Source: Dehalococcoidia bacterium (GTDB taxonomy: Bacteria > Chloroflexota > Dehalococcoidia > Lucifugimonadales > UBA1127). From it: a stretch of 64,000 nucleotides of DNA. Numbering within the stretch: the stretch's first letter is position 1; each line of letters starts with the position of its first letter. Made by a program: the position numbers and the translations under genes. Shown one piece after another: positions 1 through 64,000 of the stretch. The notes under the pieces are model-generated. The model did no database searches. It worked only from the letters and a program-made list of their open reading frames with translations, and was not told the origin of the DNA. The stretch spans positions 1,075,880 through 1,139,879 of the forward strand of contig CBDHDD010000002.1 of NCBI GenBank assembly GCA_965261405.1, read 5' to 3'.

Positions 1-1
1 C

Positions 2-757
2 GCAGACGTCATCAACCTCTCCTCCGGCGGCAGCAGCACGGAGAAGGGCGAGTCGCTGGTGGATACGGTGCTCACCCTGCAGGCGGCGGCGGCTGACGTG
101 CTGGTGATGCGGCACAGCCACTCGGGGGCGCCATACCTGGCCGCAAGCAAGTTGGAGCGCACAGTCGTCATCAACGCGGGCGACGGCGCTCACGCACACC
201 CCACGCAAGCATTGCTCGACCTCTTCACCATCAAGGAGCGCCTGGGAGGCCTCGAGGGGAAGCGGGTGGTGATCGTCGGAGACATTTCGCATAGCCGAGT
301 CGCGCGCTCTGACCTGTGGGGACTCTGCAAGATGGGCGCAAAGCCCGTGCTATGCGGGCCGCCCACACTCATGCCGTGGGACTTGCTGAAACGCCGCCGC
401 GCGGACGAAGGCCATCCCTTCGCCGACGTGGAGGTTGAAACGGACATCGACCGGGCAATGAGCGGGGCCGACGTCGTCATGCCCCTTCGACTCCAGAAAG
501 AGCGGCAGGCGGCGGGCCTGCTGCCCAGCTTGCGCGAGTATGCCCGCCTTTGGCAGGTGGACCAGGCAAGGTTGTCGCGAAACTGCCCGGAGGCGATCGT
601 CATGCACCCCGGCCCCATGAACGAAGGAGTGGAGATCAGCCCGGACGTAGCCCACGGCGCAGCCTCGGCGGTGGAGGAGCAGGTCACAAACGGCCTCGCC
701 GTCCGCATGGCGCTGCTGCTTATGCTCGCCGCGCCCCACGGAGGAGACCATGACTAA
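2..757 (+). CDS. pyrB: aspartate carbamoyltransferase catalytic chain, C-terminal part (5' end outside window)
   Basis: Frame open from base 2. KGESLVDT, HPTQALLD, PLRLQKER and HPGPMNEGVEI motifs are typical of ATCase. Overlaps the pyrC start by 8 nt. Confidence 0.9.
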   Translation, partial: ADVINLSSGGSSTEKGESLVDTVLTLQAAAADVLVMRHSHSGAPYLAASKLERTVVINAGDGAHAHPTQALLDLFTIKERLGGLEGKRVVIVGDISHSRVARSDLWGLCKMGAKPVLCGPPTLMPWDLLKRRRADEGHPFADVEVETDIDRAMSGADVVMPLRLQKERQAAGLLPSLREYARLWQVDQARLSRNCPEAIVMHPGPMNEGVEISPDVAHGAASAVEEQVTNGLAVRMALLLMLAAPHGGDHD

Positions 758-2168
758 CGCAATCCTGGTCAAGGGCGGCCGCATCATCGATCCAGCGCAG
801 GGGTTGGACGCCATCGGCGACGTGCTCATCGTGGACGGGGTGGTCGTGTCGACAGGGACAGGGGGGCGGGCGCCCGAGGACTGCACGGTCGTCGACGCTT
901 CAGGGCTCGTGGTCACGCCGGGGTTCATCGACCTGCACGTCCACCTGCGCGAGCCGGGGTACGAGGACAAGGAGACTGTGGCCACTGGCGCCCTCGCCGC
1001 CGTGCGGGGCGGCTTCACCACCGTCTGCGCCATGCCCAACACCGACCCGCCCATGGACAACGCCGCCGTCATTCGCCACGTCCGCGAGGCCGCTGAGCAG
1101 GCGGGGTTGGCCCGAGTGCTGCCCATCGGGTGCGTCACCCGGGGCCGCGCCGGCAAGGCCCTCGCAGACATGGGGGAGATGGCCGAGGCGGGCGCTATCG
1201 GCTTCAGCGACGACGGCTCGCCCGTCGCCGACGCGACGCTCATGCGCAACGCCCTGACCTACAGCACGACGACCGACCTGCCCGTCATCAACCATTGCGA
1301 GGAGCCGTCGCTGGCCAAGGACGGCGTCCTGCACGAGGGATGGGTTGCCAGCCGGCTGGGTCTGCCCGGACAGCCGGCGGCCGCGGAGGAGACCATGGTG
1401 GCCCGGGACATCGAGCTTGCGGCGCTCACCGGCGGCAAGCTGCACCTGGCCCACATCAGCACGGAAGGGACCATGGCGCTGCTGCGGCAGGCCAAGGCTG
1501 CGGGCAAGGCAAAGGTCACCGCGGAGGTGACACCCCACCACCTGCTGCTGACGGAGGAATGGGCGTTGGGAGGCATCGAGGGCGGCTCCGGCGAACTGAC
1601 CACGCCGGACCCCTACGGGCCGCTGACTCGCACCGCCTACGACACACGAGCCAAGGTCAACCCACCCCTGCGCACGGAGGACGACACTATCGCCCTCATC
1701 GAGGGGCTGAAGGACGGCACTATCGACGCCATCGCAACCGACCACGCGCCACACACGTCGACGGACAAGGCGTGCACGATGCAGGAGGCTGCATTCGGCA
1801 TCTCTGGGCTGGAGACGGCGTTCGGGTTGGTGTACTCGCTGGTGGAGCGGGGGGACATCGAACTGCCAACGTTGATCGAGCGCCTGACCGCCGGTCCTGC
1901 GCGCGTGCTGGGCGCGGACACCGCAGAGGCGGCGGAGGCCTCGGGACTGCCCGTACTCGGGACGCTGCAGCCGGGGGCGGCAGGCGACGTGACGGTGCTG
2001 GACCCCGACGCCGAATGGGCGGTAGACACAACCACCTTCGCGTCAAAGGGGCGCAACACCCCGCTGGATGGGATCACGCTTCAGGGACGGGTCATCAAGA
2101 CAATCGTCGGCGGCCGCCTGGTGCACGACGCGCAGGGCGACGCCAAGGGAGAGGCCAATGGCAAGTAG
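750..2168 (+). CDS. pyrC: dihydroorotase
   Basis: 472 aa. DLHVHLREPG metal-binding HxH and DHAPH motifs. Sits between pyrB and carA. Confidence 0.9.
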   Translation: MTNAILVKGGRIIDPAQGLDAIGDVLIVDGVVVSTGTGGRAPEDCTVVDASGLVVTPGFIDLHVHLREPGYEDKETVATGALAAVRGGFTTVCAMPNTDPPMDNAAVIRHVREAAEQAGLARVLPIGCVTRGRAGKALADMGEMAEAGAIGFSDDGSPVADATLMRNALTYSTTTDLPVINHCEEPSLAKDGVLHEGWVASRLGLPGQPAAAEETMVARDIELAALTGGKLHLAHISTEGTMALLRQAKAAGKAKVTAEVTPHHLLLTEEWALGGIEGGSGELTTPDPYGPLTRTAYDTRAKVNPPLRTEDDTIALIEGLKDGTIDAIATDHAPHTSTDKACTMQEAAFGISGLETAFGLVYSLVERGDIELPTLIERLTAGPARVLGADTAEAAEASGLPVLGTLQPGAAGDVTVLDPDAEWAVDTTTFASKGRNTPLDGITLQGRVIKTIVGGRLVHDAQGDAKGEANGK

Positions 2169-2195
2169 CGTCTTACGCGGGGCGGAGGGCCGGCA

Positions 2196-3308
2196 ATGAC
2201 CACACCCGCTTTCGTGGTGCTGGAGGACGGCACGATCTACCGGGGCGAGTCCTTCGGCGCGAGCGTCACAGTCTACGGTGAAGTTGTCTTCACGACCGCT
2301 ATGACCGGCTACCAGGAGATGCTCACGGACCCCTCCTTCGCCGGGCAGATCGTTGTGCCAACGTACCCGCTGCAGGGCAACTACGGCATCAACTCGGGCG
2401 ACGTGGAGTCGCGGCGCATCCAAGCGGCAGGGTACGTCGTGCGGGGACATTCCTTGACGCCCAGCCACGCTCTCAGCGACATCACCCTGCATGAGTACCT
2501 GCTCTCGGAGGGCATACCAGGCGTCAGCGGAATCGACACTCGGGCGCTGACGCGTCGACTGCGGGTAAGCGGCGTGATGATGGGCGCCGTGGCCGTCGAT
2601 GTCTCGCCGGATGAAGCGCTGGCACAGCTGCAGCGCGGACCCCGCTATGAGACCACGGACTTCGTCGGACGGGTGTCAACGAACGCTCTCTACGCCTGGG
2701 AGGGGGGCGGAACAGCATTCAACGGTCAGGAGCGTGGCGACCGCAAGCGCATAGTCGTCACGGACTACGGGGTGAAGTACAACATCCTGCGCATCCTGGA
2801 ACGCCACGGCTGCGAGGTCATCGCCGCGCCGCCGGGCGCTTCCGCGGAGGAAATCCTGGGGCTGCAGCCGAACGGCGTTCTGCTGTCGCCGGGGCCCGGG
2901 GACCCGGTGCACCTCGACTACGGCGTCGACACGGCGCGGGCGCTCATCGGCAAGACGCCCATCATGGGCATCTGCCTAGGGCACCAGGTATTGGCGCGGG
3001 CGTTGGGCGGCAAGACGTACAAGCTGAAGTTCGGCCACCGGGGCGCGAACCATCCGGTCAAGGAGCTCCACACGGGACACGTCCACATCACTGCGCAGAA
3101 CCACGGCTACGCAGTCGATGCCGACGGCCTGCCCGCAGACCTTGAAATCACCCACCTCAGCCTGAACGACGGCACGGTGGAGGGGCTTCGGCACCGCTCG
3201 GCCCCAATCATCACGATTCAGTACCACTCGGAGGCCTCTCCGGGGCCGCGCGACAACGAGTACCTCTTCGACGCATTCATGCGAATGGTGTGGGACGGGC
3301 GCACATAG
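2196..3308 (+). CDS. carA: carbamoyl-phosphate synthase small (glutamine amidotransferase) subunit
   Basis: 370 aa. GICLGHQ nucleophile elbow and HNHGYAV motif. Immediately upstream of carB. Confidence 0.95.
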
Positions 3309-3369
3309 CCGGCAGCTTACACATCGCGCTGGGACGGCGAGTCACATCGAAATGGAAGGACAGGGTCGG

Positions 3370-6696
<3,327 letters not shown>

Positions 6697-6720
6697 GTGG
6701 GTGTTCGGACAAGCCAACAA

Positions 6721-6749
6721 GAAAGGGCCCCTTCAAGAGGGGCCCTTTC
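6721..6749. terminator. bidirectional intrinsic-terminator-like hairpin between convergent carB and a methyltransferase gene
   Basis: Perfect 12-bp stem GAAAGGGCCCCT / AGGGGCCCTTTC with a 5-nt loop, followed by TAATTT. Confidence 0.7.
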
Positions 6750-6771
6750 TAATTTCCTAGATTGGCGGCCG

Positions 6772-7593
6772 CTACTTCCGGGTCGCGATCACCGTCAGCC
6801 AGTTGCGGGGGACGTTCTCCAAGCCCAACTCTTCAAAAGCCTGACGGGCGCCTGTCTGCAGGGCCTCTGAGCCGTACTCCAGCGGCACGCCAGGCATCGC
6901 GCCCTCAATGAACGCTTCGTACTGGCTGATGGCGAGGAAGCCGGCCAAGTCCATCGGAGCGGGGCAAAGATGGGTGCGGGCCACCGAGAAGCCGTTGCGC
7001 AACAACAGGGCCTCGTATTCGTCGGCGGTTAGCTGAAGACGGGCAGCCACCTTCTCGTGCTTGGGGAACATGTTGTGCTTGGACTTGAGTGCACGGAGGG
7101 ACTTCGACATCCATCGGCGGTAGAACTGTTCGGACTCCTGAGGGACACTGCCCTGGAAAAAGGTGGTATTGAAGGCAAAGGTGCCGCCGGGCCGGAGAGT
7201 GGCTGCAACCTCCGCAACCAGCGTTTGCTTGTCGGGCACCATATGGATGCCGTTGCAGAACACTACGCCGTCCACCCTGTAGTTGACGATGGTGGACAGG
7301 TGCTCGGCGCGGCTGTGGATGAATTCCAACGCCACGTCGCGTGCGGTGCCCAATTGTGCCATCGCCTCTTTAATGGCCGACGCAGACATGTCAATTGCGA
7401 TTACGACGCTGTCCCGCGCGCCCTTGATACGGTCGGCAATGAGCCGGGTCACGGCGCCCGTGCCGCAGGCTAGGTCAACGATCTTCTGCCCGGGGTGGAA
7501 GTCCACCATGTCCACCAGCTGGCGGTTGACCACCTGATAGAACCCCTGCGACGCAAAGGGGGTGTACGAAAACCGGGATTCTTCCATCTGCAC
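6772..7593 (-). CDS. class I SAM-dependent methyltransferase
   Basis: 273 aa. VDLACGTG (motif I) followed by an acidic loop IAIDMS. Methyltransf_11/25-like layout. Confidence 0.8.
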   Translation of the reverse strand: MQMEESRFSYTPFASQGFYQVVNRQLVDMVDFHPGQKIVDLACGTGAVTRLIADRIKGARDSVVIAIDMSASAIKEAMAQLGTARDVALEFIHSRAEHLSTIVNYRVDGVVFCNGIHMVPDKQTLVAEVAATLRPGGTFAFNTTFFQGSVPQESEQFYRRWMSKSLRALKSKHNMFPKHEKVAARLQLTADEYEALLLRNGFSVARTHLCPAPMDLAGFLAISQYEAFIEGAMPGVPLEYGSEALQTGARQAFEELGLENVPRNWLTVIATRK

Positions 7594-7726
7594 ACCTCAG
7601 ACTAACGCCATACTTGGACAACCCTAGTTGACAAGCGCCGCCAAAGCCATAAAAAGGGCTTTTCAACCGTTTCATATTGTACCGGCCTTGTCCAGTTATT
7701 GATAGGGGATGGCAGAATCCCGCGCG

Positions 7727-7755
7727 TTGACACTGACTGAGGCCCTTCCTACACT
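7727..7755 (+). promoter_or_regulatory. sigma70-like promoter candidate (TTGACA-N17-TACACT)
   Basis: TTGACA at 7727-7732, 17-nt spacer, TACACT at 7750-7755. About 80 nt upstream of the small membrane-protein ORF. Confidence 0.35.
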
Positions 7756-7836
7756 GGGTTTTTGCAGCCAGTCCACATGCAGTCTCTTCCATGCTCCTCC
7801 GCAAGAAGCTTGGCCGCGGAAGGACGGACTTTCGCC

Positions 7837-8043
7837 ATGTACGATCCGCGATACAGGTTCCACCGCGCCACACTCAGCTCCAGCAGCAGGATTGTCCTCG
7901 GGATCGTGGTGTTTGCCTTCGGCCTGTTTCTCATCTCGCCCGTAGCGGAGTGGCTGCTGAACCTCGTGGGTTGGATCGCCATGATTGGAGGGGCGGTCGT
8001 CTTCGCCGCTGGACTCTGGACCGCTCTTCGGAGCAGGGGGTAG
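7837..8043 (+). CDS. small predicted two-helix membrane protein
   Basis: 68 aa from MYDPRY. Two hydrophobic segments (IVLGIVVFAFGLFLI, WIAMIGGAVVFAAGLW). The next ORF starts 8 nt after its stop. Confidence 0.45.
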   Translation: MYDPRYRFHRATLSSSSRIVLGIVVFAFGLFLISPVAEWLLNLVGWIAMIGGAVVFAAGLWTALRSRG

Positions 8044-8050
8044 CAGAAAC

Positions 8051-8380
8051 ATGGCCAGCCCGAACCCATCCGGTACCCGCGCCGACACCCTCGCGCGCAT
8101 TGCCGTTAGGCTTGAGGGTCCTTCGCAGTACCGGGGAACGGAAATCATCGGCGACCTACGTGTCATCGCGGAGACGCTCTACTACCCCTTCAAGTTTGTC
8201 GCGTTTTGGGACGGGCAGACGGGCAACCACCTCTGCCCACAGACGCAGGCGGGCCGACCCTGCGCCCACACGCCGGACGACGCAGGCCGCGCCTCCTATG
8301 CCGTAGCGGTAGAGGACGAGATGGCCGGTGAGCTGGAGGTGCTCTTCCCGCACGCCGACCTTTCCATCTTTCTGGGTTAG
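8051..8380 (+). CDS. hypothetical protein
   Basis: 109 aa with coding-like composition, tightly following the previous ORF. No domain recognised. Confidence 0.4.
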   Translation: MASPNPSGTRADTLARIAVRLEGPSQYRGTEIIGDLRVIAETLYYPFKFVAFWDGQTGNHLCPQTQAGRPCAHTPDDAGRASYAVAVEDEMAGELEVLFPHADLSIFLG

Positions 8381-8445
8381 ACTGGTGTCACGCCGCCGTT
8401 CAACGGGGCCTGGGTACCCCTTCCCGCGCCCTACGCTATACCCTA

Positions 8446-8454
8446 TGCTATAAT
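8446..8454 (+). promoter_or_regulatory. extended -10 promoter element (TGcTATAAT) upstream of tig
   Basis: TGCTATAAT lies 28 nt upstream of the TTG start of trigger factor. The -35 is weak. Confidence 0.3.
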
Positions 8455-8481
8455 TGAAATAACCCTCACACGAGGCTGCCA

Positions 8482-9864
8482 TTGAAGATAACCCGTGAAG
8501 AAGAAGCCGTCCGCCAAACTGTGCTCAATATTGAGATGGAAGAGGCGGATTTAGACAGCTACCTCCAACGCGCGTACCAACGCGTTGTCCAGAAGCTCAA
8601 GGTGCCCGGATTCCGTCCCGGCAAGGCGCCCCGGCGCGTTGTTGAGCGGATGGTTGGACGGGAATCTCTCCTCCATGAAGCGTTCGACTTCATGGTGCCG
8701 GAGGTCACCGCCCAGGCCATCGAACAAGAGGGCATCGAGGCGGGCGCTCAACCGGACGTAGAGGTCGTCGAGCATGACCCGGTCACCATAAAGGCCATCG
8801 TGCCCCTCACGCCGCTGGTCGAAACCGGCAACTATCTCTCTGTGCGGATCCCCTGGGTAACGCCAACGGTCACCGACGAACAGGTGGACGAGGCTCTCGA
8901 AGAGGCGCGCCGCAAGGAGGCCGTGTGGGAGCCCGTCGAGCGGACCGCGGAGATGGGCGACGACCTCACCATGGAATTCAAGGGCGTGGTAGACGGTGAG
9001 ACGATTGTGGAGCAGGATGACGCCGCCTTCGTTCTCGACCCGGAAGCCCCGATCGAGGGCTTCGGCGACGCCCTGACCGGGATCGCCTCCGGCGAGACCC
9101 GAGACTTCGAACTCCCCTTCCCGGACGAGTACTTCAATGAAAACCTGGCCGGGAAGATGTGCACATTCACGGTGACAGCCAAGGAGATAAAGGCCCAGGT
9201 CCTGCCGGAGTTGGACGATGAGTTCGCCAAGGGCGTGGACGACGGTTACGACTCCCTCGACGCCCTCAAGGACCACATCCGCGAGGAATTGCAGGGGGAG
9301 ATGGACCATGAGGACGAGCACACCTACCAGGACGCCGTGATGGCGGAGTTGCTCGTCGTCGGCTCTGTGGAACTGCCTCCCATCATGGTGGAGCGCGGCA
9401 TAGACAGCCACCTGCAGGAGATCCAGGACACTATCGGCCAGCGCATTGGCCGCTCCATTTCCCTTGAAGAGTACGTGGAGGTAACCAAGAAATCCGAGGA
9501 GGAGCTGCGGGAGGAGACTCGCGTCACCGTTGACGAGCAGCTCCGCCGGTCCTACCTTCTTACCCAGGTGGCCGAGAACGAGGGCATTGACCCGACCGAC
9601 GAGGACGTCGACGTGGAGATCGAGGAAATGGCGGTCCGCGCCGGTGAACAGGGCGAGCAGGTGCGCCAACTCTTCATGAGTCAGGAGAACCGCGACTCTG
9701 TCGCCCGCTCCATCCGCTCACGTATCACAGTGCAGCGGCTCGTTGACATCGCAAAGGGCGAGCCCGTAGCCGAGCAGCCTTCGGACGAAGCCGAGAGTGA
9801 GCCGGCAGACGCCGCCGAGACGAGCGAAGAACCAGCAGAGGAATCCACGGAGCAGGCCACCTAG
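8482..9864 (+). CDS. tig: trigger factor
   Basis: 460 aa. GFRPGKAP ribosome-binding signature, acidic C-terminal tail, conserved tig-clpP-clpX order. TTG start. Confidence 0.9.
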
Positions 9865-9917
9865 ACGGATGGCCTGCCTGGGTGAGACATAGTCAAGAGT
9901 ACGCAGGAGGAACGTCC

Positions 9918-10592
9918 ATGGCACGCAGGAACGTACACAGCGAGGCGGAGTTGATCAGCGCGGCAGGAAAGCTGATGGGCCCGCCGCCGCAGAACATCAT
10001 CCCCATGGTCATTGAGAGCGGCTCCAGAGGCGAGCGGTCCTTTGACATCTACTCCCTGCTCCTCCGGGAGCGCATCATCTTCCTCGGCACTCCCGTGGGA
10101 GACCAGGTTGCCAACCTCATCGTTGCGCAGCTTCTCTACCTGGAGCGGGAGGACCCGGAGAAGGACGTCAGCCTGTACATCAACTCGCCGGGCGGCCAGG
10201 TCACTTCCGGAATGGCCATCCTAGACACCATGAACCTGGTTGCACCCGACGTGTCCACCATCTGCGTGGGCTTGGCCGCCAGCATGGGCACCATCCTCCT
10301 CTGCTCCGGCGCCAAGGGCAAGCGCTACGGCCTGGCAAACTCCACCATCCACATGCACCAACCCTTGGGCGGCGCGCAGGGTCAGGCCACGGACATCGAG
10401 ATTGCGGCAAGGGAGATCCTTCGGGTGCAGGACAAGCTCCGCCAGATAATTTCGGCGCAGACGGGCAAGCCCTACGAGCAGGTAGCCCGAGACTCGGACC
10501 GTGACTTTTGGCTCACAGCGGACGAGGCGGTGGACTACGGCCTGATAGACGAAGTCTTGGCGAAGCAAGTGCCTGCGGCAGTGAGCAGCTAG
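9918..10592 (+). CDS. clpP: ATP-dependent Clp protease proteolytic subunit
   Basis: [20 protein letters not shown] (Ser), HMHQP (His) and DRDFW (Asp) motifs. AGGAGG precedes ATG 9918. Confidence 0.95.
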
Positions 10593-10605
10593 GAGACGCT
10601 GAGGC

Positions 10606-11916
10606 ATGGCCAGCAAGGTAAAGGGCGGAAACGACTACACTTGCTCCTTCTGCGGTAAGGCGCAGGGGCAGGTGAAGCGGCTGGTGGCAGGCCCAGGCCG
10701 GGTCTTTATCTGCGACGAGTGCGTTGCCCTTTGCCAGCAGATCATGGGCGACTACGCTGCAGCGGACGCGGCCACGGAGTCGGAGACGCCGGAAGCGGAG
10801 CAGGCCTCTCGCCGCGCCGAGTTTCTCCCGCCGAAGCTCATTTACGACAAATTGGACGAGTACGTTATTGGGCAGGAGCATGCCAAGAAGGTCCTCAGCG
10901 TGGCCGTCTATAACCATTACAAGCGCATCTGGAACTCAGCGGACAGTTTCAGCAGTGTGGAGATTCAGAAGAGCAACATCCTCCTCATCGGCCCCACCGG
11001 CAGCGGCAAGACCCTCCTCGCCCAGACCCTCGCCAAGATCCTCGACGTACCGTCCGCCATAGCGGACGCGACATCCCTAACCGAGGCTGGCTACGTCGGC
11101 GAGGACGTCGAGCACATTCTGCTGCGCCTCATCCAGGCGGCCGATTGGGACTTGAGCCGCGCCGAACACGGCATCCTCTACATTGACGAAATTGACAAGA
11201 TTGCCCGCAAGAGCCCGAATCCTTCCATCACCCGGGACGTCTCCGGCGAGGGCGTGCAACAGAGCCTCCTCAAGATAATCGAGGGCACCCAGGCGGCCAT
11301 CCCCCCGAATGGCGGCCGCAAGCACCCACACCAGGAGTTCCTCCAGTTCAAGACGGACAATATCCTCTTCGTGTGCGGCGGCGCCTTCGACGGTCTGGAG
11401 CAGGTCGTGGAAAGGCGCATCTTGAAGGACCGCCGCAGCATCGGCCTTGTCCGCGATGGTCGCAACCAGTCGGAAACCGGGGAACTTGAGAACATCCTGC
11501 AGCGAGTCAACAGCGATGACTTGCTGCAGTACGGCTTCATCCCGGAGCTTGTTGGCCGCTTCCCTGTCGTTGTAACCCTTGACCCGCTTTCCAAGGAAGA
11601 CCTCATACAGGTTCTCACAGAGCCCAAGAACGCAGTGATCAAGCAGTACCAGCACCTCTTCTCGTTGGACAACGTGGAACTAGTCTTCCAGCGAGACGCG
11701 CTGGAGGCCGCCGCAGAGGAGGCGATGACGCACAAGACCGGCGCACGCGGCCTTCGCACCATCATCGAGCGCACGCTGCTGGACGTCATGTACGAACTGC
11801 CGTCTCTGGAAGGGATAAACCGCTGCCTTGTAGACGCGGAAGTGATACAGGGTAAAAAGCAACCCGTGCTCCTCACCTCGGCAGGCGACACCGTGGACTT
11901 GCCGCGGGCGGCGTAG
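10606..11916 (+). CDS. clpX: ATP-dependent Clp protease ATP-binding subunit ClpX
   Basis: N-terminal C4 zinc finger (CSFCGK...CDEC), Walker A GPTGSGKT, Walker [10 protein letters not shown]. Confidence 0.95.
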
Positions 11917-11919
11917 CCA

Positions 11920-12855
11920 CTACTCCGGCGCCCGCAACCTCGGCACAACGTCCGACGCTATCCGCTCCAAATGGCCCACGTCCAATGACGGCACGCCCAA
12001 CATGAACGTGGTCACTCCTGCGTTTACAAATTCTTGCAACTCAGCCGCCACTTCCTCCGGGGGCCCGTACACAGTAAACGCCGAGGGGTCCCTCTCTGGG
12101 CCGTAATACGCCTGAAGGAAAGGGGTTAGCGACGCAAGCGCCCGGCCACGGTCGTCGTCAACCGCCACGTAGACCAGCTTCCCTGCTTCCAACTGTTCCG
12201 GGTCGCGGCCCAATTTCCGCGCGTGCTCCAGCACCTGCTGCCAGCACGCGCGGAACTCGTCCGGCGGCGAGAATGCACCGCCGATCCAACCCTCCGTCAA
12301 CTCCGCAGCGCGCCGCAGCACTGCGTCGGCGCGGCCGCCCATGTACAACGGGATGCCGCCATCGCGAATCGCCGCGGGTCGCACCACAGCCTCCTCCAGC
12401 GTGTAGAACCGCCCGTCGTAGGTGACCGGCTCGCCACGAAGCAGCGCCTTCAGCAGGAGGATGTTCTCTCGCAAGCGGGGCACGCGTTCAGAAAGCTGCA
12501 TTCCCAGCCCCGGAAATTCGTTGGGACGGCCGCCTACGGACACCCCCAACAACACGCGACCGCCGGAGAAGTGGTCCAACGTGGAGAGCTGACGCGCCAG
12601 CGACGAGGCATTGCGCATCGAAAGCAGCAACACGGCCGTACCGAGCATGATGCGCTCAGTCGCGCCCGCCGCCAGGGTGAGGAGCGTCAGCGGCTCCAGC
12701 AAGTTGGCGCCGTGGAAGAGACGGTCCTCCGTCCACAAGCCATGGAAGCCCAGCCGCTCCGCATGCCGGAAAAAGTCAGTATATTGAGCCGCCGAGGGCA
12801 GCGGGCCGTCAGACGCCACCGGCACGTGCAACCCGACCTTGATCTCCCTTGCCAT
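11920..12855 (-). CDS. luciferase-like (LLM class) flavin/F420-dependent oxidoreductase
   Basis: About 311 aa from MAREIKVGLHVP. TIM-barrel LLM-family sequence. The start lies 3 nt after the Etf stop, so the two are probably in an operon. Confidence 0.8.
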   Translation of the reverse strand: MAREIKVGLHVPVASDGPLPSAAQYTDFFRHAERLGFHGLWTEDRLFHGANLLEPLTLLTLAAGATERIMLGTAVLLLSMRNASSLARQLSTLDHFSGGRVLLGVSVGGRPNEFPGLGMQLSERVPRLRENILLLKALLRGEPVTYDGRFYTLEEAVVRPAAIRDGGIPLYMGGRADAVLRRAAELTEGWIGGAFSPPDEFRACWQQVLEHARKLGRDPEQLEAGKLVYVAVDDDRGRALASLTPFLQAYYGPERDPSAFTVYGPPEEVAAELQEFVNAGVTTFMLGVPSLDVGHLERIASDVVPRLRAPE

Positions 12856-12857
12856 GC

Positions 12858-14708
12858 CTACGCCCCGGCCCGCGACTTGGCCTCTCGCAGCGCCACCGTG
12901 AGAGCGGGCACCACCTCGGCCCAATCGCCGACGATGCCGTAGTCGCAGGAGCGGAAGATGAAGGCGCGGGCGCGCGTGTTAATGGCCACGACCGTCCCCG
13001 CTCTCAGCACGCCCACCATGTGGTTGAGGTTGCCGCTGACGCCAACCGCAACGTACAGCTTCGGCGCAATGGCCTTGCCGGTGATGCCTACTTGCTGCTG
13101 CTTCGACACCCAGCCCCGGTCCGTCACCTCCCGTGTGGCGGCCACCGCCGCGTCCAGCGTCTCCGCCAGCTCGTGGACCGGGCCGTAGTTGTCGGGTGTG
13201 CCGACACCCATTCCAATGCTCACCACAACGTCAGCGTCATAGAGGCGGGCGCCCTCGCCGCCGACTTCGTTCTCTGATGACACCACGGTAACCGGGTCCT
13301 CCAGCGCGGCCGCCGGCACATCAAGCTCGTCCGTCACCGCCGTTCGCGAGTCGTCCCGCGTCGCACGGGCCAGCATGCCGGGCCGCACGGTCGCCATCTG
13401 CGGCGTCGTGCGTGACAGGATGGGCGAAACGATGTTGCCACCGAAGGCAGGCTTGTACTGTACCAACTGACCTTCGCTGTTGATGGCCAAGTCAATGCAG
13501 TCGCCAGTCAGGCCAAGGCCTAGCCTTGCGGCCAGCCGGGCAGCCAGGTCGCGGCCATTCACTGTCGCAGGAAGCAGCAGCGCATAGGGCCGCTTGCCCG
13601 CTACGGCGTCCGCCAGCACGCGCGTGTAGGGCAGCGTGGCGTACTGGGCCAGCCCAGGATGGTCTGCCACAAAGACCAGGTCCGCACCATGGGCCGCCAT
13701 TTCCGGGACATGCCGCTCCACATCGTGGCCAATCAGCACCGCCGCCACGGCTCGATCAGATTGCGCCGCCAGCTTGCCGGCGACCCCGAGCAGCTCGTAG
13801 GTCACGGGCCGCAATGCGCCTTCAGCATCCTGCTCCGCAATCACCCAGATGGCATCGAAGGGGTTCTTGGGGAAACGGGCCTGCCCTGCGGCTTCGCCAT
13901 TGGTAGCCTCGCCCCAGCCTCGGAAGAGTCCACGCCCTTCCAGCTCCTCCACGAGCCGTCGCACGTTGACCTGAACGTCCTCGTCGTCGAAGACCTCCGG
14001 TTGGCGCGTGCTCTCGAAACTCTCGATGGCGTCCACCCACGTGGGTGAGCCAGCGAATCCAAAGATGGACGTGTCCTGCGACAGGTCCGCCGCAGTCACC
14101 TCTTCAATGGGCTTCTCCTTGGCTGCCTCCAACTGCTCCGGTCCGGGCCACATTTCCTCCGCGATGCCGTCGCCACAGGCGAGCAATACCGGCAGGGGGG
14201 ACTCTACAGTCTGCATCCCGTCGTCCGTCTCCCGCCGCGCAGAGATGACGTTGCGGGCCGCGTCGAAGCTCAGGCCGCTCACGCTCGTGACCTGCGGGAT
14301 GGAAAGCATCTCCGCCACCTCGGGCCCAACCTGGCCAGTCTCGGCGTCCAGGCTGTGCTTACCGCAGAGGATAAGGTCGTACTCCCCACGGGCCAGCGCA
14401 AGGGCCAGGGCGCGGGCCGTCGCGAGGGTGTCTGCACCGGCAAAGGCGCGGTCCGTCAGCAGCACGGCCCGGTCGGCACCAAGCGCCAGGCACTGCACCA
14501 ACGCGTCCCGCGATTGCGGAGGGCCCATCGTAAGCGCAGTCACCTCGCCGCCGTGCTCCTCGACCAGCTTGACGGCGGCGGACACGGCCAGAAGGTCGTA
14601 TGAATTGACCTCGAGCGGCACGCCCTCCCGCACGATGGTGCGGGTCTCGGGGTCAAACCGGACGCGGGCGATGATCGGGATCTGCTTGATGCATACGGCA
14701 ATCTTCAT
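12858..14708 (-). CDS. electron transfer flavoprotein, fused beta-alpha (EtfB-EtfA) polypeptide
   Basis: 616 aa. The N-terminal third, MKIAVCIKQIP..., is EtfB-like. The C-terminal half is EtfA-like (PKLYVAVGVSGNLNHMVG FAD-binding region). Confidence 0.85.
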   Translation of the reverse strand: MKIAVCIKQIPIIARVRFDPETRTIVREGVPLEVNSYDLLAVSAAVKLVEEHGGEVTALTMGPPQSRDALVQCLALGADRAVLLTDRAFAGADTLATARALALALARGEYDLILCGKHSLDAETGQVGPEVAEMLSIPQVTSVSGLSFDAARNVISARRETDDGMQTVESPLPVLLACGDGIAEEMWPGPEQLEAAKEKPIEEVTAADLSQDTSIFGFAGSPTWVDAIESFESTRQPEVFDDEDVQVNVRRLVEELEGRGLFRGWGEATNGEAAGQARFPKNPFDAIWVIAEQDAEGALRPVTYELLGVAGKLAAQSDRAVAAVLIGHDVERHVPEMAAHGADLVFVADHPGLAQYATLPYTRVLADAVAGKRPYALLLPATVNGRDLAARLAARLGLGLTGDCIDLAINSEGQLVQYKPAFGGNIVSPILSRTTPQMATVRPGMLARATRDDSRTAVTDELDVPAAALEDPVTVVSSENEVGGEGARLYDADVVVSIGMGVGTPDNYGPVHELAETLDAAVAATREVTDRGWVSKQQQVGITGKAIAPKLYVAVGVSGNLNHMVGVLRAGTVVAINTRARAFIFRSCDYGIVGDWAEVVPALTVALREAKSRAGA

Positions 14709-14989
14709 TGAAGCCCCCTAGGTTGGAATGCGCTCCGTATTCTACCCCACGCAGCGACCTCGCGCCGTTCCCGCGGTAGACGTCACTCGCAGCCCTCCCC
14801 TCAGCCGCCCTCCCCCACCCACCTTTATCGCTGCACTTGTGAACAAATTCGCAGATAAGTTACCGAAATGAGTTTATTTAGTACGTGATACAGGCAGAGT
14901 TCGGAGCGTACTTGACAATTATCGTCAGCGATACAACAATCTCTCTATTCGTTCAACCTATATATGGCATTGCCTAAGGGGGAGTAGTA

Positions 14990-16858
14990 ATGAACGTTTC
15001 TGTTCTGTGCACGACTCGGCTGTTCCTGCTGTTTGCGGCCCTTAGTGCAGCGCTGCTTACGATGGCCGCCTGCGGAGGCAGTGACGACGCCTCCGGGGAC
15101 GCCGCTCCGGCCGAGCCGGTGGCGCAGTCGGAGCCGGCGCAAGCGCAAGAGGCCGCCGCTGCACCCACTCCCATCGCGGCAGTGGTGTCCGTTCCAGTGA
15201 CCTCGTCAACAGCTGTCCCAGCCGCCACGGCGTCGACCCCTGCTTCCGACAACTCGTCAAGCGGCAGCGGAGACGCTATGGCCATGGGCCCCAAGGTCGA
15301 AAGGGTCGTGTTTGGCATCAATATGTCCCAAGAGACTACCTCCCCACCCTTGGGTGGCGGCGGCATCGCCGGTTTCATCTCGTTGAGGCCCATGTATGAA
15401 TTCCTCGTGGACATCACGCCGGACAAGGGACAGTTCGTGCCCATGCTGGCCACCGGGTGGTCCATTGAGGGCGGCGACAAAATCCGTTTCCAATTGCGAG
15501 AGGGCGTGCCTTTCCATAAGGACCAGGGCGAATTCACTGCCCAGGACGTAGTCCACACGTGGGAGCAGGTGACTCGCGAAGACGCGGACCACGGCAACAC
15601 CACGCTCTTTCGTTCAGCCACGGACCACATCGAGATCATCAATGACCATGAAGTCCTGTGGCACCTGACCAGCCCGGAAGCGGAGCTCTTTTGGATCATC
15701 TCGCAAATGTCCGCGGGTGGCATGGAAATCCAGAGCAAAGACCATTTTGACTCGCTTGCAGGCGGTGACCCCCAGTTCCGCCCGGACTTTGAGGGCGAGG
15801 CTATTGCGGGGACCGGGCCTTACCAATTCAACGGCCGCTCACAAGCCCAGAACATCAGGTTCAAGAGCGTCCCCTGGGACCACTGGCAGTTGAACACCGA
15901 CTTCCCGGAGTTTGAATGGCGCATCATCAATGAGAACTCCACCCGTCAAGCAGCCCTCTTTGCCGGCGAAATCCACATTGCGGCCCTCCCAGAGGACCTC
16001 AAAGTGCAGGCAGCCGATAGGGGCATGAAGAACATTGCAGGCAAGGTCAAGGGCCTGCGAACCTTCATGAGTTTCAACTGCTGCTACATGGTGGACGGCA
16101 GCCGCGCCGCAGACGCCCAATACCTCTACCCGGACAGCCGCCTCCTGGACGGACGGGTACGGAAGGCCCTGAACAAGGCAGTCAACAAGGACGAGCTGAA
16201 CGAGGCTTTCTTCAACAACAGGGCCTTCTCCATGTACCACACTCATCTGAACGAGAACACCCTGGGCTGGGACCCCAGCTGGGAGCAGCGATACTCAACG
16301 GAGTACGGCTACGACCCTGCGGAGGCGCGGGAGCTGTTGCGGGAGGCGGGGTATTCAGAGAACAATCCTTTTGAAATCACCACCTACTCAGAGGAGCTAA
16401 CCGCCTACGCGGGCGCCGCCGACGTCGTGGATGTCATCGTGAACTACTGGACTGAAGTGGGAGTGAAGGTCACCCTGGAGGCGTACGACCCAACCCGGTT
16501 CCGTTCGGCAGAGCGAGGGTTTGAGGTCTACAACGACGCGGACATCGTCGGTACCTCCTCCTACCCGTTCGTAGCCCAGCGGATCTACAACTGGGCATAC
16601 CGGGCGACCAGCAACAACTACACCTCGCCTGAGATCAACGTCCTTGGCAGCAAGGTCCGAGGCATCCTGGACTTGGAGGAACAGGCGAAGGCCTGGAAGG
16701 AGTGGGGAGAGGCAGTCTACAGCAGCCACGCTAACCTCAACCTCTTCTGGTTGCCCGCAGAGGCTACTGTCGACCCGAATGTAGTGGCTGACTGGGTATT
16801 TCCCAGCAACGTCACCGGCACCTTCACCCACATCCCCCACATCAAGGCCGTGAAGTAG
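14990..16858 (+). CDS. ABC transporter substrate-binding lipoprotein, family 5 (peptide/nickel type)
   Basis: 622 aa. Signal peptide with lipobox LTMAAC, low-complexity linker, then an SBP_bac_5-like body. No permease or ATPase gene adjacent. Confidence 0.85.
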   Translation: MNVSVLCTTRLFLLFAALSAALLTMAACGGSDDASGDAAPAEPVAQSEPAQAQEAAAAPTPIAAVVSVPVTSSTAVPAATASTPASDNSSSGSGDAMAMGPKVERVVFGINMSQETTSPPLGGGGIAGFISLRPMYEFLVDITPDKGQFVPMLATGWSIEGGDKIRFQLREGVPFHKDQGEFTAQDVVHTWEQVTREDADHGNTTLFRSATDHIEIINDHEVLWHLTSPEAELFWIISQMSAGGMEIQSKDHFDSLAGGDPQFRPDFEGEAIAGTGPYQFNGRSQAQNIRFKSVPWDHWQLNTDFPEFEWRIINENSTRQAALFAGEIHIAALPEDLKVQAADRGMKNIAGKVKGLRTFMSFNCCYMVDGSRAADAQYLYPDSRLLDGRVRKALNKAVNKDELNEAFFNNRAFSMYHTHLNENTLGWDPSWEQRYSTEYGYDPAEARELLREAGYSENNPFEITTYSEELTAYAGAADVVDVIVNYWTEVGVKVTLEAYDPTRFRSAERGFEVYNDADIVGTSSYPFVAQRIYNWAYRATSNNYTSPEINVLGSKVRGILDLEEQAKAWKEWGEAVYSSHANLNLFWLPAEATVDPNVVADWVFPSNVTGTFTHIPHIKAVK

Positions 16859-16892
16859 CGGGGCAACTCCCGCATCGTCTCGGGAACTCAAA

Positions 16893-16919
16893 GGGCCCCG
16901 GCGCCTGATGCCGGGGCCC
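16893..16919 (+). terminator. GC-rich hairpin downstream of the SBP gene
   Basis: 10-bp stem GGGCCCCGGC / GCCGGGGCCC with a 7-nt loop, 35 nt after the stop. No clear U-tract. Confidence 0.45.
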
Positions 16920-17035
16920 CTCACCATTGCTCTCTCGTTCTTTCCTTGCCTGCCCGATAGCACCAACTGCAGTGCTGCCCGCATCGCGCCTTCCGGGGTA
17001 CAATGGATTGAGCCCACATTCAAGCGGGAGCAGAT

Positions 17036-17761
17036 ATGGCAATCCAGGTAGTGGTGTTCGATGCCTTCGACACGTTGTTCTTGAACACGAGAGACCTTTG
17101 GCGGGACTGTTTCGCGCGCATTTGCAAGGACCAAGGCTTGGAGACAGACCCAAACAATCTCTATGACGCGTGGGCAATATCTGAGTTGGACTTCCGTCGA
17201 AACAGAATCGACGTTGAGACGATGACTGCCCAGGACCCGTTCCAGACGTATCAGGAGGTGTGGCACGACTCCTTCCTGGGCGCCTTTGCCGCACTCCGCA
17301 TCGCGGGGGATGCGGACGCCGCGGTCACGTACTTTCTCCAGGACCTGAGTACGCGTCCTGTCTTCCCGGAGACGTTGGGCGTGTTGGAGCGACTGCGTGA
17401 AATGGCGCCCATTGCGGTGCTCTCCAACGCAGACGACGCCTTCCTCTACCCGGTCATCGAACGCCACGGGCTTTCGGACACCTTCGCCGAGGTGCTTTCG
17501 TCGGAGGAGGCGCGGTTGTACAAGCCGCACCCGGACATCTTCACACAAATGCTCGAGCGCCTGAGGACGTCGCCGGGGGAGACACTGATGGTGGGCGACA
17601 CCCTGTTGGAAGACATCTACGGCAGCCACAACGTTGGGATGCCCAGCGCCTGGATCAATCGCTACGGAGCGCCAATGAACGGGCGAGTAGCGCCCACGTA
17701 CGAGATGACGACCCTGGAGGACCTGCTCCCCATCGTCGCCGGTGAGCCGGTGGGAGGGTAA
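17036..17761 (+). CDS. HAD-superfamily hydrolase (haloacid dehalogenase-like)
   Basis: 241 aa. VVFDAFDTLF motif I (DxDxT), LSN motif II, a K in motif III, MVGDTLLEDI motif IV. Confidence 0.8.
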   Translation: MAIQVVVFDAFDTLFLNTRDLWRDCFARICKDQGLETDPNNLYDAWAISELDFRRNRIDVETMTAQDPFQTYQEVWHDSFLGAFAALRIAGDADAAVTYFLQDLSTRPVFPETLGVLERLREMAPIAVLSNADDAFLYPVIERHGLSDTFAEVLSSEEARLYKPHPDIFTQMLERLRTSPGETLMVGDTLLEDIYGSHNVGMPSAWINRYGAPMNGRVAPTYEMTTLEDLLPIVAGEPVGG

Positions 17762-17773
17762 GGAGGAAGCGCC

Positions 17774-18397
17774 ATGACCATGCCGCTGAAGCGCAACGAG
17801 AACGGCCTCATCCCAACCATCGCGCAGCACCATGAGACAGGGCAGGTGCTCATGCTGGCCTACATGTCGGCAGAGTCTCTTGCGCACACGCTGCGGGACG
17901 GCGACGCGTGGTTCTACAGCCGCAGCCGGCAGGCGCTCTGGCACAAGGGTGAGGAGTCAGGCAACTTCCTGCGGGTGAAGTCGATGCACGTGGACTGCGA
18001 CGGCGATACGCTGCTCATGAAGGTGGACCCGGTAGGGCCCGCGTGTCACACGGGCGCGGTCTCCTGCTTCTTCGAAGAACTGGACGCCGAACCGACATAC
18101 GCCGAGAGCGACGCGGGCGTTGGCGTGTTGGAGGAGCTCTTCGCGGTCATTAAGGACAGGCAGGCGAACCCGACTCCCGAAAGCTACACGGCAAAGCTGC
18201 TTCAGGAGGGCGTGGGCCGCGTGGCGCAGAAGGTGATAGAGGAGGCCGGCGAGTCCGCCATCGCGGCGGTGCAAGGCGAGCGAGCGGCGCTGACCGGAGA
18301 AGTTGCAGACCTGCTCTACCACACGCTGACGCTGCTTGCCGCCGCTGACGTCTCCCCTCGCGACGTGTGGGCAGAGCTCGCCAAGCGCCGAAAGTAG
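17774..18397 (+). CDS. hisI: bifunctional phosphoribosyl-AMP cyclohydrolase / phosphoribosyl-ATP diphosphatase
   Basis: 207 aa. HisI part ([23 protein letters not shown]) followed by HisE part (ESYTAKLL...EAADLLYH). Confidence 0.9.
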
Positions 18398-18475
18398 TTG
18401 CCCCTGCCCTTTGGCCGCGTCTCGGCTTTGTGGGCGAGTCGGAGATCGTCAGACACTAACGGAGGAAACAGTCTC

Positions 18476-19381
18476 GTGTTGTCATACGCGGAAGTGCGCG
18501 TGCCCGCCACAACGGCAAACCTCGGTCCAGGGTTCGACTGCCTGGGCATGGCTCTCGACATCTGGAACACGGTGCGGTTGGAGACTGGCGGCTCGGGCGT
18601 CACGATCACCGGCGAGGGCGAGGGTGCACTGAGCACTGGCCGCGACAATCTCGTATTTCGAGCTGCCGCAGCCCTCTTTGAAGCGCTAGGGAAGCCAGTG
18701 CCACAGTTGTCTCTCACTTGCGACAACCAGGTGCCGCTGGGCCGGGGGCTCGGCAGCAGCTCCGCCGCGGCGGTCAGCGGGTTGGTTGCGGCCAACGCCC
18801 TCTGTGAGAACCCGCTTTCCCCGGATGAGGTGCTGGCGCTGGCCGTCGAAATAGAGGGACATCCGGACAACGTCACCCCTGCGCTGCTCGGCGGGTGCCA
18901 AATCGTGGTACAGGACGGCGAGCGACTGGTGACCTCGCCGGTGGCGCTGGCCCGAGACCTGTGGGCGGTGTTGTACATCCCGTCGCAGCAGATGCCGACG
19001 CAGCAGGCGCGGGGGCTCCTTGGTCCGACCGTCAGCCGCGGCGACGCTGTGTTCAATATGGGCCGCGCCGCGCTCCTGGTTAACGCCCTCTCCAGCGGCG
19101 ACATCTCACTGCTGCGCACCGCGACCCAGGACCGGCTGCATCAGCCAGCGCGCGGCGTGCTCTTCCCAGCCATGGCGCGCATCATTCGAGCGGCGCTGGA
19201 GGCCGGCGCGGCTGGGGCGTTCCTGTCAGGCGCGGGCTCGACAATCCTGGCGTTGACCGTCGACCGCGAGATGACTGTCGGGTACGAGATGGCGGACATG
19301 GCGGACAAAGCCGGGGTGCCGGGGGACCTGAAGGTAACGAAAGTGAGTCCGCAGGGCGCACACGTGGTGGCCACCGGGTAG
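18476..19381 (+). CDS. thrB: homoserine kinase
   Basis: VRVPATTANLGPGFD and GLGSSSAA (GHMP kinase motif). Start placed at GTG 18476 behind GGAGG; the ORF opens at 18398. Confidence 0.85.
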   Translation: MLSYAEVRVPATTANLGPGFDCLGMALDIWNTVRLETGGSGVTITGEGEGALSTGRDNLVFRAAAALFEALGKPVPQLSLTCDNQVPLGRGLGSSSAAAVSGLVAANALCENPLSPDEVLALAVEIEGHPDNVTPALLGGCQIVVQDGERLVTSPVALARDLWAVLYIPSQQMPTQQARGLLGPTVSRGDAVFNMGRAALLVNALSSGDISLLRTATQDRLHQPARGVLFPAMARIIRAALEAGAAGAFLSGAGSTILALTVDREMTVGYEMADMADKAGVPGDLKVTKVSPQGAHVVATG

Positions 19382-19450
19382 CATGATCGAGAGATTCCCG
19401 CGCACGGGCGAAATGCACACGGCAACACACAAGCCGGAGAAGAATCACGT

Positions 19451-20665
19451 ATGGCGGTCATAGTACAAAAGTATGGGGGGAGTTCCCTGGCTGACTCCGA
19501 GAAGATTCGGGGCGTCGCGCGGCGCATTGCGGCAGCGAGGGCATCGAACTCCGGCGTCGTGGTGGTCTGCTCGGCCATGGGCGACTCAACAGACGAGCTT
19601 TTGGCGCTGTCGCACAGCGTCGCCGCTTCGCCGGTGGAGCGCGAGGTAGACCTGCTGCTATCGACAGGTGAAATCGTATCCTGCGCGCTGGTGGCGATGG
19701 CGCTCAACGACATGGACTGCCCTGCGGTGAGCCTCACGGGCCTGCAGGCGGGCATCCAGACAGAGGCGCTGCACGGAAAGGCGCGCATTGCTGACGTCGC
19801 GCCGGACCGCATCCTGGCGGAGCTGGACGCCGGCCGCGTCGCCGTGGTCTGCGGATTCCAGGGAGTGACCGAGGAGCAGGAGGTCACCACGTTGGGCCGC
19901 GGCGGTTCGGACACAACGGCCGTGGCGCTGGCAGCCGCGCTCGGCGCGGAGCGGTGCGAGATCTACACGGACGTCGAGGGCATCTACACCGCCGATCCGC
20001 GTATCGTGCCCGAGGCGCGCAAGCTGGTTGAGATTGACTACGAGGAGATGCTGGAGCTGGCGGCCAGCGGCGCCAAGATGCAGCCCCGCTCCATTGAGCT
20101 GGGCGAGCTCTATGACATTCCGATTCTGGTGGCCTCGACGTTCAGCGAGGCGCCGGGCACCCTCATTCACCGGGAGGCAGGCATGGAGGTCCGCAGCAAG
20201 GTGCGCGGTGTGGCGTGTGACACAAACGTCGCGAAGGTGACAGTGCTGGGGGTGCCGGACCGTCCCGGCATCGCGGCGGCCTTCTTCGAGCCGCTGGCGC
20301 AGGCCGGCGTCAGCGTCGACACCATCGTGCAGAACACCAGCGTGGAAAACCTGACGGACCTCTCCTTCACGGTGACGCGCACGGACGTCGAGAAGACGCT
20401 CCCGCTGGTGAGGCCCGTGGCGGAGGCGATCGGCGCTCGTGGCGTAACCCATGACGAGGCGCTGGCGAAGGTGAGCGTCGTTGGCACCGGCATGCAGAAC
20501 TCGCCGGGCTACGCCTCCACGATGTTCCGTGCGCTATCCGACGCGGGCGTGAACATCGAGATGATCACAACGTCGGAGATCCGCATCACTTGCATCGTGT
20601 CTGGCGGCCAAGCGGCCGATGCCGTGCGAGCCCTCCACCGGGCGTTCGAGCTGGACATCGACTAA
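19451..20665 (+). CDS. lysC: aspartate kinase
   Basis: 404 aa. VQKYGGSSL N-terminus, GRGGSDTTA motif, two C-terminal ACT domains. Confidence 0.9.
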   Translation: MAVIVQKYGGSSLADSEKIRGVARRIAAARASNSGVVVVCSAMGDSTDELLALSHSVAASPVEREVDLLLSTGEIVSCALVAMALNDMDCPAVSLTGLQAGIQTEALHGKARIADVAPDRILAELDAGRVAVVCGFQGVTEEQEVTTLGRGGSDTTAVALAAALGAERCEIYTDVEGIYTADPRIVPEARKLVEIDYEEMLELAASGAKMQPRSIELGELYDIPILVASTFSEAPGTLIHREAGMEVRSKVRGVACDTNVAKVTVLGVPDRPGIAAAFFEPLAQAGVSVDTIVQNTSVENLTDLSFTVTRTDVEKTLPLVRPVAEAIGARGVTHDEALAKVSVVGTGMQNSPGYASTMFRALSDAGVNIEMITTSEIRITCIVSGGQAADAVRALHRAFELDID

Positions 20666-21096
20666 CCCGGGGCTTCCATCTCCGCCCACGGGTCGTAGCT
20701 TCCGATGTTCCAGAGCTGTCCCTCGGGGTCGCGGACCGCGAAGAGACTTCCTCCGTAGTGCTGCTCTGTGAACTCCATGACGATGTTGGCGCCGGCGGCC
20801 TGGACTCGTTCGTAGAGAGAGCGCACATCCTGCACCACAATGTACGCGCTTTGCGTCAGAGAAGCTTCCGGCGCAGGCGAACCGACAATGTCGCCAAAGT
20901 CGTCGTCGTGGGCTGAGCCGAGCATTATCATGCCGTTATCGAGAACGAGCTGCGCGTGGGCTATCGTGCCGTCCTCGTTGGGGACGACGAGGTGTCGCTC
21001 AAACCCCAGGACGTCGCACAGCCACTCAATTGCAGCCGGGGCATCACGATACCGCATGCCCGGGATGATGTTGGCCTTCAGGTCTGATCCGGCCAT
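20662..21096 (-). CDS. VOC (glyoxalase/bleomycin-resistance) family protein
   Basis: 144 aa with paired beta-alpha-beta-beta-beta-like halves typical of the family. Its stop overlaps the lysC stop on the opposite strand. Confidence 0.75.
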   Translation of the reverse strand: MAGSDLKANIIPGMRYRDAPAAIEWLCDVLGFERHLVVPNEDGTIAHAQLVLDNGMIMLGSAHDDDFGDIVGSPAPEASLTQSAYIVVQDVRSLYERVQAAGANIVMEFTEQHYGGSLFAVRDPEGQLWNIGSYDPWAEMEAPG

Positions 21097-21125
21097 GCAG
21101 AACTCCTATCGCACGTCCCGACGTC

Positions 21126-21707
21126 CTACACTCCCAGGCTGGTCATCAGGTCCTTGATGGCCACGCGCGTGGGCTTGACGCCGGAGGGCGGACGAAGGCC
21201 GATGGGCTCATTCTGCACCTCTGGCACGGTCTTGACGCAGATGAAGACCGGCCCCTCCGCTTCCAGCACCTCGTCGGCACGGGACGCGAACTCTTCAAGA
21301 TCGTCGAACTCATAGGCGCTGGCGTAGCCCGCTTCCCTGGCCATGCCGGCAAACGAGAGTTTGCCGACGCCGGGAATGGGCTGACCACCGGTGACCGCGT
21401 AGACGCCGTTCTCCAGCACGAAGTGGTAGAAGTTCTTGGGCGCCTTCTCCGCCACGGTGACCAGCGTGCCCAAGTTCATGAGCAGGGACCCGTCGCCGTC
21501 AAAGACAAAGACCTTGAGGTCCGGCTGGGCCAGCGCTACGCCCAGCGCAAAGGATGATGCCTTGCCCATCGCGCCGCCCAGGGGGATGTCCCGGTCCTTG
21601 TTGCTGCTGACCTCGTTCCAACCCCGGCTGCCGGTCATCGTCGGCACAACGACGCCGTTGTCGCGGTGCTTCTCGACCACCGCCATCAGGTCTACCTGGT
21701 TAATCAT
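21126..21707 (-). CDS. TPP-dependent decarboxylase beta subunit (sulfopyruvate/phosphonopyruvate decarboxylase-like)
   Basis: 193 aa. GDGSLLMNLG TPP-binding motif. Size and pairing with an alpha-like ORF match split ComD/ComE-type enzymes. Confidence 0.7.
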   Translation of the reverse strand: MINQVDLMAVVEKHRDNGVVVPTMTGSRGWNEVSSNKDRDIPLGGAMGKASSFALGVALAQPDLKVFVFDGDGSLLMNLGTLVTVAEKAPKNFYHFVLENGVYAVTGGQPIPGVGKLSFAGMAREAGYASAYEFDDLEEFASRADEVLEAEGPVFICVKTVPEVQNEPIGLRPPSGVKPTRVAIKDLMTSLGV

Positions 21708-21724
21708 GGTTGTTCCTCGCTTTG

Positions 21725-22237
21725 CTATCGATTGAAACCGTGGTACTCGTCGCCGACCAGGACCACCACCGGACCGCTAGTGCGCGCCGCGTCTGCGAAC
21801 GCCGCGGAAATGCGGTCGGCATCGCCATCATGCTCAACCAGGTAGTAGGGCACATTCCAGGCGCGCAGCGTCGGCTCAGTGAAGCGCGCGGCAGAGTCGG
21901 GCGTCAATCCGTGGCGCGTCCAGCCACGGTAGCCGACGAGCATCACGACAGGCATCTGGCAGTCCAGCGCGATGCCGCGGATGGAGTCGCCGGACTCAAG
22001 CATGCCGGTGTTCTGGATGAGCACCACGGGCTTCTTGCCCCCGGCGATGATCCCTGCCGCAATCGCGATGCTCTCGCCTTCCCTGGAAACTGGGATGAGG
22101 TCCAATGTGGGGTCTGCCTCCATGAGCTGGTACATCCAATTGGTCTCGCTGTCCGGCAGGTAGACCACGTGGGTCACGCCGTTCTTCTTGAACTCCTCAA
22201 TGACCGCCTCCGGCCTGAGGAGCGCTTGCTGTGCCAT
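21725..22237 (-). CDS. TPP-dependent decarboxylase alpha subunit (sulfopyruvate/phosphonopyruvate decarboxylase-like)
   Basis: 170 aa from MAQQALLRPE, with GGAGGC upstream. TPP_enzyme_N-like with a GESIAIAAG segment. Confidence 0.7.
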   Translation of the reverse strand: MAQQALLRPEAVIEEFKKNGVTHVVYLPDSETNWMYQLMEADPTLDLIPVSREGESIAIAAGIIAGGKKPVVLIQNTGMLESGDSIRGIALDCQMPVVMLVGYRGWTRHGLTPDSAARFTEPTLRAWNVPYYLVEHDGDADRISAAFADAARTSGPVVVLVGDEYHGFNR

Positions 22238-22329
22238 CTCGCCTCCTTGCGTTGGGCGTTTACGGGCCGCCCTTGACCAGAACATGGTACCAGACCCAGA
22301 GCCTAATGGCCCTGCAGGTCCGGCATTCT

Positions 22330-23454
22330 CTAGCCAATGTTGTACAGCCGCGAGCAATTGTCCCAGAGGATGCGCTTCTTGCTCTCGCTGGACACGTCTG
22401 GCATCTTCAGGAACTCCTGTGTTGCGTAGGGGAACTCCGAGTCGTGGTGGGGGTAGTCGGTGGAGAAGACGACGTTGGCGTCCCCAAAGGCGTCGAGCGT
22501 GTACTTGAGCTCGGTCTCATCGGCCTCGGTGCCCACGTAGCAGTTGCTGCGGAAGTAGTCGCTGGGCTTGCGGGTGAGGATACGAGCGTCCCACTCGCCG
22601 TAGAGCTCGTAGTCGCGGTCCATCCGCGCGAGCCAGAAGGGGACCCAGCCTGCGTTGGCCTCGAGGTACGCGGCGCGCAGCCCGGGGAAAAGCTCGAAGA
22701 CACCGCCGCAGACCATGCTCATCACCGCCTTCATCATGCCGATGGGGTGCGAACAGGCGTGTCGCATCAGCCTGTTGTCGCCGAACTCCGAGCCGTCCTG
22801 GTGGTAGACCGAACCTGTGCCCTCGTGGAAGCCCACCGGCACGTCGAGCTCCTGCAGCGTGCTCCATAGCGGGTGGTAGTAGCCACTGTGGAGCGTCCTA
22901 CCGTTGACGAAGTTGGGGCGCATGTAGACACCCACCGCGCCCAGCTCCTTAACGGCCCGTTCGGCTTCCTTGACCGCCTCCCCTCCATCGTGCTGGGGAA
23001 GCATGGCGCACACCTTCATGCGTGCAGGGTCCGCCTGGCAGAAGTCGTAGAGCCAGTTGTTGTAGGCGCGGCACACGGCAGCCGAAAGGCCTGGATCCAC
23101 GTCGTCCATGCCGTTGGGGATGTAGAGCGCCACCGTCGGGAACATGATGGCGATGTCTATGCCCTCCATTTCCATTGCATCGAGTTGGGACTCGCCGGTG
23201 TACCCCTTGTCGCGCATGGGCTTTGATGCGGCGTCGGCCCGTGCGGCCATACCAACGTTGCGGACAGGTTGGTCCACGTCGACAGTCGGAAATGCGTGAC
23301 CCTCGAAGAGGAATATGCCGACGCGCTGGCCCCGGACGCGGGTGATCTTGGGGGCCTGGTGCTTGTAGGGGGCGTCGAGGTACCGCTCAAACAGATTATT
23401 GGGCTCGACAATGTGCATGTCGGAGTCCATCACGGAGAAGCCGTTCTTGGCCAT
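22330..23454 (-). CDS. amidohydrolase-2 family metal-dependent hydrolase
   Basis: 374 aa from MAKNGFSVMDSDMHIVEP (DxH metal motif) with a C-terminal STDYPHHD motif. Paralogue of 27257-28387. Confidence 0.8.
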   Translation of the reverse strand: MAKNGFSVMDSDMHIVEPNNLFERYLDAPYKHQAPKITRVRGQRVGIFLFEGHAFPTVDVDQPVRNVGMAARADAASKPMRDKGYTGESQLDAMEMEGIDIAIMFPTVALYIPNGMDDVDPGLSAAVCRAYNNWLYDFCQADPARMKVCAMLPQHDGGEAVKEAERAVKELGAVGVYMRPNFVNGRTLHSGYYHPLWSTLQELDVPVGFHEGTGSVYHQDGSEFGDNRLMRHACSHPIGMMKAVMSMVCGGVFELFPGLRAAYLEANAGWVPFWLARMDRDYELYGEWDARILTRKPSDYFRSNCYVGTEADETELKYTLDAFGDANVVFSTDYPHHDSEFPYATQEFLKMPDVSSESKKRILWDNCSRLYNIG

Positions 23455-23591
23455 GGGACAGTCGCTTTCTCGCGCGGTAGGGCGCGACTGCAGAATGACG
23501 GGATGGTGCCATTGCGGGCCGCCGTATGTCAATGTGCCCATCGCCGCCGCGCTGTTGTGCTACCGTACCCCAAATGCGAGGAGAGCAGACG

Positions 23592-24014
23592 ATGGCAGAC
23601 AACGCTCCGCCCAAAGGACTTCATAGGCGCATTGAGGCCCAAGAGCGACAGCTCGGCGAGCTCGAATCGGCGATGGTGTCCCTGCAGTCGACGTACGCAG
23701 CCGCCTCCCGTCCCGAGGGCGATGCGGCGGGCGCAGCAGTTCTCGCCGAACGGCTGGCCCAAACACAGGGGGAATACGACGACGCGCTACTCGTGCTGCG
23801 GGAGCTCCAGACCATGGCCCGCCGCTTGCGCGATTGGGGACTGTCCACATCGGATACGGCGTCGTGGGCGAGCGTGTGTCGCGCGCTCGGCCTGCCCTCA
23901 GGCAGCGGCTCGCACGCCGCATTGCGCTCCAGCGAGCCCGTCCTCCATGTGTTGCTTCACCGCTGCGCCTTCCCACCGTACTGTGCTATAGACAGCGTCA
24001 GTTACAGAGGGTGA
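23592..24014 (+). CDS. hypothetical protein (coiled-coil-like N-terminus)
   Basis: 140 aa. GAGGAG precedes the ATG. No domain recognised. Confidence 0.35.
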   Translation: MADNAPPKGLHRRIEAQERQLGELESAMVSLQSTYAAASRPEGDAAGAAVLAERLAQTQGEYDDALLVLRELQTMARRLRDWGLSTSDTASWASVCRALGLPSGSGSHAALRSSEPVLHVLLHRCAFPPYCAIDSVSYRG

Positions 24015-24157
24015 GGAAATGTGCATTTCGCTATAAAGCGAGGCCCATTCTTACCTATACGACAACTTCCCTTACAAGCTGACGAGACGTATAATTATTG
24101 AAAGATAAATTCTATTGCCCGCCGCAATAATGAAGCCTGTCAGCAGGGAGGGAACAA

Positions 24158-25081
24158 TTGGAAATAGCTCAATTGAAAGGATTCCTGGCGGCCGCAGAGC
24201 GCGGGAGCTTTGTGCGGGCAGCGCAGTCACTCATCCTCACCCAGCCATCGTTGAGCGCGCGCATTCAGGCCCTTGAGACGGAGCTGAAGGTCACGCTCTT
24301 CCATCGAATGGGGCGTGGCGTCCGCCTCACGGAAGCTGGGAAGTCCTTCCTTCCCTACGCACAACGGGCCCTGGAAACCCTTGATCAGGGGAGGTCCGCC
24401 CTCAACGCCCTGCAGGAAGTCACCAGCGGCACCCTGCTCGTGGGCACGGCCCGGGCCATCGGCGCGTACGTGTTGCCGGATATTCTGGCCCAGTTCCGCA
24501 CCGAGTATCCAGGCATTGAAGTGCACATTCGCACCGGCAGGTCCTCAGAGGTGCTCAAGATGGTGGCCGATGAAGAGGTGCAGGTGGGACTCTCTCGGAC
24601 CCTCCGGCATCCGGACGTCATCGCAACCAACCTGTACGACGAGGAATTGGCGCTCATCGTCCACCCCCAGCACCCCTTCGCCGCTCGAGGTGAAGTTAGC
24701 ATCTACGACGTGGCCAAGGAGCCGCTGATCCTGTACGACCGCGAATCATCGTACTTCCAGCTCATTGACCGCGTGTGCCGGGAGGCCGGCATCATCCCGA
24801 ACGTCGGTATGGTGTTGGACAGCATTGAGGCGACCAAGCGGATGATTGAGCGAGGGTTGGGCATCTCATTCCTGCCCGTGCACGGCATTACACGAGAGGT
24901 CGAAACCGGCTCCTTGGCGCTTGCCCGCATTCAGGAAGGGCATCAAGTGGCGCTCCCCACCTCCGTCATGGTCCGTCGGGGCCGCGTCTACAGCCCTGCA
25001 ATGCGCGCCTTCCTTGGCACACTGGCCCGACGCTACGCCGTCCTCATTCCGTCACTAGAGACCGACATCGCCGTATCCTAG
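24158..25081 (+). CDS. LysR-family transcriptional regulator
   Basis: 307 aa. N-terminal wHTH (FVRAAQSLILTQPSLSARIQALE) and a LysR substrate-binding domain. TTG start behind GGGAGGG. Confidence 0.9.
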   Translation: MEIAQLKGFLAAAERGSFVRAAQSLILTQPSLSARIQALETELKVTLFHRMGRGVRLTEAGKSFLPYAQRALETLDQGRSALNALQEVTSGTLLVGTARAIGAYVLPDILAQFRTEYPGIEVHIRTGRSSEVLKMVADEEVQVGLSRTLRHPDVIATNLYDEELALIVHPQHPFAARGEVSIYDVAKEPLILYDRESSYFQLIDRVCREAGIIPNVGMVLDSIEATKRMIERGLGISFLPVHGITREVETGSLALARIQEGHQVALPTSVMVRRGRVYSPAMRAFLGTLARRYAVLIPSLETDIAVS

Positions 25082-25107
25082 CCGCGCCAATACGCTGCCG
25101 TGCGGCG

Positions 25108-25680
25108 CTACGCCAGGTGAAAGCGCTGCGCTAGCCGAATCACCAGCGTCGGGGCGGGCTCAATGCGCCGCACCGTCCACACAATGACGGCCGCTATTGC
25201 GAGGGCGATGACCACGCCGCCCAGTACGTCCGTGGGATATGCAACCCCAGCGTAGACTCGGGACAACGCCCACGCCGCCGCCACAGCAAAAGCGACGTAC
25301 CCCAGCCGCCTGTTCGCCGTCCACAGCCCTGCCGCAAGGGCCGTACCCACGACCGCCGGGTTCGATGGGAAGGACGGATCGCTGGGGCTGTAGAAGAGTA
25401 GCTGCAGGCTTTCGTGGACAAAGGGGCGGTCGCGGGAAATGAGCTCGTCCAGGATTTCAACCGCCCAATTCCCGAACGCCATGGCGAGCAACGCCGCAAG
25501 GCACGCCTTCTGCTGCACCATGCGCGATGGAGCCGTTCTTGCGCCGAACCATGCCCCAAGCACCAGAAGAGAGAGCACCACGGGGCAAAAGTAGTCGCCA
25601 ACGACGATGCGAACGACGTCGTCGAACAGGGGCACCGCCCCGACCCCGCCGTTCAGCCACCGGACTATCGCCGCGTCCAC
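25108..25680 (-). CDS. PAP2-superfamily membrane protein with degenerate catalytic motifs
   Basis: 190 aa. SRDRPF, SFPSNP and SRVYAGVAYPTDVLGG align to PAP2 motifs C1-C3, but the canonical Lys and both His residues are substituted. Confidence 0.7.
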   Translation of the reverse strand: MDAAIVRWLNGGVGAVPLFDDVVRIVVGDYFCPVVLSLLVLGAWFGARTAPSRMVQQKACLAALLAMAFGNWAVEILDELISRDRPFVHESLQLLFYSPSDPSFPSNPAVVGTALAAGLWTANRRLGYVAFAVAAAWALSRVYAGVAYPTDVLGGVVIALAIAAVIVWTVRRIEPAPTLVIRLAQRFHLA

Positions 25681-26093
25681 CGGCGTCCCTCGCTCCAGAG
25701 CGTCTTCAGGCTGGCGGACAGCGCGTGCAGATACGTGTGGCTTCTAAGCGCCTCGAAGCCCTCTGCGCCGCCGGGCGACGCTTCTTCGCTCCCTCGATTC
25801 AGCAGAGACGAGGCCAGCATCGTAAAGGCGCCGGCCGCAAGACTGGTGAGGGTGAAGCGGGCAGCCTGCTCGTTGCCGTTAATGCCGCTCGCGGTGTCGG
25901 GAATGTGGCGGGCCCCTTCGCGGAAGAACCACACGAAGCCGGCAACTATCAGGAGGGCGCCAAGGGCATACGCCCAAGGCATTGCGCGAACGAAGAGCAG
26001 CTTGGTCAGCCCTGCATGGGCGGATGCTATCTGGATTGCGCCCGTGGCGGCGAGGAAGACCCAGATGACGTAGTCTCGGGAGAGGTCATCCAA
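25665..26093 (-). CDS. hypothetical integral membrane protein
   Basis: About 142 aa from TTG 26093, preceded by GGAG. Three to four hydrophobic helices. The longer ORF (to 26402) would overlap ilvE and looks non-coding there. Confidence 0.45.
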   Translation of the reverse strand: MDDLSRDYVIWVFLAATGAIQIASAHAGLTKLLFVRAMPWAYALGALLIVAGFVWFFREGARHIPDTASGINGNEQAARFTLTSLAAGAFTMLASSLLNRGSEEASPGGAEGFEALRSHTYLHALSASLKTLWSEGRRWTRR

Positions 26094-26136
26094 AGTCGGC
26101 GCTCCGATGCGGCGTTCGGGCCTCCAACGAGGGCAG

Positions 26137-27078
26137 CTACACCTTTGCCATGGGCGCGGGGACCGCCTCCACGCACCAGTGACGGTACCTGGGCATCTGT
26201 CCCCGGATGGCCTTGAAGTAGATGTCCTGCAGCGCCTTTGTAATGGGACCCACCTTCCCGTCCGCAATCGGCCGGTGGTCCAGCTCGCCCATGGGGGTGA
26301 CGTGGGCGGCTGTGCCGGTGAGGAAGACCTCGTCGGCCAGGTAGAGCTCCGCACGGCCGATGGGGCGCTCAACGGTCGCGATGCCAAGCTCTTCGCGCGC
26401 AATCTGCATGATGCAGTTGCGCGTGATGCCGGGCAAAATGTTCGCCGTCAGCGGCGGGGTGACTAAAGCGCCGTCCTGCACGACGAAGAGGTTCTCTCCG
26501 CTGCCCTCGGCAACCTTGCCGTCGAAGTTGAGCAGGATGGCCTCATCGAAGCCGGCAAGGACTGCGTCGGTCTTGGCAAGGATGCTGTTGACATAGCTGG
26601 CGCTGAGCTTCACGCGCGGGGGCATCATCGTTTCGTCGATGCGCCGCCAGCTGGCCGTAACACAGCGCGCCACCTGCACGTCGATGTACTGTCCAAACGG
26701 GACGGCGATGATGGTGAGGCCGTCTTCAAGCTCGTGCAGCTTCAGGTTGGCCACGCGCTCGGCGCTCTTGAAGGCCAGCGGTCGAATGTACATGTCTTCG
26801 CGGTAGCCCGACCGCTCAACCAATTCGACGGTGAGTTTCACGAGCTCTTCCGGCGTCATGGGAAGCTGCATACGGAGCATCTTTGCGCCGTTCACCAGCC
26901 GCTTGTAGTGATCGAGGGGGCGGAAGATGAGGAGCTTCTCCTCCTCCTCGTTCCAGTTGCAGCGAATGCCCTCAAAGGCCGCAGTGCCGTAGTGGAGAGC
27001 GTGGGTCATGACGCCAACCTTGGCCTCTGACGCGGGCATGAACTCTCCGCGGAAATAGGCTAGCGGTGTTGGCGCCAT
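26137..27078 (-). CDS. ilvE: branched-chain amino acid aminotransferase
   Basis: 313 aa of PLP fold type IV (YGTAAFEGIR, EGSGENLF, GITR motifs). Confidence 0.9.
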   Translation of the reverse strand: MAPTPLAYFRGEFMPASEAKVGVMTHALHYGTAAFEGIRCNWNEEEEKLLIFRPLDHYKRLVNGAKMLRMQLPMTPEELVKLTVELVERSGYREDMYIRPLAFKSAERVANLKLHELEDGLTIIAVPFGQYIDVQVARCVTASWRRIDETMMPPRVKLSASYVNSILAKTDAVLAGFDEAILLNFDGKVAEGSGENLFVVQDGALVTPPLTANILPGITRNCIMQIAREELGIATVERPIGRAELYLADEVFLTGTAAHVTPMGELDHRPIADGKVGPITKALQDIYFKAIRGQMPRYRHWCVEAVPAPMAKV

Positions 27079-27167
27079 TGTAATCTCCTTCCACTATGAC
27101 CAATTGGCCTGACCGCCATTATAGGGGCAGCTACAATCGCCAAGCAAGTTTGACGGCGTCACCGTAG

Positions 27168-27260
27168 TCAAAGTGAGCGCAATGCGAAATAGGCCCACAA
27201 CAGCGCCAGACCGGGCACGATGACGAAGATCAGCGCCAGAATGACGATCCGGTGGATCAT
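27168..27260 (-). CDS. candidate 30-aa hydrophobic micropeptide translationally coupled to the amidohydrolase
   Basis: MIHRIVILALIFVIVPGLALLWAYFALRSL. Its ATG overlaps the amidohydrolase TGA (ATGA). Confidence 0.3.
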   Translation of the reverse strand: MIHRIVILALIFVIVPGLALLWAYFALRSL

Positions 27261-28387
27261 TCGGGGACCGACAACCCATAGAGCTTGGAGACGTTGTCCA
27301 ACGTCGTGATGCGTCGCACGTCGTCGGTCATGCCCTCGAAGACCATATCCAGCGCCTCCTGGGAATTCGGCCAGACGGAGTCGTGGTGGGGGAAGTCGCA
27401 GCCCCACATGAGGGTTTCCACGCCGATGGCCTCGCGGGTGAGCATGCCGGGCCTGTCGTCCTCGAAGGTGGCGTAGAACTGCCGCCGCCAGTACTCACTC
27501 GGCTTCAAGTCCAGGTACTCCGGCACCGATCGGCGGCTGCGGTAGACCGAGTGGTCCATGCGCTCAAGCCAGTTGGCAACCCATCCGGTGTTGAACTCCG
27601 CCGCCACAAACTTGAGGTCCGGGAAGCGGTGGGCCACACCGCCCGCGATGAGGTCCGACAGCGAGAACTGGATCACAGTCTGCGCGCTGGAGTAGGCCTG
27701 GATGAGGTCGGCACCGGCCAGGCCCGTTACTGCGCCGTGACCGTCGGTGAAGATGTGCAGGTTGACGGTTATGCCGGCCTCCTGCGCCGTTGCCCAGATG
27801 GGGTCGTAGACCGCGTCGGAGTAGCGAGTGCCGTTTGGTGCGGCGCACGGGATGCAGACGCCCATGTACCCCTTCGCGATGGCGCGCTCCAGCTCCCGGT
27901 GGGCGGCGACAGGGTCGTGCATCACCAGCAGCGCCAGGCCTCGCAACCGGTCCGGCACGGTGTTGCAGAAGTCCCACAGCCAGTCGTTGTAGTTCTGGAA
28001 GGCTGCGCCCAGTACCTCGGCGTCCTGCGTCCCAAAGAGCCGCATGAACACGCTGGGGAAGAGGACCTCTCCCCAAACGCCGTCGGCGTCCATCTCCTTC
28101 ATGCGCTCCACGGGGTCCTTCAGTGCGGGGCGCAGGCCGTCATAGCCCTGGGCGATGATGCGGTGGGTCTCCGGGTCGTCCAGGCTCATGCCGGCGATGC
28201 CCAGCCTCCCGACGCCGCCGATGGTCGCGTTGAGGCGCGCGCCGATGGCCGGAATCTCGACGAAATCGCCCACCCCCTCGTCCCGCACGATGCGCGGCGC
28301 CCGATCGCCGAAGCGCTCCGCCAGTCCCGCAAAGACGTCGCGCGGCTCCACGATATGGGAGTCTGCAGAAATAGCCAACTTCGCCAT
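27257..28387 (-). CDS. amidohydrolase-2 family metal-dependent hydrolase
   Basis: 376 aa. SADSHIVEP N-terminal metal motif and GCDFPHHD C-terminal motif. Confidence 0.8.
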   Translation of the reverse strand: MAKLAISADSHIVEPRDVFAGLAERFGDRAPRIVRDEGVGDFVEIPAIGARLNATIGGVGRLGIAGMSLDDPETHRIIAQGYDGLRPALKDPVERMKEMDADGVWGEVLFPSVFMRLFGTQDAEVLGAAFQNYNDWLWDFCNTVPDRLRGLALLVMHDPVAAHRELERAIAKGYMGVCIPCAAPNGTRYSDAVYDPIWATAQEAGITVNLHIFTDGHGAVTGLAGADLIQAYSSAQTVIQFSLSDLIAGGVAHRFPDLKFVAAEFNTGWVANWLERMDHSVYRSRRSVPEYLDLKPSEYWRRQFYATFEDDRPGMLTREAIGVETLMWGCDFPHHDSVWPNSQEALDMVFEGMTDDVRRITTLDNVSKLYGLSVPE

Positions 28388-28627
28388 GTCGCCCTCCTAG
28401 GCGGTTCCGGTCAAGGGTGCGCCAGCAGCATAGCGCGTATCGCTAAGGCGGGGAAGGGGCTCAATTGGGGGTGGTTCGTAGCATGATATAGACGGATGGG
28501 TCTCACATTTGCATGAAGACAAGGGAGCGGAGGTCAGAACTCCTATGCAATGGAATCAGGCGCTGAGGCCTGGGCTTGACGCGTCGTGCGTGGGCCGATA
28601 GCGGCGAAACGCCAACGGGGCGCATCC

Positions 28628-28903
28628 CTACCCGCCGGCCACCGCCGGCACGATGCTGACCTCGTCCGAGGCCTTGATTTCCGTCTCCAGGCCCTGGAGG
28701 AACTGGACGTCCTCGCCGTTCACGTAGATGTTCACGAAATGGCGGAGGCTGCCGGTCTCGTCAATCAGGCGCTCCTTGATGCCGGGGAACTTCTCCTCCA
28801 TGGCGTCCACCATGTCGGCCAGGTTGTCCGCCTCCACTTCCACGCGGTCCTGGTCATTGGTCACGCGCCGAAGCGGCGCCGGAATCCTCACTGTGACGCC
28901 CAT
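28628..28903 (-). CDS. MoaD/ThiS/CysO-type ubiquitin-fold sulfur carrier protein
   Basis: 91 aa ending exactly in ...VPAVAGG (C-terminal Gly-Gly). MoaD-like body. Confidence 0.8.
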   Translation of the reverse strand: MGVTVRIPAPLRRVTNDQDRVEVEADNLADMVDAMEEKFPGIKERLIDETGSLRHFVNIYVNGEDVQFLQGLETEIKASDEVSIVPAVAGG

Positions 28904-28994
28904 TTGCCGTCCTCCTCTTGCAGTACCCTGATTCTCGGGCGCCGCGGAACTCGCCGACGACGCACCGTCAATTTGCTAGCCCTTGGGAGCACCG

Positions 28995-29234
28995 CTACTC
29001 GATCACGTCTCCCGTGACCAACATCACCTCGATGCCCGTGGAACGCACCCACTCGATGCCCTGGTTGATCTGCTCCTCTTCGCCCTCAAGCTCCAAGACG
29101 GCCCAACCGAAGGCTTCGCGCACGTCCGCACGGCGGATGTTGGTCACAATCGGAAACTTCTGCCCAAGTTGCCAGATGACGGGCTCCTGGATCAACTCCG
29201 GCGTGAAGGAAAATCGCACTCTGAGCTTTGCCAT
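28995..29234 (-). CDS. NIL-domain protein
   Basis: 79 aa. The pattern (VIWQLGQKFPIVTNIRRADV...GWAVLELEG) resembles the NIL domain at the C-terminus of MetN and in sulfur-assimilation clusters. Confidence 0.6.
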   Translation of the reverse strand: MAKLRVRFSFTPELIQEPVIWQLGQKFPIVTNIRRADVREAFGWAVLELEGEEEQINQGIEWVRSTGIEVMLVTGDVIE

Positions 29235-29258
29235 TGCGGCTTCACCAACCCGTCCGGT

Positions 29259-30482
29259 TTAGATGTGCAGCACTTCAGATTCAAACGATGCCGTGTTGGG
29301 GTCTATGGTGACGGACCGCACCGTGTCCTCCACCGCTTCCAGGGTCTTGAGCCCGTTGCCGGTGATGTAGGCCACCGTCACCTCGTCGCGCTTGATGACA
29401 CCGCGTTCCACCAGACGCTTCAAGCCGGAAATGACGACCCCACCAGCGGTCTCCGTGAAGATGCCCTCGTTCTCCGCCAGCATCTGGATGCCGGTGACCA
29501 CCTCATCCTCCGGCACGATGGTGGCGTCGCCGTCAGACTCCTGGATGGTCTTGAGGGAATAGTAGCCGTCAGCCGGGTTGCCGATGGCCAGCGACTTGGC
29601 TATGGTGTTCGGCTTGACCGGGCGCACGCGGGTCATTCCCGCTTCGTAGGCCTCGGCAATGGGCGCGCAGCCCTCAGCCTGGGTCATGTGCATGTGTGTG
29701 CGCACCTTAGGGATGAGCCCCAAGTCCTCAAACTCGTGGAAGCCCTTCCAGATCTTGGTGAACATCGACCCGGAAGCCGACGGCACGATGCAGTGGGCGG
29801 GCGCCTGCCAACCGAGCTGCTCAGCGACCTCGTAGCCCAGGGTCTTGCTGCCCTCGGCGTAGTAGGGGCGCATGTTGATGTTCACGAAGGCCCATGGATA
29901 GGTGTCGGCCAACTCACTGCAGAGGCGGTTGACATCGTCGTAGCTGCCGTTGATGGCTACGAGCGTCGGACCGTAGATGGCAGCCCCCACCACCTTGCCT
30001 CTTTCCAGGTCGGCGGGGATAAAGATGTAGGAGGACATGCCGGCGCGGGCGGCGTGGGCGGCGACGCTGCCGGCGAGGTTCCCGGTGGAGGCGCAGGCCA
30101 GCGTCTTGAACTCGTACTCCAGCGCCTTGGTGGACGCCACGGAGACCACGCGGTCCTTGAAGGAATTCGTGGGATTAACGGCGTCGTTCTTGATGTACAG
30201 GTGGTCGAGGCCGAGCAGCCGGCCGAGGTTTGGCACCTTCATCAGCGGGGTGAAGCCCGTCTGCAGGTCAACGGCCTTTTCGGCGTCCACCGGCAGCAGG
30301 TCCTGGTAGCGCCACATGGTCAGCGGGCCGCTCTGGATGCGCTCCCTGCTGATGACCCGGGCGATTGCCTCGTAGTCGTAGGCCACCTCAAGCGGGCCGA
30401 AGCAGAACTCGCAGACGTTTAGCGGGTCCGTGGGGTACTCACGGCCACATTCCCGGCACTTCAATGCGCTTGCGAAAGCCAA
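29259..30482 (-). CDS. thrC: threonine synthase-family PLP enzyme with N-terminal zinc ribbon (threonine synthase, or a MetM-like homocysteine synthase)
   Basis: 407 aa. CRECG...CEFC ribbon and the NPTNSFKDR PLP-lysine motif. TTG start behind GGGGAG. Confidence 0.85.
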   Translation of the reverse strand: MAFASALKCRECGREYPTDPLNVCEFCFGPLEVAYDYEAIARVISRERIQSGPLTMWRYQDLLPVDAEKAVDLQTGFTPLMKVPNLGRLLGLDHLYIKNDAVNPTNSFKDRVVSVASTKALEYEFKTLACASTGNLAGSVAAHAARAGMSSYIFIPADLERGKVVGAAIYGPTLVAINGSYDDVNRLCSELADTYPWAFVNINMRPYYAEGSKTLGYEVAEQLGWQAPAHCIVPSASGSMFTKIWKGFHEFEDLGLIPKVRTHMHMTQAEGCAPIAEAYEAGMTRVRPVKPNTIAKSLAIGNPADGYYSLKTIQESDGDATIVPEDEVVTGIQMLAENEGIFTETAGGVVISGLKRLVERGVIKRDEVTVAYITGNGLKTLEAVEDTVRSVTIDPNTASFESEVLHI

Positions 30483-30715
30483 GGCTGAACTCCCCTATTA
30501 CCGGCGCACCGGCCCAACTTCGCGCACAACTCGACATTGCATCTGTCAATAGCCAAGCAATGGTAGCAGCGGGCCATATCTGCGTCAATCAAATGACCCG
30601 GCTCCGGGCCTTGCGCAATGCCTTCCCGAAGGCGCTGAAGTATACTTGACCTATAGTAGGATGGGACACGGGGACTTTGGCGGCGCTCCGTCAGGAAGCA
30701 AAGGGGACGCCTCGT

Positions 30716-32146
30716 ATGCCAGCACTGCACACTGCGCGGCGCGCGTTTAGCGCCATACTCCTCGTCATTGGCATGCTCGGGCTGTTTGCCCCGTCGGTGT
30801 TGGGGCAGGACAGCGGCGGCCCCGTCTACATCGCCACCATCAACGGCGTCATCGACCTGGGCATGACGCCCTACGTCAAGCGCACACTCAGCACGGCGAC
30901 GGAGGAGCGTGCGCAAGCGGTCCTCCTCGACATCAACACCCCCGGCGGCCGGCTGGACGCCGCGCTCTCCATCAAGGACGCCCTCCTCGACGCTGAGGTC
31001 CCGCTCATCGCCTACGTCAACCGCGAGGCGTTCTCTGCGGGCGCCCTCATCGCCATCTCCGCCAACAAGATCTACATGGACGAGGGCGGCGTCATGGGCG
31101 CGGCCACGCCCGTCGACCAAGAGGGAGAAAGCGCCTCGGAGAAGGTGGTGTCCGCCGTCCGGAGCGACTTCCGCGCCGTCGCCGAGGTCCGCGACCGGGA
31201 CCCACGCATTGCGGAGGCAATGGTGGACAACAGCGTGGCCATCGACGGCCTGGTGGAGGAGGGCAAGCTCCTCACCATGACCACGAGCGAGGCCATCCAA
31301 TGGGGCTACGCGGATGGCGAGGCGACCAGCATCGAGGAGGTGCTCGAAGCCGAGGGGCTAGCCGGGGCGGAGCTCATACGCGTGGACTACAGCCTCGCCG
31401 AGCGGCTGGTGCGGTTCCTCACCAACCCCATCGTGTCGTCGCTGCTCATCTCGCTTGGGTTCCTTGGGCTGCTGGCGGAGCTGACCTCGCCGGGTTTCGG
31501 CGTTCCCGGCATCGCGGGGATCACCCTGCTGGCGCTCTTCTTCTGGGGCGGCTTCCTGGCTGAGCTCTCGGGATGGGAGGGCGTCGCGCTGGTGGTGATA
31601 GGGTTGGTGCTCATCGCCGTGGAGATCGCGCTGATCCCGGGATTTGGCGTGGCGGGCGGCCTTGGGCTACTTGCGTTCATCGCCGGGCTGTACATATCGC
31701 TCATTGGCCAGGGCGCGACCACCGGCGACTTTGTGCGGGCGGGCCTTGTGCTGCTCTCTTCGCTGGTGACGGTGGTCTTTGGCGCCGCCGTCATCCTCAC
31801 GGTGCTGCCCAACCGGCGCGGCATGGGAGGGCTGGCGTTGCAGACATCGCTGCCGCGCGGCTCCGGGTTCCTGAACCGATTCGGCGAGAGCGGCGCGCAG
31901 GTAGCCGAATCTGCTCACCACGACTACGTTTCGCTGCTCGGAAAGCAGGGCGTGGCGCTCACGGTGCTGCACCCGGCGGGCGTCGCTCAGATTGACACCC
32001 AGCGTGTGGACGTGGTATCAGAAGGAGGCTTCATCGACGCGGGGACTCCCATCGTGGTCATTGCCGACGATGAGTACCGGCGCGTCGTCCGGTCCGTGAC
32101 CCCCGGAACTCCCTCCAGCGCGGACAGCTCACCACCGCAAGAATAG
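30716..32146 (+). CDS. NfeD-family membrane-bound ClpP-class serine protease
   Basis: Signal sequence, ClpP-like domain ([17 protein letters not shown]), multi-TM region and a C-terminal NfeD OB-fold. Upstream of floA. Confidence 0.8.
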
Positions 32147-32166
32147 ACACCATAGGAGATGTAACC

Positions 32167-33156
32167 ATGGCATGGATCGGGCGAATCGTAATCCTACTCC
32201 TTCTCATACTTCCCATTGTCCTCACACTGGGACTCATCCTCATCTTCATCCCGGTCGGGTTGTGGTTGAGCGCCATCTTTGCGGGTGTGCCGGTCAGCCT
32301 GCTGAGCCTCATCGGGATGAAGCTGCGGAAGGTCAGCCCGAACGCCATCGTCGAGCCGCTCATCTCCATTACCAAGGCGGGGATTGACCTCGACATCAAC
32401 GAGATGGAAGCCCACTACCTGGCAGGCGGCAACGTGGGCCGCGTGGTATCCGCCATGATCTCCGCCGACAAGGCCAACATCGACCTGACATGGCAGCGCG
32501 CCACCGCCATCGACCTGGCGGGCCGCGACGTGCTGCAGGCGGTGCAGACGAGCGTCAACCCCCGCGTGATCAACACGCCGCGGGTGTCCGCTGTAGCCAA
32601 GGACGGCATCCAGCTCATCGCGGTGGCGCGGGTCACCGTGCGCGCCAACCTCGACCGCCTGGTCGGTGGCGCGGGTGAAGAGACCATCCTGGCCCGTGTC
32701 GGCGAGGGCACCGTCTCGGCAATCGGCTCCGCGGACGCGCACAAGGCCGTGCTGGAGAACCCAGACCAGATCTCGCGCAAGGTGCTCTCCGGCGGATTGG
32801 ACGCCGGGACCGCCTTCGAGATCCTCTCCATCGACATCGCCGACGTGGACGTGGGGCGCAACATCGGCGCGCAGCTGCAGATCGACCAGGCAGAGGCGGA
32901 CAAGCAGATCGCACAGGCGCGAGCTGAGCAGCGGCGCGCCATGGCCGTCGCGCAGGAGCAGGAGATGGTGGCCCGCACCCAGGAAATGCGCGCCCTTGTG
33001 GTGGAGGCCGAGGCAGAGGTGCCTAGAGCCATGGCGGAAGCTTTCCGAGCGGGCAACCTCGGCATCATGGACTACTACCGCATGCGGAACGTCCAGGCGG
33101 ACACTGCCATGCGCGAGAGCCTGGGCGACCAGCCGGAAGAAGGCACCCAGCCTTAA
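32167..33156 (+). CDS. floA: flotillin-like protein FloA (UPF0365/YqfA family)
   Basis: 329 aa. N-terminal hairpin membrane anchor, SPFH-like body and an EA-rich coiled coil. nfeD-floA synteny as in Bacillus yqeZ-yqfA. Confidence 0.85.
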
Positions 33157-33183
33157 GGACTCGGCGGCAGGAGCGGACCGGAT

Positions 33184-33651
33184 ATGGCCAACAATAGACT
33201 TGAAGAACTTCGACGGCGGGCGCAGGAGCGCATTCAACAGGTGCGTGAATCGATGGAGCGCGGCGAAGACGTTGCTCAATCCGCGCCACCGATGGAGGCT
33301 CCTCCGCCTCCGCCTGCTGAGCGGCGCAGAGAGTCCACGACTCGCGACGCCTACCAGGTAGGCCCGCAGTCCCTGGAAGGACCCTCGCTGGAGGGGCGCT
33401 CGCTGGAAGTGCCCGGCTATGAAACTCAGCGCACACAGCTTGAAGCCACGTTGATGGAGACGCTGCGGCCAACCTCCTTCTCTGAGGGGCCGCAGCGGCG
33501 ACCGGTCGCGCCCATCGCGACGCAGCGAGGGCGCCGCTCCAGGGCGGCCAAGGTGCTGAACAAGGACTCGCTGCGGCAGGCGATGCTCGCCATCGAGATC
33601 CTCGGGAAACCGGTCTCCGAGCGGCCGCCCCAAGGGCTTGGGGAGCTGTAA
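33184..33651 (+). CDS. hypothetical protein, largely disordered, in the yqfB position of the nfeD-floA operon
   Basis: 155 aa. AGGAG precedes the ATG. Pro/Arg/Glu-rich with a conserved-looking C-terminus LRQAMLAIEILGKP. Confidence 0.45.
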   Translation: MANNRLEELRRRAQERIQQVRESMERGEDVAQSAPPMEAPPPPPAERRRESTTRDAYQVGPQSLEGPSLEGRSLEVPGYETQRTQLEATLMETLRPTSFSEGPQRRPVAPIATQRGRRSRAAKVLNKDSLRQAMLAIEILGKPVSERPPQGLGEL

Positions 33652-33836
33652 GTCGTCAGCATCGCGACTGCCCTCGCTTCACCTCCACGGCGGGCCTGTT
33701 TCCGTGTGCACCCCAGATCCTTCCTTCCAAGAATCCGTCGAACCTCTTTCCCCTCGACGGCGGCGCGTGGCTGGGAGTATGGATATCCCATCCGGCGGCA
33801 GTAGTCGATACATGGGCGGCCAGATACGCAAATCAC

Positions 33837-34040
33837 ATTGTTCCAAAAATGGCGAAACAATCCCTGTCCCGCGAGACGCGTTCCGGATGGGAATTTTTGC
33901 TGTATGGGCGTGCGAATCCGTTCCGTTTCCGCGATGCGCAGAACGGTGTGGGTGCGTCTTGTTGCGGGATGTTGCTTCAGTCGGCATGGGGTGAGGGTAA
34001 CGAGTGGTGTCGCTTTGGGGCAAGGACCTCGTGTCAGGTT
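33837..34040 (+). repeat. long noncoding element family, diverged copy D
   Basis: Shares ordered blocks with copies A/B: ATTGTT...AACAAT stem, ACGGTGTGGG, CATGGGG.GA.GGTA, GGGGCAAG...GTGTCAGG. Ends about 75 nt before the enolase-family start. Confidence 0.4.
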
Positions 34041-34114
34041 TGGGGTTTCGCAGGGGACTGTTTCTCGCGTACCCTGTGCGCGTTCCAAGGTCATGCTGCA
34101 CTCATGGAGGGCCT

Positions 34115-35191
34115 ATGAAGATTGTTAGCTACGAGACCAGGGCTGTGGTTGTCCCTCGCGAGCCGGGGCCGCCCGTTGGGGGGGCGAACGTTGCGCCCTT
34201 TGTCGCGCTGACCCTGCGCACCGACGACGGCATCGAGGGGATCGGGTACGCGGGCTTCGTCAGCGACGTCATCCTCAAATCCCTCCACGAGTGCGTCAAC
34301 GCCATGGCGGAGCTGTCGATTGGCAGCGACCCAGCGTACATCGAGGCCATTGGCAAGCGGCTGCGCGCGGTGGGCGGCGGCTCGCCGGAGGGGATGGTCA
34401 CGCGGGCATCGGCGGCGGTGGACGTCGCGCTGTGGGACATCAAGGGGAAGGCGCTGGGGCAGCCCGTCCACAAGCTGCTGGGCGGCTATCGGGACCGGAT
34501 GCCCGCCTACGCGAGCGGGTTCCTGTGGCGCACCTACGACCTGGAAGCGCTTGCGACGACGGCCGCGCGGCTCGTGGATGAGGGGTATCGGTCGATGAAG
34601 TTTCGCATTGGTGGCGAGAAGACGCCGGCGGCAGAGGTGGAGCGCGCGCGCGTGATGCGGGAGGCCGTGGGCGACGGGGTCGACATCATGGTGGACATCA
34701 ACCAGGGGTGGGACGTCAATCAGTCGATCAGCATCGGGCGGCGGCTGGAGGAGTACGGGCTCTACTGGCTGGAGGACCCGACGGACCACCACGACTACCC
34801 GGGGCTGGCGCGGATCGCGGACGCGCTGACGACGCCCATCGCGGCGGGGGAGTACCACTACGGGCTTGCGCCGTTCCGGCACATGCTGGAGCACCGGAGC
34901 ATCGACATCGTGATGATCGACCTGCTGCGGGCCGGGGGCATCACGCAGTGGATGAAGGCGGCGCACATGGCGGAGGCGTTCAATCTGCCGGTGGTGAGCC
35001 ACCTGGCGCCGGAGATCATGGCGCACACGATGGTGGCGATCCCGAACGGGCTGACCGTGGAGAACATGCCGTGGAGCGCGGCGCTGTTCCAGGAGGTCCC
35101 GGCCATCGAGAACGGGGAGATCATCCTGACCGACAAGCCGGGGCTGGGGCTGGCGTGGGACTTGGAGGCGCTGGACGCGTTTGCGGCGTAG
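34115..35191 (+). CDS. enolase-superfamily enzyme (mandelate racemase / muconate lactonizing enzyme family)
   Basis: 358 aa from MKIVSYE behind GGAGGG. Metal ligands in DINQGW, WLEDP and the IDLLRAGG region. Confidence 0.85.
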   Translation: MKIVSYETRAVVVPREPGPPVGGANVAPFVALTLRTDDGIEGIGYAGFVSDVILKSLHECVNAMAELSIGSDPAYIEAIGKRLRAVGGGSPEGMVTRASAAVDVALWDIKGKALGQPVHKLLGGYRDRMPAYASGFLWRTYDLEALATTAARLVDEGYRSMKFRIGGEKTPAAEVERARVMREAVGDGVDIMVDINQGWDVNQSISIGRRLEEYGLYWLEDPTDHHDYPGLARIADALTTPIAAGEYHYGLAPFRHMLEHRSIDIVMIDLLRAGGITQWMKAAHMAEAFNLPVVSHLAPEIMAHTMVAIPNGLTVENMPWSAALFQEVPAIENGEIILTDKPGLGLAWDLEALDAFAA

Positions 35192-35310
35192 GGATCCCTC
35201 GTCGGGCCGAGGGATTGGGGAGCGGAGACGCCCCTGGGCCTCGCCTCTGCCCTGGATTCCCGCTTTCGCGGGAGCGACGGTTGGGGGAGTGCGGGCCGAG
35301 CGGCTGCGGC

Positions 35311-35575
35311 AGGTTGTTTTGGCATTCGATTTGTAGCTGGCGTGGCACACTTTAGCTACAAATCCAAGAATTTTTTTACAGAGAGAAAACAACCCCTCCT
35401 GTTGCTTGACGTGCTGCCATTGGCCATCGCTGTGGACCATGCCACCAACGATTAGGACGGCGCTCACGACGGTGTGGGAAGCCGTGATGTTGTGGTTGCG
35501 GTGGGGGTTTGCGACTACCATGGGGAGACGGTAGCGTTCTTCGGAGCGATGGGGCAAGAGGGCCGTGTCAGGGTG
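35311..35575 (+). repeat. long noncoding element family, copy A (first unit of a 309-bp tandem pair)
   Basis: Outer stem GGTTGTTTT / AAAACAACC encloses hairpin TTGTAGCT-loop(GGCGTGGCACACTT)-AGCTACAA. The tail ends GTGTCAGGGTG. Confidence 0.6.
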
Positions 35576-35620
35576 CGCCGACGCGCACGGGGTGGGGTTG
35601 CTGGTTTCATGGGAACGAGG

Positions 35621-35884
35621 ACTCGTTTCGGTAGTCGAATCGTAGCTGGCGTGGCACATTTCAGCTACAACTCCAATCTTTTGTTGCAAAACGGGCCCCC
35701 ACCCCTCCTGTTGCTTGACGCGCCGCCTCTGGCCATCGCTGTGGACCATGCCACGGACGTATAGGACGGCGCACACGACGGTGTGGGGGGCCGTGATGTC
35801 GTGGTTGCGGTGGGAGTTTGCGACTACCATGGGGAGACGGTAGCGTTCTTCGGAGCGATGGGGCAAGAGGGCCGTGTCAGGGTG
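35621..35884 (+). repeat. long noncoding element family, copy B (second unit of the tandem pair)
   Basis: Near-identical to copy A over the 3' two-thirds. Hairpin GTAGCT-loop(GGCGTGGCACATTTC)-AGCTAC. Tail GTGTCAGGGTG lies 309 bp after that of copy A. Confidence 0.6.
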
Positions 35885-35940
35885 GCGCGCCGTGCTGGGG
35901 GTGGGGGTGACGGCGGCGTGGGAACGGCGCGTGCGGGGGA

Positions 35941-36466
35941 CCCCCTTCGAGTGTCCTCAGGACAGGCTTTGACAGGCTCAGGGTGAACGGGGAACATCGC
36001 GCCACCTCTCTGGGTTCGTGCCTTCGCGGGAATGACGGTGAGGTTGGGTGGGTTCGTTGAGGGTGTTGGTAGAGGAAGGTGAGGTTCCCGCCTGCGCGGG
36101 AACGACGGGATGGGGCGGGAACGACAATGGGGTGGGGCGGGACGGCAAGTGCCGGTGGTCGCGGGAGGCCCCCTTCGAGTGTCCTCACGACAGGCTTCGA
36201 CAGGCTCAGGGCGAACGGGTGTTGGGGGGTGCGGGGTTCCACGATGGTGGGCTGTGATGGGGTTGCCCGGCCCGGCGCCCCTCTGGATACCGGCTTTCGC
36301 CGGTATGTCGGTGGGGTGGGGCGGGTTTGTTGAGCTTGTTGGTTGAGGAAGGTGAGGTTCCCGCCTGCGCGGGAACGACGGTGGGGTGGGAACGACGGTG
36401 GGGGGGTGTGGGTCGGTTGGCGCTGCTGGTCGCGGGGGGCCCTTCGACAGGCTCAGGGCGAACGGA
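35941..36466. repeat. composite REP-like array (types A and B) with an internal duplication of about 274 bp
   Basis: REP-B at 35941-35992, 36169-36219 and 36438-36465. REP-A hairpins at 36084-36103, 36288-36307 and 36357-36376. Block 36045-36219 is repeated at 36319-36465. Confidence 0.7.
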
Positions 36467-36554
36467 GTTGCGAGGGGGCCGTACGAATTTTGGCGTTTGG
36501 GGTGTTCCGACGGTGGGTGGGTTGGTATTACGAAACTTTGGTGAGAGGGATGAG

Positions 36555-37385
36555 ATGTACGGACTTGAGGGTAAGGTGGCTTTGGTTACTGGGGCTGGCG
36601 GGGAGAATGGGATGGGCCGGGGGATTGCGACTCGGCTGGCGCGGGAGGGGGCGGATGTGATCGTGAATGACTTCACGGCTATTCCGTACCCGGACCGCCC
36701 TTGGCGCGGGGTGTCGTCGGTGGTCGAGGAGATCGAGGAGATGGGGCGGCGGTCGAAGGCGATCATCGCGGACGTGTCGGACACGGCGCAGGTGGGGGCG
36801 ATGTTCGCGGAGGCGGTGGCGGAGTTCGGGAAGATTGACATCGTCGTATCGAACGCAGGCTCGCGGCCCGGGGGCGATCGGAAGGTGATGGTCGACGTGT
36901 CGGACGAGGACTTCGACCTGGTGCAGCGGGTGAACGTGCGGGGGACGTGGCTGGTGTGCCAGGCGGCGGCTCGGCACATGATTGCGCGCGGCGGGGGCGG
37001 CCGGATCATCACGATGTCATCGCGCGCGGGCAAGACGGGGACGGCGACGTACGCGGCGTACTGCGCGAGCAAGTTTGCGGTGATTGGGATCACGCAGAGC
37101 CTGGCGCTGGAGTTGGCGCAGTACGGGATCACGGTGAACGCGATCTGTCCGGGGCTGGTGGACACGGAGCGGGTGGACTACATCGCGGCGGCGACGGCGC
37201 CCGAGGGGCAGAGTGCGATGGAGCACCGGGCGTTCATGGTGCGGGAGCGGTCGGCGACGATCCCGCTGGGACGGCTGGCCGTGGCAGCGGACATCGCGCG
37301 GGTGGTGGCGTTCCTGGCGTCGGAGGAATCGGACTACGTCACGGGGCAGGCGCTGAACGTGGCGGGGGGGTACGAGGTGCATTAG
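36555..37385 (+). CDS. short-chain dehydrogenase/reductase (SDR)
   Basis: 276 aa from MYGLEGKVALVTGAGGENGMG (TGxxxGxG), with the catalytic YAAYCASK (YxxxK). The upstream part of the ORF is REP-derived and rejected. Confidence 0.85.
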   Translation: MYGLEGKVALVTGAGGENGMGRGIATRLAREGADVIVNDFTAIPYPDRPWRGVSSVVEEIEEMGRRSKAIIADVSDTAQVGAMFAEAVAEFGKIDIVVSNAGSRPGGDRKVMVDVSDEDFDLVQRVNVRGTWLVCQAAARHMIARGGGGRIITMSSRAGKTGTATYAAYCASKFAVIGITQSLALELAQYGITVNAICPGLVDTERVDYIAAATAPEGQSAMEHRAFMVRERSATIPLGRLAVAADIARVVAFLASEESDYVTGQALNVAGGYEVH

Positions 37386-37491
37386 GTGGGGGGGTGGATT
37401 CTAGCCTTTCATCTGGAGGGGAAGGAATGAAAGTGGGCGACCAACAAAACTGCATACCTGTCGCTTTACCCTGCCAACCCTCCCTATAGGG

Positions 37492-38184
37492 TCAGGCAAA
37501 TACAGCATAAGGAATGTCCCACTGCTTGAGCTGGGATGCTATAAAGTCCATAACGCGACATATCCGAGCAATCTCTTCCTCAAAGGCAGAGTCTGACAGG
37601 CTCATAGCAAGAAACGTATGCCCATGGCGTGGCCCTAAGACTGCGTCAAGCGTCCCTTCACGTTTACTGGAAGGACGTGGTGACCACGCGATGTCCTCCC
37701 GGCCCATAATCTGTCGGAACAGTGACAAGTATCCATGTGCTAGGGCGTCGCGGGCGAAAGTCACCCTAGCAAGGTCATCCTTTAGTTCTTGCGTCATCTC
37801 ATCATCAAAGCACTCCAGGAACACTCCTCTTAAACTCTCTGAGGATAGTTGCTCCAACTTGAGGGTTGCGGCTCGGGATAGGTCGGATGGGAATTGCTTA
37901 CCGTTGTCTCTCGCAGCACTTTCCTTCAATTCAGGACTCTCGTGAAAGCAGATTAGTGCTACCATCTGGCTTTGAAGCCAAAGCGCTGCTGTCAATAGTT
38001 TGCCGTGGCGACCAAACACGTCCTTTTCGTTTAGCAGATACAGCAGAAAGTGGGGAGGCATGCCTTCGGCCATGGGCTTTGCGTCAAATATGGTCTTCCA
38101 TTCCAAAGTTGGCTTGGGCGTGCCCTCATCCTGATGTGGCTTCGGCGTACCTTTGTCTTGGCGACGTCGTTCTGCTCTATTCAT
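37492..38184 (-). CDS. hypothetical protein with an R-x4-H (HEPN-like) motif, in the low-GC island
   Basis: 230 aa from ATG 38184 behind GGAG. Duplicated GTPKP in a basic N-terminus, and an FARDALAHG segment. Composition much lower in G+C than the flanks. Confidence 0.55.
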   Translation of the reverse strand: MNRAERRRQDKGTPKPHQDEGTPKPTLEWKTIFDAKPMAEGMPPHFLLYLLNEKDVFGRHGKLLTAALWLQSQMVALICFHESPELKESAARDNGKQFPSDLSRAATLKLEQLSSESLRGVFLECFDDEMTQELKDDLARVTFARDALAHGYLSLFRQIMGREDIAWSPRPSSKREGTLDAVLGPRHGHTFLAMSLSDSAFEEEIARICRVMDFIASQLKQWDIPYAVFA

Positions 38185-38312
38185 ATCTTTGTTCTCCAAT
38201 TGGCCCTCTTTACAGGAACCAATGCAAGAGTGATCCCCGGCGTCGGACTTCTAACCGGATGCCCACTTCAGGAGAGTGGCAAGCCAATGAGGGTCGTACT
38301 AGGCGGAGTCCA

Positions 38313-38873
38313 CTATGCCGAATCAGGTTTCTCTCTCAGTTCTTTAGTTCTTTGGACGAATCCGTCGACCCGTGCTTGATGCGTGTACGCTTGCTCGAGG
38401 GCCGTGCCAAGGTAATCCAAAATGTCTTCGACTTCTTTAGCGTCAAAGGTGTCAACGTCGATGTCATCATGCCCCGAAATGTTGGCCCAGAGGCGTAGTT
38501 GATCGACTGCTGCGAAAATGGCAGGGGTGATGATCTGCTTCTCCGCCAGCTCTTTGTAACTCTTCGCTTGCTTGTCACCTAAGAATCGTTCAAGCGCGAT
38601 GCGACCGGCCATAAGAGCCGCTAGATTGGCACCTGCGGCGTGCGCGATACGAGCGTTCTCGTATGCTTCCCTTACCTTTTCCGGGACACCAGCGGGCGCT
38701 GGTGGGCAGGTGAGAGGCCAAACTGGGCGCCTCCTTTCCGCAACGAAAAATCCCGAACAGGCCATACATTGCACTATGGACATGTCACTTACCGCAAGGC
38801 TGTTTCCGTCCCTGAGTGACACGGGTTCGTTAGGGGTAAATGAATTGCAACGAGGACATTTGACGCTGGCCAC
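38313..38873 (-). CDS. zinc-ribbon protein with a DUF4145-like C-terminal domain, in the low-GC island
   Basis: 186 aa from GTG 38873 behind GAGAGG. CPRC...CMAC ribbon and an LRLWANISGH signature resembling DUF4145. Confidence 0.55.
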   Translation of the reverse strand: MASVKCPRCNSFTPNEPVSLRDGNSLAVSDMSIVQCMACSGFFVAERRRPVWPLTCPPAPAGVPEKVREAYENARIAHAAGANLAALMAGRIALERFLGDKQAKSYKELAEKQIITPAIFAAVDQLRLWANISGHDDIDVDTFDAKEVEDILDYLGTALEQAYTHQARVDGFVQRTKELREKPDSA

Positions 38874-39043
38874 AAGGACTACCTCTCGTCGGATGACTTG
38901 CAGACTCAAAAGATAGGGTAGCAAGGCCACAGGCTGTGTCGCTAGGACTCTGTGGGTTCTTTTTGGCCAAATGGGACTACTGGAGAGTTGCCACTGCTGG
39001 GGTCTTGGACCGGAGGCGGTCGATTCGGGAGACGCCACTACGC

Positions 39044-39132
39044 ACCCCCTCATCCCCGCCCCTCTGGATTCCTGCCTCCGTAGGAATGACGCGGGTAGGG
39101 CAGGCCCTTCGACAGGCTCAGGGCGAACGGGG
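39044..39132. repeat. REP-like array, type A hairpin + type B
   Basis: CCCCTCATCCCC...CTCTGGATTCCTGCCTCCGTAGGAATGACGCGG followed by GGCCCTTCGACAGGCTCAGGGCGAACGGGG. The same modules recur at 40152, 43196 and elsewhere. Confidence 0.75.
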
Positions 39133-39171
39133 CTTGGGGTTTGCGTTGCAGCAATCGTGGGGCGGCGGCGC

Positions 39172-39939
39172 CTAGAGTTTCGCGTTTACGTTTTTTAGGA
39201 AGTCTTCTGCGCCTATGCGGAGGAGGGCCCAGGCGGAGATGGTTACGAAGTTGGCGCCCTGTTGGATGAATTCGGCTACGCCGGCGGTGTTGTTGGGGCT
39301 GTTGCCGCCTACGCCTACGTGCACCCCGCCGGCGCGGATGCGGGGGATGACCTCGCTCATGACGCGGCGGACCTCGGCGGCGCCGGGGTTGCCGAGGCTC
39401 TGGCCGAGGTCGGAGGGCGCGACGTGGAGGACGTCGGCGCCGGTGACCTGCAGGATATCGTCGAGGTTGTTGACGGCTTCGATGTCCTCGACCATGGGGA
39501 TGACGAGCAACTGGGAGTTGATCCAGGCCGTCGCCTCGCTCATGGAGACACCGATGCCGTAGTTGTGGGCGCGGCCACCGGCGACGCCGCGGTAGCCCTC
39601 GGGGGCGTAGCGGGCGGCGCGAGCGACGGCGGCGGCCTCTGCGCCGGTGTTGACGTGGGGCACGATGATGCCCTGGAGGCCACGGTCGAGGTAGCGGAGG
39701 ATGGTCTGCTCCGAGTGGTCGGGAATGCGGGCGATGGGGGTGATGCCGAAGGACTCGGCGGCGCGGACCATGTGCTCGACCTGGTCGAGGGTGGCTGGGC
39801 CGTGCTCGCAGTCGATCATGACGAAGTCGTAGCCGAGGGCGCCGAGGATCTCGACCATGTCGGGAGCGTAGCGGGTGACGATGCCGCCGAAGACGACGTT
39901 GCCTTCGTTGAGCTTGGCTTTGGTGGTGTTGGTGCGCAT
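39172..39939 (-). CDS. HpcH/HpaI-family aldolase (2-keto-3-deoxy-acid aldolase-like)
   Basis: 255 aa from MRTNTTKAKL. DFVMIDCEHGP motif and an RIPD segment typical of the family. Confidence 0.85.
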   Translation of the reverse strand: MRTNTTKAKLNEGNVVFGGIVTRYAPDMVEILGALGYDFVMIDCEHGPATLDQVEHMVRAAESFGITPIARIPDHSEQTILRYLDRGLQGIIVPHVNTGAEAAAVARAARYAPEGYRGVAGGRAHNYGIGVSMSEATAWINSQLLVIPMVEDIEAVNNLDDILQVTGADVLHVAPSDLGQSLGNPGAAEVRRVMSEVIPRIRAGGVHVGVGGNSPNNTAGVAEFIQQGANFVTISAWALLRIGAEDFLKNVNAKL

Positions 39940-40041
39940 GGTGGTGTCTCCTTTGTGTTGTGTGGTGTCCGGGATTGTTGTCGCGGGTGGCCGGTTAGTT
40001 AAGATTCCCGTCGTCTGGCAGGGGGCCTGCCAAAGGCAGGC

Positions 40042-40061
40042 GGGCGATTCGCGAATCGCCC
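40042..40061. repeat. perfect 20-nt palindrome (REP-like type D)
   Basis: GGGCGATTCGCGAATCGCCC. A half-copy GGGCGATTCGCG occurs at 40124-40135. Confidence 0.6.
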
Positions 40062-40151
40062 CTACACACGTTCCTCCGCTGCCCCTCATGCCGAACGGAC
40101 GCGCCCCGCCTTTACGGTACGTTGGGCGATTCGCGCATCATCCTTTCGAGT

Positions 40152-40202
40152 ACCCCCTCATCCCCACACCTCTGGATTCCTGCCTCCGCAGGAATGACGC
40201 GA
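40152..40202. repeat. REP-like type A unit
   Basis: ACCCCCTCATCCCCACACCTCTGGATTCCTGCCTCCGCAGGAATGACGCG. Hairpin ATTCCTGC / GCAGGAAT at 40176-40195. Confidence 0.75.
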
Positions 40203-40204
40203 CC

Positions 40205-40258
40205 TTAGACAGGCTTGCCCCAGCCGCCGCCGGGGGTGCGGATACTTAGGACGCCGGC
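40205..40258 (-). pseudogene. relic of a hydantoinase-B (hyuB-like) 3' end
   Basis: Minus-strand reading AAGVLSIRTPGGGWGKPV-stop. It aligns at nucleotide level with the real hyuB 3' end at 43327-43385 (DVLSIRTPGGGGWGQPAS-stop). No upstream coding part. Confidence 0.6.
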
Positions 40259-40270
40259 GGCAATCGTGTA

Positions 40271-41941
40271 CTACAAGGAGCCGTCTATGATCACGTCCAA
40301 AAGGGCCGGTCTGCCGGAGGCGACGGCGCGGTCGATGGCGGGCTTGATCTGGGAGGGCTCAGTGATGCGCTCGCCGTGGACGCCCATGCTGTTGGCGATA
40401 GATGCCATGTCGAAGGGGGCGGCGAAATCGGAGTAGGGCAACCGTCCCCCTGAGGTCTCCGGCAAGCCGAGGATCTCGCCCTGGTAGACGTTGAAGTTGA
40501 CCTTGAGGACGCGGTACATGCCGTTGTTGAGGATGACGAAGACGCAGGGGATGTTGTCGTTGGCGGCGGTCCAGAGCCCCTGAACCGTCATCATGGCACT
40601 GCCGTCGCCGATGATGCCGAAGACGGGGCGGCCGGGGTAGGCGACCTGGGCGCCCATGGTCGCGCCGATGCCGCCGCCGATGGACTGCCCGCGGACAGCG
40701 CGGATGTCGCCGCGACGGGCGGCGTGGAAGTAGTGTCGCAGGGGGCCGCGGTTGCTGATGGCGTCGTCGACGACGACGGCGTCGCGGGGGAGGGCGGCGG
40801 CAAGCTCGGACATCATGCGGGCCGGGCTCATGGGACGGTGGTCCCACCGCTCGGCGACGGACTCCTCGAAGGCCGCGCGGTTGCTGCGGGCCTCAGCGAC
40901 GACGGCGCGGCGGCGTTGCTCGATGGCGGGCAGGCCGGCGGGAGACAACCGCTCCTTCACGAGCGCGGTCAACTCGGCGAGGGCGAGACCGCAGTGGGCG
41001 ACGATGCCAACGCCGGTGGGCTCGGAGCGGCCGATGCGTCCGGGGACGGGGTCGATGTGCACGAGGCTGGCTTCGGGGGGCAGGATGACGTCGCCCCAGT
41101 AGAAGAGCTCCTCGAAGGGGTCGGCGCCCACGGCCAGGACGAGGTCAGCGGACTGCACGGCAGCGCGCGAGGCGGCGACGCGCAGGGAGAGGTTGCCGAG
41201 GAACTGGGGATGGGCGGTGGGGAATGCCACCTCTGCGCCCCGGGCCTGGTAGACCGGAAGGCCCATGAGCTCCGCCAACTCCACCGCCTGTGCGTTGCCG
41301 TCATCGTCGGAGAGGCGGTCGCCCACCAACATGATGGGGCGGGCGGCGTCGAGCAGCAGGGAGGCGGCGCGAGCGATGCCCTCCGCGCTGGGGCGCGTGG
41401 CGTCGAAGGCGGGCCGGGAGGGCACGATGTTCATCTCGGCGATGCCCTCGAGGGCGTTGGAGGCGAGTCCGACGTAGACGGGCCCCTTCGGATGACTGTT
41501 GGCCTCGTTGAAGGCGCGGCGGAGAGCGCTGGGAACCTGGCCGGGGTGGGAGAGCTCGACGGCCCACTTGGTGACCGGCCGGACGAGCTGGGCCAAATCG
41601 GTCATGGACTCATTCACCTTGCGGACATCGTAGTTGGCGGAGGTGACGACCATGGGTGTGCCGGTGTTGAGGGCGTCGAGCATGAGGGCGATGCCGTTGG
41701 CGAGCCCGCTGTCGACGTGGAGGCTGACGAAGGAGGCGCGACCGGTAGCACGGGCGTAGGACTCGGCCATGCCCATGGCGACGCTTTCCTGGAGGGTCAG
41801 GAAGTAGCGAATCTCCGGGTAGTCGCCAAGCAGGTCGATGATGGGCGCCTCGCTGGTGCCAGGGTTGCCAAAGATGTACTCGACACCCTCGGCCTTGAGC
41901 ATTTCAAGCAGCGCCTGCTTGCCGGTCATCGATTCAGCCAT
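40271..41941 (-). CDS. thiamine-diphosphate-dependent enzyme, acetolactate synthase / benzoylformate decarboxylase-like
   Basis: 556 aa with three-domain TPP-enzyme architecture. GDGSAMMTVQGLWTAANDNIP TPP-binding motif. Confidence 0.85.
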   Translation of the reverse strand: MAESMTGKQALLEMLKAEGVEYIFGNPGTSEAPIIDLLGDYPEIRYFLTLQESVAMGMAESYARATGRASFVSLHVDSGLANGIALMLDALNTGTPMVVTSANYDVRKVNESMTDLAQLVRPVTKWAVELSHPGQVPSALRRAFNEANSHPKGPVYVGLASNALEGIAEMNIVPSRPAFDATRPSAEGIARAASLLLDAARPIMLVGDRLSDDDGNAQAVELAELMGLPVYQARGAEVAFPTAHPQFLGNLSLRVAASRAAVQSADLVLAVGADPFEELFYWGDVILPPEASLVHIDPVPGRIGRSEPTGVGIVAHCGLALAELTALVKERLSPAGLPAIEQRRRAVVAEARSNRAAFEESVAERWDHRPMSPARMMSELAAALPRDAVVVDDAISNRGPLRHYFHAARRGDIRAVRGQSIGGGIGATMGAQVAYPGRPVFGIIGDGSAMMTVQGLWTAANDNIPCVFVILNNGMYRVLKVNFNVYQGEILGLPETSGGRLPYSDFAAPFDMASIANSMGVHGERITEPSQIKPAIDRAVASGRPALLDVIIDGSL

Positions 41942-41986
41942 GGAGGCCTCCAGTGGTGTTCTGCCCGGAAGGACGCGGGGCGGGCA

Positions 41987-42048
41987 GCCGGAATGCGGGA
42001 ATGCCGGAATGCCGGAATGCCGGAATGCCGGAATGCCGGAATGCCGGA
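41987..42048. repeat. octanucleotide microsatellite (CCGGAATG)n, about 7.75 units
   Basis: Seven full units (one with a C-to-G variant) plus a partial unit, beginning 46 nt upstream of the ATG of the TPP-enzyme gene. Confidence 0.9.
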
Positions 42049-42083
42049 TAATTCTACACCAAGCGAGGGGCGGGGGGTTGGGG

Positions 42084-42157
42084 GTCGACAGGCTCGTGCG
42101 AACGTTTGGGACGCTCCCCCATCCTATCCCTTCCCCCCTGAGGGGGGAAGGGATAGG
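42084..42157. repeat. REP-like type B variant + type C hairpin (16-bp perfect stem)
   Basis: GTCGACAGGCTCGTGCGAACG, then CCTATCCCTTCCCCCC-TGA-GGGGGGAAGGGATAGG (42123-42157). Lies about 80 nt downstream of the island gene stop, so it could terminate it. Confidence 0.7.
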
Positions 42158-42235
42158 GGCCTATATACGTGTGTAAGCCCCCTAGGAAGGGCAATCTAAG
42201 GGCAGTTAAACGTCATACCCAAGATGTACTAGACT

Positions 42236-43120
42236 CTAGCGACTCCACGGATCTGGAGGTATAAAAGGTTGTCGCAATACCCGCTTATGCTCCTCATATG
42301 CCTCCTTTACCTCCGCCTTATGTGGCGGTAACTTTAGCAACTCACACCTTCGCCGATGATCTTGGCACTCAGAGTGCATAGCACACTCCCAATCCAGACT
42401 CATATCATCACTATGCCTATCTTGAATGACCGGTGCATTCATCAAATTTGGGTAGGGATCCCCCGCATGAACTTTCAAGGCAAATGGGAAAATAGACTCG
42501 TCAACCGGAATAGTCGCGTGAGGATTCACCCATAAAATGGCCCGCCGGTGCTGCCATTCTAAGACGGCGGAAAGTGACGAACCGGAAAACGCTGGAGCAG
42601 TTGGACCATATTTCTCTACAATGAGACTCTTTGTTCCACTCTTGACAACCTCTTTAGAAGACTTGGAAACAATCACATAGAATGACGAATCTCCATAGAG
42701 AACATCTGCAGCCTCATGCCACTCCTCCGACTGATTGCACAATGCAATCACGTAAGCTAAGCCGTCCCTCTCACATAGAGACCCATACGTCACGACCTTG
42801 ACTGATACAACCTCATAGAGTCGCTTTCCAGACTCTTCTACTGAACCTCCATGCCCATATCCGCCAGTCGTATTCATGAGGTTCTGAAATTCCACCTTTA
42901 ACTGAAGCAACGCACACTCAACAATGGTCGAGTCACCAACCTTCAGGTCAGGCGTCTTACCCCAAAGCCTTGGATGATGATCTACTTCAATCCCATGATT
43001 CCTGAATCGTGAAGCCAAAGAATGTTCCCAACACAAAGCGAGAGGATTTGCACCCTCTTCCATTGACATCCCATATAGCCGTGAACACCGAGGAAGATAA
43101 TGATATGGCACCCTCGCCAT
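42236..43120 (-). CDS. hypothetical protein, low-GC orphan
   Basis: 294 aa from ATG 43120 behind GGGAGGG. Composition near half G+C. No domain recognised. Confidence 0.55.
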   Translation of the reverse strand: MARVPYHYLPRCSRLYGMSMEEGANPLALCWEHSLASRFRNHGIEVDHHPRLWGKTPDLKVGDSTIVECALLQLKVEFQNLMNTTGGYGHGGSVEESGKRLYEVVSVKVVTYGSLCERDGLAYVIALCNQSEEWHEAADVLYGDSSFYVIVSKSSKEVVKSGTKSLIVEKYGPTAPAFSGSSLSAVLEWQHRRAILWVNPHATIPVDESIFPFALKVHAGDPYPNLMNAPVIQDRHSDDMSLDWECAMHSECQDHRRRCELLKLPPHKAEVKEAYEEHKRVLRQPFIPPDPWSR

Positions 43121-43195
43121 TACTTCCCTCCCTTCTGATTCTCGCATCACTCTAGATACTCCTCTAGGTTACACAGATATATGAGCCCCAAGGGA

Positions 43196-43324
43196 TACCC
43201 CACACCCCGCACCTCTGGATTCCTGCCTTCGCAGGAATGACGCGGGTGGGGAGGCGCCCTTCGACAGGTTCACGGCGAACGGGGGGAGGCTCCCCCATCC
43301 TAACCTTCCCCCCGAGGGGGAAGG
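43196..43324. repeat. REP-like array, types A + B + C
   Basis: Hairpin ATTCCTGC/GCAGGAAT (43219-43238), GCGCCCTTCGACAGGTTCACGGCGAACGGGGGG (43254-43286), and hairpin CCTTCCCCC/GGGGGAAGG (43304-43324) ending 3 nt from the hyuB stop. Confidence 0.75.
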
Positions 43325-43326
43325 GA

Positions 43327-44991
43327 CTACGAGGCGGGCTGGCCCCAGCCGCCACCGCCGGGGGTGCGGATGCTTAGGACGTCGCCGGGGGCTACGTCGA
43401 GGGTGACCTTGGGTGGGAGGTGGACCTCCTCTACGCCGTGCTTGAGGAGGACGGTCTCGCCGGGGGTGGCGTCGGCGCCGCCCTGGAGGCCGTAGGGGGC
43501 GGAGCGACGGCGGTCGGCGAGGACGGTGACGACGGCGGGGGCGAGGAACTCGGTGTCGCGGACGACGCCGTCGCCGCCGGTGTAGCGGCCATCGCCGCCG
43601 GAGCCGCGGCGGACGCGGTAGCTGCGGACGCGCATGGGGTGGTAGAGCTCGAGGGCCTCGATGGGTGTGTTCATGGTGTTGGTCATATGGGTGTGGACGG
43701 CGGAAAGGCCATCGGCGCCGGGGCGGGCGCCCATGCCGCCCGCGATGGTCTCGTAGTAGGCGAATCCCCTGTTCGCGCCGTCCTCATGCCCGCCGACGAG
43801 GACGTTGTTCATGGTGCCCTGGCTGGCGGCGGGAATCACGTCCGGGAGGGCCTTTGCGAGGGCGCCGAGGAGGACGTCGGTGATGCGCTGGGAGGTCTCG
43901 ACGTTGCCGGCGGCGACGGCGGCGGGCGGTCGCGGGTTCACCAAGCTGCCCTCGGGGGCGACGACGGTGACGGGACGCAGGATGCCCTGGTTGGCGGGCG
44001 CGGCCTCGCCGACGACGCAGCGGAGGACGTAGAGGGCGGCGGACAGCGTGACGGCAAGGGGCGCGTTGATGCAGCCGCGTCGCTGGGCCGCCGTCTCGGA
44101 GAAGTCGAGGGTCATGGCGTCGCCGCGGACGGAGACGGTGACGGCGATGGGGACCGGCTCGTCGGTGAGGCCGTCGTCGTCCATGACGTCGCTGAAGGAG
44201 TAGTCGCCGTCGGGCAGGGCGCTGATGGCGGCGCGGGTGAGGCGCTCGGAGTAGTCGAGGAGGGCGGCCTCGTGCTCGTAGACGACGGACCAGCCGTAGC
44301 GGTCGACCATCTCCTGGAGGCGGCGCTCGCCGGTGCGACAAGCGGCGATCTGGGCGGCAAGGTCGCCGCGGCGCTCGTCGGGCGTGCGGGAGTTGCGGCA
44401 GAAGAGGGCGACGACCTCCTGGTTGACGTCGCCGGCGCGGACGAGCTTCAGCGGCGGGATGATGAAGCCCTCCTGGAAGAGCTCGGTCGAGCGGGGGAGG
44501 GAGCCGGGGGTCATGCCGCCGATGTCGGCGTGGTGTGCGCGGTTGGCGACGAAGCCGACGAGGGCCTCGCGGCGGGGGGCGTTTGTCCTTCGATTTGTGG
44601 CACGGGGAGGCCCTTCGACAGGCTCAGGGCGAACGTTCATCCTTCGATTTCCCTCAGGACGAACGGGGGCGAAGACGGGGGCGACGAGGGTGACGTCGTT
44701 GAGGTGGGTGCCGCCGAGGTAGGGGTCGTTGAGGGCGATGATGTCGCCGGGGTCGAACTGGAAGCCCTCGAGGGCGGCGGCGACGGAAGCGGGCATGGCG
44801 CCGAGGTGGATGGGGATGTGGGAGGCCTGCGCGACCATGTGGCCGTTTGGGTCAAAGAGGGCGCAGGAGTAGTCCTTGCGCTCCTTGATGTTCGGGGAGA
44901 AGCCGGTGCGGCCGAGGGCGACGCCCATCTCCTCGGCGACGGAGGCGAGGAGGTTCTTGAAGACCTCAAGGGATACGGCGTCTACGGGCAT
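43327..44991 (-). CDS. hyuB: hydantoinase B / oxoprolinase family protein, carrying an in-frame REP-derived insertion
   Basis: 554 aa from MPVDAVSLEVF. DPYLGGTHLND, NRAHHADIGG and RTPGGGGWG motifs. No hyuA partner adjacent. Confidence 0.85.
   Translation of the reverse strand: MPVDAVSLEVFKNLLASVAEEMGVALGRTGFSPNIKERKDYSCALFDPNGHMVAQASHIPIHLGAMPASVAAALEGFQFDPGDIIALNDPYLGGTHLNDVTLVAPVFAPVRPEGNRRMNVRPEPVEGPPRATNRRTNAPRREALVGFVANRAHHADIGGMTPGSLPRSTELFQEGFIIPPLKLVRAGDVNQEVVALFCRNSRTPDERRGDLAAQIAACRTGERRLQEMVDRYGWSVVYEHEAALLDYSERLTRAAISALPDGDYSFSDVMDDDGLTDEPVPIAVTVSVRGDAMTLDFSETAAQRRGCINAPLAVTLSAALYVLRCVVGEAAPANQGILRPVTVVAPEGSLVNPRPPAAVAAGNVETSQRITDVLLGALAKALPDVIPAASQGTMNNVLVGGHEDGANRGFAYYETIAGGMGARPGADGLSAVHTHMTNTMNTPIEALELYHPMRVRSYRVRRGSGGDGRYTGGDGVVRDTEFLAPAVVTVLADRRRSAPYGLQGGADATPGETVLLKHGVEEVHLPPKVTLDVAPGDVLSIRTPGGGGWGQPAS
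44584..44669. repeat. two REP-like type B units embedded in-frame in hyuB
   Basis: GGCCCTTCGACAGGCTCAGGGCGAACG (44609-44635) matches the intergenic copies at 39103-39132, 36438-36465 and 45059-45087 over this 27-nt core. A second, degenerate unit lies at 44641-44669. Translated as [26 protein letters not shown]. Confidence 0.8.
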
Positions 44992-45058
44992 TTTTCGCTT
45001 GCTCCAGGTGCGTTGCGTCTCGGATCTGTTGGGTGATTGTAGCACGCCGAGTGTGGAC

Positions 45059-45087
45059 GCCCTTCGACAGGCTCAGGGCGAACGGGG
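45059..45087. repeat. REP-like type B unit
   Basis: GCCCTTCGACAGGCTCAGGGCGAACGGGG, about 70 nt upstream of the hyuB start. Confidence 0.75.
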
Positions 45088-45500
45088 CAGGTCATTGTCG
45101 CAGAGCTAACGTGGCCTGGCCGCTTTGTCCGAATCGATATCCGAGCAGCCTCCGCGGTTGCACGCAACTACCCGGAGCACATGGGAACAGCATCGCTGCC
45201 ACAGATGGACCCCTTCGCTCAAGACTTGATTGGCACAACCATAGCGGCAGGAAGATGGAAAGTCGCCGACGTTCACGTGGCGCGTTCAAGGCAATTACCT
45301 GCGCGGAGGGCGGTTTCGACTCCGTCTACGTGGTGTCCCTCGCATGCTGGTGCAATGGTACCTGGCTAGGGTGGACGTGCGCTTGACTCATTAGAGATGG
45401 GATTCTACTCTTTAATGCGGTGCATCCGAACGTGGTCCTGCGGTCCGGTGCAACCATTATTTGGACGTGCAATCAGCACGGATGAGCATCGGAGGCAGCC

Positions 45501-46475
45501 ATGACGGAGTTCACTCTCGACGTGCATCTTGACGGGCGCGGGGTCCTCGACACCATCGGAGAGGATGTCCGCCGAGGCCTCACTGCGCCCCAGAAATACC
45601 TATTCCCCAAGTACCTTTACGATGCTACCGGTTCCCTCATCTTCGAGCAGATTACGGAGCTGCCGGAGTACTACCCCACCCGTACCGAGCTCGCCATCCT
45701 CTGTGCGCAGGGGGCGGATATACTCCATCGCGCCGCGCCCCACGAGCTGCTGGAGCTGGGCTCCGGTGCATCCACCAAGGTCCGCACCTTACTGGACGCC
45801 CGCCCAAACGTGGACACCCCCGGGCGATACGTGGCCTTCGACGTGAGCGAGTCCATCGTTCGGTCCGCGGGCGACGAATTGCTGGAACGCTACCGCGGCC
45901 TGGAGCTGCACGGCGTCATCGGCGACTTCGAACGGCACCTGGGTATGGTCCCGCCAGCGATTGGTCGACGGCTCGTGCTATTCCTGGGCAGCACCCTGGG
46001 CAACCTTGAGCAGTCGGAGCAGTGCGCCATGCTGGCGGAGATTCAAATGCTGTTGGTCCCCGGAGACTCCCTGCTGCTGGGGGTTGACCTGGTGAAGGAC
46101 GTGTCGGTGCTGGAGGCCGCCTACAACGACGCTGCCGGCGTCACCGCCGCCTTCAGCCGCAACATCCTGAGCGTAATCAACAACGCCCTCCATGCGGACT
46201 TTGACCAAGAGGACTTTCGCCATGGCGCCCACTACAACCCGGACGCCGCTCGCATCGAAATACGCCTTCATGCCAAGCGCGCGAACTCCGTCCGCATTGC
46301 AGACCTCGACCTGACCGTGGACTTCGCGGAGGGCGAGTCCATTTGGACGGAAAACTCCCACAAGTTCACCCGGGAACTCGCCGCTAGGCTCCTGGAATCG
46401 TCGGGCATGGCGATTGAGGCGTGGTACACGGATGAACAGGAGTACTTTGGCCTCGCCCTGGCGTCGGCGTCCTAG
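45501..46475 (+). CDS. egtD: L-histidine N(alpha)-methyltransferase (ergothioneine biosynthesis)
   Basis: 324 aa. PKYLYD..GS.LFE.IT.LPEYYPTR signature of EgtD. Directly upstream of egtB. Confidence 0.85.
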   Translation: MTEFTLDVHLDGRGVLDTIGEDVRRGLTAPQKYLFPKYLYDATGSLIFEQITELPEYYPTRTELAILCAQGADILHRAAPHELLELGSGASTKVRTLLDARPNVDTPGRYVAFDVSESIVRSAGDELLERYRGLELHGVIGDFERHLGMVPPAIGRRLVLFLGSTLGNLEQSEQCAMLAEIQMLLVPGDSLLLGVDLVKDVSVLEAAYNDAAGVTAAFSRNILSVINNALHADFDQEDFRHGAHYNPDAARIEIRLHAKRANSVRIADLDLTVDFAEGESIWTENSHKFTRELAARLLESSGMAIEAWYTDEQEYFGLALASAS

Positions 46476-46502
46476 CGCACTACGCGCTGGGCCCAAGGAG
46501 GA

Positions 46503-47789
46503 GTGATGATAGAGGCAACAACGGAAGCGGGCCTCACAACACCCTTGCCCTCGCTGGCGGAGCGCTACCGGCGGGTGCGCCAGTGGACGGAGCAGCTCTG
46601 CAGCCCCCTGGCGACGGAGGACTACGTCATCCAGTCCATGCCGGACGCGAGCCCCGTACGCTGGCACCTTGCGCACACCACTTGGTTCTTCGAGACCTTT
46701 GTCCTCAAGCCCTTCGTCCCGGACTACCAGCCCTACCACCCGCTGTACGAGTTCCTCTTCAACTCCTACTACAACGCCGTGGGGGCGCAATATCCCCGGC
46801 CGGAACGCGGCCTTCTCTCCCGCCCCTCCGTCAGCGAGGTGTACCAGTACCGCTCCCACGTGGACCACGCGCTGCTGGACTACATCGAGACCGCCACGCG
46901 GGAGCAGGTGGCGCGCCTTGAAGAGACCCTGGTCCTCGGCTTCAACCATGAGCAGCAGCATCAGGAATTGCTCATAACGGACCTGAAGCACATGCTCTCC
47001 CACAACCCGCTGGAGCCGGTGTACACGCCAGCGCCCCCGTCGTCGCCAAGCATCGTGCCCGAGTTGCGGTGGGTGAGCATCCCCGGCGGCTTGTACACCG
47101 TAGGCCACGAGGGGGGAGGCTTCAGTTTCGACAGCGAGGGACCGCGGCATCAGACGCTGCTACAGGACGCCAGGATCGCCTCGCGCCTGGTCACCACCGG
47201 GGAATACCTCGAATTCATGGGGGACGGCGCGTACCAACGCTCCGACCTCTGGCTCTCCGACGGCTGGCGCACCGTCCAAGAGCAGGGCTGGTGCGCGCCC
47301 CTCTACTGGGTGGAACGCGACGGAGCGTGGTGGCAGTTCACCCTGCATGGCATGCGCCCCGTCGACCTCGCCGAGCCCGTTTGCCACGTGAGCCACTACG
47401 AGGCGGACGCCTTCGCCCGCTGGGCCGGCGCGCGCCTTCCCACGGAGGCGGAATGGGAGGTGGCGGCTTCCTCGCTGCCCACCCATGGCAACTTCGCGGA
47501 GTCGCGCGCCTTCCATCCGACGCCGGCCCCGGACGCGTCCGGCAGCATGACGCAGGCCTTCGGCGACGTATGGGAGTGGACGCAGAGCGCCTATTTGCCG
47601 TACCCCGGCTTCCGCGCGGCCCCCGGCGCCATCGGCGAGTACAACGGCAAGTTCATGTCCGGCCAGATGGTGTTGCGGGGCGGCTCCTGCGCCACACCTG
47701 CATCCCACATCCGCGCCACGTACCGCAACTTCTTCCCACCATCCGCTCGCTGGCAGTTTACCGGCCTTCGCCTTGCACAGGACGCGTAG
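46503..47789 (+). CDS. egtB: hercynine oxygenase / sulfoxide synthase (ergothioneine biosynthesis)
   Basis: 428 aa. N-terminal DinB-like domain with the HEQQHQE iron-binding motif and a C-terminal FGE-sulfatase-like domain. Confidence 0.85.
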   Translation: MMIEATTEAGLTTPLPSLAERYRRVRQWTEQLCSPLATEDYVIQSMPDASPVRWHLAHTTWFFETFVLKPFVPDYQPYHPLYEFLFNSYYNAVGAQYPRPERGLLSRPSVSEVYQYRSHVDHALLDYIETATREQVARLEETLVLGFNHEQQHQELLITDLKHMLSHNPLEPVYTPAPPSSPSIVPELRWVSIPGGLYTVGHEGGGFSFDSEGPRHQTLLQDARIASRLVTTGEYLEFMGDGAYQRSDLWLSDGWRTVQEQGWCAPLYWVERDGAWWQFTLHGMRPVDLAEPVCHVSHYEADAFARWAGARLPTEAEWEVAASSLPTHGNFAESRAFHPTPAPDASGSMTQAFGDVWEWTQSAYLPYPGFRAAPGAIGEYNGKFMSGQMVLRGGSCATPASHIRATYRNFFPPSARWQFTGLRLAQDA

Positions 47790-47807
47790 CGCTTCCGAGA
47801 GCATTCG

Positions 47808-47843
47808 ATGAGGCGCGGTAGCGCGGGCTGTCGCGCCTCATTT
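47808..47843 (+). terminator. hairpin downstream of egtB
   Basis: 10-bp stem ATGAGGCGCG / CGCGCCTCAT with a 14-nt loop, followed by TTTG, 19 nt after the stop. Confidence 0.5.
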
Positions 47844-48078
47844 GCGTCAAGGTGCAACGGTCTTCTGACGCCTCCCACTTCAGAGTAGTTAGTTGGCGCT
47901 ACTACTACATGGTCTCGAGAGGGGGGCGTGCCGTCGGCGAAGGGGTCGGTCGCGATGGGCGATTTCGGGGATGACGGCAGCTTTGTGGCGAAGGTGCGAG
48001 GTTGCATTGACCGTGGTGGACGTGGTATCACTGCGTAGTTTGCACCCGGCGTCACAATTGAGAGGAGTCACCACCCCC

Positions 48079-49209
48079 ATGAAGTTCTACAATTTCGACG
48101 AGTTCACGTATCCCGGGATACCCGATGAGGTTGGCCCGGAAACCCTGCAGACCAACCGCTTCTGCGACCCCGGCCTTGTGGCGGAGACCTACCGGGAGCA
48201 CCTGGAGGAGTTCATCTATTGCGAGGAGCTGGGGTTTGAGGGGGTGTTCGTCAACGAGCACCACTTCACGTACTTCAGCCTGAACCCCTCGAGCACGCCG
48301 CTGGCGGCGGCGCTCATCGCGAAGACGGAGCGGATGAAGGTGGGCGTGATGGGGCACGTGCTGCCGCTGCGCCACCCGGTGCACACGGCGGAGGAGTTCG
48401 CGCAGCTCGACTGCCTGTCGGGCGGGCGGTTCATCGGCGGCATCGTGCGGGGCGTGCCGCAGGAGCTGATCTCGTACAACGTGGACCCGTTCACGAGCCG
48501 GGAGCGCTTCGCGGAGTCGTACGACATCGTGAAGCGGTGCCTGTCGGAAGAGCTGTTCGACTACGAGGGGAAGTTCTACAACCTTCGGGCGGTCTCGGTG
48601 TGGCCGAAGCCGATCCAGAACCCGCTGCCGATCTGGATGCCCGCGGGGTCGGCGGAGACCATCGAGTTCGCGGCGGAGCGGCACATCCCCATCGCGCGGG
48701 TGTGGAACCCGACGGCGGTCTTTCAGGACGCCTTCGAATACTACAAGGACGTGGCTCGGGAGCAGTTCGGATGGGAGGCCACGCCGGAGTACTGCATCGG
48801 ATCTCGGTACCTGCACGTGGCAGAGACGAACGAGCAGGCGATCGAGGAGTGCCGCGAGGCGGTGATGTACGTGCGGCGGCTGACGGCGTTCAGTCGACCG
48901 GTGCCGATGCCGGCGCCGCTGCCGGGCGTGCAGACGGACCGCAGTTTCGACTACCGGAAGCGCTCGCGGGGCGCGGAGATGCCGGCGCCGGGGACGCCGT
49001 TCGAGAAGCTGCGGGAGTCGGGGTACATCGTGTGCGGCGACCCGGACTACGTGGCGGAGTGGCTTCGCAACGACATGGAGACGGCGGGCTACGGCCACTT
49101 CCTGGGGATGTTCCGGTGCGGCAAGCTGAAGCACGAGCACGTCATGAAGTCCAAGAAGCTGTTTGCGGACTATGTGATGCCCCAATTGGCGGGGGTCAAC
49201 GCCAGCTAA
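48079..49209 (+). CDS. luciferase-like (LLM class) flavin-dependent oxidoreductase
   Basis: 376 aa from MKFYNFDEF behind GAGAGGAG. LLM TIM-barrel-type sequence. Confidence 0.8.
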   Translation: MKFYNFDEFTYPGIPDEVGPETLQTNRFCDPGLVAETYREHLEEFIYCEELGFEGVFVNEHHFTYFSLNPSSTPLAAALIAKTERMKVGVMGHVLPLRHPVHTAEEFAQLDCLSGGRFIGGIVRGVPQELISYNVDPFTSRERFAESYDIVKRCLSEELFDYEGKFYNLRAVSVWPKPIQNPLPIWMPAGSAETIEFAAERHIPIARVWNPTAVFQDAFEYYKDVAREQFGWEATPEYCIGSRYLHVAETNEQAIEECREAVMYVRRLTAFSRPVPMPAPLPGVQTDRSFDYRKRSRGAEMPAPGTPFEKLRESGYIVCGDPDYVAEWLRNDMETAGYGHFLGMFRCGKLKHEHVMKSKKLFADYVMPQLAGVNAS

Positions 49210-49269
49210 ACCAAACCATCATCGGCCGGCGGACAATGCACATGGCGTGCCGGCCTGGGAGGCGATCTC

Positions 49270-49779
49270 ATGCCGCTGCCCCTCTACGACGGCGCGAACC
49301 ACGTGCTCGACCAGGACTCGCCGGAGATCACGCGGCTCATCCAGGAAACCCGCGACGGCATGGCCGTGGGCGGCTGGGAGTTGGCTGTGCCCGAACCGGG
49401 GCCCGACGGCAACCCGTTCCTGTTCATCTTCGTCGGGCCGACGACGGAGCACCGGGGAAGCGGGCTTCGGCTGCACATGGCGGCAGCGGACGGCGGCGCA
49501 ATACCGGACACGGCGCAGGTGCTGGTAGAGAGCTTTTACAAGTCGGGCTCGGAGCGGCAAGCGATCTTCGCGGGGGAGTACGGGGAGTTCAGCGCGATAG
49601 CGAACCAGGAGGACCCGGGCGCCTCGCTATCGGCGCAGCGGCGGGTTGAGTCGGGCGAGGACTACCTCGTGCGCGTCGAGGTGTCCGTGCCGGAGGGCGG
49701 GCCAGCGCCGGATCCGACGGCGGCGGGCTCGGACTTCCACATCGATTGCGTGAAGATCTGGTGGACCGAATCGGCGTAG
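49270..49779 (+). CDS. hypothetical protein
   Basis: 169 aa behind GGGAGG, with coding-like composition. No domain recognised. Confidence 0.5.
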   Translation: MPLPLYDGANHVLDQDSPEITRLIQETRDGMAVGGWELAVPEPGPDGNPFLFIFVGPTTEHRGSGLRLHMAAADGGAIPDTAQVLVESFYKSGSERQAIFAGEYGEFSAIANQEDPGASLSAQRRVESGEDYLVRVEVSVPEGGPAPDPTAAGSDFHIDCVKIWWTESA

Positions 49780-49857
49780 GGGACCCCCATCCAGACTGCC
49801 CCCCTAGGGGGGGAGGTGGCACAAGGCGTCAAAATCACTCTGAGGTAGGGTACAAAC

Positions 49858-50712
49858 ATGGGCGCAGCGGATGGCGCGGTTTACAAAAGGCATACGGCGC
49901 AGGTTGACGGCGTGGACGTGGCCTACCTGCGCGGCGGACGGCTGGAGCAGTACGCGCCGGTGGTCTACCTGCACGGCATGGGGCCCTCGGGACGGTGGGA
50001 GAGCTACCACATGGCCATGGGCACCGTCACGGACATCTGGGCGCCGCAACTGCCGGGCTGGGCAGAGGGCGAACCGCCGGAGGGCATCGGCAGCCTCGAG
50101 GACTATACCCGGCTGATTGGCGCGTTCCTGGACGACGCGGGCATCGGGGAGGCGACGCTGGTGGGCCACTGCGTCGGCGGGTGGCTGGCGCTGCAGCTCG
50201 CGGTGCAGCAGCCGGAGCGGTTCCGACGGTTGGTGCTCGTCGACGCGCTGGGGCTGGCGCGGGAGGACACGCCGCCGGTTGATTTGGCCGCACTGGACGA
50301 CGAGGCCTTCGCGACGGGGGTGTTTGCGCGGCTGGGGGTCATCGCGACGGCGGACCCGACGGGCTTCGGCGCGGCGTGGGAGAACGTGCGGCAGGGGCCG
50401 GAGTTCATGCGGCAGTCGAAGGGGCGCGGGACGCTGCTGAGCCAGACTGGAGGGGCCATCGGCGACGCGGAACTGACCAAGGCGGCGGAGGCGCTGACGG
50501 CGGACACGCTGCTCGTGTGGGGCGCCGCCGACGGCATCGCGCCGCTGTCGCAGGCGGAGGCGCTGCGGGAGCGCATGCCCAACTCGCAGTTGGCGGTGAT
50601 CGACGGGGCCGGCCACCTCCCCATGGCGGAGCGGCCGGAGACGTTCAACCGCATCCTGCGCAACTACATCATCGGCTCGGACGAGACGGTCCCGAACGTG
50701 ACGCTGCGGTAG
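49858..50712 (+). CDS. alpha/beta-fold hydrolase with Cys in the nucleophile elbow
   Basis: 284 aa. HGMGPSG oxyanion region, LVGHCVGGW elbow (G-x-C-x-G), WGAADG (Asp), GAGHLP (His). Confidence 0.8.
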   Translation: MGAADGAVYKRHTAQVDGVDVAYLRGGRLEQYAPVVYLHGMGPSGRWESYHMAMGTVTDIWAPQLPGWAEGEPPEGIGSLEDYTRLIGAFLDDAGIGEATLVGHCVGGWLALQLAVQQPERFRRLVLVDALGLAREDTPPVDLAALDDEAFATGVFARLGVIATADPTGFGAAWENVRQGPEFMRQSKGRGTLLSQTGGAIGDAELTKAAEALTADTLLVWGAADGIAPLSQAEALRERMPNSQLAVIDGAGHLPMAERPETFNRILRNYIIGSDETVPNVTLR

Positions 50713-50720
50713 GGGGCTTG

Positions 50721-51071
50721 ATGAAGGTGCGTTGCGTCGTGGTGTATCAGCAAACGCCCAACAACTATTGCGCGTATGTCCCGGACTTTCCGGGGTGCGT
50801 CAGCACGGGGAAGACGTGGGAAGACATACAGGTCAACATCAAGGAAGCCATCGAAGGCCACATTGAGCTCATGGCGGAATACGGCGACCCGTTCCCAGAG
50901 CGATACATGACTCTTGATGAAGCGGTAGCCGTCCACAACGAGCCTATGCCCCCGCACTGGCAGGCGGAATACGACGCACTATCAGACGGGGACGAAGCCG
51001 ACCACCCGGACCTGCCCGATGTCTTTGACTGGATAGAACTTGAGGTTCCGTCACCAGCTCGCGCTGGGTAG
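50721..51071 (+). CDS. HicB-like (UPF0150) antitoxin-fold protein, no HicA partner seen
   Basis: 116 aa. NYCAYVPDFPGCVSTGKTWEDIQVNIKEAIEGHIE is typical of the HicB N-terminal domain. Acidic C-terminal tail and no obvious DNA-binding domain. Confidence 0.65.
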   Translation: MKVRCVVVYQQTPNNYCAYVPDFPGCVSTGKTWEDIQVNIKEAIEGHIELMAEYGDPFPERYMTLDEAVAVHNEPMPPHWQAEYDALSDGDEADHPDLPDVFDWIELEVPSPARAG

Positions 51072-51258
51072 CCCTTGCTCCGGCGTCCATGCGCTTAGCA
51101 GCCGCGTTGGCGAAGCCACCCACCATTAGCCCACGTGCTCCCGGCGCTAACTCTGCAAAGTGCCCGCAGAGCCCCACTGGAAACACTTTCTTGCTCCAGC
51201 GCCTCACCCTACACTAACGCCATATCCACCACCCCTTGGCACCGGAGGCTGAGCCCCT

Positions 51259-52041
51259 ATGCCCCCCAAACCAGAGCAGGACAGCGTCACCAGCGGCAGC
51301 GCCACCATCGAGTACAGCGTCGTGCGGAGCGCGCGGCGGAAGCGGACGATCACGCTGCGGGTGCTCCGCGGCGCGGTCGAGGTGCTGGCGCCGAAGCGCA
51401 CGTCGAAGCGCGATATCCGCTCGTTTGTTGAAAGCAAGTCGCAGTGGGTGCTCGACAAGCTGACCAACCCCCCGGTGCGCGCTCAGGTGACGCCCTTCGG
51501 CCACGGGGACACCGTACCCTACCTGGGCTACACCCGGCCGCTCGTGGTGCAGGCGGGGACAACCAAGACCGTCGAAGTCAGCCTCCACGACCATTTCTGC
51601 GGCGCGACTGACGATGCACCGGATAACCTCGTTCTTCACCACTTCCACGTGACGGTCCCCGAAGGCATTGACGACGAGACCCGGCCGCAACGTGTGCGGA
51701 ACGCGCTGGCACGGTGGTACTCGGCGCGGGCGGAAAAGTGGTTCACCGAGGAAGTCGCGGAGTGGCTTCCACTGGTGGCGCCCAAGGCCAAGCCTGAGGT
51801 GCGCATCAGCAGCGCGCGGTCGCAATGGGGGAGCTGCTCAAGGAGCGGAGTTTTGCGCTTCAGTTGGCGGTGCATGATGCTGCAGCCGTACGAGATCGAG
51901 TACATCGTCGTGCATGAACTGGCGCACCTGCTCGTGGGAAACCACTCGAAGGCGTTCTGGCGCGTGGTGACGAAGGCGATGCCGGACGCGATCGAGCACC
52001 GCAGGGGCATCACGCGGAAGGCGAAGACGCTGCCGCGGTAG
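51259..52041 (+). CDS. M48-like / DUF45 (YgjP-type) metal-dependent hydrolase
   Basis: 260 aa. WGSCS...I and IVVHELAHLLVGNHSKAFW (HExxH) motifs. Confidence 0.75.
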   Translation: MPPKPEQDSVTSGSATIEYSVVRSARRKRTITLRVLRGAVEVLAPKRTSKRDIRSFVESKSQWVLDKLTNPPVRAQVTPFGHGDTVPYLGYTRPLVVQAGTTKTVEVSLHDHFCGATDDAPDNLVLHHFHVTVPEGIDDETRPQRVRNALARWYSARAEKWFTEEVAEWLPLVAPKAKPEVRISSARSQWGSCSRSGVLRFSWRCMMLQPYEIEYIVVHELAHLLVGNHSKAFWRVVTKAMPDAIEHRRGITRKAKTLPR

Positions 52042-52137
52042 GGGGGAGCCACAGGTCACGGCGGTGGGGGTTCAGGATTTGTGACCATGGTCATGACTAT
52101 GGTATTATTCAATGAAATATGTGAGCAGGATAGGGCG

Positions 52138-52416
52138 ATGACGACAAACAACGAAACGGGTTCAACTCGGACCATCAAGGCGTCAGAGTTCAAGGCAAAA
52201 TGCCTGCAGCTCATGGACGAAGTGGCGGAGAGCGGCGAGGAAATCGTCATCACGAAATTCGGGAAGCCGGTGGCGAAGCTTATGCCGCTCCGGCAGAAGC
52301 CTAAGACTCTCTTCGGCATCGACCGCGGGCGTATCGAAATCCTTGGCGATATCGTGTCGCCATTAGATGAGGAGTGGGACGCCGAGACCGGCAAGAACTG
52401 GATTGAGCCACTGTAA
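52138..52416 (+). CDS. type II antitoxin, Phd/YefM family
   Basis: 92 aa. IKASEFKAKCLQLMDEV...EEIVITKFGKPVAKLMP. Its stop overlaps the start of the PIN toxin gene by 1 nt. Confidence 0.75.
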   Translation: MTTNNETGSTRTIKASEFKAKCLQLMDEVAESGEEIVITKFGKPVAKLMPLRQKPKTLFGIDRGRIEILGDIVSPLDEEWDAETGKNWIEPL

Positions 52417-52811
52417 TGCTGCTGGATACACAGGTCCTCTTGTGGCTGAGGTTGGGGGACTCACGGCTTGGCCCTGAGGCGCGAAATTTGATTGAGGAAG
52501 TGTGGCAGCTAGATGAAATAGCCGTTTCCGCAATCTCCTTTTGGGAAGTGGCAATGCTGGCCCTAAAGGGGCGCATTCGACTTCCCGAAAGCGTTTCGAC
52601 TTGGAGGCTGCGTCAATTGGAAGAAGGGGTTATCGAAATCCCTCTTGACGGCGCTACGGCAGTCAGAGCGGGGTTGCTATCGGAAATGCATGGGGACCCT
52701 GCAGACAGGATTATCGTTGCAACTGCCCTTGGCGGACACAAACTGATGACGGCCGACCAGCGGATACTCGACTGGCCGGGGCGCGTGACTCGGCTGGACG
52801 CTCGGGAGTAG
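52416..52811 (+). CDS. vapC: type II toxin, PIN-domain VapC family
   Basis: 131 aa. Acidic PIN residues in MLLDTQ, SFWEV and DPADRIIVATA. Confidence 0.85.
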   Translation: MLLDTQVLLWLRLGDSRLGPEARNLIEEVWQLDEIAVSAISFWEVAMLALKGRIRLPESVSTWRLRQLEEGVIEIPLDGATAVRAGLLSEMHGDPADRIIVATALGGHKLMTADQRILDWPGRVTRLDARE

Positions 52812-52833
52812 GCAGCTTCGAGTCGAGCTGGCC

Positions 52834-54288
52834 CTACACGTCGCGGCGGCGGGGGGAGTAGGAGGTGATGCGGCGGCGGGAGCGACGGGCGACGCCTGTG
52901 CGCTGTGCGGCGGCGGCAACCTCTCGGGCGACGCGGCGGACGACGTTCTTGTCGAAGATGCTGGGGATGATGAAGTCCTCGTTCAGGTCGCTGTTTGGGA
53001 CGCCGGCGGCGATGGCTTGGGCCGCTGCCAGCTTCATCTCCTCATTGATCTCGCGGGCGCGGACGTCGAGGGCGCCGCGGAAGATGCCGGGGAAGCAGAG
53101 GGCGTTGTTGATCTGGTTTGGGTAGTCAGAGCGGCCCGTGGCCATGACGCGCGCGATGCCCTGGGCCTCCTCCGGCCAGATCTCCGGGTCCGGGTTGGCC
53201 ATGGCAAAGACGATGGGTTCGTCGTTCATTTCCCGCACCATGTTCGCCGTCACGGTGTTGGGGGCGGAGAGGCCCAGGAAGACGTCGGCGCCCTGCAGCG
53301 CCTTGGCCAGGTCGCCCTCGATGTTGTCGGGGTTGCTGATCTCGGCGAAGTCGTCCTTGGCCTTGTTGCCACGATTGTCGCGGCCGCGGTAGACGATGCC
53401 CTGGGTGTCGCAGCCGATGATGTTGAAGCAGCCGGCGGTCATGAGGATCTTGGCGCACGCGATGCCGCTGGCCCCCACGCCGTTGACCGCCACCTTGATG
53501 TCCTGCATCTGTTTGCCGGAAATCTTGAGGGCGTTGATGAGGCCCGCCAGCACCACGACAGCGGTGCCGTGCTGGTCGTCGTGGAAGATGGGGATGTCCA
53601 ACTCGTCCTTGAGGCGCTCCTCGACGTAGAAACAGCGGGGCGCGGAGATGTCCTCAAGGTTGATGCCGCCAAAGCCCGGGCTGATGGCCTTAACGATGCT
53701 GACGATCTCGTCCGGGTCCTTGGTGTCGAGGCAGATGGGATAGGCGTCGACACCTGCTAGCTCCTTGAATAGGACGGCCTTGCCCTCCATGACGGGCAAC
53801 GCGCCGCCGGGGCCGATGTCGCCCAATCCGAGGACCGCAGTGCCATCGGTGACGACGGCGACGGTGTTGCCCTTGCCGGTGAGCGTCCACAGGGCGTTGG
53901 GGTCATGGTGGATGGCCATGCTGACCCGGCCCACGCCCGGGGTGTAGACGATGGACATGTCATTGCGAGTGGTGACGGGAGCGCGGCTGTTGACCTCTAT
54001 CTTGCCGCCAAGGTGACGCAGGAAGACGGGGTCCGAGACGCTAAGGACCCGGACGCCGGTGATGCGCCGGACGCTGCTCGTGATCTCCTCGCCGTGGGCG
54101 ACGTTGCGGGCGTTGACGGTGATGTCGCGAACCATGCTGCTTCGGCTGGAGCTGACGGTGTCGATGGCGCCGATGTCGCCCTGAACCTCGCCGATGGCGG
54201 AAGTGATGACGCCGAGCATCCCGGCACGGTTGGGGTACTGAGCGCGGACGGTGATGCTGTAGGCGATGCTCGGATTGTTGGCGGCCAT
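52834..54288 (-). CDS. NAD(P)-dependent malic enzyme with an N-terminal ACT-like domain
   Basis: 484 aa from MAANNPS behind GGAGGAATCC. ACT-like segment, then malic-enzyme N and NAD-binding domains (FHDDQHGTA, VNGVGASGIA). Confidence 0.9.
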   Translation of the reverse strand: MAANNPSIAYSITVRAQYPNRAGMLGVITSAIGEVQGDIGAIDTVSSSRSSMVRDITVNARNVAHGEEITSSVRRITGVRVLSVSDPVFLRHLGGKIEVNSRAPVTTRNDMSIVYTPGVGRVSMAIHHDPNALWTLTGKGNTVAVVTDGTAVLGLGDIGPGGALPVMEGKAVLFKELAGVDAYPICLDTKDPDEIVSIVKAISPGFGGINLEDISAPRCFYVEERLKDELDIPIFHDDQHGTAVVVLAGLINALKISGKQMQDIKVAVNGVGASGIACAKILMTAGCFNIIGCDTQGIVYRGRDNRGNKAKDDFAEISNPDNIEGDLAKALQGADVFLGLSAPNTVTANMVREMNDEPIVFAMANPDPEIWPEEAQGIARVMATGRSDYPNQINNALCFPGIFRGALDVRAREINEEMKLAAAQAIAAGVPNSDLNEDFIIPSIFDKNVVRRVAREVAAAAQRTGVARRSRRRITSYSPRRRDV

Positions 54289-54602
54289 AGCTGGATTCCT
54301 CCCCGGCGGTGTTGGGCTGCGGGTCTGTGCCCGCTCACCCTTGGGTTGCCGCTGTAGGGCGCAGCATCCCAACTGGTGCAGAATGCCGTCATGGTACCTA
54401 ACGCCCAGCTATGCGGCAAGGGCAAGAGCGTCCGCGGGGCCTTTAGCAGAGTAAGCGCTCAGGTATGGGACTGGTTCTCTGCATCTATGAACATGCGCGT
54501 TGACATAGGATTGGTCTATATCAGCGCCCGCCGCCCGTTCACATTTTTGGGCGGCAGCGGGCTGGGTCTACAATGGAAGCGGACACCTTTGCGGAGGCGT
54601 AC

Positions 54603-55574
54603 ATGATCGACGGCCGGGTGTTTGTGACGAGGGAGATTTCGACGGATGCGCTCGCGAGGCTTCGGGAGGCCTTTGCCGAAGTGGACGTGTGGGAGGACTA
54701 TGCGCCGCCACCGCCGGACAAGCTTTCCGAGCGTGCCGCCGGATGCGTCGCCATTGTGACGATGGTGTCGGACCGAGTGGACGCAGCGCTGTTGAACGCC
54801 GCGCCGACGCTCAAGGTTATCGCCAACATGGCGGTGGGCTACAACAACGTCGACGTTACGACCTGCATGGGCCGCGGCGTGCTGGTGTCGAATACGCCGA
54901 ACGTGCTGGAGGAGACGACTGCGGACATGGCCTTCGCGCTGATGCTGGCTACGGCCCGCTTAGTCGTGGCCTCGGACGCCGACACCCGCGCAGGCAACTG
55001 GGGACTGTGGCACCCCGAGCTGTGGCTGGGGACGGACGTGTACGGGGCGTCGCTGGGGATCGTCGGCATGGGGGCCATCGGGAGCGCGGTGGCGCGTCGG
55101 GCACGCGGGTTCGACATGCGCATCCGGTACACGGCGAACAACCGGCGGACTGAAGCGGAAGCTGCGCTGGCGGCGGAGTTTGTGCCGGACCTGAAGGAGC
55201 TGCTGGCGCAGTCTGACTTCGTGTCGCTGCACGTGCCGCTGACGCCGACGACGCACAACCTCATCGGCGCGGAGGAGCTGGCGTGCATGCGGTCGACGGC
55301 GTTCTTGATCAACACCTCTCGCGGGGACGTGGTGGACACGCAAGCGTTGGTTGAGGCGCTGCGGGAGGGCCGGATTGCGGGAGCGGGGCTGGACGTGACG
55401 GCGCCGGAGCCGATTCCCGCCGACCATCCGCTGCTGTCGCTGTTGAACGTGGTGGTGACGCCGCACATCGGCAGCGCGAGCCACGCGACGCGGCGGCGGA
55501 TGGCGATGATGGCAGTCGAGAACGCCATCGCGGCGTGCAGCGGTGAGGCAATGCCGAGCCGCGTGGTGGGGTAG
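54603..55574 (+). CDS. D-isomer-specific 2-hydroxyacid dehydrogenase (glyoxylate/hydroxypyruvate reductase-like)
   Basis: GIVGMGAIGSAVARRA Rossmann motif, NTSRG, PHIGSAS. Start placed at ATG 54603 behind GGAGG; the ORF opens at 54573. Confidence 0.85.
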   Translation: MIDGRVFVTREISTDALARLREAFAEVDVWEDYAPPPPDKLSERAAGCVAIVTMVSDRVDAALLNAAPTLKVIANMAVGYNNVDVTTCMGRGVLVSNTPNVLEETTADMAFALMLATARLVVASDADTRAGNWGLWHPELWLGTDVYGASLGIVGMGAIGSAVARRARGFDMRIRYTANNRRTEAEAALAAEFVPDLKELLAQSDFVSLHVPLTPTTHNLIGAEELACMRSTAFLINTSRGDVVDTQALVEALREGRIAGAGLDVTAPEPIPADHPLLSLLNVVVTPHIGSASHATRRRMAMMAVENAIAACSGEAMPSRVVG

Positions 55575-55596
55575 TAGCGAATCACGCCGGCGCGCG

Positions 55597-55938
55597 CTTG
55601 TTCTGTGGCTGGTTTGGCACGTTGCAGAAACAAGTGGAACGGCGGAGGTTGTTTTCCGGCCAAGCCGTAGCCGGAGGGAGGTTGTTTCCAGTGATCGTTT
55701 TGTAGCTGGTTTGGCACATTGCAGATACAAGACGATTATTTTTCGCGCTGGGGGAAACAACCTCCGGGTCCGTCCCAGGGGTCATGGCGCCCTCGGCCGT
55801 CGATGCGGACCATGCGGGTGAGGGGAAAGGGGCGCGCGGCGTGGCGGCGATGCCCGGTTTCAGGTTCTTGATTGCGTGTTGCACGGTTGGAGAGTAGCGG
55901 GTTCGCCGGCTTTGGCACAAGGGGCTGGTGTCAGGGTG
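55597..55938 (+). repeat. long noncoding element family, copy C (with an extra head hairpin and duplicated left arm)
   Basis: Perfect 13-bp outer stem GGAGGTTGTTTCC (55677-55689) / GGAAACAACCTCC (55753-55765) enclosing hairpin TTGTAGCTG...CAGATACAA with a TGGCAC loop. Second left arm at 55644-55657. Extra hairpin at 55597-55634. Tail GTGTCAGGGTG at 55928-55938. Confidence 0.55.
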
Positions 55939-56024
55939 CGTGGTCAGGGGACACCCCCATCCCAACCCGCTCCCGTATCGGGGTACGGGGCATGCTTCGC
56001 AAGCAGGACGACACCCCGGCGTGG

Positions 56025-56054
56025 TTGACCGGTGGGCGGTGCGCTTCCTATAAT
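56025..56054 (+). promoter_or_regulatory. sigma70-like promoter candidate for tRNA-Gly (TTGACC-N18-TATAAT)
   Basis: TTGACC at 56025-56030 and TATAAT at 56049-56054, 14 nt upstream of the tRNA 5' end. Confidence 0.45.
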
Positions 56055-56068
56055 AATTGCCTGCGCAA

Positions 56069-56143
56069 GCGGAAGTAGTTCAGTGGTAGAACGCCTCCTT
56101 GCCAAGGAGGAGGTCGGGGGTTCGAATCCCCTCTTCCGCTCCA
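56069..56143 (+). tRNA. tRNA-Gly (anticodon GCC), CCA encoded
   Basis: Cloverleaf by hand: acceptor GCGGAAG/CTTCCGC, D arm GTTC-AGTGGTA-GAAC, anticodon arm CCTCC-TTGCCAA-GGAGG, T arm with TTCGAAT loop, then discriminator and CCA. Confidence 0.9.
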
Positions 56144-56301
56144 GTTTTCCCTCTACTAGACCCGCTCCAGCCGTTTCACGCGCCGTTTCAGCTCGCTCCT
56201 GGGCAGCATGACTCGACGGTTACACGTCTGGCAGACGATGCCGATGTCCATGCCCACGCGCACCACTTCCCACTTGTAGCCGCCACAGGGGTGCTTCTTC
56301 T
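56133..56301. repeat. direct repeat 1 (tRNA-Gly 3' end + spacer + 3' part of a DUF951 gene)
   Basis: Aligns with 56694-56864 over its full length, with scattered substitutions and a 1-2 nt indel. Confidence 0.85.
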
Positions 56302-56302
56302 T
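56156..56302 (-). pseudogene. 5'-truncated DUF951 gene fragment (48 codons + stop)
   Basis: Reads [48 protein letters not shown]-stop, preceded by an in-frame TAG with no start codon. One residue differs from the intact copy. Confidence 0.8.
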
Positions 56303-56395
56303 CTATTCACCTGCCATCAGCCGAGACATAATTGAGTCTCCGCTGATGTACCATGCCTGATGGCAACCGCCCAAAAGAAACAGGAGGCCCCTCTA

Positions 56396-56641
56396 ATGTC
56401 TGAGTCATATCAACAGTTACAGAAGCTATCCGACGACGCGATAATTGAAATCTTTGACAGGGGTGCAAAGACGACGGAATTCTTCCCAGATTACTATTTG
56501 GGCATTCTCAACAGGCGGCAACAGGATCGCCAGACAAAACAGATTGTACGGCTGACGTGGGTTATCACCATCCTAACGGCTATTGTCACTTTCGCAACGA
56601 TTGTAAACGTTGGGGTTTTCATCTACGAAGTCTCTAGGTAG
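56396..56641 (+). CDS. hypothetical small protein with a C-terminal transmembrane helix (cassette cargo)
   Basis: 81 aa from ATG 56396 behind AGGAGG; the ORF opens at 56360. Lower G+C. C-terminal LTWVITILTAIVTFATIVNVGVFIY. Confidence 0.45.
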   Translation: MSESYQQLQKLSDDAIIEIFDRGAKTTEFFPDYYLGILNRRQQDRQTKQIVRLTWVITILTAIVTFATIVNVGVFIYEVSR

Positions 56642-56693
56642 ATACAAGAGAGCCTCAAACCACCGCTTGGCATCAGCCTGGTCTTTACCAGTG

Positions 56694-56864
56694 CTTCCGC
56701 TCCAGTTCCCCCCTCTGCTAAACCCTCTCCAAGCGTTTTACGCGCCGCTCCAACTCGCTTCTGGGCAGCATGACCCTGCGGTTGCATGTCTGACAGACGA
56801 TGCCGATGTCCATGCCCACGCGCACCACTTCCCACTTGTAGCCGCCGCAGGGGTGCTTCTTCTT
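56694..56864. repeat. direct repeat 2 (relic tRNA-Gly 3' end + spacer + 3' part of the intact DUF951 gene)
   Basis: CTTCCGCTCCAGTT at 56694-56707 duplicates 56133-56146. The remainder lies inside the intact DUF951 gene. Confidence 0.85.
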
Positions 56865-56909
56865 TAGGGTGAGCAGGTCTCCCATGTGCAGGTCAAGGAT
56901 CGGCGGCAT
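56718..56909 (-). CDS. DUF951-family small protein
   Basis: 63 aa. [60 protein letters not shown]. Starts 11 nt after the pyrF stop. Confidence 0.75.
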   Translation of the reverse strand: MPPILDLHMGDLLTLKKKHPCGGYKWEVVRVGMDIGIVCQTCNRRVMLPRSELERRVKRLERV

Positions 56910-56920
56910 CGTCCCACCCT

Positions 56921-57760
56921 TTACGCGGTCCAACCCAGGCCGCGGTCGTCGAGGACGCGGTTGATGCTGTCGCGGAGATGCGAGGCGGCGTCGCGAGCGG
57001 CTTGCTGGTAGGTGGCGGGGTCGTCGCCTGCGTAGATGACGCCGCGGGAGGCGTTCACGATTGCGTTGCGGCCGTGCTCGTCGACACCCACGGCGACGGA
57101 GCGCTCCAGCGATCCCTCCTGCGTGCCGACACCGGGGATGAGGATGGGCATGTCGGGGCAGATGTCGCGGACGCGCTCGAGCTCGTCGGGGTAGGTGGCG
57201 CCGACGACGAGGCCGACGTTGCCGTTGTCGTTCCACTTGACGGCGGTCATCGCGACATGCTCGTACATGGGGCGGGTGTCGCCGCCGGTCATGGGGGAGA
57301 CGAGGAGGTCCTGGAACTCGCGGGCGCTGGGGTTGGAGGTGCGGCAGAGGACAAGAATGCCGCGGTCGGCGCGGGCGAGGAAGGGCGCGAGGGAGTCCCG
57401 GCCCATGTAGGGGTGGAAGGTTGCGGCGTCAAAGTCCCACACGTCGAACAACGCCTTTGCGTAGCCGGCGGAGGAGTTGTCGAGGTCACCGCGCTTGGCG
57501 TCGCTGATGACGGGAATCCAGTCGGGGATGGCGTCCAAGGTCGCCCGAAGGGCCTCGAGGCCGGGAATGCCGAACGCCTCGTAGAAGGCCATGTTGGGCT
57601 TGTAGGCGCAGACCAGGTCCGAGGTGGCCTCGATGATGGCGCGGTTGAACTCGGCGACGTCGGCGACGGGCATCCGCGCGGGGTCGGGGTCCAGCCCCAC
57701 GCAGAGCAGGCTGCGGTTGCGCTCGGCGGCGGCAAGGAGCTTGTCAGCGAAGGCGGGCAT
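56921..57760 (-). CDS. pyrF: orotidine 5'-phosphate decarboxylase (type 2)
   Basis: 279 aa. LCVGLDP, DAKRGD and long-form PyrF layout. Confidence 0.9.
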   Translation of the reverse strand: MPAFADKLLAAAERNRSLLCVGLDPDPARMPVADVAEFNRAIIEATSDLVCAYKPNMAFYEAFGIPGLEALRATLDAIPDWIPVISDAKRGDLDNSSAGYAKALFDVWDFDAATFHPYMGRDSLAPFLARADRGILVLCRTSNPSAREFQDLLVSPMTGGDTRPMYEHVAMTAVKWNDNGNVGLVVGATYPDELERVRDICPDMPILIPGVGTQEGSLERSVAVGVDEHGRNAIVNASRGVIYAGDDPATYQQAARDAASHLRDSINRVLDDRGLGWTA

Positions 57761-57827
57761 GGGGCCTCCATGGTTAGGCGTGTGGAGTTGGGCTGATTAT
57801 AGCAGAGGGGTTAGAGGGATGGGGCCC

Positions 57828-58682
57828 CTACCCCACGTCCCGAAGCGCGATGACCAGCACGCCCACCGTGGCGAAGACGACGGCGAGGACTCGCTCCGAG
57901 ACGTTGGGCGGCAGCTTGGCCTGCAGCCTTGCGCCAAACTGCGCGCCGGTGAGCGCGCCGGGGCACGACCAGATGACTACGTGCCAGGGGGGCTCGCCGC
58001 CGAGGGCGTGGATGAGCGCCGCGAAAAACACGGTGACCGTCAGCGTGGTGACGGACGTGCCGACGGCGACGCGCGGGGGCACGGGGCCTCGCAGTATGAG
58101 CTGCGTGGTGGTGGCCTCTGGGAGGCCAGCGCCCATGAAGCCCTGCACCAGCGCGCCCGCGGCGCCCAACGCCTGGCTCACAGTGCGCCCCGGGCGAATG
58201 TAGCGGTACTCGCGGCCGTCGTGGGCGTGGATGACGGTGTCGTCGGGGTGGAACGAGAGCTGCATTTCGACAGGCACAGGGCGAGCGGCCTTTTCGCGGG
58301 CGCGGCGGAGGTTCGACCAGACAAGGAAGGCGGCCAGGGCAAAGAGCAACACGCCGAAGAGGACTCGCAGGGCATCGGGGTCGATCATCAGCGACACGAC
58401 GGCGCCTGCCATGGCGAATGGCACGGTCACCAACAGCAGCGATTTCACGATGGTGAAGTCGACCACGCCCTGTCGAACGTAGCTGAAGGCGCCGGAGGCC
58501 GTGCCGAAGATCATCGTCATCAACCCGCCGCCGATGGCCTCGGCGGGTGACACACCCACCACCAGAAGGAAGAAGGGCACAAAGAACAGCGCGCCACTAA
58601 TGCCAGTGGATATGGCGAGCGTGGCGATGCAGAGGGCTGCGGGGTAGACCCACCACAGGGAGAGGACTTCCGCCATGTCCAT
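57828..58682 (-). CDS. TauE/SafE-family sulfite/anion exporter membrane protein
   Basis: 284 aa, about 8 TM helices with an internal duplication. Gly-rich helices typical of TauE. Confidence 0.8.
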   Translation of the reverse strand: MDMAEVLSLWWVYPAALCIATLAISTGISGALFFVPFFLLVVGVSPAEAIGGGLMTMIFGTASGAFSYVRQGVVDFTIVKSLLLVTVPFAMAGAVVSLMIDPDALRVLFGVLLFALAAFLVWSNLRRAREKAARPVPVEMQLSFHPDDTVIHAHDGREYRYIRPGRTVSQALGAAGALVQGFMGAGLPEATTTQLILRGPVPPRVAVGTSVTTLTVTVFFAALIHALGGEPPWHVVIWSCPGALTGAQFGARLQAKLPPNVSERVLAVVFATVGVLVIALRDVG

Positions 58683-58691
58683 ACGCCGCGC

Positions 58692-59480
58692 CTAAGCCTG
58701 GTCTGCCCGCTCAGGCCCTTCGACTGGCTCAGGGCGAACGGGGGGCGAGATTGGCAGGTCCGCGGCGGCGTCCTGGGTGAGATACCAGACTGCGCGGCTG
58801 TCGGCAGGGTCGACTAGCGCGATGGGCGGGGTGGCGTCGCCGGGACGGGGCGCGAGGGTACGCTGGACGGCGTTCGCCTTGTCCGCGCCGGTGGCGAGGA
58901 CGGCGACCTGGCGGGCGCGGTTAAGCGCCGGCAGGGTGAGGGTGATGCGGTAGGCGTCCAGGTGGGGGACCCAGTTGGCGGCTACGAGTCGTTCACGCTC
59001 TTCCAGCGCCGCGGCGCCGGGGAAGAGGGAGGCGGTGTGGCCGTCGTCGCCGATGCCGAGGAGCGCGAGGTCCAGCCGGCCATCGGGCACGAGAGCGTCG
59101 GCGAGGGCGACGGCGTAGGCGTCGGCGGCCTGCTCCGGCGGGTCTTCTCCCACCATGCGGTGCACCTGCGACGGCGGGATGGGGACGTGGTCGAGGAGGG
59201 TGCGGCGTGCCATGCCGAAGTTGCTGTCGGGGTGGTCCGGTGGCACGCAGCGCTCGTCGCCCCAGAAGACGTGCCAGCGCGACCAGTCGATGTCGTCGGC
59301 AAGCGGCGGCGAAGCGAGCAGCCGGTAGAGGGCAGCAGGCGTGGAACCGCCGGACAACGCGATGGTGAACCGGCCTCGGGCCGCAACGCTGTCCGCCGAT
59401 AGGTCGCGAACCGCCTGGGCGAGGGCTTCCACGGCCAACTGCGGGGTCGCGTAGACGTGGAGCTCAGGGCGTGGGGCCAT
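58692..59480 (-). CDS. pgl: 6-phosphogluconolactonase, with a REP-derived C-terminal tail
   Basis: 262 aa. [11 protein letters not shown] and [15 protein letters not shown] motifs. The last ~18 codons run through a REP-B unit. Confidence 0.85.
58714..58745. repeat. REP-like type B unit inside the 3' end of pgl
   Basis: GGCCCTTCGACTGGCTCAGGGCGAACGGGGGG, translated on the minus strand as [12 protein letters not shown]. Confidence 0.75.
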
Positions 59481-60948
59481 AGCCTTGCCCGCAGACGGAG
59501 ATCCACTCGTGGCCCAACTCCGCCAGGAGGCGGTCGGCGGCGGCGGGGCCCCATGCGCCGGGGGCGTAGCGCTGCGGTTGCGGCGCGTTGGGGGACTCCC
59601 ACGCCTCCAGCAGCGGGTCGACGATGCGCCATGCCTCCTCGATGTGGTCGCTGCGGATGAAGAGGGCCGGGTCGCCGTTGATGGCGTCCTGCAGGAGGCG
59701 CTCGTAGGCGTCGGGGATGGCCTGCTGTCCGAAAGCCCACTCGTACTGGAACTGCATGTGCTCGGAGCGCATCTCGAGGCCCTGACCGGGCACCTTGACC
59801 TCGAAGCGGAGGTGGGCGCCCTCGTCAGGCTGGAGGCACAGGGCGAGCAGGTTCGGGCTGCCGGAGACCTCTGCGTCGGGGCCGGAGATGACGGAGGGCG
59901 GGCGGCGGAATTGCACGACGACCTCCGACACCTTGCCCGCCATCGACTTGCCGGAGCGCAGGTAGAAGGGGACGCCGTGCCACCGCCACGTCTCGACGAA
60001 GAGCCGCATGGCCGTGTAGGTGGGCGTGCGGGAGCCAGTAGGCACGTCCGGCTCGTTCAGGTAGCCGTCGTACTGGGCGGCGACGGCATTGGCGACGGCC
60101 TCCTCCGGCGACCAACGGCGGATGGCCTTCAGGACGTCGACCTTGCGGTCGCGCAGGGAGTCGGAGTCGGCGCCGCTGGGCGGCTCCATCGCGATGATGG
60201 TAAGGATCTGCAGGAGGTGGTTCTGCACCATGTCCCGCACGACGCCGGAGGTGTCGTAGTAGCCCGCGCGGTCGCCCACGGAGAGCTCCTCTGCGACGGT
60301 GATCTGCACGTTGTCGACGTAGTGGCTGTTCCAGAGGGGCTCGAAGAGGATGTTGCCGAACCGGAAGACCAGGAGGTTCTGCACGGTCTCCTTACCCAAG
60401 TAGTGGTCGATGCGGTAGACCTGCTCCTCTCGAAAGAGGGAGTGGACGGTGCGGTTGAGCGCCTGGGCGGTGGCGAGGTCGCGGCCGAAGGGCTTTTCGA
60501 TGACAACGCGCCGCCAGCCGTTGCCCTCGTCCGTCATGCCGCTGGCGCCCATGTTGCGAAGCGTGACCTCGTAGAGGGTGGGCGATATCGAGAGGTAGTA
60601 GAGCCGGTTGGCGACGCCGTCAAAGCCGCGCTCGAATTCAACCAGCAATTCCGTCAGCAGCTCCAAGTCCTCCAGGCTGTCGAGGCTGCCGGTGACGTAG
60701 TGGAGGTGCTGTGCGAAGTCCTCCCACTCGTCCGTGCGGACGGCGAGGGAGCCGAACTCACGCACGCTCTCCCACACCATCTGCCGGAAGCCCTCATGCG
60801 TGAGCGGTGTGCGGGAGAAGCCGACGAGGTTGATCTCTCGAGGGCAGCCGCCGTTGCAGCGCAGCTCGAAGAGGGCGGGGATGAGCTTGCGTCGGGCAAG
60901 GTCGCCCGTCGCGCCCATGATGACGATGGTGATGGACTCGGGGGGCAT
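59464..60948 (-). CDS. zwf: glucose-6-phosphate 1-dehydrogenase
   Basis: 494 aa from [27 protein letters not shown] and RIDHYLGKE motifs. Its ATG overlaps the gnd stop (TAATG). Confidence 0.9.
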
Positions 60949-61856
60949 TACTCGGCCTTCCGGACCGCGTGGCCGCCGAACTGGTTGCGCATGGCGGCGA
61001 GTAGCTTCGCGCCGAAGGCATCGTCCTGGCGCGAGCGGAAACGCATCTGCAGCGCCAGGGTGATGACGGGAGTGGGCACTGCCAGGTCGACAGACTCCTC
61101 GACGGTCCAGCGGCCCTCGCCGGAGTCTTCCACGTAGGCCTGGAGGCTCGACATATCGGGATCGCCATGGAGGGCCTCGGCTGTGAGGTCGAGGAGCCAG
61201 GAGCGAACGACGCTGCCGTAGCGCCAAAGCTCGGCGATCTGCGCGAGGTCGAGGGAGAACTCCTCCTTGGCCTTCAGGAGCTCAAAGCCCTCGGCGTAGG
61301 CCTGCATCATGCCGTACTCGATGCCGTTGTGGACCATCTTGGTGAAGTGGCCAGCGCCGGCGGGGCCGACGTGACCGTAGCCGCGGTCGGGGCCGGGCGC
61401 TAGCGTCTGGAAAATGGGCTCGACGCGGTCAAAGGCTTCCTTCTCGCCGCCCACCATGAGGCTGTAGCCCTCGGTGAGGCCCCAGATCCCGCCGCTGGTG
61501 CCGGCGTCGAGGAAGTGGATACCCTGTTGCTTGAGCGTGGCGGCGCGGCGCATGCTGTCCTTGTAGTTGGCGTTGCCGCCGTCGATTACGATGTCGCCGG
61601 GAGAGAGGGCGCCGCAGACGGCGGCGATGGTGCGTTCCGTGACCTCGCCGGCGGGGGTCATCACCCACGCGGCGCGCGGCGGAGTGAGTTGCGAAGCCAA
61701 CTCGTTGAGGGAGCTCGCACCGACGGCGCCCTGCGCTTCGACCTCATGCACGGCGTCCGGGCGCACGTCATAAGCGACGACGCGGTGGCCTCCACGCAGG
61801 AGTCGGAGGACCATGTTGGCGCCCATGCGCCCCAGGCCAATCATCCCAAGTTCCAT
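60948..61856 (-). CDS. gnd: 6-phosphogluconate dehydrogenase, short decarboxylating form
   Basis: 302 aa. [11 protein letters not shown] Rossmann motif. YqeC/GndA-like length. Confidence 0.85.
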
Positions 61857-61882
61857 GGCTCGCTCCTTTCGGGGACTGCAGC

Positions 61883-64000
61883 TTACAGGGCTGACAGCTC
61901 CCCGGCAACGTCGCCGGTGAGGCGAATGCGCGCCACGCGGAGGCCAGCCGCCTGCAGGGCCTGCAGGTCGCCGAGGGCCTGGGCATCGGCCAACGTGCCG
62001 AAGCTGTAGCTCTGCCCAGGCACGTCGATGTCATTGGGGTGGTCCGTCGTGATCTGCAGGAACAGTCCGCTGGCGGGGCCGCCCTTGTGCAACTGCCCCG
62101 TCGAGTGGAGGAAGCGCGGCCCGTAGCCGGACGTCGTCGCGATGGCGTGGCGTTGCATCACACGCTGGCGCAGCGAGGCGAGGGCGGCATCGACCTCCGG
62201 TGTCTGGTGGACGTAGGCCATGATGCAGAGGTAATCGCCGGGGGCGGCCTGCGCCAGCAGTTCCTCCACGGAGAGCGTCGAAGGCGTCTCCGGCAGCGCG
62301 CCGTCCCGCTCGTAGGCGGACAACACCTCGGCGGTCTTGTCCTTGGCGGTCTGCACGTTTGGCTGGTCGAAGGGGTTCACGCCGAGCACCGCGCCCGCGA
62401 CGGCCGTCGCGAACTCCCAGCGGTAGAACTCTGCGGCGAGGTCCGCGCGGTCGCGGAGGGTGAAACGCAGGACGGGGTGGCCGGCAGCCTCGAGCGCGGC
62501 GACGGCGTCGTCCGAGGCCTGCGCGTCGTCCCCGTCGAGGCGGAGGTAGGCGAAGACGCGGTCATCGCCGTAGTGGGCGGGGCCAAGGAGCGGCTCGTTG
62601 GCGATGGGGACGATGCCCAGGCCCTCCTTGCCGAGGCTCTCCGCAATGAGCTGCTCCGCCCAGAGGCCGACGCTGCTGAGGGTAGGCGTGGTGACGAAGG
62701 TGAGCTTGTCGCGGCCAGCCTTGGCCAGCGCGCCGATAGATGCGCCGAGCAACAGGCCGGGGTGCTTCACCGCCGGAACGCTCGGGGCGCAGGCCTCCTG
62801 CATGCGGGCCGCGCGGTCGAGCAGCGCCGCGACGTCTATGCCGGTCAGGGCGGCGGGCACGAGGCCGAAGAAGGAGAGGACGGAGTAGCGCCCGCCGATG
62901 GTCTCCGGGTTGAGGAAGGTGCGCAGGAAGCCCTCGTCTGAGGCGAGGCGCTCCAGCCCGCTGCCTTCGTCGGTGATGGCGACGAAATGGCTGGCAGCCT
63001 CCTCACCGAGGGCGTCGTCCGCTAGCTTGCGGAAGTAGCGGTAGCCGGTGAGGGTCTCCAGGGTGCCGCCGGACTTGGAGGAGACAAGGAAGAGGGTGTG
63101 GCGCACGTCGATGGCGTTGCGCGCGGCGTGGATCCAGTCGGGGACGGTGGTGTCGAGCACCGTGAGCCGCGGCCGGCCCGTCGCCTCGCCGAAGACGCTA
63201 CGCAGCGCCTCCGCTCCGAGGCTGCTGCCGCCCATGCCCAGCAGGACGACGTCGCGGATGCCCATGGCCTGGACTTCGTCCGCGAACGTCTGCAGGTCTG
63301 CGGCCTGCTCGCGCATTTCGGCCGGCAGGGTAAGCCAGCCGAGCCGGTTGCTGAGCTCCGTGGGGTCCGGCTTCCACAGCGTATGGTCGATGTCCCAGAT
63401 GCGGCGAATGGCGTCCTGCTCAATCAGGGCAGCCAGCGCGTCGTCCGCAGCCGCTTGACCGCCGCCCAATGCCGAAGCGGCGGCGTAGTGGTCCGCCAGC
63501 AGCGCGGCCTTCTTCTCCTCCACGTTGGCCAGCAGCGTCATGAAGGAATCGGCGAAGGACTTGACGCCATCGGCAAGGAGCTTGTCCGTGACCTCGGCCA
63601 TGCTGACGCCCGCAGCCTCCAGCGCGTCCAGCGCCCGCTCGGCCTCCGGGATGAAGGGCTCCAGCGTGGGCGCGACTTCGCCGTGGTCGAGGAAGTTGTC
63701 GAGGGTGGCAGGCGGCATGGTGTTGACGGTGTCTGGGGCGATGAGGGACTCGATGTAGAGGACGTCGCTGTAGGCGGGGTTCTTGGTGCCGGTGCTGGCC
63801 CACAGGGGTCGCTGCACCCGCGCGCCCTTGGCCCGCAGCGCCGCAAAGCGCTCTGCGGCGGCTGTCTCCTGGAAGTCGCGGTAGGCGAGGGCGGCGTTGG
63901 CAATGGCCGCCTTGCCCAGCAGGTCTGCCAGCTCTTCCTCGCCTGCCTTCACCCGTGGCTCCAGTATCCCATCCACGGCGGCGTCAACGCGGCTGACGAA
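61883..64000 (-). CDS. tal: bifunctional transaldolase / glucose-6-phosphate isomerase (N-terminus outside window)
   Basis: Transaldolase C-terminal region (LWASTGTKNP) followed by a PGI domain (GMGGSSLG, SKSGGTLET). Frame open to the window edge. Confidence 0.85.
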   Translation of the reverse strand, partial: FVSRVDAAVDGILEPRVKAGEEELADLLGKAAIANAALAYRDFQETAAAERFAALRAKGARVQRPLWASTGTKNPAYSDVLYIESLIAPDTVNTMPPATLDNFLDHGEVAPTLEPFIPEAERALDALEAAGVSMAEVTDKLLADGVKSFADSFMTLLANVEEKKAALLADHYAAASALGGGQAAADDALAALIEQDAIRRIWDIDHTLWKPDPTELSNRLGWLTLPAEMREQAADLQTFADEVQAMGIRDVVLLGMGGSSLGAEALRSVFGEATGRPRLTVLDTTVPDWIHAARNAIDVRHTLFLVSSKSGGTLETLTGYRYFRKLADDALGEEAASHFVAITDEGSGLERLASDEGFLRTFLNPETIGGRYSVLSFFGLVPAALTGIDVAALLDRAARMQEACAPSVPAVKHPGLLLGASIGALAKAGRDKLTFVTTPTLSSVGLWAEQLIAESLGKEGLGIVPIANEPLLGPAHYGDDRVFAYLRLDGDDAQASDDAVAALEAAGHPVLRFTLRDRADLAAEFYRWEFATAVAGAVLGVNPFDQPNVQTAKDKTAEVLSAYERDGALPETPSTLSVEELLAQAAPGDYLCIMAYVHQTPEVDAALASLRQRVMQRHAIATTSGYGPRFLHSTGQLHKGGPASGLFLQITTDHPNDIDVPGQSYSFGTLADAQALGDLQALQAAGLRVARIRLTGDVAGELSAL

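Follow-up and report, generated by a model that had tools for sequence, protein, structure and literature searches.

A tandem pair of units with a covarying 5' palindrome, and a possible family of modular extragenic repeats in sponge-associated Chloroflexota

Units A and B, two head-to-tail copies of an element in the genome of a Dehalococcoidia bacterium, can tentatively be assigned to a small family of extragenic repeats that has not been described before; the family is non-coding and modular, is confined to a lineage of sponge-associated Chloroflexota, is BIME/BOX/ERIC-like and possibly carries a portable promoter; we give this reading a probability of roughly 0.45. Across the 64,000-nucleotide stretch of DNA that was analysed, referred to here as the window, and the related genomes, the units are duplicated in tandem, shuffled module by module, and gained or lost from one genome to another.

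The 309-bp head-to-tail pair reported in the first-pass annotation was confirmed, as GTGTCAGGGTG occurs at 35565 and again at 35874. At this spacing, a repeat search recovered 226 nt that are 88% identical (35392-35617 against 35701-35926) and 61 nt that are 80% identical (35316-35376 against 35625-35685); the pair is absent from TRF output. The tail shared by both units, described as about 70 nt long, is identical over the last 69 nt, from TTTGCGACTACC to GTGTCAGGGTG, and similarity extends about 45 nt beyond GTGTCAGGGTG. Unit A lies on the plus strand at 35312-35617 and comprises a 5' palindrome, a linker, a middle segment, a 3' box and a trailing hairpin, and unit B lies 309 bp downstream on the same strand at 35621-35926. 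The pair is orthologous in one close relative, L040 (unit A at L040:11115-11420, unit B at L040:11427-11740). Homology with other copies starts about 15-35 nt upstream of 35312, in the form of an extra outer 5' strand and/or a half hairpin, GTAGCYG.GGG.

Four parts make up the unit throughout the family. The first is an AT-rich imperfect palindrome of 80-120 bp, in which an outer helix (o) surrounds a hairpin (H) or, in some copies, lies after it; the loop of H is 13-15 nt long and keeps the sequence TTGGCAC. Next come a C-rich linker and a middle segment (0-100 nt) that differs from copy to copy, followed by a G-rich 3' box conserved in sequence, which consists of CATGGGGnGAGGGTAGCG, a small variable hairpin preceded by GTAG in every copy, and GGGGCAAGGGnnnGGTGKCAGGG. 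In unit A, the 9-bp outer stem was found exactly where it had been placed, with its 5' strand GGTTGTTTT at 35312-35320, supported by covariation in 11 copies, and its 3' strand AAAACAACC at 35386-35394 (family consensus GRAAACAAYYCC). The inner hairpin (35325-35367, loop GGCGTGGCACACTTT) is also present and has the reported motif GGCGTGGCAC in its loop, but the 8 bp first assigned to it are too few, as the arms at 35325-35338 and 35354-35367 are 14 nt each and 93% complementary. The 3' box of unit A (35519-35575), the sequence of which is conserved in all copies, runs from CATGGGGAGACGGTAGCG through a small hairpin, CGTTC-TTCG-GAGCG (35535-35548), to GGGGCAAGAGGGCCGTGTCAGGGTG, and is followed by a trailing hairpin, GTGCGC-CGAC-GCGCAC (35573-35588), that is not conserved in unit B or other paralogs. 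The outer helix of unit B pairs CTCGTTT (35622-35628) with AAACGGG (35689-35695), its inner hairpin (35641-35669) is formed by CGTAGCTG, the loop GCGTGGCACATTT and CAGCTACA, and its 3' box (35828-35884) is identical to that of unit A; all of these parts lie on the plus strand.

The related copies previously noted at 33837-34040 and 55597-55938 both exist, and all are on the plus strand, but their limits are now 33800-34043 and 55597-55945, and the second is not one copy, since it resolves into a solo hairpin and a full unit. Copy C (33800-34043), which has orthologs in the relatives L039 and L040, is of a "serial" type: a degenerate hairpin (33800-33827) precedes a small o hairpin (ATTGTTCC at 33837-33844, GAAACAAT at 33854-33861) instead of being nested inside it, and the 3' box lies at 33985-34038. 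The solo hairpin D0 (55597-55634), CTTGTTCTG...CAGAAACAAG with the loop TGGCTGGTTTGGCACGTTG, has no 3' box of its own. Copy D follows at 55645-55945, beginning with an extra o 5' strand (55645-55658) and the half hairpin GTAGCCGG and continuing as a full unit at 55677-55945, with helix o at 55677-55689 and 55753-55765, the H hairpin at 55697-55735 and the 3' box at 55882-55938. The family is thus mosaic in its build, with a solo hairpin (D0), half hairpins, extra o 5' strands, nested or serial order, and a middle segment anywhere between 0 and 100 nt. All units and tandem pairs are head-to-tail and in a single orientation, on the strand with positive GC skew. The paralogs in the window are 60-88% identical; the loop pattern has four exact matches there, all in family units, and five when up to one mismatch is allowed (0.71 expected), and the tail pattern has five matches (0.28 expected), of which the four exact ones are in family units.

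Both helices of the 5' module are kept paired through compensatory change. With the register set by hand and a census of about 12 sequences that includes few independent copies, helix o is paired in 77.6% of cells over 11 copies, compared with 34-51% for slid partners, and contains 22 double-change cells, compared with 10.8 +/- 2.8 in shuffles, none of 500 of which reached the observed value; on the same basis, helix H is 83.8% paired, compared with 21-41% when slid, and has seven pairs with double changes, compared with 3.4 +/- 1.0 in shuffles (0/500). The 5' module is much more stable than its shuffles (z = -3.6 and -6.3). The body of about 200 nt, however, has no consensus fold among the copies and does not exceed its shuffles in stability (z = -0.33 and +1.77), so the stems described earlier stand for the 5' helices, and the rest of the unit is without a conserved fold. 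Other pairings were considered and rejected: a long-range interaction between the linker and the terminal GUGKCAGGG, a pseudoknot joining loop and body (TGGCAC with TGCCAC) and a CUACC-GGUAG helix each fit one or two copies and not the family, and a G-quadruplex in the 3' box is not upheld, as its G tracts are not all conserved (the second tract of unit A is GACGG). A covariance-model search of 225 kb yielded no copies beyond those found by nhmmer.

Conservation imposed by a protein, encoded either in a 591-aa minus-strand ORF or in a small plus-strand ORF, has a virtually negligible probability. The minus-strand frame (34091-35866) is indeed open through the pair, and an in-frame ATG-N9-TAG occurs in most 3' boxes. 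However, units A and B differ in this frame by five synonymous and 17 non-synonymous codons, and the differences fall on codon positions 1, 2 and 3 in the numbers 13, 7 and 7, with no excess at the third position. These codon differences refute the long ORF as the source of the conservation and agree with the first-pass annotation, which had held that protein coding does not explain it. In addition, the frame runs antisense through a well-supported enolase-family gene, and direct reading of units A, B and D indicates that the small plus-strand ORFs are not conserved between them. As for RNA families already catalogued, Rfam 15 at the gathering score matched only a tRNA-Gly in the whole window and no unit, and at E <= 10 over 33500-36600, which covers copies A, B and C, it gave two noise matches outside the units; within these limits, the absence of a known family is borne out.

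The conserved loop invites comparison with promoters, as TTGGCA(C) stands 17-18 nt upstream of an A/T hexamer. Copy D has a pair, TTGGCA-17-GATTAT (55711-55739, plus strand), that passes a sigma-70-like scan, and TTGGCA-17-GAAAAT in L28b, a copy in the relative L028, passes the scan at a homologous position; promoter-like matches are thus found at a homologous position in two paralogs, with 0.1 expected per region. Unit A has a sub-threshold pair at 35342-35371 on the plus strand, in which GTGGCA of the loop is followed after 18 nt by AAGAAT, with a T run coming next (35371-35377). Among metagenome variants at 35342, G>T is the most frequent, and it yields TTGGCA. Overall, the pair is good in two of the nine hairpin copies and sub-threshold or absent in the other seven. 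A sigma-54 promoter, suggested by TGGCAC, was rejected because its GG-GC gap must be exactly 10 nt (TGGCAC-N5-TTGC), and the gap is 9 nt in units A and B (TGGCACACTTTAGC, GG-N9-GC) and 6 nt in D, D0 and L28b (TGGCAC(A/G)TTGCAG, GG-N6-GC), never 10. ECF-type promoter motifs in the o 3' strand were likewise discarded, as their spacing is inconsistent.

Such promoter-like pairs might suggest that each unit is an independent sRNA gene, in which the AT-rich 5' module would serve as the promoter, with a -35 element in the hairpin loop and a -10 element in the A/T linker, transcription would start near the end of the T run and a G-rich RNA of about 200 nt would be made; a conserved 5' C/U-rich stretch (CCCUCCU / UCCC) or the 3' box would act in trans, and tandem pairs would have arisen by gene duplication, as is seen in other sRNA families with several copies. 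Conservation of the loop sequence would be accounted for if it acted as a -35 element, and the homologous sites in D and L28b, together with the unit A variant that restores TTGGCA, also count for this reading. The 3' box, kept in sequence in every copy, and the tandem pair, kept in the close relative, are also in its favour, as is one metatranscriptome contig spanning 35387-35536, which begins just past the T run and excludes the hairpin. We nevertheless consider the reading doubtful. Part of the sequence that forms the covarying helices lies upstream of the putative start, and a transcript of this kind would therefore not contain them; the body, with the z values given above, has neither a consensus structure nor a terminator, and no terminator-like site was found on the plus strand at any unit end. 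Furthermore, L28a (the other copy in L028), the copy of the relative L042, D0 and all serial copies have a poor promoter match or none, and the loci are not conserved between related genomes.

The RNA data bear on the same question, and the units are not abundant in them. In ten RNA or probable-RNA runs, depth over copies A-D is zero for the most part, with a few contigs at depth 2-10, and the neighbouring mRNA has a depth of 2-9 in these runs; because this evidence consists of assembled metatranscriptome contigs from low-coverage runs, absence is not provable from it. Zero or near-zero coverage nonetheless counts against an sRNA gene, as do other RNA contigs that run straight through the hairpin of unit B. 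The proposal that the family consists of structured RNA genes is therefore weakened, since only the 5' palindrome is structured, the body has no consensus fold and the ten RNA runs contain hardly any transcript of the units.

A cis-acting leader, either a riboswitch or an attenuator of the downstream gene, would be expected to keep a constant relation to that gene. Copy C ends 70 nt upstream of the start codon of the enolase-family gene, the L042 copy, which is in a third spacer, ends 90 nt before a gene for a luciferase-like monooxygenase, and most copies point at a gene on the same strand. However, the genes downstream are unrelated (an enolase-family enzyme, an SDR, a tRNA-Gly with its own promoter and the monooxygenase), units A and B are about 650 nt from the next gene, and no conserved aptamer-like fold is present. 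The decisive case is L028, which has no unit after its enolase-family gene and two units in another spacer, where they are divergent from Amidohydro_2 and convergent with ThiS and have no same-strand gene downstream. This largely refutes the leader reading, which is highly improbable, and with it the earlier suggestion of cis-regulatory RNAs. A decayed relic of the element was sought in the Amidohydro_2 to ThiS spacer of the window, and only 8-nt collinear matches, which are not significant, were found there.

Occupancy of the spacers varies elsewhere as well. Four relatives lack copy D in the corresponding spacer between the dehydrogenase gene and tRNA-Gly and have other repeats there instead, and the neighbours of the units are housekeeping genes. 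True relatives of the units were found only in sponge-type Chloroflexota assemblies, plus one copy on a metagenome contig. Loop-plus-tail patterns gave chance matches only in genome and viral contig collections, and blastn against the retrieved loci gave nothing; among metagenome contigs, the strict tail pattern had no match and a looser one had nine loci, one of which was a true homolog. Plasmid and phage collections contained no match, and the window's own enolase-family protein had no exact match among the records. In metagenomes, the hairpin module has about 20 times the depth of unique DNA, a level it attains only if matches with 82-85% identity are counted, and the 3' box has about 2-10 times the depth of unique DNA.

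This patchy presence and the roughly 20-fold hairpin depth favour the third option raised earlier, in the form of a dispersed mobile repeat that may be nonautonomous; no target-site duplication, transposase or near-identical copies were found. An ordinary MITE is not supported: the only inverted repeat touching a unit in 33000-37000 is the internal hairpin I4, so there are no terminal inverted repeats, and the 5' end (GGTTGTTTT) and 3' end (GTGTCAGGGTG) of the unit are unrelated. The filled and empty spacers of the relatives are not alignable and are full of other REP-type repeats, and for this reason insertion boundaries cannot be fixed and no target-site duplication is definable. No near-identical dispersed copies and no mobility signature were found; the paralogs are old and divergent, and thus give no sign of recent transposition.

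A more specific form of mobility, in which the units are non-autonomous derivatives of Y1/HUH single-strand transposons (IS200/IS605 or REP/RAYT type) moved in trans, is improbable. The enzyme would recognise the top-strand hairpins, and the body might be the remnant of an omega-RNA-type guide. Hairpins in place of terminal inverted repeats, with no evident target-site duplication, are in line with this, and stems that covary around a conserved loop fit structure-specific recognition. Helix o has no one-strand G-U preference (10 G-T against 14 A-C cells), as expected for DNA over RNA, and all copies are co-oriented on the positive-GC-skew strand. In addition, each of the two hairpins either begins with GTAG or has it just in front (TTGTAGCTG... 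and GGGTAGCG...), and GTAG-tagged palindromes are substrates of REP-associated transposases and are present in Chloroflexi (PMC3733652). However, the GTAG of the H hairpin is base-paired, whereas GTAG REPs are defined by a tag that is unpaired; the unit is about ten times the length of a REP, and its copies are head-to-tail rather than in the inverted dimers typical of REPs. Moreover, no transposase (Y1/RAYT, TnpB or tnpA) was found in the scanned ORFs of the window and the gene lists of related loci, about 225 kb, and Rfam transposon-associated RNA families were not matched.

The extragenic repeat therefore remains our preferred reading, as the family resembles a dispersed repeat more than an RNA gene that is conserved and well expressed, and its workings can be outlined only conditionally. 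The units would spread and decay as selfish or near-neutral repeats in the style of BIME, BOX and ERIC elements, and any effect would be local. The palindrome may adopt its fold in RNA read through from outside or be extruded when the DNA is supercoiled, and in the better-preserved copies the loop motif could act as a sigma-70-like -35 element and the A/T linker as the -10 element; such a unit could hinder transcription that enters it and also initiate a short G-rich RNA running toward the next gene downstream. Candidate copying routes are recombination or a hairpin-recognising enzyme encoded elsewhere. Some observations sit poorly with this account. A passive repeat leaves the sequence conservation of the 3' box across otherwise very different paralogs unexplained, and neither a mobility signature nor an associated enzyme was found in about 225 kb; the promoter-like pair is good in only two of nine hairpin copies and is missing from the serial ones. 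In a further reading, which we regard as unlikely, the units would be genes for a new class of ncRNA in uncultivated sponge-symbiont Chloroflexota, with a -35 element in the palindrome loop that is switched by hairpin extrusion or a loop-binding factor; the G-rich 3' box would be the functional part, for example as an RNA that sequesters a protein or that serves as a guide in trans for an enzyme whose gene lies elsewhere.

The family shares features with several known systems and differs from each of them. BOX elements of Streptococcus pneumoniae and the ERIC/IRU elements of enterobacteria are non-coding intergenic repeats of 100-300 bp that are modular or form long imperfect palindromes, vary in the modules they contain, have a predicted fold in their transcripts and may influence the expression of neighbouring genes. 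The sponge family shares this modular, non-coding, intergenic palindrome build, but has no sequence relationship with them, is far smaller, embeds a -35-like loop in its 5' module and occurs only in a few uncultivated Chloroflexota. Correia elements (CREE) of Neisseria, like other MITEs, are short dispersed repeats without coding capacity that can supply promoters and give rise to RNA hairpins; they have terminal inverted repeats, target-site duplications and many near-identical copies, none of which was found in the sponge family with its paralogs of 60-88% identity. Tandem sRNA genes, such as the NsiR1 arrays in Nostoc, PrrF1/PrrF2 and OmrA/OmrB, are head-to-tail units that each combine a conserved body with a segment resembling a promoter; the sponge family, in contrast, has no terminator, conserved fold or detectable abundant transcript, and its loci are not conserved between relatives. 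The Chloroflexi-1 and Poribacteria-1 RNA motifs of Rfam are lineage-restricted and non-coding, occur in Chloroflexi or sponge symbionts and often have several copies nearby, but no Rfam family matched the units in the two scans described above.

BIMEs and GTAG REPs likewise lie outside genes, are moderately repeated, tend to share spacers with one another, and differ in copy number and position between related genomes. Their hairpin stems also change by complementary substitutions, and the GTAG at the foot of the small variable hairpin in the 3' box resembles that of GTAG REPs (PMC3733652). Unlike REPs, which are 20-40 bp long, a unit of the family measures 200-300 bp, is arranged head-to-tail and not in inverted dimers, and has a large hairpin with a conserved 13-15-nt loop and a paired GTAG as well as a 3' box that is long, conserved and not palindromic; the sequence scanned revealed no RAYT gene.

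Finally, it should be noted that the family has practical consequences for annotation, as it gives rise to a long antisense ORF that is spurious and causes short-read assemblies to break at its spacers. Because the occupancy of these spacers differs between close relatives, the units could serve as strain-typing markers. If the repeat reading is true, sponge-associated Chloroflexota, a phylum and habitat in which such repeats have hardly been described, would gain an extragenic family that is both modular and structured. If instead the promoter in the hairpin or the sRNA is real, the units would provide a compact natural promoter inside a covarying palindrome, along with a candidate for a regulatory RNA from organisms not yet culturable.

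Two units, A (35312-35617) and B (35621-35926), lie head to tail downstream of an enolase-superfamily gene (34115-35191), in a window of 62-68% GC, and match each other over 226 nt at 88% identity (35392-35617 versus 35701-35926) and over 61 nt at 80% identity (35316-35376 versus 35625-35685), both at a spacing of 309 bp. The final 69 nt of A and B are identical, as the first-pass annotation had claimed for the tails of the pair, and the stem and loop positions that it named are confirmed in the sequence; the inner hairpin is also present, but is longer than described there, having 14-nt arms that are 93% complementary. The further copies in the window, namely the related units C (33800-34043) and D (55645-55945) and the solo hairpin D0 (55597-55634), are all on the + strand, which agrees with the single orientation noted earlier, and the loop and tail motifs are far commoner in the window than in shuffled sequence. 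Protein coding of the units is excluded by 5 synonymous versus 17 non-synonymous codons between A and B, with no excess at third positions, and the earlier claim that coding does not explain the conservation thus stands. A 591-aa minus-strand open frame (34091-35866) crosses the enolase-family gene and both units antisense; it arises from the C-richness of the minus strand and can mislead gene callers.

A unit consists of four parts: an AT-rich palindrome, a C-rich linker (CCCnGTCC), a middle segment and a G-rich 3' box. The outer helix, o, has the consensus GGAATTGTTTC / GAAACAATTCC, and the inner hairpin, H, is GTAGCTG, loop, CAGCTAC, with a loop of 13-15 nt in which (G/T)TGGCAC is kept. H is nested within o in A, B, D, the two L028 copies (L28a and L28b) and the L042 unit; in the serial copies, namely C and those from L027 and L035, H precedes o, which closes a small loop. 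An additional o5' strand and a half hairpin are found upstream in several copies. A, B and D have a middle segment that exceeds that of the remaining copies by ~100 nt. The 3' box comprises CATGGGGnGAGGGTAGCG, a small hairpin of variable sequence and then GGGGCAAGGGnnnGGTGKCAGGG, and its sequence is conserved in every copy. This box (35520-35534 in A and the equivalent place elsewhere) almost always holds a mini-ORF of 2-4 codons (e.g., ATGGGGAGACGGTAG), read in frame as ATG-N9-TAG or ended sooner by a TGA, which may be a coincidental product of the CATGGGG...GGGTAG motif or may be a start-stop element. In some metagenome contigs, the 5' module or linker runs straight into ATGGGGCAAG of the 3' box (joints 35376/35551 and 35411/35860), a sign that the family includes variants whose middle segment is different or much shorter. 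Compared with the window, the ortholog of C in L040 (~9700-9800) is internally duplicated over ~100 nt, the ATTGTTCC strand occurring twice and a GCTGCATGGGCGTGCGCATCCG segment being repeated, in a 4x long-read contig where an assembly error is possible.

With strands registered by hand and joined via an artificial GAAA spacer, 77.6% of helix o cells (11 copies) are paired versus 34-51% with partners slid, and 83.8% of helix H cells (10 copies) versus 21-41%; changes on both sides occur at 7 pairs and in 22 cells of o (cells in shuffles, 10.8 +/- 2.8; 0/500 as high), and at 7 pairs (3.4 +/- 1.0; 0/500) and in 10 cells (5.1 +/- 1.5; 1/500) of H, all figures that overstate significance because pairing guided the choice of register and the copies are not independent of one another by descent. 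The slid controls nevertheless argue that the pairing effect is real, and one column of helix o contains all four Watson-Crick pair types. The 5' module folds with z = -3.6 (A) and -6.3 (D), with 0/200 shuffles as good, whereas neither the 3' box nor the body yields a consensus structure in RNAalifold, and stability from the T run to the 3' end is not above that of shuffles (z = -0.33 and +1.77). Taken together, covariation, folding and these null results confine structure to the 5' palindrome, which may act as RNA or as DNA, so that the structured element proposed earlier holds for the palindrome, with its compensatory changes, but not for the body. Mismatches in helix o (10 G-T versus 14 A-C) pick out no strand, and those in helix H (13 G-T versus 4 A-C) mildly favor the + strand, three of the four A-C cells being from one lineage.

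Proteins encoded near the units in the window best match 'Chloroflexota bacterium' proteins, leading to Chloroflexota MAGs, with SAR202 more distant, and several runs containing the sequence carry sponge metagenome or metatranscriptome labels. Pattern scans gave chance matches only in a viral collection and 185,579 reference genomes and one true homolog, L035, in a metagenome collection; the remaining relatives were obtained as syntenic contigs via orthologs of two flanking enzymes. Because orthologs of A and B, as well as C, are found in the close relatives L040 and L039 (enolase-family gene ~96% identical), the tandem pair is older than their split from the window. L027 has a tandem pair at the A/B site with a very different 5' part, L042 has a single unit in the spacer that separates a hydantoinase gene from a monooxygenase gene, and L028 is empty at the A/B site and has a pair instead between Amidohydro_2 and ThiS. 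This last pair is divergent from Amidohydro_2 and convergent with ThiS, which contradicts a role of the units as cis leaders of a downstream gene and renders it very improbable. Unit D is absent from L041, L042, L044 and L045, where the dehydrogenase to tRNA-Gly spacers contain other REP-type repeats, and searching all 225 kb with a covariance model revealed no additional copies. In sponge metagenomes, the depth of the hairpin module is ~20x that of unique flanking DNA, accepting matches at 82-85% identity, and that of the 3' box 2-10x.

At least three other REP-type extragenic repeat families (CCCTTCGACAGGCTCAGGGYGAACGG, TTCCCGCYTKCGCGGGARCGACGG, GGATACCGGCTTTCGCCGGTATG) share the spacers, with such repeats at 35254-35281, 35957-35990, 36078-36106, 36185-36218, 36285-36307, 36359-36386 and 36432-36465; their metagenome depth reaches ~70,000 versus ~37 for unique DNA, and they are abundant in metatranscriptomes. 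The spacer upstream of tRNA-Gly(GCC) is wholly replaced by different repeats in each genome. Elsewhere in the window, an 8-bp tandem repeat (GCCGGAAT x 7.8, 96% matches, 41987-42048) just upstream of a TPP-enzyme gene start (40271-41941, minus strand) could be slippage-prone, in a promoter or 5' region. An ergothioneine-type pair (45501-47789), consisting of an egtD-like gene (histidine methyltransferase, Methyltransf_33) and an egtB-like gene (DinB_2 + FGE-sulfatase), is flanked by the hydantoinase gene and the luciferase-like monooxygenase gene and is absent there in L042, and a Phd/YefM-type antitoxin-like ORF (52081-52416) has a homolog annotated at the corresponding place in L041.

Among the ORFs scanned in the window and in the gene lists for related loci, the neighbors are housekeeping genes with a few restriction-modification and toxin-antitoxin genes, and no gene for a transposase, integrase or reverse transcriptase is among them. 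Non-autonomous units of a single-strand transposon (IS200/IS605 or REP/RAYT type) would account for hairpins without terminal inverted repeats, for GTAG at the foot of both hairpins (cf. GTAG-tagged REPs, PMC3733652), and for the shared orientation of all copies on the strand whose GC skew is positive; however, no associated enzyme accompanies them in those same scans, and we regard this origin as improbable.

The units were compared with 10 RNA or probable-RNA runs (7 labelled metatranscriptomes, 3 of uncertain kind), which are assembled contigs with poor coverage of the organism. Depth over A-D is 0 almost everywhere, versus 2-9 for the neighboring enolase-family mRNA and hundreds to thousands for nearby REP repeats; as exceptions, a set of low-depth RNA contigs spans the 3' end of A through the B hairpin (35551-35733), and one contig covers 35387-35536 at 91% identity. 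An abundant stable RNA from the units is ruled out in these samples, whereas a rare or conditional RNA is compatible with them, and the transcribed structured RNA gene suggested by the first-pass annotation finds no backing in these low-coverage runs. That each unit is an sRNA gene is rather unlikely, but this reading stays alive since the sequence-level conservation of the 3' box is unexplained by a repeat.

TGGCAC prompted consideration of a sigma-54 site, which is rejected because GG and GC lie 9 nt apart in A and B and 6 nt apart in D, D0 and L28b, never 10. In a consensus scan with the loop motif as -35, sigma-70-like sites appear at homologous positions in D (TTGGCA-17-GATTAT) and L28b (TTGGCA-17-GAAAAT), with 0.1 matches expected per region. 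Unit A has GTGGCA-18-AAGAAT, in which the most frequent metagenome variant at 35342 recreates TTGGCA. Because this arrangement scores poorly in B, L40B (unit B of L040), L042, L28a and D0 and is missing entirely from the serial copies, the predicted promoter is plausible only in the best-preserved units and is not a constant family feature. Judging from sequence, the organism uses canonical promoters, an example being the near-consensus tRNA-Gly(GCC) promoter TTGACC-18-TATAAT, conserved in relatives (window 56025-56140; L041, L042, L044 and L045 near 11080-11380).

By function and behavior, the family comes closest to BIME/REP mosaics, BOX and ERIC elements, but it belongs to none of them. It differs from REPs in organisation, unit size and inverted dimers not being matched, and from MITEs in that neither terminal inverted repeats nor near-identical copies are found; no Rfam family matched the units. 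We class the family as structured dispersed extragenic repeats, new within that kind. A passive but structured extragenic repeat family is the best explanation, with a probability of roughly 45%, because spacer occupancy is patchy between relatives, the hairpin module has multi-copy depth, the modules are mosaic or partial with a tandem tendency among other REP-type repeats, the hairpins are kept by compensatory change, and the body has neither a fold nor an abundant transcript. Such repeats would act, if at all, on their immediate surroundings, by way of a hairpin formed in read-through transcripts or in DNA, to which a portable promoter may add in some copies. The alternative of a new family of promoter-in-hairpin non-coding RNA genes is unlikely, but, if true, such genes would deserve more attention.

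What the first reader, a model, noticed from the sequence alone, without database searches (positions are those of the whole stretch)
37386..39171. Low-GC two-gene island: Zn-ribbon/DUF4145-like protein plus an R-x4-H (HEPN-like) partner, candidate defence or toxin module
Seen: between the SDR stop (37385) and the aldolase stop (39172) the G+C content falls abruptly. Sampled 60-nt stretches are near half G+C, against roughly two-thirds in the flanking genes. Two same-strand ORFs with good Shine-Dalgarno sites fill the gap, separated by about 128 nt. The upstream ORF (38313-38873) has a CPRC...CMAC zinc ribbon and a helical C-terminal part with LRLWANISGH. I recognise that as the DUF4145-type signature, a domain often fused to restriction or abortive-infection proteins. 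The downstream ORF (37492-38184) has a basic N-terminus with a duplicated GTPKP motif and an FARDALAHG segment. That is an R-x4-H motif of the kind that builds the HEPN RNase active site. The right border is a REP-A+REP-B array (39044-39132). Inference: this is a horizontally acquired two-gene module, plausibly an abortive-infection or toxin-type system. I do not recognise the pairing as any named defence system.
Basis: partly seen in the sequence, partly recalled or inferred. Interest (0 to 1): 0.7.

Follow-up and report, generated by a model that had tools for sequence, protein, structure and literature searches.

The report
Two separate HEPN-type defence genes
The low-GC gap holds two stand-alone candidate anti-phage RNase genes that landed side by side in a variable hotspot: one is a distant relative of the recently solved RAZR (PD-T7-4) protein, and the other belongs to an unnamed family with a HEPN-like catalytic motif.

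Summary
G+C is 0.50-0.55 between the SDR and the aldolase, against 0.65-0.70 in the flanks. Two minus-strand ORFs lie 128 nt apart, and REP elements mark the right border.

ORF A (38313-38873) has a Cys4 zinc ribbon plus DUF4145. It matches the PADLOC PD-T7-4 model, and its best structural match is RAZR. RAZR is a single-gene abortive-infection RNase described in 2026. A is a distant Chloroflexota member of that family.

ORF B (37492-38184) matches no library. Its R145-D-x3-H150 motif is invariant even in relatives of about 20% identity. The weak hits of those relatives go mainly to HEPN families. B is probably a new HEPN-like family, but the fold is not confirmed.

The "two-gene system" reading is mostly not supported:
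- B lacks A in 14 distinct contexts elsewhere, and A lacks B in 5.
- The pair occurs only in the window's own lineage.
- Within that lineage B was replaced by a divergent allele independently of A (dS 1.3 against 0.1-0.26).

The aldolase-SDR gap is a variable cargo hotspot. One caveat remains: a distant B relative again sits just downstream of a different zinc-ribbon-DUF4145 protein (L032), so a loose functional link cannot be excluded.

The parts
37386..39171 (.). Low-GC accessory island between the SDR stop and the HpcH/HpaI-aldolase stop. In related genomes this gap is a variable cargo hotspot.
   Evidence: G+C is 0.50-0.55 against 0.65-0.70 in the flanks. The same aldolase-SDR gap holds different cargo in L001, L014, L017/L018 and L019.
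38313..38873 (-). Gene A, 186 aa: a RAZR/PD-T7-4-type protein with an N-terminal Cys4 zinc ribbon and a C-terminal DUF4145 (divergent HEPN) domain.
   Evidence: Pfam DUF4145 E=1e-5, above the cut-off. PADLOC PD-T7-4 E=3.4e-6, and 19 of 22 family members hit that model as their only PADLOC family. phrog_1305 E=6.4e-15. The AF2 model has pLDDT 85 and its best PDB match is RAZR 9y9c.
38724..38873 (-). Zinc-ribbon domain of A (residues 1-50; C6, C9, C36, C39). It is the most variable part of the family.
   Evidence: The model shows strands at 3-5, 12-14, 31-35, 42-46 and 49-52. Every invariant column of the family alignment lies at residue 52 or later, and insertions are confined to this region. 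The RAZR paper likewise reports its ZFD as the most variable region and the one that sets specificity.
38469..38495 (-). Predicted catalytic R127-x7-H135 of A (QLRLWANISGH).
   Evidence: R127 and H135 are invariant in 26 homologues. The spacing equals that of R146/H154 in E. coli RAZR, where alanine substitutions abolish defence.
38185..38312 (-). 128-nt spacer between A and B.
   Evidence: No consensus promoter or terminator, no repeats and no Rfam match. The 120 nt upstream of B differ from L017/L018 at only a few positions.
37492..38184 (-). Gene B, 230 aa: an unnamed, mostly alpha-helical family and a candidate divergent HEPN RNase.
   Evidence: No Pfam, NCBIfam, PADLOC or PHROG match. 80 homologue clusters were found, none named. 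The AF2 model has pLDDT 84.5. A search of 1.84 billion representative proteins found only 49 relatives.
37729..37752 (-). R145-D146-x3-H150-G151-Y152 motif of B (RDALAHGY).
   Evidence: R145 and H150 are two of only four residues invariant across relatives of 16-23% identity, whose consensus is LRNAIAHSHVS. The motif lies at the C-terminal end of helix 132-150. The HEPN superfamily review places Rx4-6H at the end of helix 3, usually followed by a polar residue.
38104..38184 (-). Basic N-terminal tail and variable linker of B (MNRAERRRQ..., GTPKP twice).
   Evidence: MNRAERRR is conserved in most family members. The linker varies in length and sequence, and the 180-aa distant relatives lack it. 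pLDDT is below 55.
37600..38199 (-). Mosaic tract: the part of B that was replaced by a divergent allele relative to the closest relatives.
   Evidence: Identity to L018 is 64-82% here, with no gaps. It is 100% at 37500-37599 and mostly 90-100% (80% at lowest) in A and the spacer. dS is 1.30 for B against 0.09-0.15 for the flanks and 0.26 for A; dN/dS is 0.11.
39061..39127 (-). Two REP-type interspersed repeats at the right border (39061-39090 and 39105-39127).
   Evidence: There are 3 and 7 copies in the window, with none expected by chance.

Best explanation
The island holds two independent single-gene modules that accumulated in a variable hotspot between the aldolase and the SDR of a Dehalococcoidia-type (Chloroflexota) genome.

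Gene A is a distant member of the RAZR/PD-T7-4 family. By inference from the E. coli protein, its variable zinc ribbon would bind a large ring-shaped phage protein such as the portal. The protein would then polymerise around that ring. This would align the DUF4145/HEPN domains so that R127 and H135 form active RNase sites. Non-specific RNA cleavage would stop translation and abort the infection.

Gene B belongs to an unnamed family. Its only universally conserved polar residues form an R-[D/N]-x3-H motif at the end of a helix. It is most likely a metal-independent HEPN-type RNase toxin or effector that acts on its own, probably as a homodimer with a composite active site. It would stay silent until a trigger arrives.

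What is shown: the domain assignments of A, the conservation patterns, the lack of linkage between A and B, and the independent allele replacement of B. What is inferred: RNase activity, the triggers, the oligomerisation, and any phage phenotype.
For: Gene A:
- Pfam DUF4145 above the cut-off.
- PD-T7-4 is the only PADLOC family hit, for the window protein and for 19 of 22 homologues.
- The best Foldseek PDB match is RAZR 9y9c over 174 columns (probability 0.87), followed by HepT-type HEPN toxins.
- R-x7-H is invariant, with the same spacing as the catalytic R146/H154 of RAZR.
- The zinc ribbon is the variable part, as reported for RAZR.
- Homologues stand alone next to toxin-antitoxin pairs, R-M fragments, a NACHT protein and transposases.

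Gene B:
- R145 and H150 are invariant across the superfamily.
- Five of the 14 weakly matched Pfam families are HEPN families: RiboL-PSP, MAE_28990, Swt1, pEK499_p136 and Apea. These include the only four families hit by more than one member. The weak PADLOC hits go to RTasHEPN (8 members), Cas13c and Csm6, plus a single Type II methyltransferase hit.
- The motif position and the polar residue after R fit the HEPN rule.
- dN/dS of 0.11 shows the gene is under purifying selection.
- Neighbours elsewhere include a patatin effector, PLD-SNF2 helicases, LmuB-like, type IIG R-M, PIN toxin-antitoxin pairs and a tRNA-Pro.
- G+C is below that of the host in all 15 loci measured.

Independence of A and B:
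- No A or other zinc-ribbon-DUF4145 ORF lies near B in 14 distinct contexts.
- A occurs without B in 5 contexts, two of them in the same hotspot.
- B's dS is 1.30 against 0.26 for A in the one lineage that has both, and the divergent tract is confined to 37600-38199.
- In L017, A carries an 11-bp frameshifting insertion while B is intact.
Against: - The sequence link between A and RAZR is weak: 24.7 bits to the PADLOC model, about 18% identity, Foldseek E=0.037 and TM about 0.4. No PDB sequence match was found.
- B's HEPN fold is not confirmed. Foldseek against PDB and BFVD gives nothing significant; the HepT structure 7ae6 reaches probability 0.13. Profile comparison with the DUF4145 family is null. 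All HEPN-family hits of B's relatives are below threshold.
- A distant B relative lies 193 nt downstream of another zinc-ribbon-DUF4145 protein in L032. Full independence does not predict this.
- No expression or phenotype data exist.
- No cognate phages are known for these uncultured hosts.
Confidence: 0.6

Rival explanations
1. A and B form a genuine two-gene system. The RAZR-like sensor-RNase would work with B as a second HEPN effector, a regulator or an immunity partner, and the pair would be co-transcribed from one promoter.
For: The genes share a strand, lie 128 nt apart and have no predicted terminator between them. The arrangement is kept in L017 and L018. The same order and orientation recurs at great distance in L032, where a 213-aa zinc-ribbon + DUF4145 protein (21% identical to A) sits 193 nt upstream of a 181-aa B relative.
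Against: The pair is absent from 14 distinct B contexts and 5 A contexts. B was exchanged independently of A within the lineage. A is frameshifted in L017 while B is intact. RAZR works as a single gene in E. coli. The L032 protein does not match the PD-T7-4 model and abuts the stop of an N6-methylase gene (coordinates overlap by 1 nt), an association already known for DUF4145.
Confidence: 0.12
2. B is not a nuclease or a defence gene. It would be a helical protein with some other role, such as a nucleic-acid-binding regulator that uses its basic N-terminal tail, or a cargo gene of small mobile elements. Its R-x4-H would be structural or ligand-binding.
For: No significant match to any HEPN model or structure. 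Many HEPN-fold domains are non-catalytic. Several contexts are housekeeping, for example between a tRNA-Pro and rpsL in L005/L006 and beside CTP synthase in L025.
Against: R and H are two of only four residues invariant at about 20% identity, and D or N follows R in nearly every sequence aligned, as in catalytic HEPNs. The sub-threshold hits go mainly to catalytic HEPN families. The patchy distribution, low G+C, allele mosaicism and defence or toxin-antitoxin neighbours are typical of conflict genes.
Confidence: 0.2
3. A is a DUF4145 accessory or remnant of a restriction-modification system rather than a RAZR-like abortive-infection protein.
For: DUF4145 is often fused to, or in an operon with, R-M components. 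In L019, A follows an Mrr_cat gene. In L022-L024 it follows Eco57I-type fragments.
Against: No R-M gene lies in the window island. The upstream neighbours differ between contexts. The full-length architecture (zinc ribbon + DUF4145, about 190-200 aa) and the sole PADLOC hit both match PD-T7-4.
Confidence: 0.08

Closest known systems
RAZR (ring-activated zinc-finger RNase; formerly PD-T7-4), E. coli UMB1727; Zhang et al., Nature 2026 (PMC13017515); PDB 9y9c
   Same: Gene A is a single polypeptide of about 190-210 aa with an N-terminal Cys4 zinc ribbon and a C-terminal DUF4145/HEPN domain. Its R-x7-H spacing matches the catalytic pair of RAZR. The zinc ribbon is the most variable region. The gene stands alone in defence-type neighbourhoods. 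RAZR is the best structural match and PD-T7-4 the only PADLOC match.
   Different: The relationship is very distant: about 18% identity over the structural alignment and 24.7 bits to the family model. The host phylum is Chloroflexota (uncultured Dehalococcoidia-type MAGs). A is about 25 residues shorter. Oligomerisation, ring-protein triggers and RNase activity are untested.
HepT / DUF86 HEPN toxins of HEPN-MNT toxin-antitoxin modules (e.g. PDB 7ae6, 5yep)
   Same: Gene B carries R-[D/N]-x3-H-x-Y at the end of a helix, which resembles (from memory) the RNxxxHxY active-site motif of HepT. One B homologue gives a faint HepT-like Pfam hit (E=0.14). 7ae6 appears among B's weak Foldseek hits.
   Different: No MNT nucleotidyltransferase antitoxin lies next to B in any context. 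B is 230 aa against about 135 aa, has an extra region of about 45 residues after the motif and a basic N-terminal tail. None of the matches is significant.
Other single-gene DUF4145/HEPN defence proteins: BxaP (PMC10799925) and Ishtar (bioRxiv 10.64898/2026.07.06.735840); Abi-type HEPN proteins catalogued by Anantharaman et al. 2013 (PMC3710099)
   Same: These are monogenic, patchily distributed, defence-island-associated HEPN proteins that are thought to act through RNA cleavage.
   Different: BxaP and Ishtar have DUF4145 at the N-terminus with other C-terminal domains. A has the reverse order, with a zinc ribbon first. B matches none of their models.

Membership tests
RAZR / PD-T7-4 (gene A) | N-terminal Cys4 zinc-ribbon domain | tested here: met
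   CPRC (C6, C9) and CMAC (C36, C39) are present. C36/C39 are nearly invariant, and C6/C9 are present in most full-length homologues. The AF2 model shows five short strands in residues 3-52, with weak Foldseek hits to the zinc ribbons LysW and Trm112.
RAZR / PD-T7-4 (gene A) | C-terminal DUF4145 (divergent HEPN) domain with conserved catalytic Arg and His | tested here: met
   Pfam PF13643 scores 25.9 bits against a cut-off of 23.1. R127 and H135 are invariant in 26 sequences with x7 spacing, as in RAZR R146/H154.
RAZR / PD-T7-4 (gene A) | Match to the family's own sequence model or structure | tested here: met
   PADLOC PDLC04109 gives E=3.4e-6 over profile positions 14-161 of 211, and 19 of 22 homologues hit it alone. 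Foldseek's top hit is 9y9c_OA at probability 0.87 and E=0.037. The match is weak in absolute terms, and there is no PDB hit by sequence.
RAZR / PD-T7-4 (gene A) | Functions as a single gene without a conserved partner | tested here: met
   Neighbours differ in all 6 contexts examined, and B is present in only one lineage.
RAZR / PD-T7-4 (gene A) | Polymerises around phage ring proteins (portal, Gp77) and then cleaves ssRNA; abortive infection | not testable with these tools
   This needs protein biochemistry, cryo-EM and phage assays. No cognate phage is known.
HEPN superfamily (gene B) | Conserved Rx4-6H motif, with a polar residue (N/D/H) after R | tested here: met
   R145-D-A-L-A-H150 is present. 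R and H are invariant across 32 sequences down to 16% identity, and D or N follows R in nearly all sequences aligned. One of 30 close homologues has Q...N instead.
HEPN superfamily (gene B) | Motif located at the end of core helix 3 of a four-helix up-down bundle | tested here: inconclusive
   The motif ends helix 132-150 of a confident, mostly alpha-helical model, as the rule requires. The four-helix core could not be superposed, because Foldseek hits to HEPN structures reach a probability of at most 0.13.
HEPN superfamily (gene B) | Significant profile or structure match to a known HEPN family | tested here: not met
   Pfam, NCBIfam, PADLOC, PHROGs, the PDB sequence search, Foldseek against PDB and BFVD, and hhalign against DUF4145 all gave nothing. 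There is only a cluster of sub-threshold hits to HEPN models among distant relatives.
HEPN-MNT (HepT-MntA) toxin-antitoxin (gene B) | Adjacent minimal nucleotidyltransferase antitoxin gene | tested here: not met
   No conserved neighbour was found. Upstream regions share nothing across contexts, and no NTase domain appears in the annotated neighbours.
Conserved two-gene defence system (A + B) | Co-occurrence of both genes across unrelated genomes | tested here: not met
   The pair occurs only in the window, L017 and L018, which are one lineage. B lacks A in 14 distinct contexts and A lacks B in 5. There is one distant recurrence in L032.

The most novel reading that the evidence does not exclude
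Zinc-ribbon-DUF4145 (RAZR-like) proteins and the B superfamily would be loosely coupled partners. In this reading B is a second, interchangeable HEPN module recruited downstream of RAZR-like sensors. It could act as a backup effector or as a guard against phage inhibitors of RAZR. That would explain why the same order, strand and spacing of roughly 130-190 nt recur in two pairs that share only about 20-25% identity. It would also explain why the B allele is swapped by recombination while the flanks stay fixed.
Probability: 0.12. Interest if true: 0.6.

Novelty: new variant of a known kind. Interest (0 to 1): 0.4.

Why it matters
Gene A extends the RAZR family into Chloroflexota. RAZR was characterised only in 2026 in enterobacteria and is activated by assembling around phage ring proteins. 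A gives a very divergent sequence set (72 clusters) for asking which features of ring sensing are conserved.

Gene B defines a small, unnamed protein family. A search of 1.84 billion representative proteins found only 49 relatives. The family has an invariant R-[D/N]-x3-H signature and carries no annotation in any library, so it is a candidate new branch of HEPN RNases that a simple toxicity and mutant test could check.

The locus is also a clean natural example of a cargo hotspot with allele-level cassette replacement. The practical lesson is that adjacency inside such a hotspot should not be read as a system.

Tried and rejected
- Two-gene system: tblastn and an HMM search for A, plus a scan for CxxC...CxxC ORFs, around every B locus found nothing outside the window lineage.
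- Common ancestry of A and B: hhalign of the two families gave probability below 1%.
- Conserved non-coding partner or antitoxin for B: flanks are unrelated between contexts. The island has no repeats, no Rfam match, and no consensus promoter or terminator.
- Phage or plasmid origin: there were no hits in IMG/VR, in GenBank phages or in PLSDB plasmids. The only viral link is A's match to phrog_1305.
- Direct sequence comparison with RAZR: PDB sequence searches with A, with its profile and with the L032 protein found no RAZR chain.
- Structural assignment of B: Foldseek against PDB and BFVD gave only generic helical bundles.
- Metagenome scan for A: it returned a single extra locus. One look-up found no record.
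- Contexts of the 180-aa B relatives: only three could be fetched before the look-up cap. One was too short, one was uninformative, and one was L032.
Full report
**1. Observation**

The 1.8-kb gap between the SDR stop (37385) and the HpcH/HpaI-type aldolase stop (39172) has a G+C of 0.50-0.55. Both flanks are at 0.65-0.70.

The gap holds two minus-strand ORFs:
- A runs from 38313 to 38873 (186 aa). It has a GTG start with GAGGT 7 nt upstream.
- B runs from 37492 to 38184 (230 aa). It has an ATG start with GGAG 9 nt upstream.
- The two are separated by 128 nt.

The right border carries two interspersed repeat types, at 39061-39090 and 39105-39127. They have 3 and 7 copies in the window, with none expected by chance.

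**2. Gene A is a RAZR/PD-T7-4-type protein**

A passes Pfam DUF4145 (25.9 bits against a cut-off of 23.1). Its only PADLOC hit is PD-T7-4 (E=3.4e-6, profile positions 14-161 of 211). Nineteen of 22 homologues also hit that model and nothing else. A also matches phrog_1305 (E=6.4e-15).

An AlphaFold2 model (pLDDT 85.3) shows a small beta-rich zinc ribbon at residues 3-52, followed by a helical domain. Its best PDB match is chain OA of 9y9c, the RAZR:Gp77 complex (174 columns, probability 0.87, E=0.037). HepT-type HEPN toxins come next.

PD-T7-4 was renamed RAZR in Zhang et al., Nature 2026 (PMC13017515). The paper reports the following:
- It is a single-gene abortive-infection protein with an N-terminal Cys4 zinc finger and a C-terminal DUF4145 domain, which is a divergent HEPN RNase.
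- R146 and H154 are required for defence.
- The protein assembles as a 24-mer around phage ring proteins (the portal, or Gp77) and then cleaves ssRNA non-specifically.
- The zinc finger is the most variable region and sets specificity.

In A's family, R127 and H135 are invariant and have the same x7 spacing. All invariant columns lie at residue 52 or later. The zinc ribbon carries all the length variation.

Homologues of A stand alone in changing neighbourhoods. These include HigB/HTH, HsdR_N, PIN/RHH, Eco57I fragments, a 1738-aa NACHT protein, transposases and an Mrr_cat gene.

The link to RAZR is distant: about 18% identity, with no PDB hit by sequence. I therefore file A as a distant member of the family. 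The mechanism is inferred rather than shown.

**3. Gene B is an unnamed family with a HEPN-like signature**

B matches nothing in Pfam, NCBIfam, PADLOC or PHROGs. It has 80 homologue clusters, none named. A profile search of 1.84 billion representative proteins found only 49 hits. These include proteins of about 180 aa with 16-23% identity to B.

Across that wider set only W69, F126, R145 and H150 are invariant. The consensus around the motif is LRNAIAHSHVS.

The model (pLDDT 84.5) places R145...H150 at the C-terminal end of helix 132-150. [quoted passage not shown] B fits both points.

The sub-threshold hits of the distant relatives go mainly to HEPN models:
- Pfam: RiboL-PSP, MAE_28990, Swt1, pEK499_p136 and Apea, which are 5 of the 14 families hit and include the four most frequent.
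- PADLOC: RTasHEPN (8 members), Cas13c and Csm6, plus one Type II methyltransferase hit.

Nothing reaches significance, however:
- Foldseek against PDB and BFVD gives only generic helical bundles.
- The PDB profile search is empty.
- hhalign against the DUF4145 family is null.

B is therefore a probable, unconfirmed, new HEPN-like family.

**4. A and B are not a conserved pair**

Twelve GTDB genomes (MAGs labelled Dehalococcoidia, Chloroflexota or Caldilineaceae) carry B. None has an A homologue within 6 kb. Further metagenomic contigs give the same result.

An HMM search for A, plus a scan for any CxxC...CxxC ORF within 2 kb upstream or 1.5 kb downstream of B, found nothing. In total there are 14 distinct B contexts without A. 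Conversely, A occurs without B in 5 distinct contexts.

The pair exists only in the window and its two closest relatives, L017 and L018.

The aldolase-SDR gap is itself a variable hotspot:

| Locus | Cargo between aldolase and SDR |
|---|---|
| Window, L017, L018 | A and B |
| L001 | An alpha/beta-hydrolase, B and NhaA |
| L014 | A and two small ORFs |
| L019 | Five other genes including Mrr_cat, then A and a 137-aa ORF |

**5. Different histories inside the one lineage that has both genes**

The comparison is between the window and L018:

| Region | dS |
|---|---|
| Flanking genes | 0.09-0.15 |
| A | 0.26 |
| B | 1.30 (dN/dS 0.11) |

The divergent tract is confined to 37600-38199. It has no gaps. 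The last 100 nt of B are 100% identical, and the A-B spacer is 90-96% identical.

An internal segment of B was therefore replaced by a divergent allele while A and the surrounding DNA stayed in place. In L017, A also carries an 11-bp frameshifting insertion while B is intact. This could still be an assembly error.

**6. Context of B elsewhere**

B's G+C is below that of the rest of its locus in all 15 loci measured (0.48-0.58 against 0.56-0.71). Its neighbours within 6 kb include:
- a patatin-type effector,
- PLD-SNF2 helicases (BrxH/DrmD-like),
- an LmuB-like SMC ATPase plus DUF4238,
- type IIG R-M / DrmMI,
- several PIN toxin-antitoxin pairs,
- transposases and a serine recombinase,
- a tRNA-Pro.

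No neighbour is conserved, and the flanks share no sequence. The mobile unit is essentially the ORF.

**7. The caveat**

The last context look-up showed a 181-aa distant B relative in L032. It lies 193 nt downstream of, and on the same strand as, a 213-aa protein with a zinc ribbon (KCPYC...CTNC) and a DUF4145 domain. That protein aligns end to end with A at 21% identity.

The L032 protein does not match the PD-T7-4 model. It abuts the stop of an N6-methylase/Eco57I gene, with coordinates that overlap by 1 nt. This is an association already known for DUF4145. An ISL3 transposase follows the B-like gene.

Two occurrences of the same order among roughly 17 contexts may simply reflect co-residence in defence islands. 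I therefore keep a 0.12 probability for a real functional link.

**8. Verdict**

The low-GC island is real accessory DNA. It contains two independent single-gene HEPN-type modules: a distant RAZR homologue, and a member of an unnamed family with an R-[D/N]-x3-H motif.

The "two-gene module" inference is largely not supported. The statement that no named system matches is superseded by PD-T7-4/RAZR.

Novelty is moderate. A is a new, very divergent member of a known family. B is a candidate new branch of a known superfamily.

Noticed in passing
window 42236-43150 (-): A second low-GC single-gene islet (G+C about 0.50 against 0.68) encodes a 304-aa protein with no Pfam match. It lies between hydantoinase B and the TPP enzyme. 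L017 and L018 lack it: there the two flanking genes are adjacent.
   Followed up: partly
L032 5166-6546: A 213-aa zinc-ribbon + DUF4145 protein is followed after 193 nt by a 181-aa distant relative of B. Both are embedded in a type I/IIG R-M locus interrupted by an ISL3 transposase. This repeats the window's gene order at about 21-25% identity.
   Followed up: partly
L014 3827-3953 and 4471-5320; L019 6669-6804 and 7324-8452: A copy of about 136 bp of the SDR 3' end (window 37259-37394) is duplicated on either side of a 137-aa ORF of unknown function. This looks like a target-site or att-type duplication left by an insertion at the SDR end of the hotspot.
   Followed up: no
window 37600-38199 compared with L018 6001-6590: The tract is a gap-free mosaic. 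Identity is 64-82% inside B but 100% in its last 100 nt and 90-96% in the spacer. This indicates homologous replacement of an internal gene segment by a divergent allele.
   Followed up: yes
L017 about 5650-5660: An 11-bp insertion (GACTGTAGACC) frameshifts the A homologue, while the adjacent B is intact. It may be a real pseudogene or a long-read assembly error.
   Followed up: partly
L005 5817-5891; L006 4930-5001: B lies just downstream of a tRNA-Pro(TGG) and upstream of rpsL/rpsG/fusA. In L006 an extra 160-aa ORF sits between the tRNA and B. This is a typical tRNA-adjacent insertion site.
   Followed up: partly
window 35400-36560: Dense arrays of REP-type repeats lie upstream of the SDR, with strong positive GC skew. 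The mechanical 352-aa SDR ORF (36327-37385) probably starts near 36555, as in the 276-aa homologues called in L014, L017 and L019.
   Followed up: no
L019 633-5889: In this relative the hotspot also carries a 224-aa unknown protein, a Lactamase_B protein with a weak anti-Pycsar Apyc1 hit, an AMP-binding/PP-binding/acyltransferase gene and an Mrr_cat nuclease, all upstream of the A homologue.
   Followed up: no

Follow-up and report, generated by a model that had tools for sequence, protein, structure and literature searches.

An uncultured Dehalococcoidia genome carries, within the 64-kb window (the whole stretch of DNA analysed), an intact tRNA-Gly gene followed by a dead fragment of a DUF951 gene, a short cassette of lower G+C content, a second copy of the tRNA 3′ tip, an intact DUF951 gene and pyrF. 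The features are listed below; L numbers denote loci from other sequences and S numbers denote public runs or samples.

56025–56054, + strand: promoter-like site of the tRNA gene, TTGACC-18-TATAAT, with 11/12 matches; the same motif is present in L003, L004 and L006
56069–56143, + strand: intact tRNA-Gly(GCC), Rfam score 75.5 bits; sequence identical in L003, L004 and L006
56133–56146, no strand: proximal 14-nt identical stretch CTTCCGCTCCAGTT (repeat comparison), the tRNA 3′ tip plus 3 nt
56147–56155, no strand: proximal spacer, full form GTTTTCCCTCTA, type spD, resembling the empty-site spacers of L004, L006 and L002
56156–56302, − strand: dead DUF951 3′ fragment, allele D, stop plus codons 63 to 16, without a start codon; TAG at 56303–56305 in the position of codon 15
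56232–56302, paired with 56794–56864, no strand: near-identical block, DUF951 codons 16–38 (53 nt, mismatch at 56285, 17 nt), candidate crossover region
56303–56693, + strand: low-G+C cargo segment (the cassette), 391 nt, defined by composition and missing from related loci
56312–56365, + strand: nested inverted repeats 5′ of ORF81, outer pair TGCCATCAG / CTGATGGCA, inner hairpin 56315–56348
56383–56388, + strand: Shine–Dalgarno sequence AGGAGG, 7 nt before the ATG
56396–56641, + strand: ORF81, predicted 81-aa tail-anchored membrane protein with a C-terminal hydrophobic helix, from an unnamed family of about 80-aa proteins
56678–56691, + strand: small hairpin CTGGT-CTTT-ACCAG, ending 2 nt (TG) before the distal repeat
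56694–56707, no strand: distal 14-nt identical stretch, the tRNA 3′ tip either displaced or copied, with an 11-mer that occurs only twice in the window
56708–56717, no strand: distal spacer, full form GTTCCCCCCTCTG, type spN, observed solely beside the cassette
56718–56909, − strand: intact DUF951, 63 aa, 3′ half of allele N; PF06107; metagenome contig L001 encodes an identical protein
56921–57760, − strand: pyrF (OMP decarboxylase), the conserved right-hand neighbour, which served to find related loci

The direct repeats (56133–56302 and 56694–56864) share about 89% identity, and their one indel, of 1 nt, falls in the spacer. Both start with CTTCCGCTCCA, which corresponds to the acceptor-stem 3′ strand, discriminator and CCA of the tRNA and is found in the 64-kb window at 56133 and 56694 only; their first 14 nt are identical. 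The duplication of about 170 bp then continues for 157 nt past the tRNA, through the spacer and 48 DUF951 codons. The intact DUF951 protein matched PF06107 with an E value of 5e-25 and 87.7 bits (gathering cut-off 25). Compared with it codon by codon, the dead fragment showed 13 synonymous differences and one replacement (E54K), which at the nucleotide level are 16 differences, 15 synonymous and 1 nonsynonymous (pN/pS 0.02; pS 0.46). Eight random substitutions in the fragment would leave at most one amino-acid change and zero stops with P = 1e-4. The allele of the dead fragment also lies beside the tRNA in metagenomes without the cassette, so that it is a true, functional allele from a sister lineage or a resident one, and this accounts for the 15:1 bias. 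The differences are clustered, with 1 in 69 nt of the 71-nt block against 15 in 75 nt of the neighbouring part; the DUF951 half holding the block is also, among relatives, the slower-evolving one by a factor of about 3, which makes the clustering weak evidence (P about 0.04 to 0.06). As a marker of origin, GC3 was uninformative (0.76 and 0.80 in the two DUF951 ends).

The cassette has a G+C content of 48%, compared with 64.5% for the window, and GC3 is 0.57 in ORF81 against 0.87–0.92 in the neighbouring genes. Its sequence was missing from all 80 of 80 related loci and had no match among PLSDB plasmids; a word-index search of public runs recovered it from S1, S2 and S4 only, plus a trace in S9. 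The nested inverted repeats fold with a minimum free energy of −28 kcal/mol (z −2.8), the inner hairpin being stronger than the outer pair, and TGCCATCAG at 56312 and its complement at 56357 each occur once in the window. The small hairpin at 56678–56691 had no significance against shuffled sequence. ORF81 is the only gene encoded in the cassette and has no recombinase domain, and tblastn with the integrase of L002 found no homologue within the 64-kb window. Transcription that starts at the promoter-like tRNA site could run on into the cassette; any expression and function of ORF81 are predictions. A preliminary description of this DNA, made from the letters and the open reading frames, had reported the two repeats with their tRNA and DUF951 ends, the counts of 13 synonymous codons and one E-to-K change, a dead proximal copy with an in-frame TAG and no start codon, about 390 bp of lower-G+C DNA, an integrase-less cassette and an 81-aa ORF with a strong Shine–Dalgarno sequence and a C-terminal transmembrane helix. 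All of these were reproduced, as were the nested inverted repeats, apart from their start, which it had placed one base too early, at 56311.

Several familiar sources of such a structure were considered and rejected. An integron cassette is contradicted by the lack of an attC-like site, by a post-ORF hairpin with a stem of 5 bp only, by inverted repeats lying 5′ of the ORF and by the empty tblastn search of the window with the L002 integrase. Insertion sequences and MITEs, including IS200/IS605-like elements, do not fit a segment without terminal inverted repeats at 56303 and 56693 that is present in a single copy in the window and is flanked by a diverged 170-bp repeat. The copies of a long target-site duplication would have been identical and then have decayed at random. 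Last, the cassette has no sequence similarity to the island of L002 or the module of L003, of which it might have been a remnant.

The public runs were examined as assembled short-read contigs. An exact 133-nt contig (56123–56255) covers the link from the tRNA to the fragment, and an exact 509-nt contig (56255–56763) spans both cassette junctions; both were found in the same four runs of one sample. With both new junctions covered by short-read contigs from four runs, the structure is real. An assembly artefact, which the preliminary description had named as a possible flaw, would require that two strain haplotypes were joined in tandem or that a free 562-bp circle was wrongly inserted into an empty-site chromosome. 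At least two strains do coexist in the sample and short reads cannot phase through the 71-nt block, so that an empty site plus a circle fits the k-mer graph. Against this, in each of four runs exact contigs of matching depth cover the tRNA-to-fragment link and both junctions, a sample from another study (S2) also contains the cassette with the same left junction, and haplotype joining would not yield 391 bp of unrelated low-G+C DNA with a conserved gene. An artefact is thus extremely improbable.

Among related Dehalococcoidia loci the tRNA-Gly|DUF951 junction was found in four states. Empty sites, which the preliminary description had proposed to look for together with a donor-like allele, are present in L004, in L006 and in a strain co-occurring in S1; L003, L001 and L005 hold a two-gene module, with both flanks conserved at about 90% nucleotide identity in L003; and in L002 a 46-nt tRNA-Gly 3′ fragment, a split tyrosine integrase and an IS3 element stand beside DUF951. 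With the cassette as the fourth state, the tRNA-Gly|DUF951|pyrF junction is a variable site whose occupancy takes at least four forms within a single genus-level group. Allele D was linked to the tRNA, with 1 synonymous difference, in the cassette-free samples S3 (depth 16.3) and S6 (depth 4.2), where cassette depth was 0; S3 also holds upstream contigs identical to the window. Spacer spN with allele N was never found without the cassette in the runs examined, in which phasing of a cassette-free window-like strain through pyrF is limited and Logan contigs drop minor variants, and no contig in any run examined joined the tRNA body to the spN spacer. In S2 the cassette is 98% identical and has the same left junction, and its right junction runs into a D-type spacer, so that the cassette unit occurs in more than one flank combination. 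The 3′ half of the intact gene differs from the nearest sequenced relative, L001, at 5 positions, and that of the dead fragment at 10. A supposed 542-bp deletion scar in a sibling strain (56152 joined to 56695) was discarded, since the one contig fits two places and the sibling site is empty.

Together, these results support the view that the duplication arose by integration and not by in-place duplication followed by decay, and that one of the two DUF951 3′ ends evolved within a working gene of another lineage. Our main reading, to which we give a probability of about 0.55, is that the islet of 391 bp, non-autonomous and integrase-less, entered by one reciprocal Campbell-type recombination with the crossover probably in the 71-nt block; both this mechanism and its polarity are inferred. 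Campbell-type integration inserts a circular molecule by a single crossover within a piece of the target that it bears, as when a suicide plasmid integrates. The partners here would have been the chromosome and a unit with its own tRNA 3′ tip, spacer and last 48 DUF951 codons. A crossover placed in the near-identical block inside DUF951 would, in a single event, duplicate the 170-bp segment around the cargo and leave both DUF951 and the tRNA intact. The incoming unit would have supplied the 3′ end, the spacer and the 11-nt tRNA tip now found on the intact gene, and the tRNA-proximal fragment would be the resident end, displaced by the insertion. The exchange may have been carried out by RecA through the shared homology or by a recombinase acting in trans. 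On this reading the differences are near-exclusively synonymous because each copy, up to the integration, formed the end of a functional DUF951 gene in a lineage of its own. As after suicide-plasmid integration, a homologous segment lies on both sides of the insert, one copy ends at the edge of the carried fragment and that fragment would come from another lineage; the differences are that this would be a natural event in an uncultured organism and that the carrier would be only about 560 bp if nothing else moved.

We lean towards the intact gene's 3′ end as the import, which is the opposite polarity to that of the preliminary description. The lean draws on the occurrence of the dead-fragment allele at the tRNA in cassette-free samples, on the confinement of the intact gene's spacer and allele to cassette-bearing DNA, on the position of the near-identical block within DUF951 and on a similar layout, described below, at L018, where no tRNA is present. 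A displaced resident end is also what integrative elements targeting gene 3′ ends leave behind. The preliminary description had concluded that the dead fragment must have arrived from another genome. Its argument for a foreign-lineage origin holds for one of the DUF951 ends, but which copy arrived is not fixed by it, the dead fragment being equally well a displaced resident end. The integration event as such stands, and its placing 'at the tRNA' is for the same reason uncertain; the copied segment may simply have its far edge at the tRNA tip.

Spelled out, that version would have a 561-bp unit, made up of the 14-nt tRNA tip, the D-type spacer, the D-type DUF951 fragment and the cassette, recombine inside the 14-nt tRNA tip, through either a tRNA-3′-end-specific integrase acting in trans or homology-facilitated illegitimate recombination at the 14-nt microhomology. 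The intact gene would then be wholly native and the dead fragment an imported donor flank, gained by an earlier aberrant excision in a D-type host, much as aberrant excision captures flanking host DNA in lambda gal and bio transducing phages. The perfect identity of the 14-nt tip and the start of the repeat exactly at the acceptor-stem 3′ strand fit such an event and speak against our lean, and the asymmetric 3′ end of tRNA genes was reportedly recognised by Williams in 2002 as a crossover sublocation for some integrase subfamilies. The same polarity is favoured by the S2 junction, in which the right end of the cassette joins a D-type spacer through the 14-nt core, as predicted for a circular or home-host junction and more simply obtained if the D arm travels with the cassette, and by the intact 3′ half, which is nearer L001 and the co-occurring strain than the fragment is. 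Use of this tRNA-Gly by the integrase island of L002 is demonstrable, but the crossover there lies in the anticodon loop (46-nt repeat) and not in the tip. An N-type empty site, with the tRNA followed by GTTCCCCCCTCTG, was seen in no run, whereas D-type empty sites are common and include S3 with the exact upstream sequence of the window; classical tRNA-integrating elements have no 157 nt of flank homology beyond the tRNA; the layout recurs at L018 in the absence of a tRNA; and neither the cassette nor, in the comparison with the L002 integrase, the window yielded an integrase. That negative result, together with a 170-bp repeat of 89% identity that exceeds usual att repeats in length, also counts against our main reading. 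We regard integration within the tRNA tip as unlikely, though it deserves serious consideration.

The synonymous-only divergence could also be secondary, and then silent on how the cassette arrived, if identical copies were present first and one of them was later replaced by allelic recombination with an empty-site strain or by gene conversion between the copies. Strains with different DUF951 alleles share samples, the right half of both copies is nearly identical, and S2 appears to have a D-type spacer distally too, which calls for conversion or flank exchange at least once under any model. Even with such overwriting, 170 bp must first have been duplicated on either side of foreign DNA, and that step is once more a Campbell-type integration. 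Distal replacement from an empty-site donor would in addition need a crossover in the 14-nt core, as the right end of the cassette has no homology to the tRNA body, and the extra steps add no explanation. We therefore hold later overwriting to be very improbable as the source of the divergence, and retain a single crossover within DUF951 as the preferred reading.

A comparable arrangement was found at L018, where the order is pyrF, intact DUF951, an insert of 1.3 kb that encodes a SAM-methyltransferase, a 140-nt DUF951 3′ fragment and lipA. The fragment is 76% identical, comprises 35 in-frame codons with the same stop and extends 17 nt beyond it, and the locus contains neither a tRNA nor an integrase. 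This old and diverged case is the only other DUF951 3′-end duplication among 29 related loci with DUF951. No integrase-bearing element with a DUF951 end was found in viral contigs, and DUF951 had no relative in IMG/VR; the GenBank 'phage' records that matched are unannotated contigs with near-full-length genes, probably of host origin. It is conceivable, if doubtful, that the DUF951 3′ end is the attachment site of unrecognised minimal, integrase-less, single-gene Dehalococcoidia cassettes that carry a surrogate gene end and are moved by a trans-acting recombinase or by homology alone. If so, the pyrF–DUF951 junction would be a small chromosomal cassette-exchange site, with the window (membrane-protein cargo) and L018 (methyltransferase cargo) as its two instances; should the L018 pattern prove general, DUF951 would be one more conserved gene that serves as an integration target.

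The islet shares features with several known classes of element. Like tRNA and tmRNA islands, it has an intact tRNA at one end and a copy of the 3′ tip at the other, foreign composition, empty sites in relatives and an integrase island at the same tRNA in L002. It differs from them in that only 11–14 nt of the tRNA are repeated and the repeat extends 157 nt into the neighbouring gene, in the absence of an integrase and in a cargo of 391 bp instead of kilobases, and the tRNA may be incidental. In Dehalococcoides, ssrA islands are flanked by a 20-bp repeat and 15 of 31 have no integration module (PMC3146451), which is likewise absent here. Integrative mobilizable and conjugative elements that enter the 3′ ends of protein genes have the gene end in one repeat and leave the target intact (PMC5704250, PMC4701971), and site-specific att repeats usually measure 2–60 bp (PMC4701971). 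As in these elements, the repeat holds the DUF951 3′ end, the target remains intact at 63 aa, and the dead 48-codon end stands beyond the cargo. The near-identical block along the inner edge of the repeat may correspond to their identical crossover segment, as may the 14-nt identity at the tRNA tip, and L018 may be a second use of this target with the same topology. In contrast to them, DUF951 has no report as a target, integrase and relaxase are absent, the repeat, at 170 bp and 89% identity, exceeds theirs in length and divergence, and the cargo is one small gene. CIMEs are decayed elements that have kept attL and attR and lost the genes for integration and transfer (PMC5704250); the islet resembles them in having att-like direct repeats, no encoded recombination or transfer function and a site used by other elements, and differs in that its repeats are only putative att sites, no tandem helper element is present and the cassette is far smaller. 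The islet is thus a miniature relative of ordinary genomic islands and not a new kind of system.

Current concepts are unchanged by this, and known island biology is extended to a very small scale in a poorly studied class. Even at 0.4 kb and with a single gene, an insertion into the streamlined genome of an uncultured Dehalococcoidia bacterium still shows how it entered; xenologous ends can be recognised where a dead gene fragment has diverged at synonymous sites only, and small insertions become datable. Core-specific excision, if it occurs, would give the junctions cassette-CTTCCGCTCCAGTT-TTCCCTCTACTA and tRNA-CTTCCGCTCCAGTT-CCCCCCTCTG.

The cargo gene belongs to an unnamed family. ORF81 matched no family in Pfam, NCBIfam, PHROGs or PADLOC, tblastn against phage and plasmid records gave no match, IMG/VR held no relatives, and JGI metagenome contigs yielded one weak, seed-biased match only (L082). 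A word-indexed protein search returned the query itself and suggested an orphan gene, a view overturned by exhaustive phmmer (E ≤ 1e-3), which identified 242 family representatives with full-length matches. The homologues, which the preliminary description had recommended to search for together with their contexts, are widespread and tied to mobile elements: they lie in a prophage, beside type I restriction–modification (R–M) systems and in defence islands, in an IS neighbourhood and in a tRNA-Asn islet. This recurrence of an about 80-aa tail-anchored family in prophages and beside R–M and other defence genes makes it a reasonable candidate for a phage-related accessory function. An AlphaFold2 model of ORF81 (pLDDT 79.8) has a long helix over residues 31–80, and Foldseek with this model returned nothing from BFVD. 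In S2, ORF81 carries F66I and one synonymous change only, with 5 changes in the 52 nt just after the ORF.

The tRNA-Gly gene in the window is followed by two direct repeats, each of which joins the 3′ tip of the tRNA to the 3′ end of a DUF951 gene, and a short cassette of low G+C content lies between them:

56069–56143, + strand: tRNA-Gly(GCC), Rfam 75.5 bits
56133–56302: proximal direct repeat, its DUF951 part on the strand opposite to the tRNA
56303–56693: cassette, 391 nt, 48% G+C (64.5% in the window)
56396–56641, + strand: 81-aa open reading frame of the cassette (ORF81)
56694–56864: distal direct repeat, its DUF951 part on the strand opposite to the tRNA
56718–56909: intact DUF951 gene, 63 aa (PF06107, E 5e-25), whose 3′ end is the distal copy
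56921–57760: pyrF, adjoining the intact DUF951 gene

The repeats are ~89% identical, with one 1-nt indel. Both open with CTTCCGCTCCA, which comprises the acceptor-stem 3′ strand, the discriminator and CCA, and continue through a 12–13-nt spacer into the opposite-strand DUF951 stop and last 48 codons. The proximal DUF951 copy ends at codon 16, with TAG at the position of codon 15. Besides ORF81, the cassette contains inverted repeats and a strong Shine–Dalgarno sequence. Rechecking confirmed this layout, from the repeats and tRNA tip to the dead fragment, inverted repeats, Shine–Dalgarno sequence and ORF, as the preliminary description had drawn it.

The assembly was examined using contigs from public runs containing the stretch (four runs, one sample, S1). 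Three exact S1 contigs support the assembled order: one of 133 nt (56123–56255) connects the body of the tRNA with the proximal fragment, one of 509 nt (56255–56763) starts in that fragment, spans the entire cassette and the displaced tip of the tRNA and ends in the distal copy, and one of 153 nt (56817–56969) extends into the intact DUF951 gene. Both cassette junctions and the tRNA–fragment link are thus covered, which meets the concern that the duplication was an assembly artefact. An empty site plus a free circle, instead of an inserted cassette, is formally compatible with the k-mer graph, and short reads cannot be phased through the near-identical block that the two copies share; haplotype stitching is unable to create the cassette. 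Against such artefacts, the cassette recurs with the same left junction, at 98% identity, in sample S2 from another study. We therefore treat the order of tRNA, fragment, cassette and intact gene as real.

Next, we compared the DUF951 allele of the dead fragment (D) with that of the 3′ half of the intact gene (N). By codon, the alleles show 13 synonymous differences and one replacement (E54K), reproducing exactly the count reported previously; by nucleotide, 15 of 16 differences are synonymous (pN/pS 0.02, pS 0.46). In simulations, the probability that 8 random substitutions would introduce no stop and no more than one amino-acid change was P = 1e-4, and 16 substitutions never gave that outcome in 20,000 trials. 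Fifteen differences fall in codons 39–63 (75 nt) versus one in codons 16–38 (69 nt), and a near-identical block of 53 + 17 nt lies at the inner edge of the repeat. Because the codon 16–38 half is conserved among relatives too, evolving ~3 times more slowly, this contrast is weakly significant (P ~0.04–0.06 allowing for the slower half, versus 3e-4 under uniform rates). In the variable half, N differs from the related locus L001 at 5 positions and D at 10. Only one of the 10 L001-polarised nucleotide changes in the D lineage is a replacement, indicating that this lineage evolved under purifying selection.

The D allele was also found at the tRNA in samples S3 and S6, where cassette depth is zero, so that the donor-like allele envisaged in the preliminary description does occur. 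There, a 133/134-nt contig (depth 16.3 in S3 and 4.2 in S6) leads from the body of the tRNA across the D-type spacer into the 3′ half of D, from which it departs at a single synonymous site (TGT to TGC in codon 42); S2 and S4 contain this contig as well. The aligned 377 nt of a 537-nt S3 contig are identical to the distinctive upstream region of the window. None of the runs examined shows the N-type spacer GTTCCCCCCTCTG attached to a tRNA body. In S2, the right end of the cassette variant leads through the 14-nt core (identical in both repeats; the tRNA 3′ tip plus 3 nt) into the D-type spacer TTCCCTCTACTA, which implies that the cassette unit there has D on both sides or is a circle. The N-type spacer is unique; most relatives and the proximal copy have the GTTTTCCC... 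type, and L006 has GTCTTCCC.... Within 56718–56790, in the 3′ half of the intact gene, the synonymous codons TGT39, GTA57, TTG60 and AGG62 are absent from sequenced relatives.

Relatives were found by a pyrF-based scan (one genome per species), which places the source organism as a Dehalococcoidia MAG. Flanking synteny is kept on the left and right, with ~90% nucleotide identity to the related locus L003 on each side. The expected empty site was found in L004 and L006, where a 13-nt spacer separates the tRNA from the DUF951 stop, and in a co-occurring S1 strain with an L001-like allele (depth 1.3–2.2x that of the window strain). In L003 (7068–8272), a 1.25-kb module without flanking repeats lies between tRNA-Gly and DUF951 and encodes a 270-aa STAS + HATPase_c protein and a 129-aa protein of no family; PADLOC gave weak matches only. 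This type of module is also present in L001, as judged from 20 visible nucleotides, in L005, with an internal deletion in its first gene, and on a single 1522-nt contig of run X13. L002 (7046–9340) has a classical island end at the same tRNA-Gly: a 46-nt 3′ fragment of the tRNA gene, beginning in the anticodon loop, comes before DUF951, and beside it are two ORFs that together make up a split tyrosine integrase (probably a pseudogene), an IS3-family element, and MoxR-like and DUF58-like genes; the 6 kb examined do not reach the complete tRNA.

A survey of 29 related loci with DUF951 beside pyrF revealed a second partial DUF951 in L018, a distant Dehalococcoidia MAG (contig JBATUN010000020.1; pyrF identity 56%). 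The order, starting from pyrF, is:

6770–6961: intact DUF951
7203–7982: class I SAM-methyltransferase gene, within a 1.3-kb insert
8278–8417: DUF951 3′-end copy, followed by lipA

The copy (140 nt, 76% identity, 35 codons in frame) has its stop in the same place and runs 17 nt past it. Its peptide mismatches the related L020 at 6 of 32 residues, versus 9 of 32 for the end of the intact gene. Neither a tRNA nor an integrase was found at the L018 locus. Judged from sequence, the element shared by the window and L018 is the DUF951 end, not the tRNA.

The selection signature excludes in-place duplication followed by decay and, together with the absence of element ends, a transposon-type target duplication. 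The layout, with the segment doubled around foreign DNA, one copy cut at an arbitrary internal point, and the target gene and tRNA intact, fits what a single reciprocal crossover would produce, had the chromosome recombined with a unit bearing its own copy of the junction segment. We suggest that the crossover took place within DUF951, in the near-identical block, so that the unit would have brought N, the N-type spacer and the 11-nt tRNA tip as a surrogate gene end and D would be the displaced resident end, as occurs with elements that target the 3′ ends of housekeeping genes (PMC5704250). Flank homology on the unit then needs no special explanation, and the D-type empty sites, the lack of N-type empty sites and L018 all fit, but a later conversion is required for the S2 junction. 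That junction is explained directly by a crossover in the 14-nt tRNA tip, with a unit that carried D and a native intact gene, which also fits N being closer than D to L001. Such an event, however, requires a trans-acting tip-specific recombinase or microhomology joining; it also supposes that 157 nt of flank had been captured beforehand and that N-type empty sites exist but escaped sampling. We consider the crossover within DUF951 about twice as probable. Integration with DNA from another lineage and no integrase, the core of the preliminary description, stands under both placements; its polarity remains uncertain at these odds, as does tRNA targeting, given that L018 lacks a tRNA. The unit may once have been mobile as a 560-bp circle or may be the stump of a larger element; identical cassette boundaries in S1 and S2 show no more than that the form inherited today is the small one.

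The cassette comes closest to three known kinds of system: islands at tRNA or tmRNA genes, such as the Dehalococcoides ssrA islands (15 of 31 have no integration module, and a cis-mobilizable nature was proposed for these; PMC3146451), elements that target the 3′ ends of genes, and CIMEs (PMC5704250), the att function of the cassette repeats being putative. The cassette lacks the integrase that marks autonomous integrative families, is very small compared with known cases, and has a longer and more diverged repeat. Functionally, we liken it to an integrative islet that has decayed or depends on a helper, with no proven membership of one family, and we regard DUF951 as a possible new target gene for integration. 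Near-full-length DUF951 homologues also occur in GenBank phage records (for example, OR846716.1, OR846609.1 and OR844992.1), unannotated contigs labelled Listeria, Enterococcus and Staphylococcus phages; these most likely represent host DNA in phage preparations, not phage genes.

Finally, a word-indexed protein search with ORF81 returned no relatives, whereas exhaustive phmmer against 1.8 billion representatives retrieved 242 proteins at E<=1e-3, nearly all of 70–90 aa with full-length matches. Their consensus (...ELxxLSDxELIxxYDxxAxxT...YLxELxRRxQxRQTxxMxRLTxxITxMTxVxTxATxVNV) is covered by no family in Pfam, NCBIfam, PHROGs or PADLOC; named sources are Alphaproteobacteria, Omnitrophota and Planctomycetota. 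AlphaFold2 predicts two short helices and one long helix including a membrane anchor (pLDDT 79.8), and Foldseek of the model against BFVD gave no match. The closest homologue (51% identity) lies in a low-GC islet directly downstream of tRNA-Asn (L083:3177–4350, and L084), accompanied by a 102–123-aa ORF; a degenerate tRNA 3′-end copy (CTGCGG..CAAT) lies ~110 nt past the homologue's gene. Other members are found within a type I R-M operon, next to a DUF433/DUF5615 pair (L085, 1–7306); adjoining type I R-M HsdR, YgjP(-like) and DUF4062 genes (L094, 4242–8196); beside an IS481 transposase; in a prophage, flanked by ParB-methylase and terminase genes; adjoining an nSTAND/AAA ATPase and an IS1-like gene; and in a block of small hypothetical genes. 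Between S2 and the window, ORF81 shows F66I and one synonymous change, and the 52 nt downstream show five changes, a pattern consistent with constraint on ORF81. The ORF has the same orientation as tRNA-Gly, no terminator was predicted between them, and the tRNA promoter could plausibly drive its expression by read-through; no RNA runs containing the sequence were among the public runs found. From genomic context, our guess is that ORF81, as a membrane protein, serves an accessory function relevant to phages or defence, for instance in exclusion or as an abortive-infection effector.

The intergenic region between the dehydrogenase gene and the tRNA is ~490 nt long in the window versus ~100–130 nt in L003, L004 and L006. 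Within it, at 55598–55770, a 35-nt direct repeat (GTTYTGTRGCTGGTTTGGCACRTTGCAGAWACAAG) occurs in two copies 97 nt apart, along with an inverted pair of 15 nt (55643–55657 and 55752–55766); 55598–55770 looks like a small inserted repeat element, unique within the window. In L005, too, this variable site has a small repeat element: a ~32-nt motif (GGGATTCCTGGATAYCGGCATYCGCCGGTATG) occurs twice in the intergenic region upstream of tRNA-Gly (7930–8130, window orientation).
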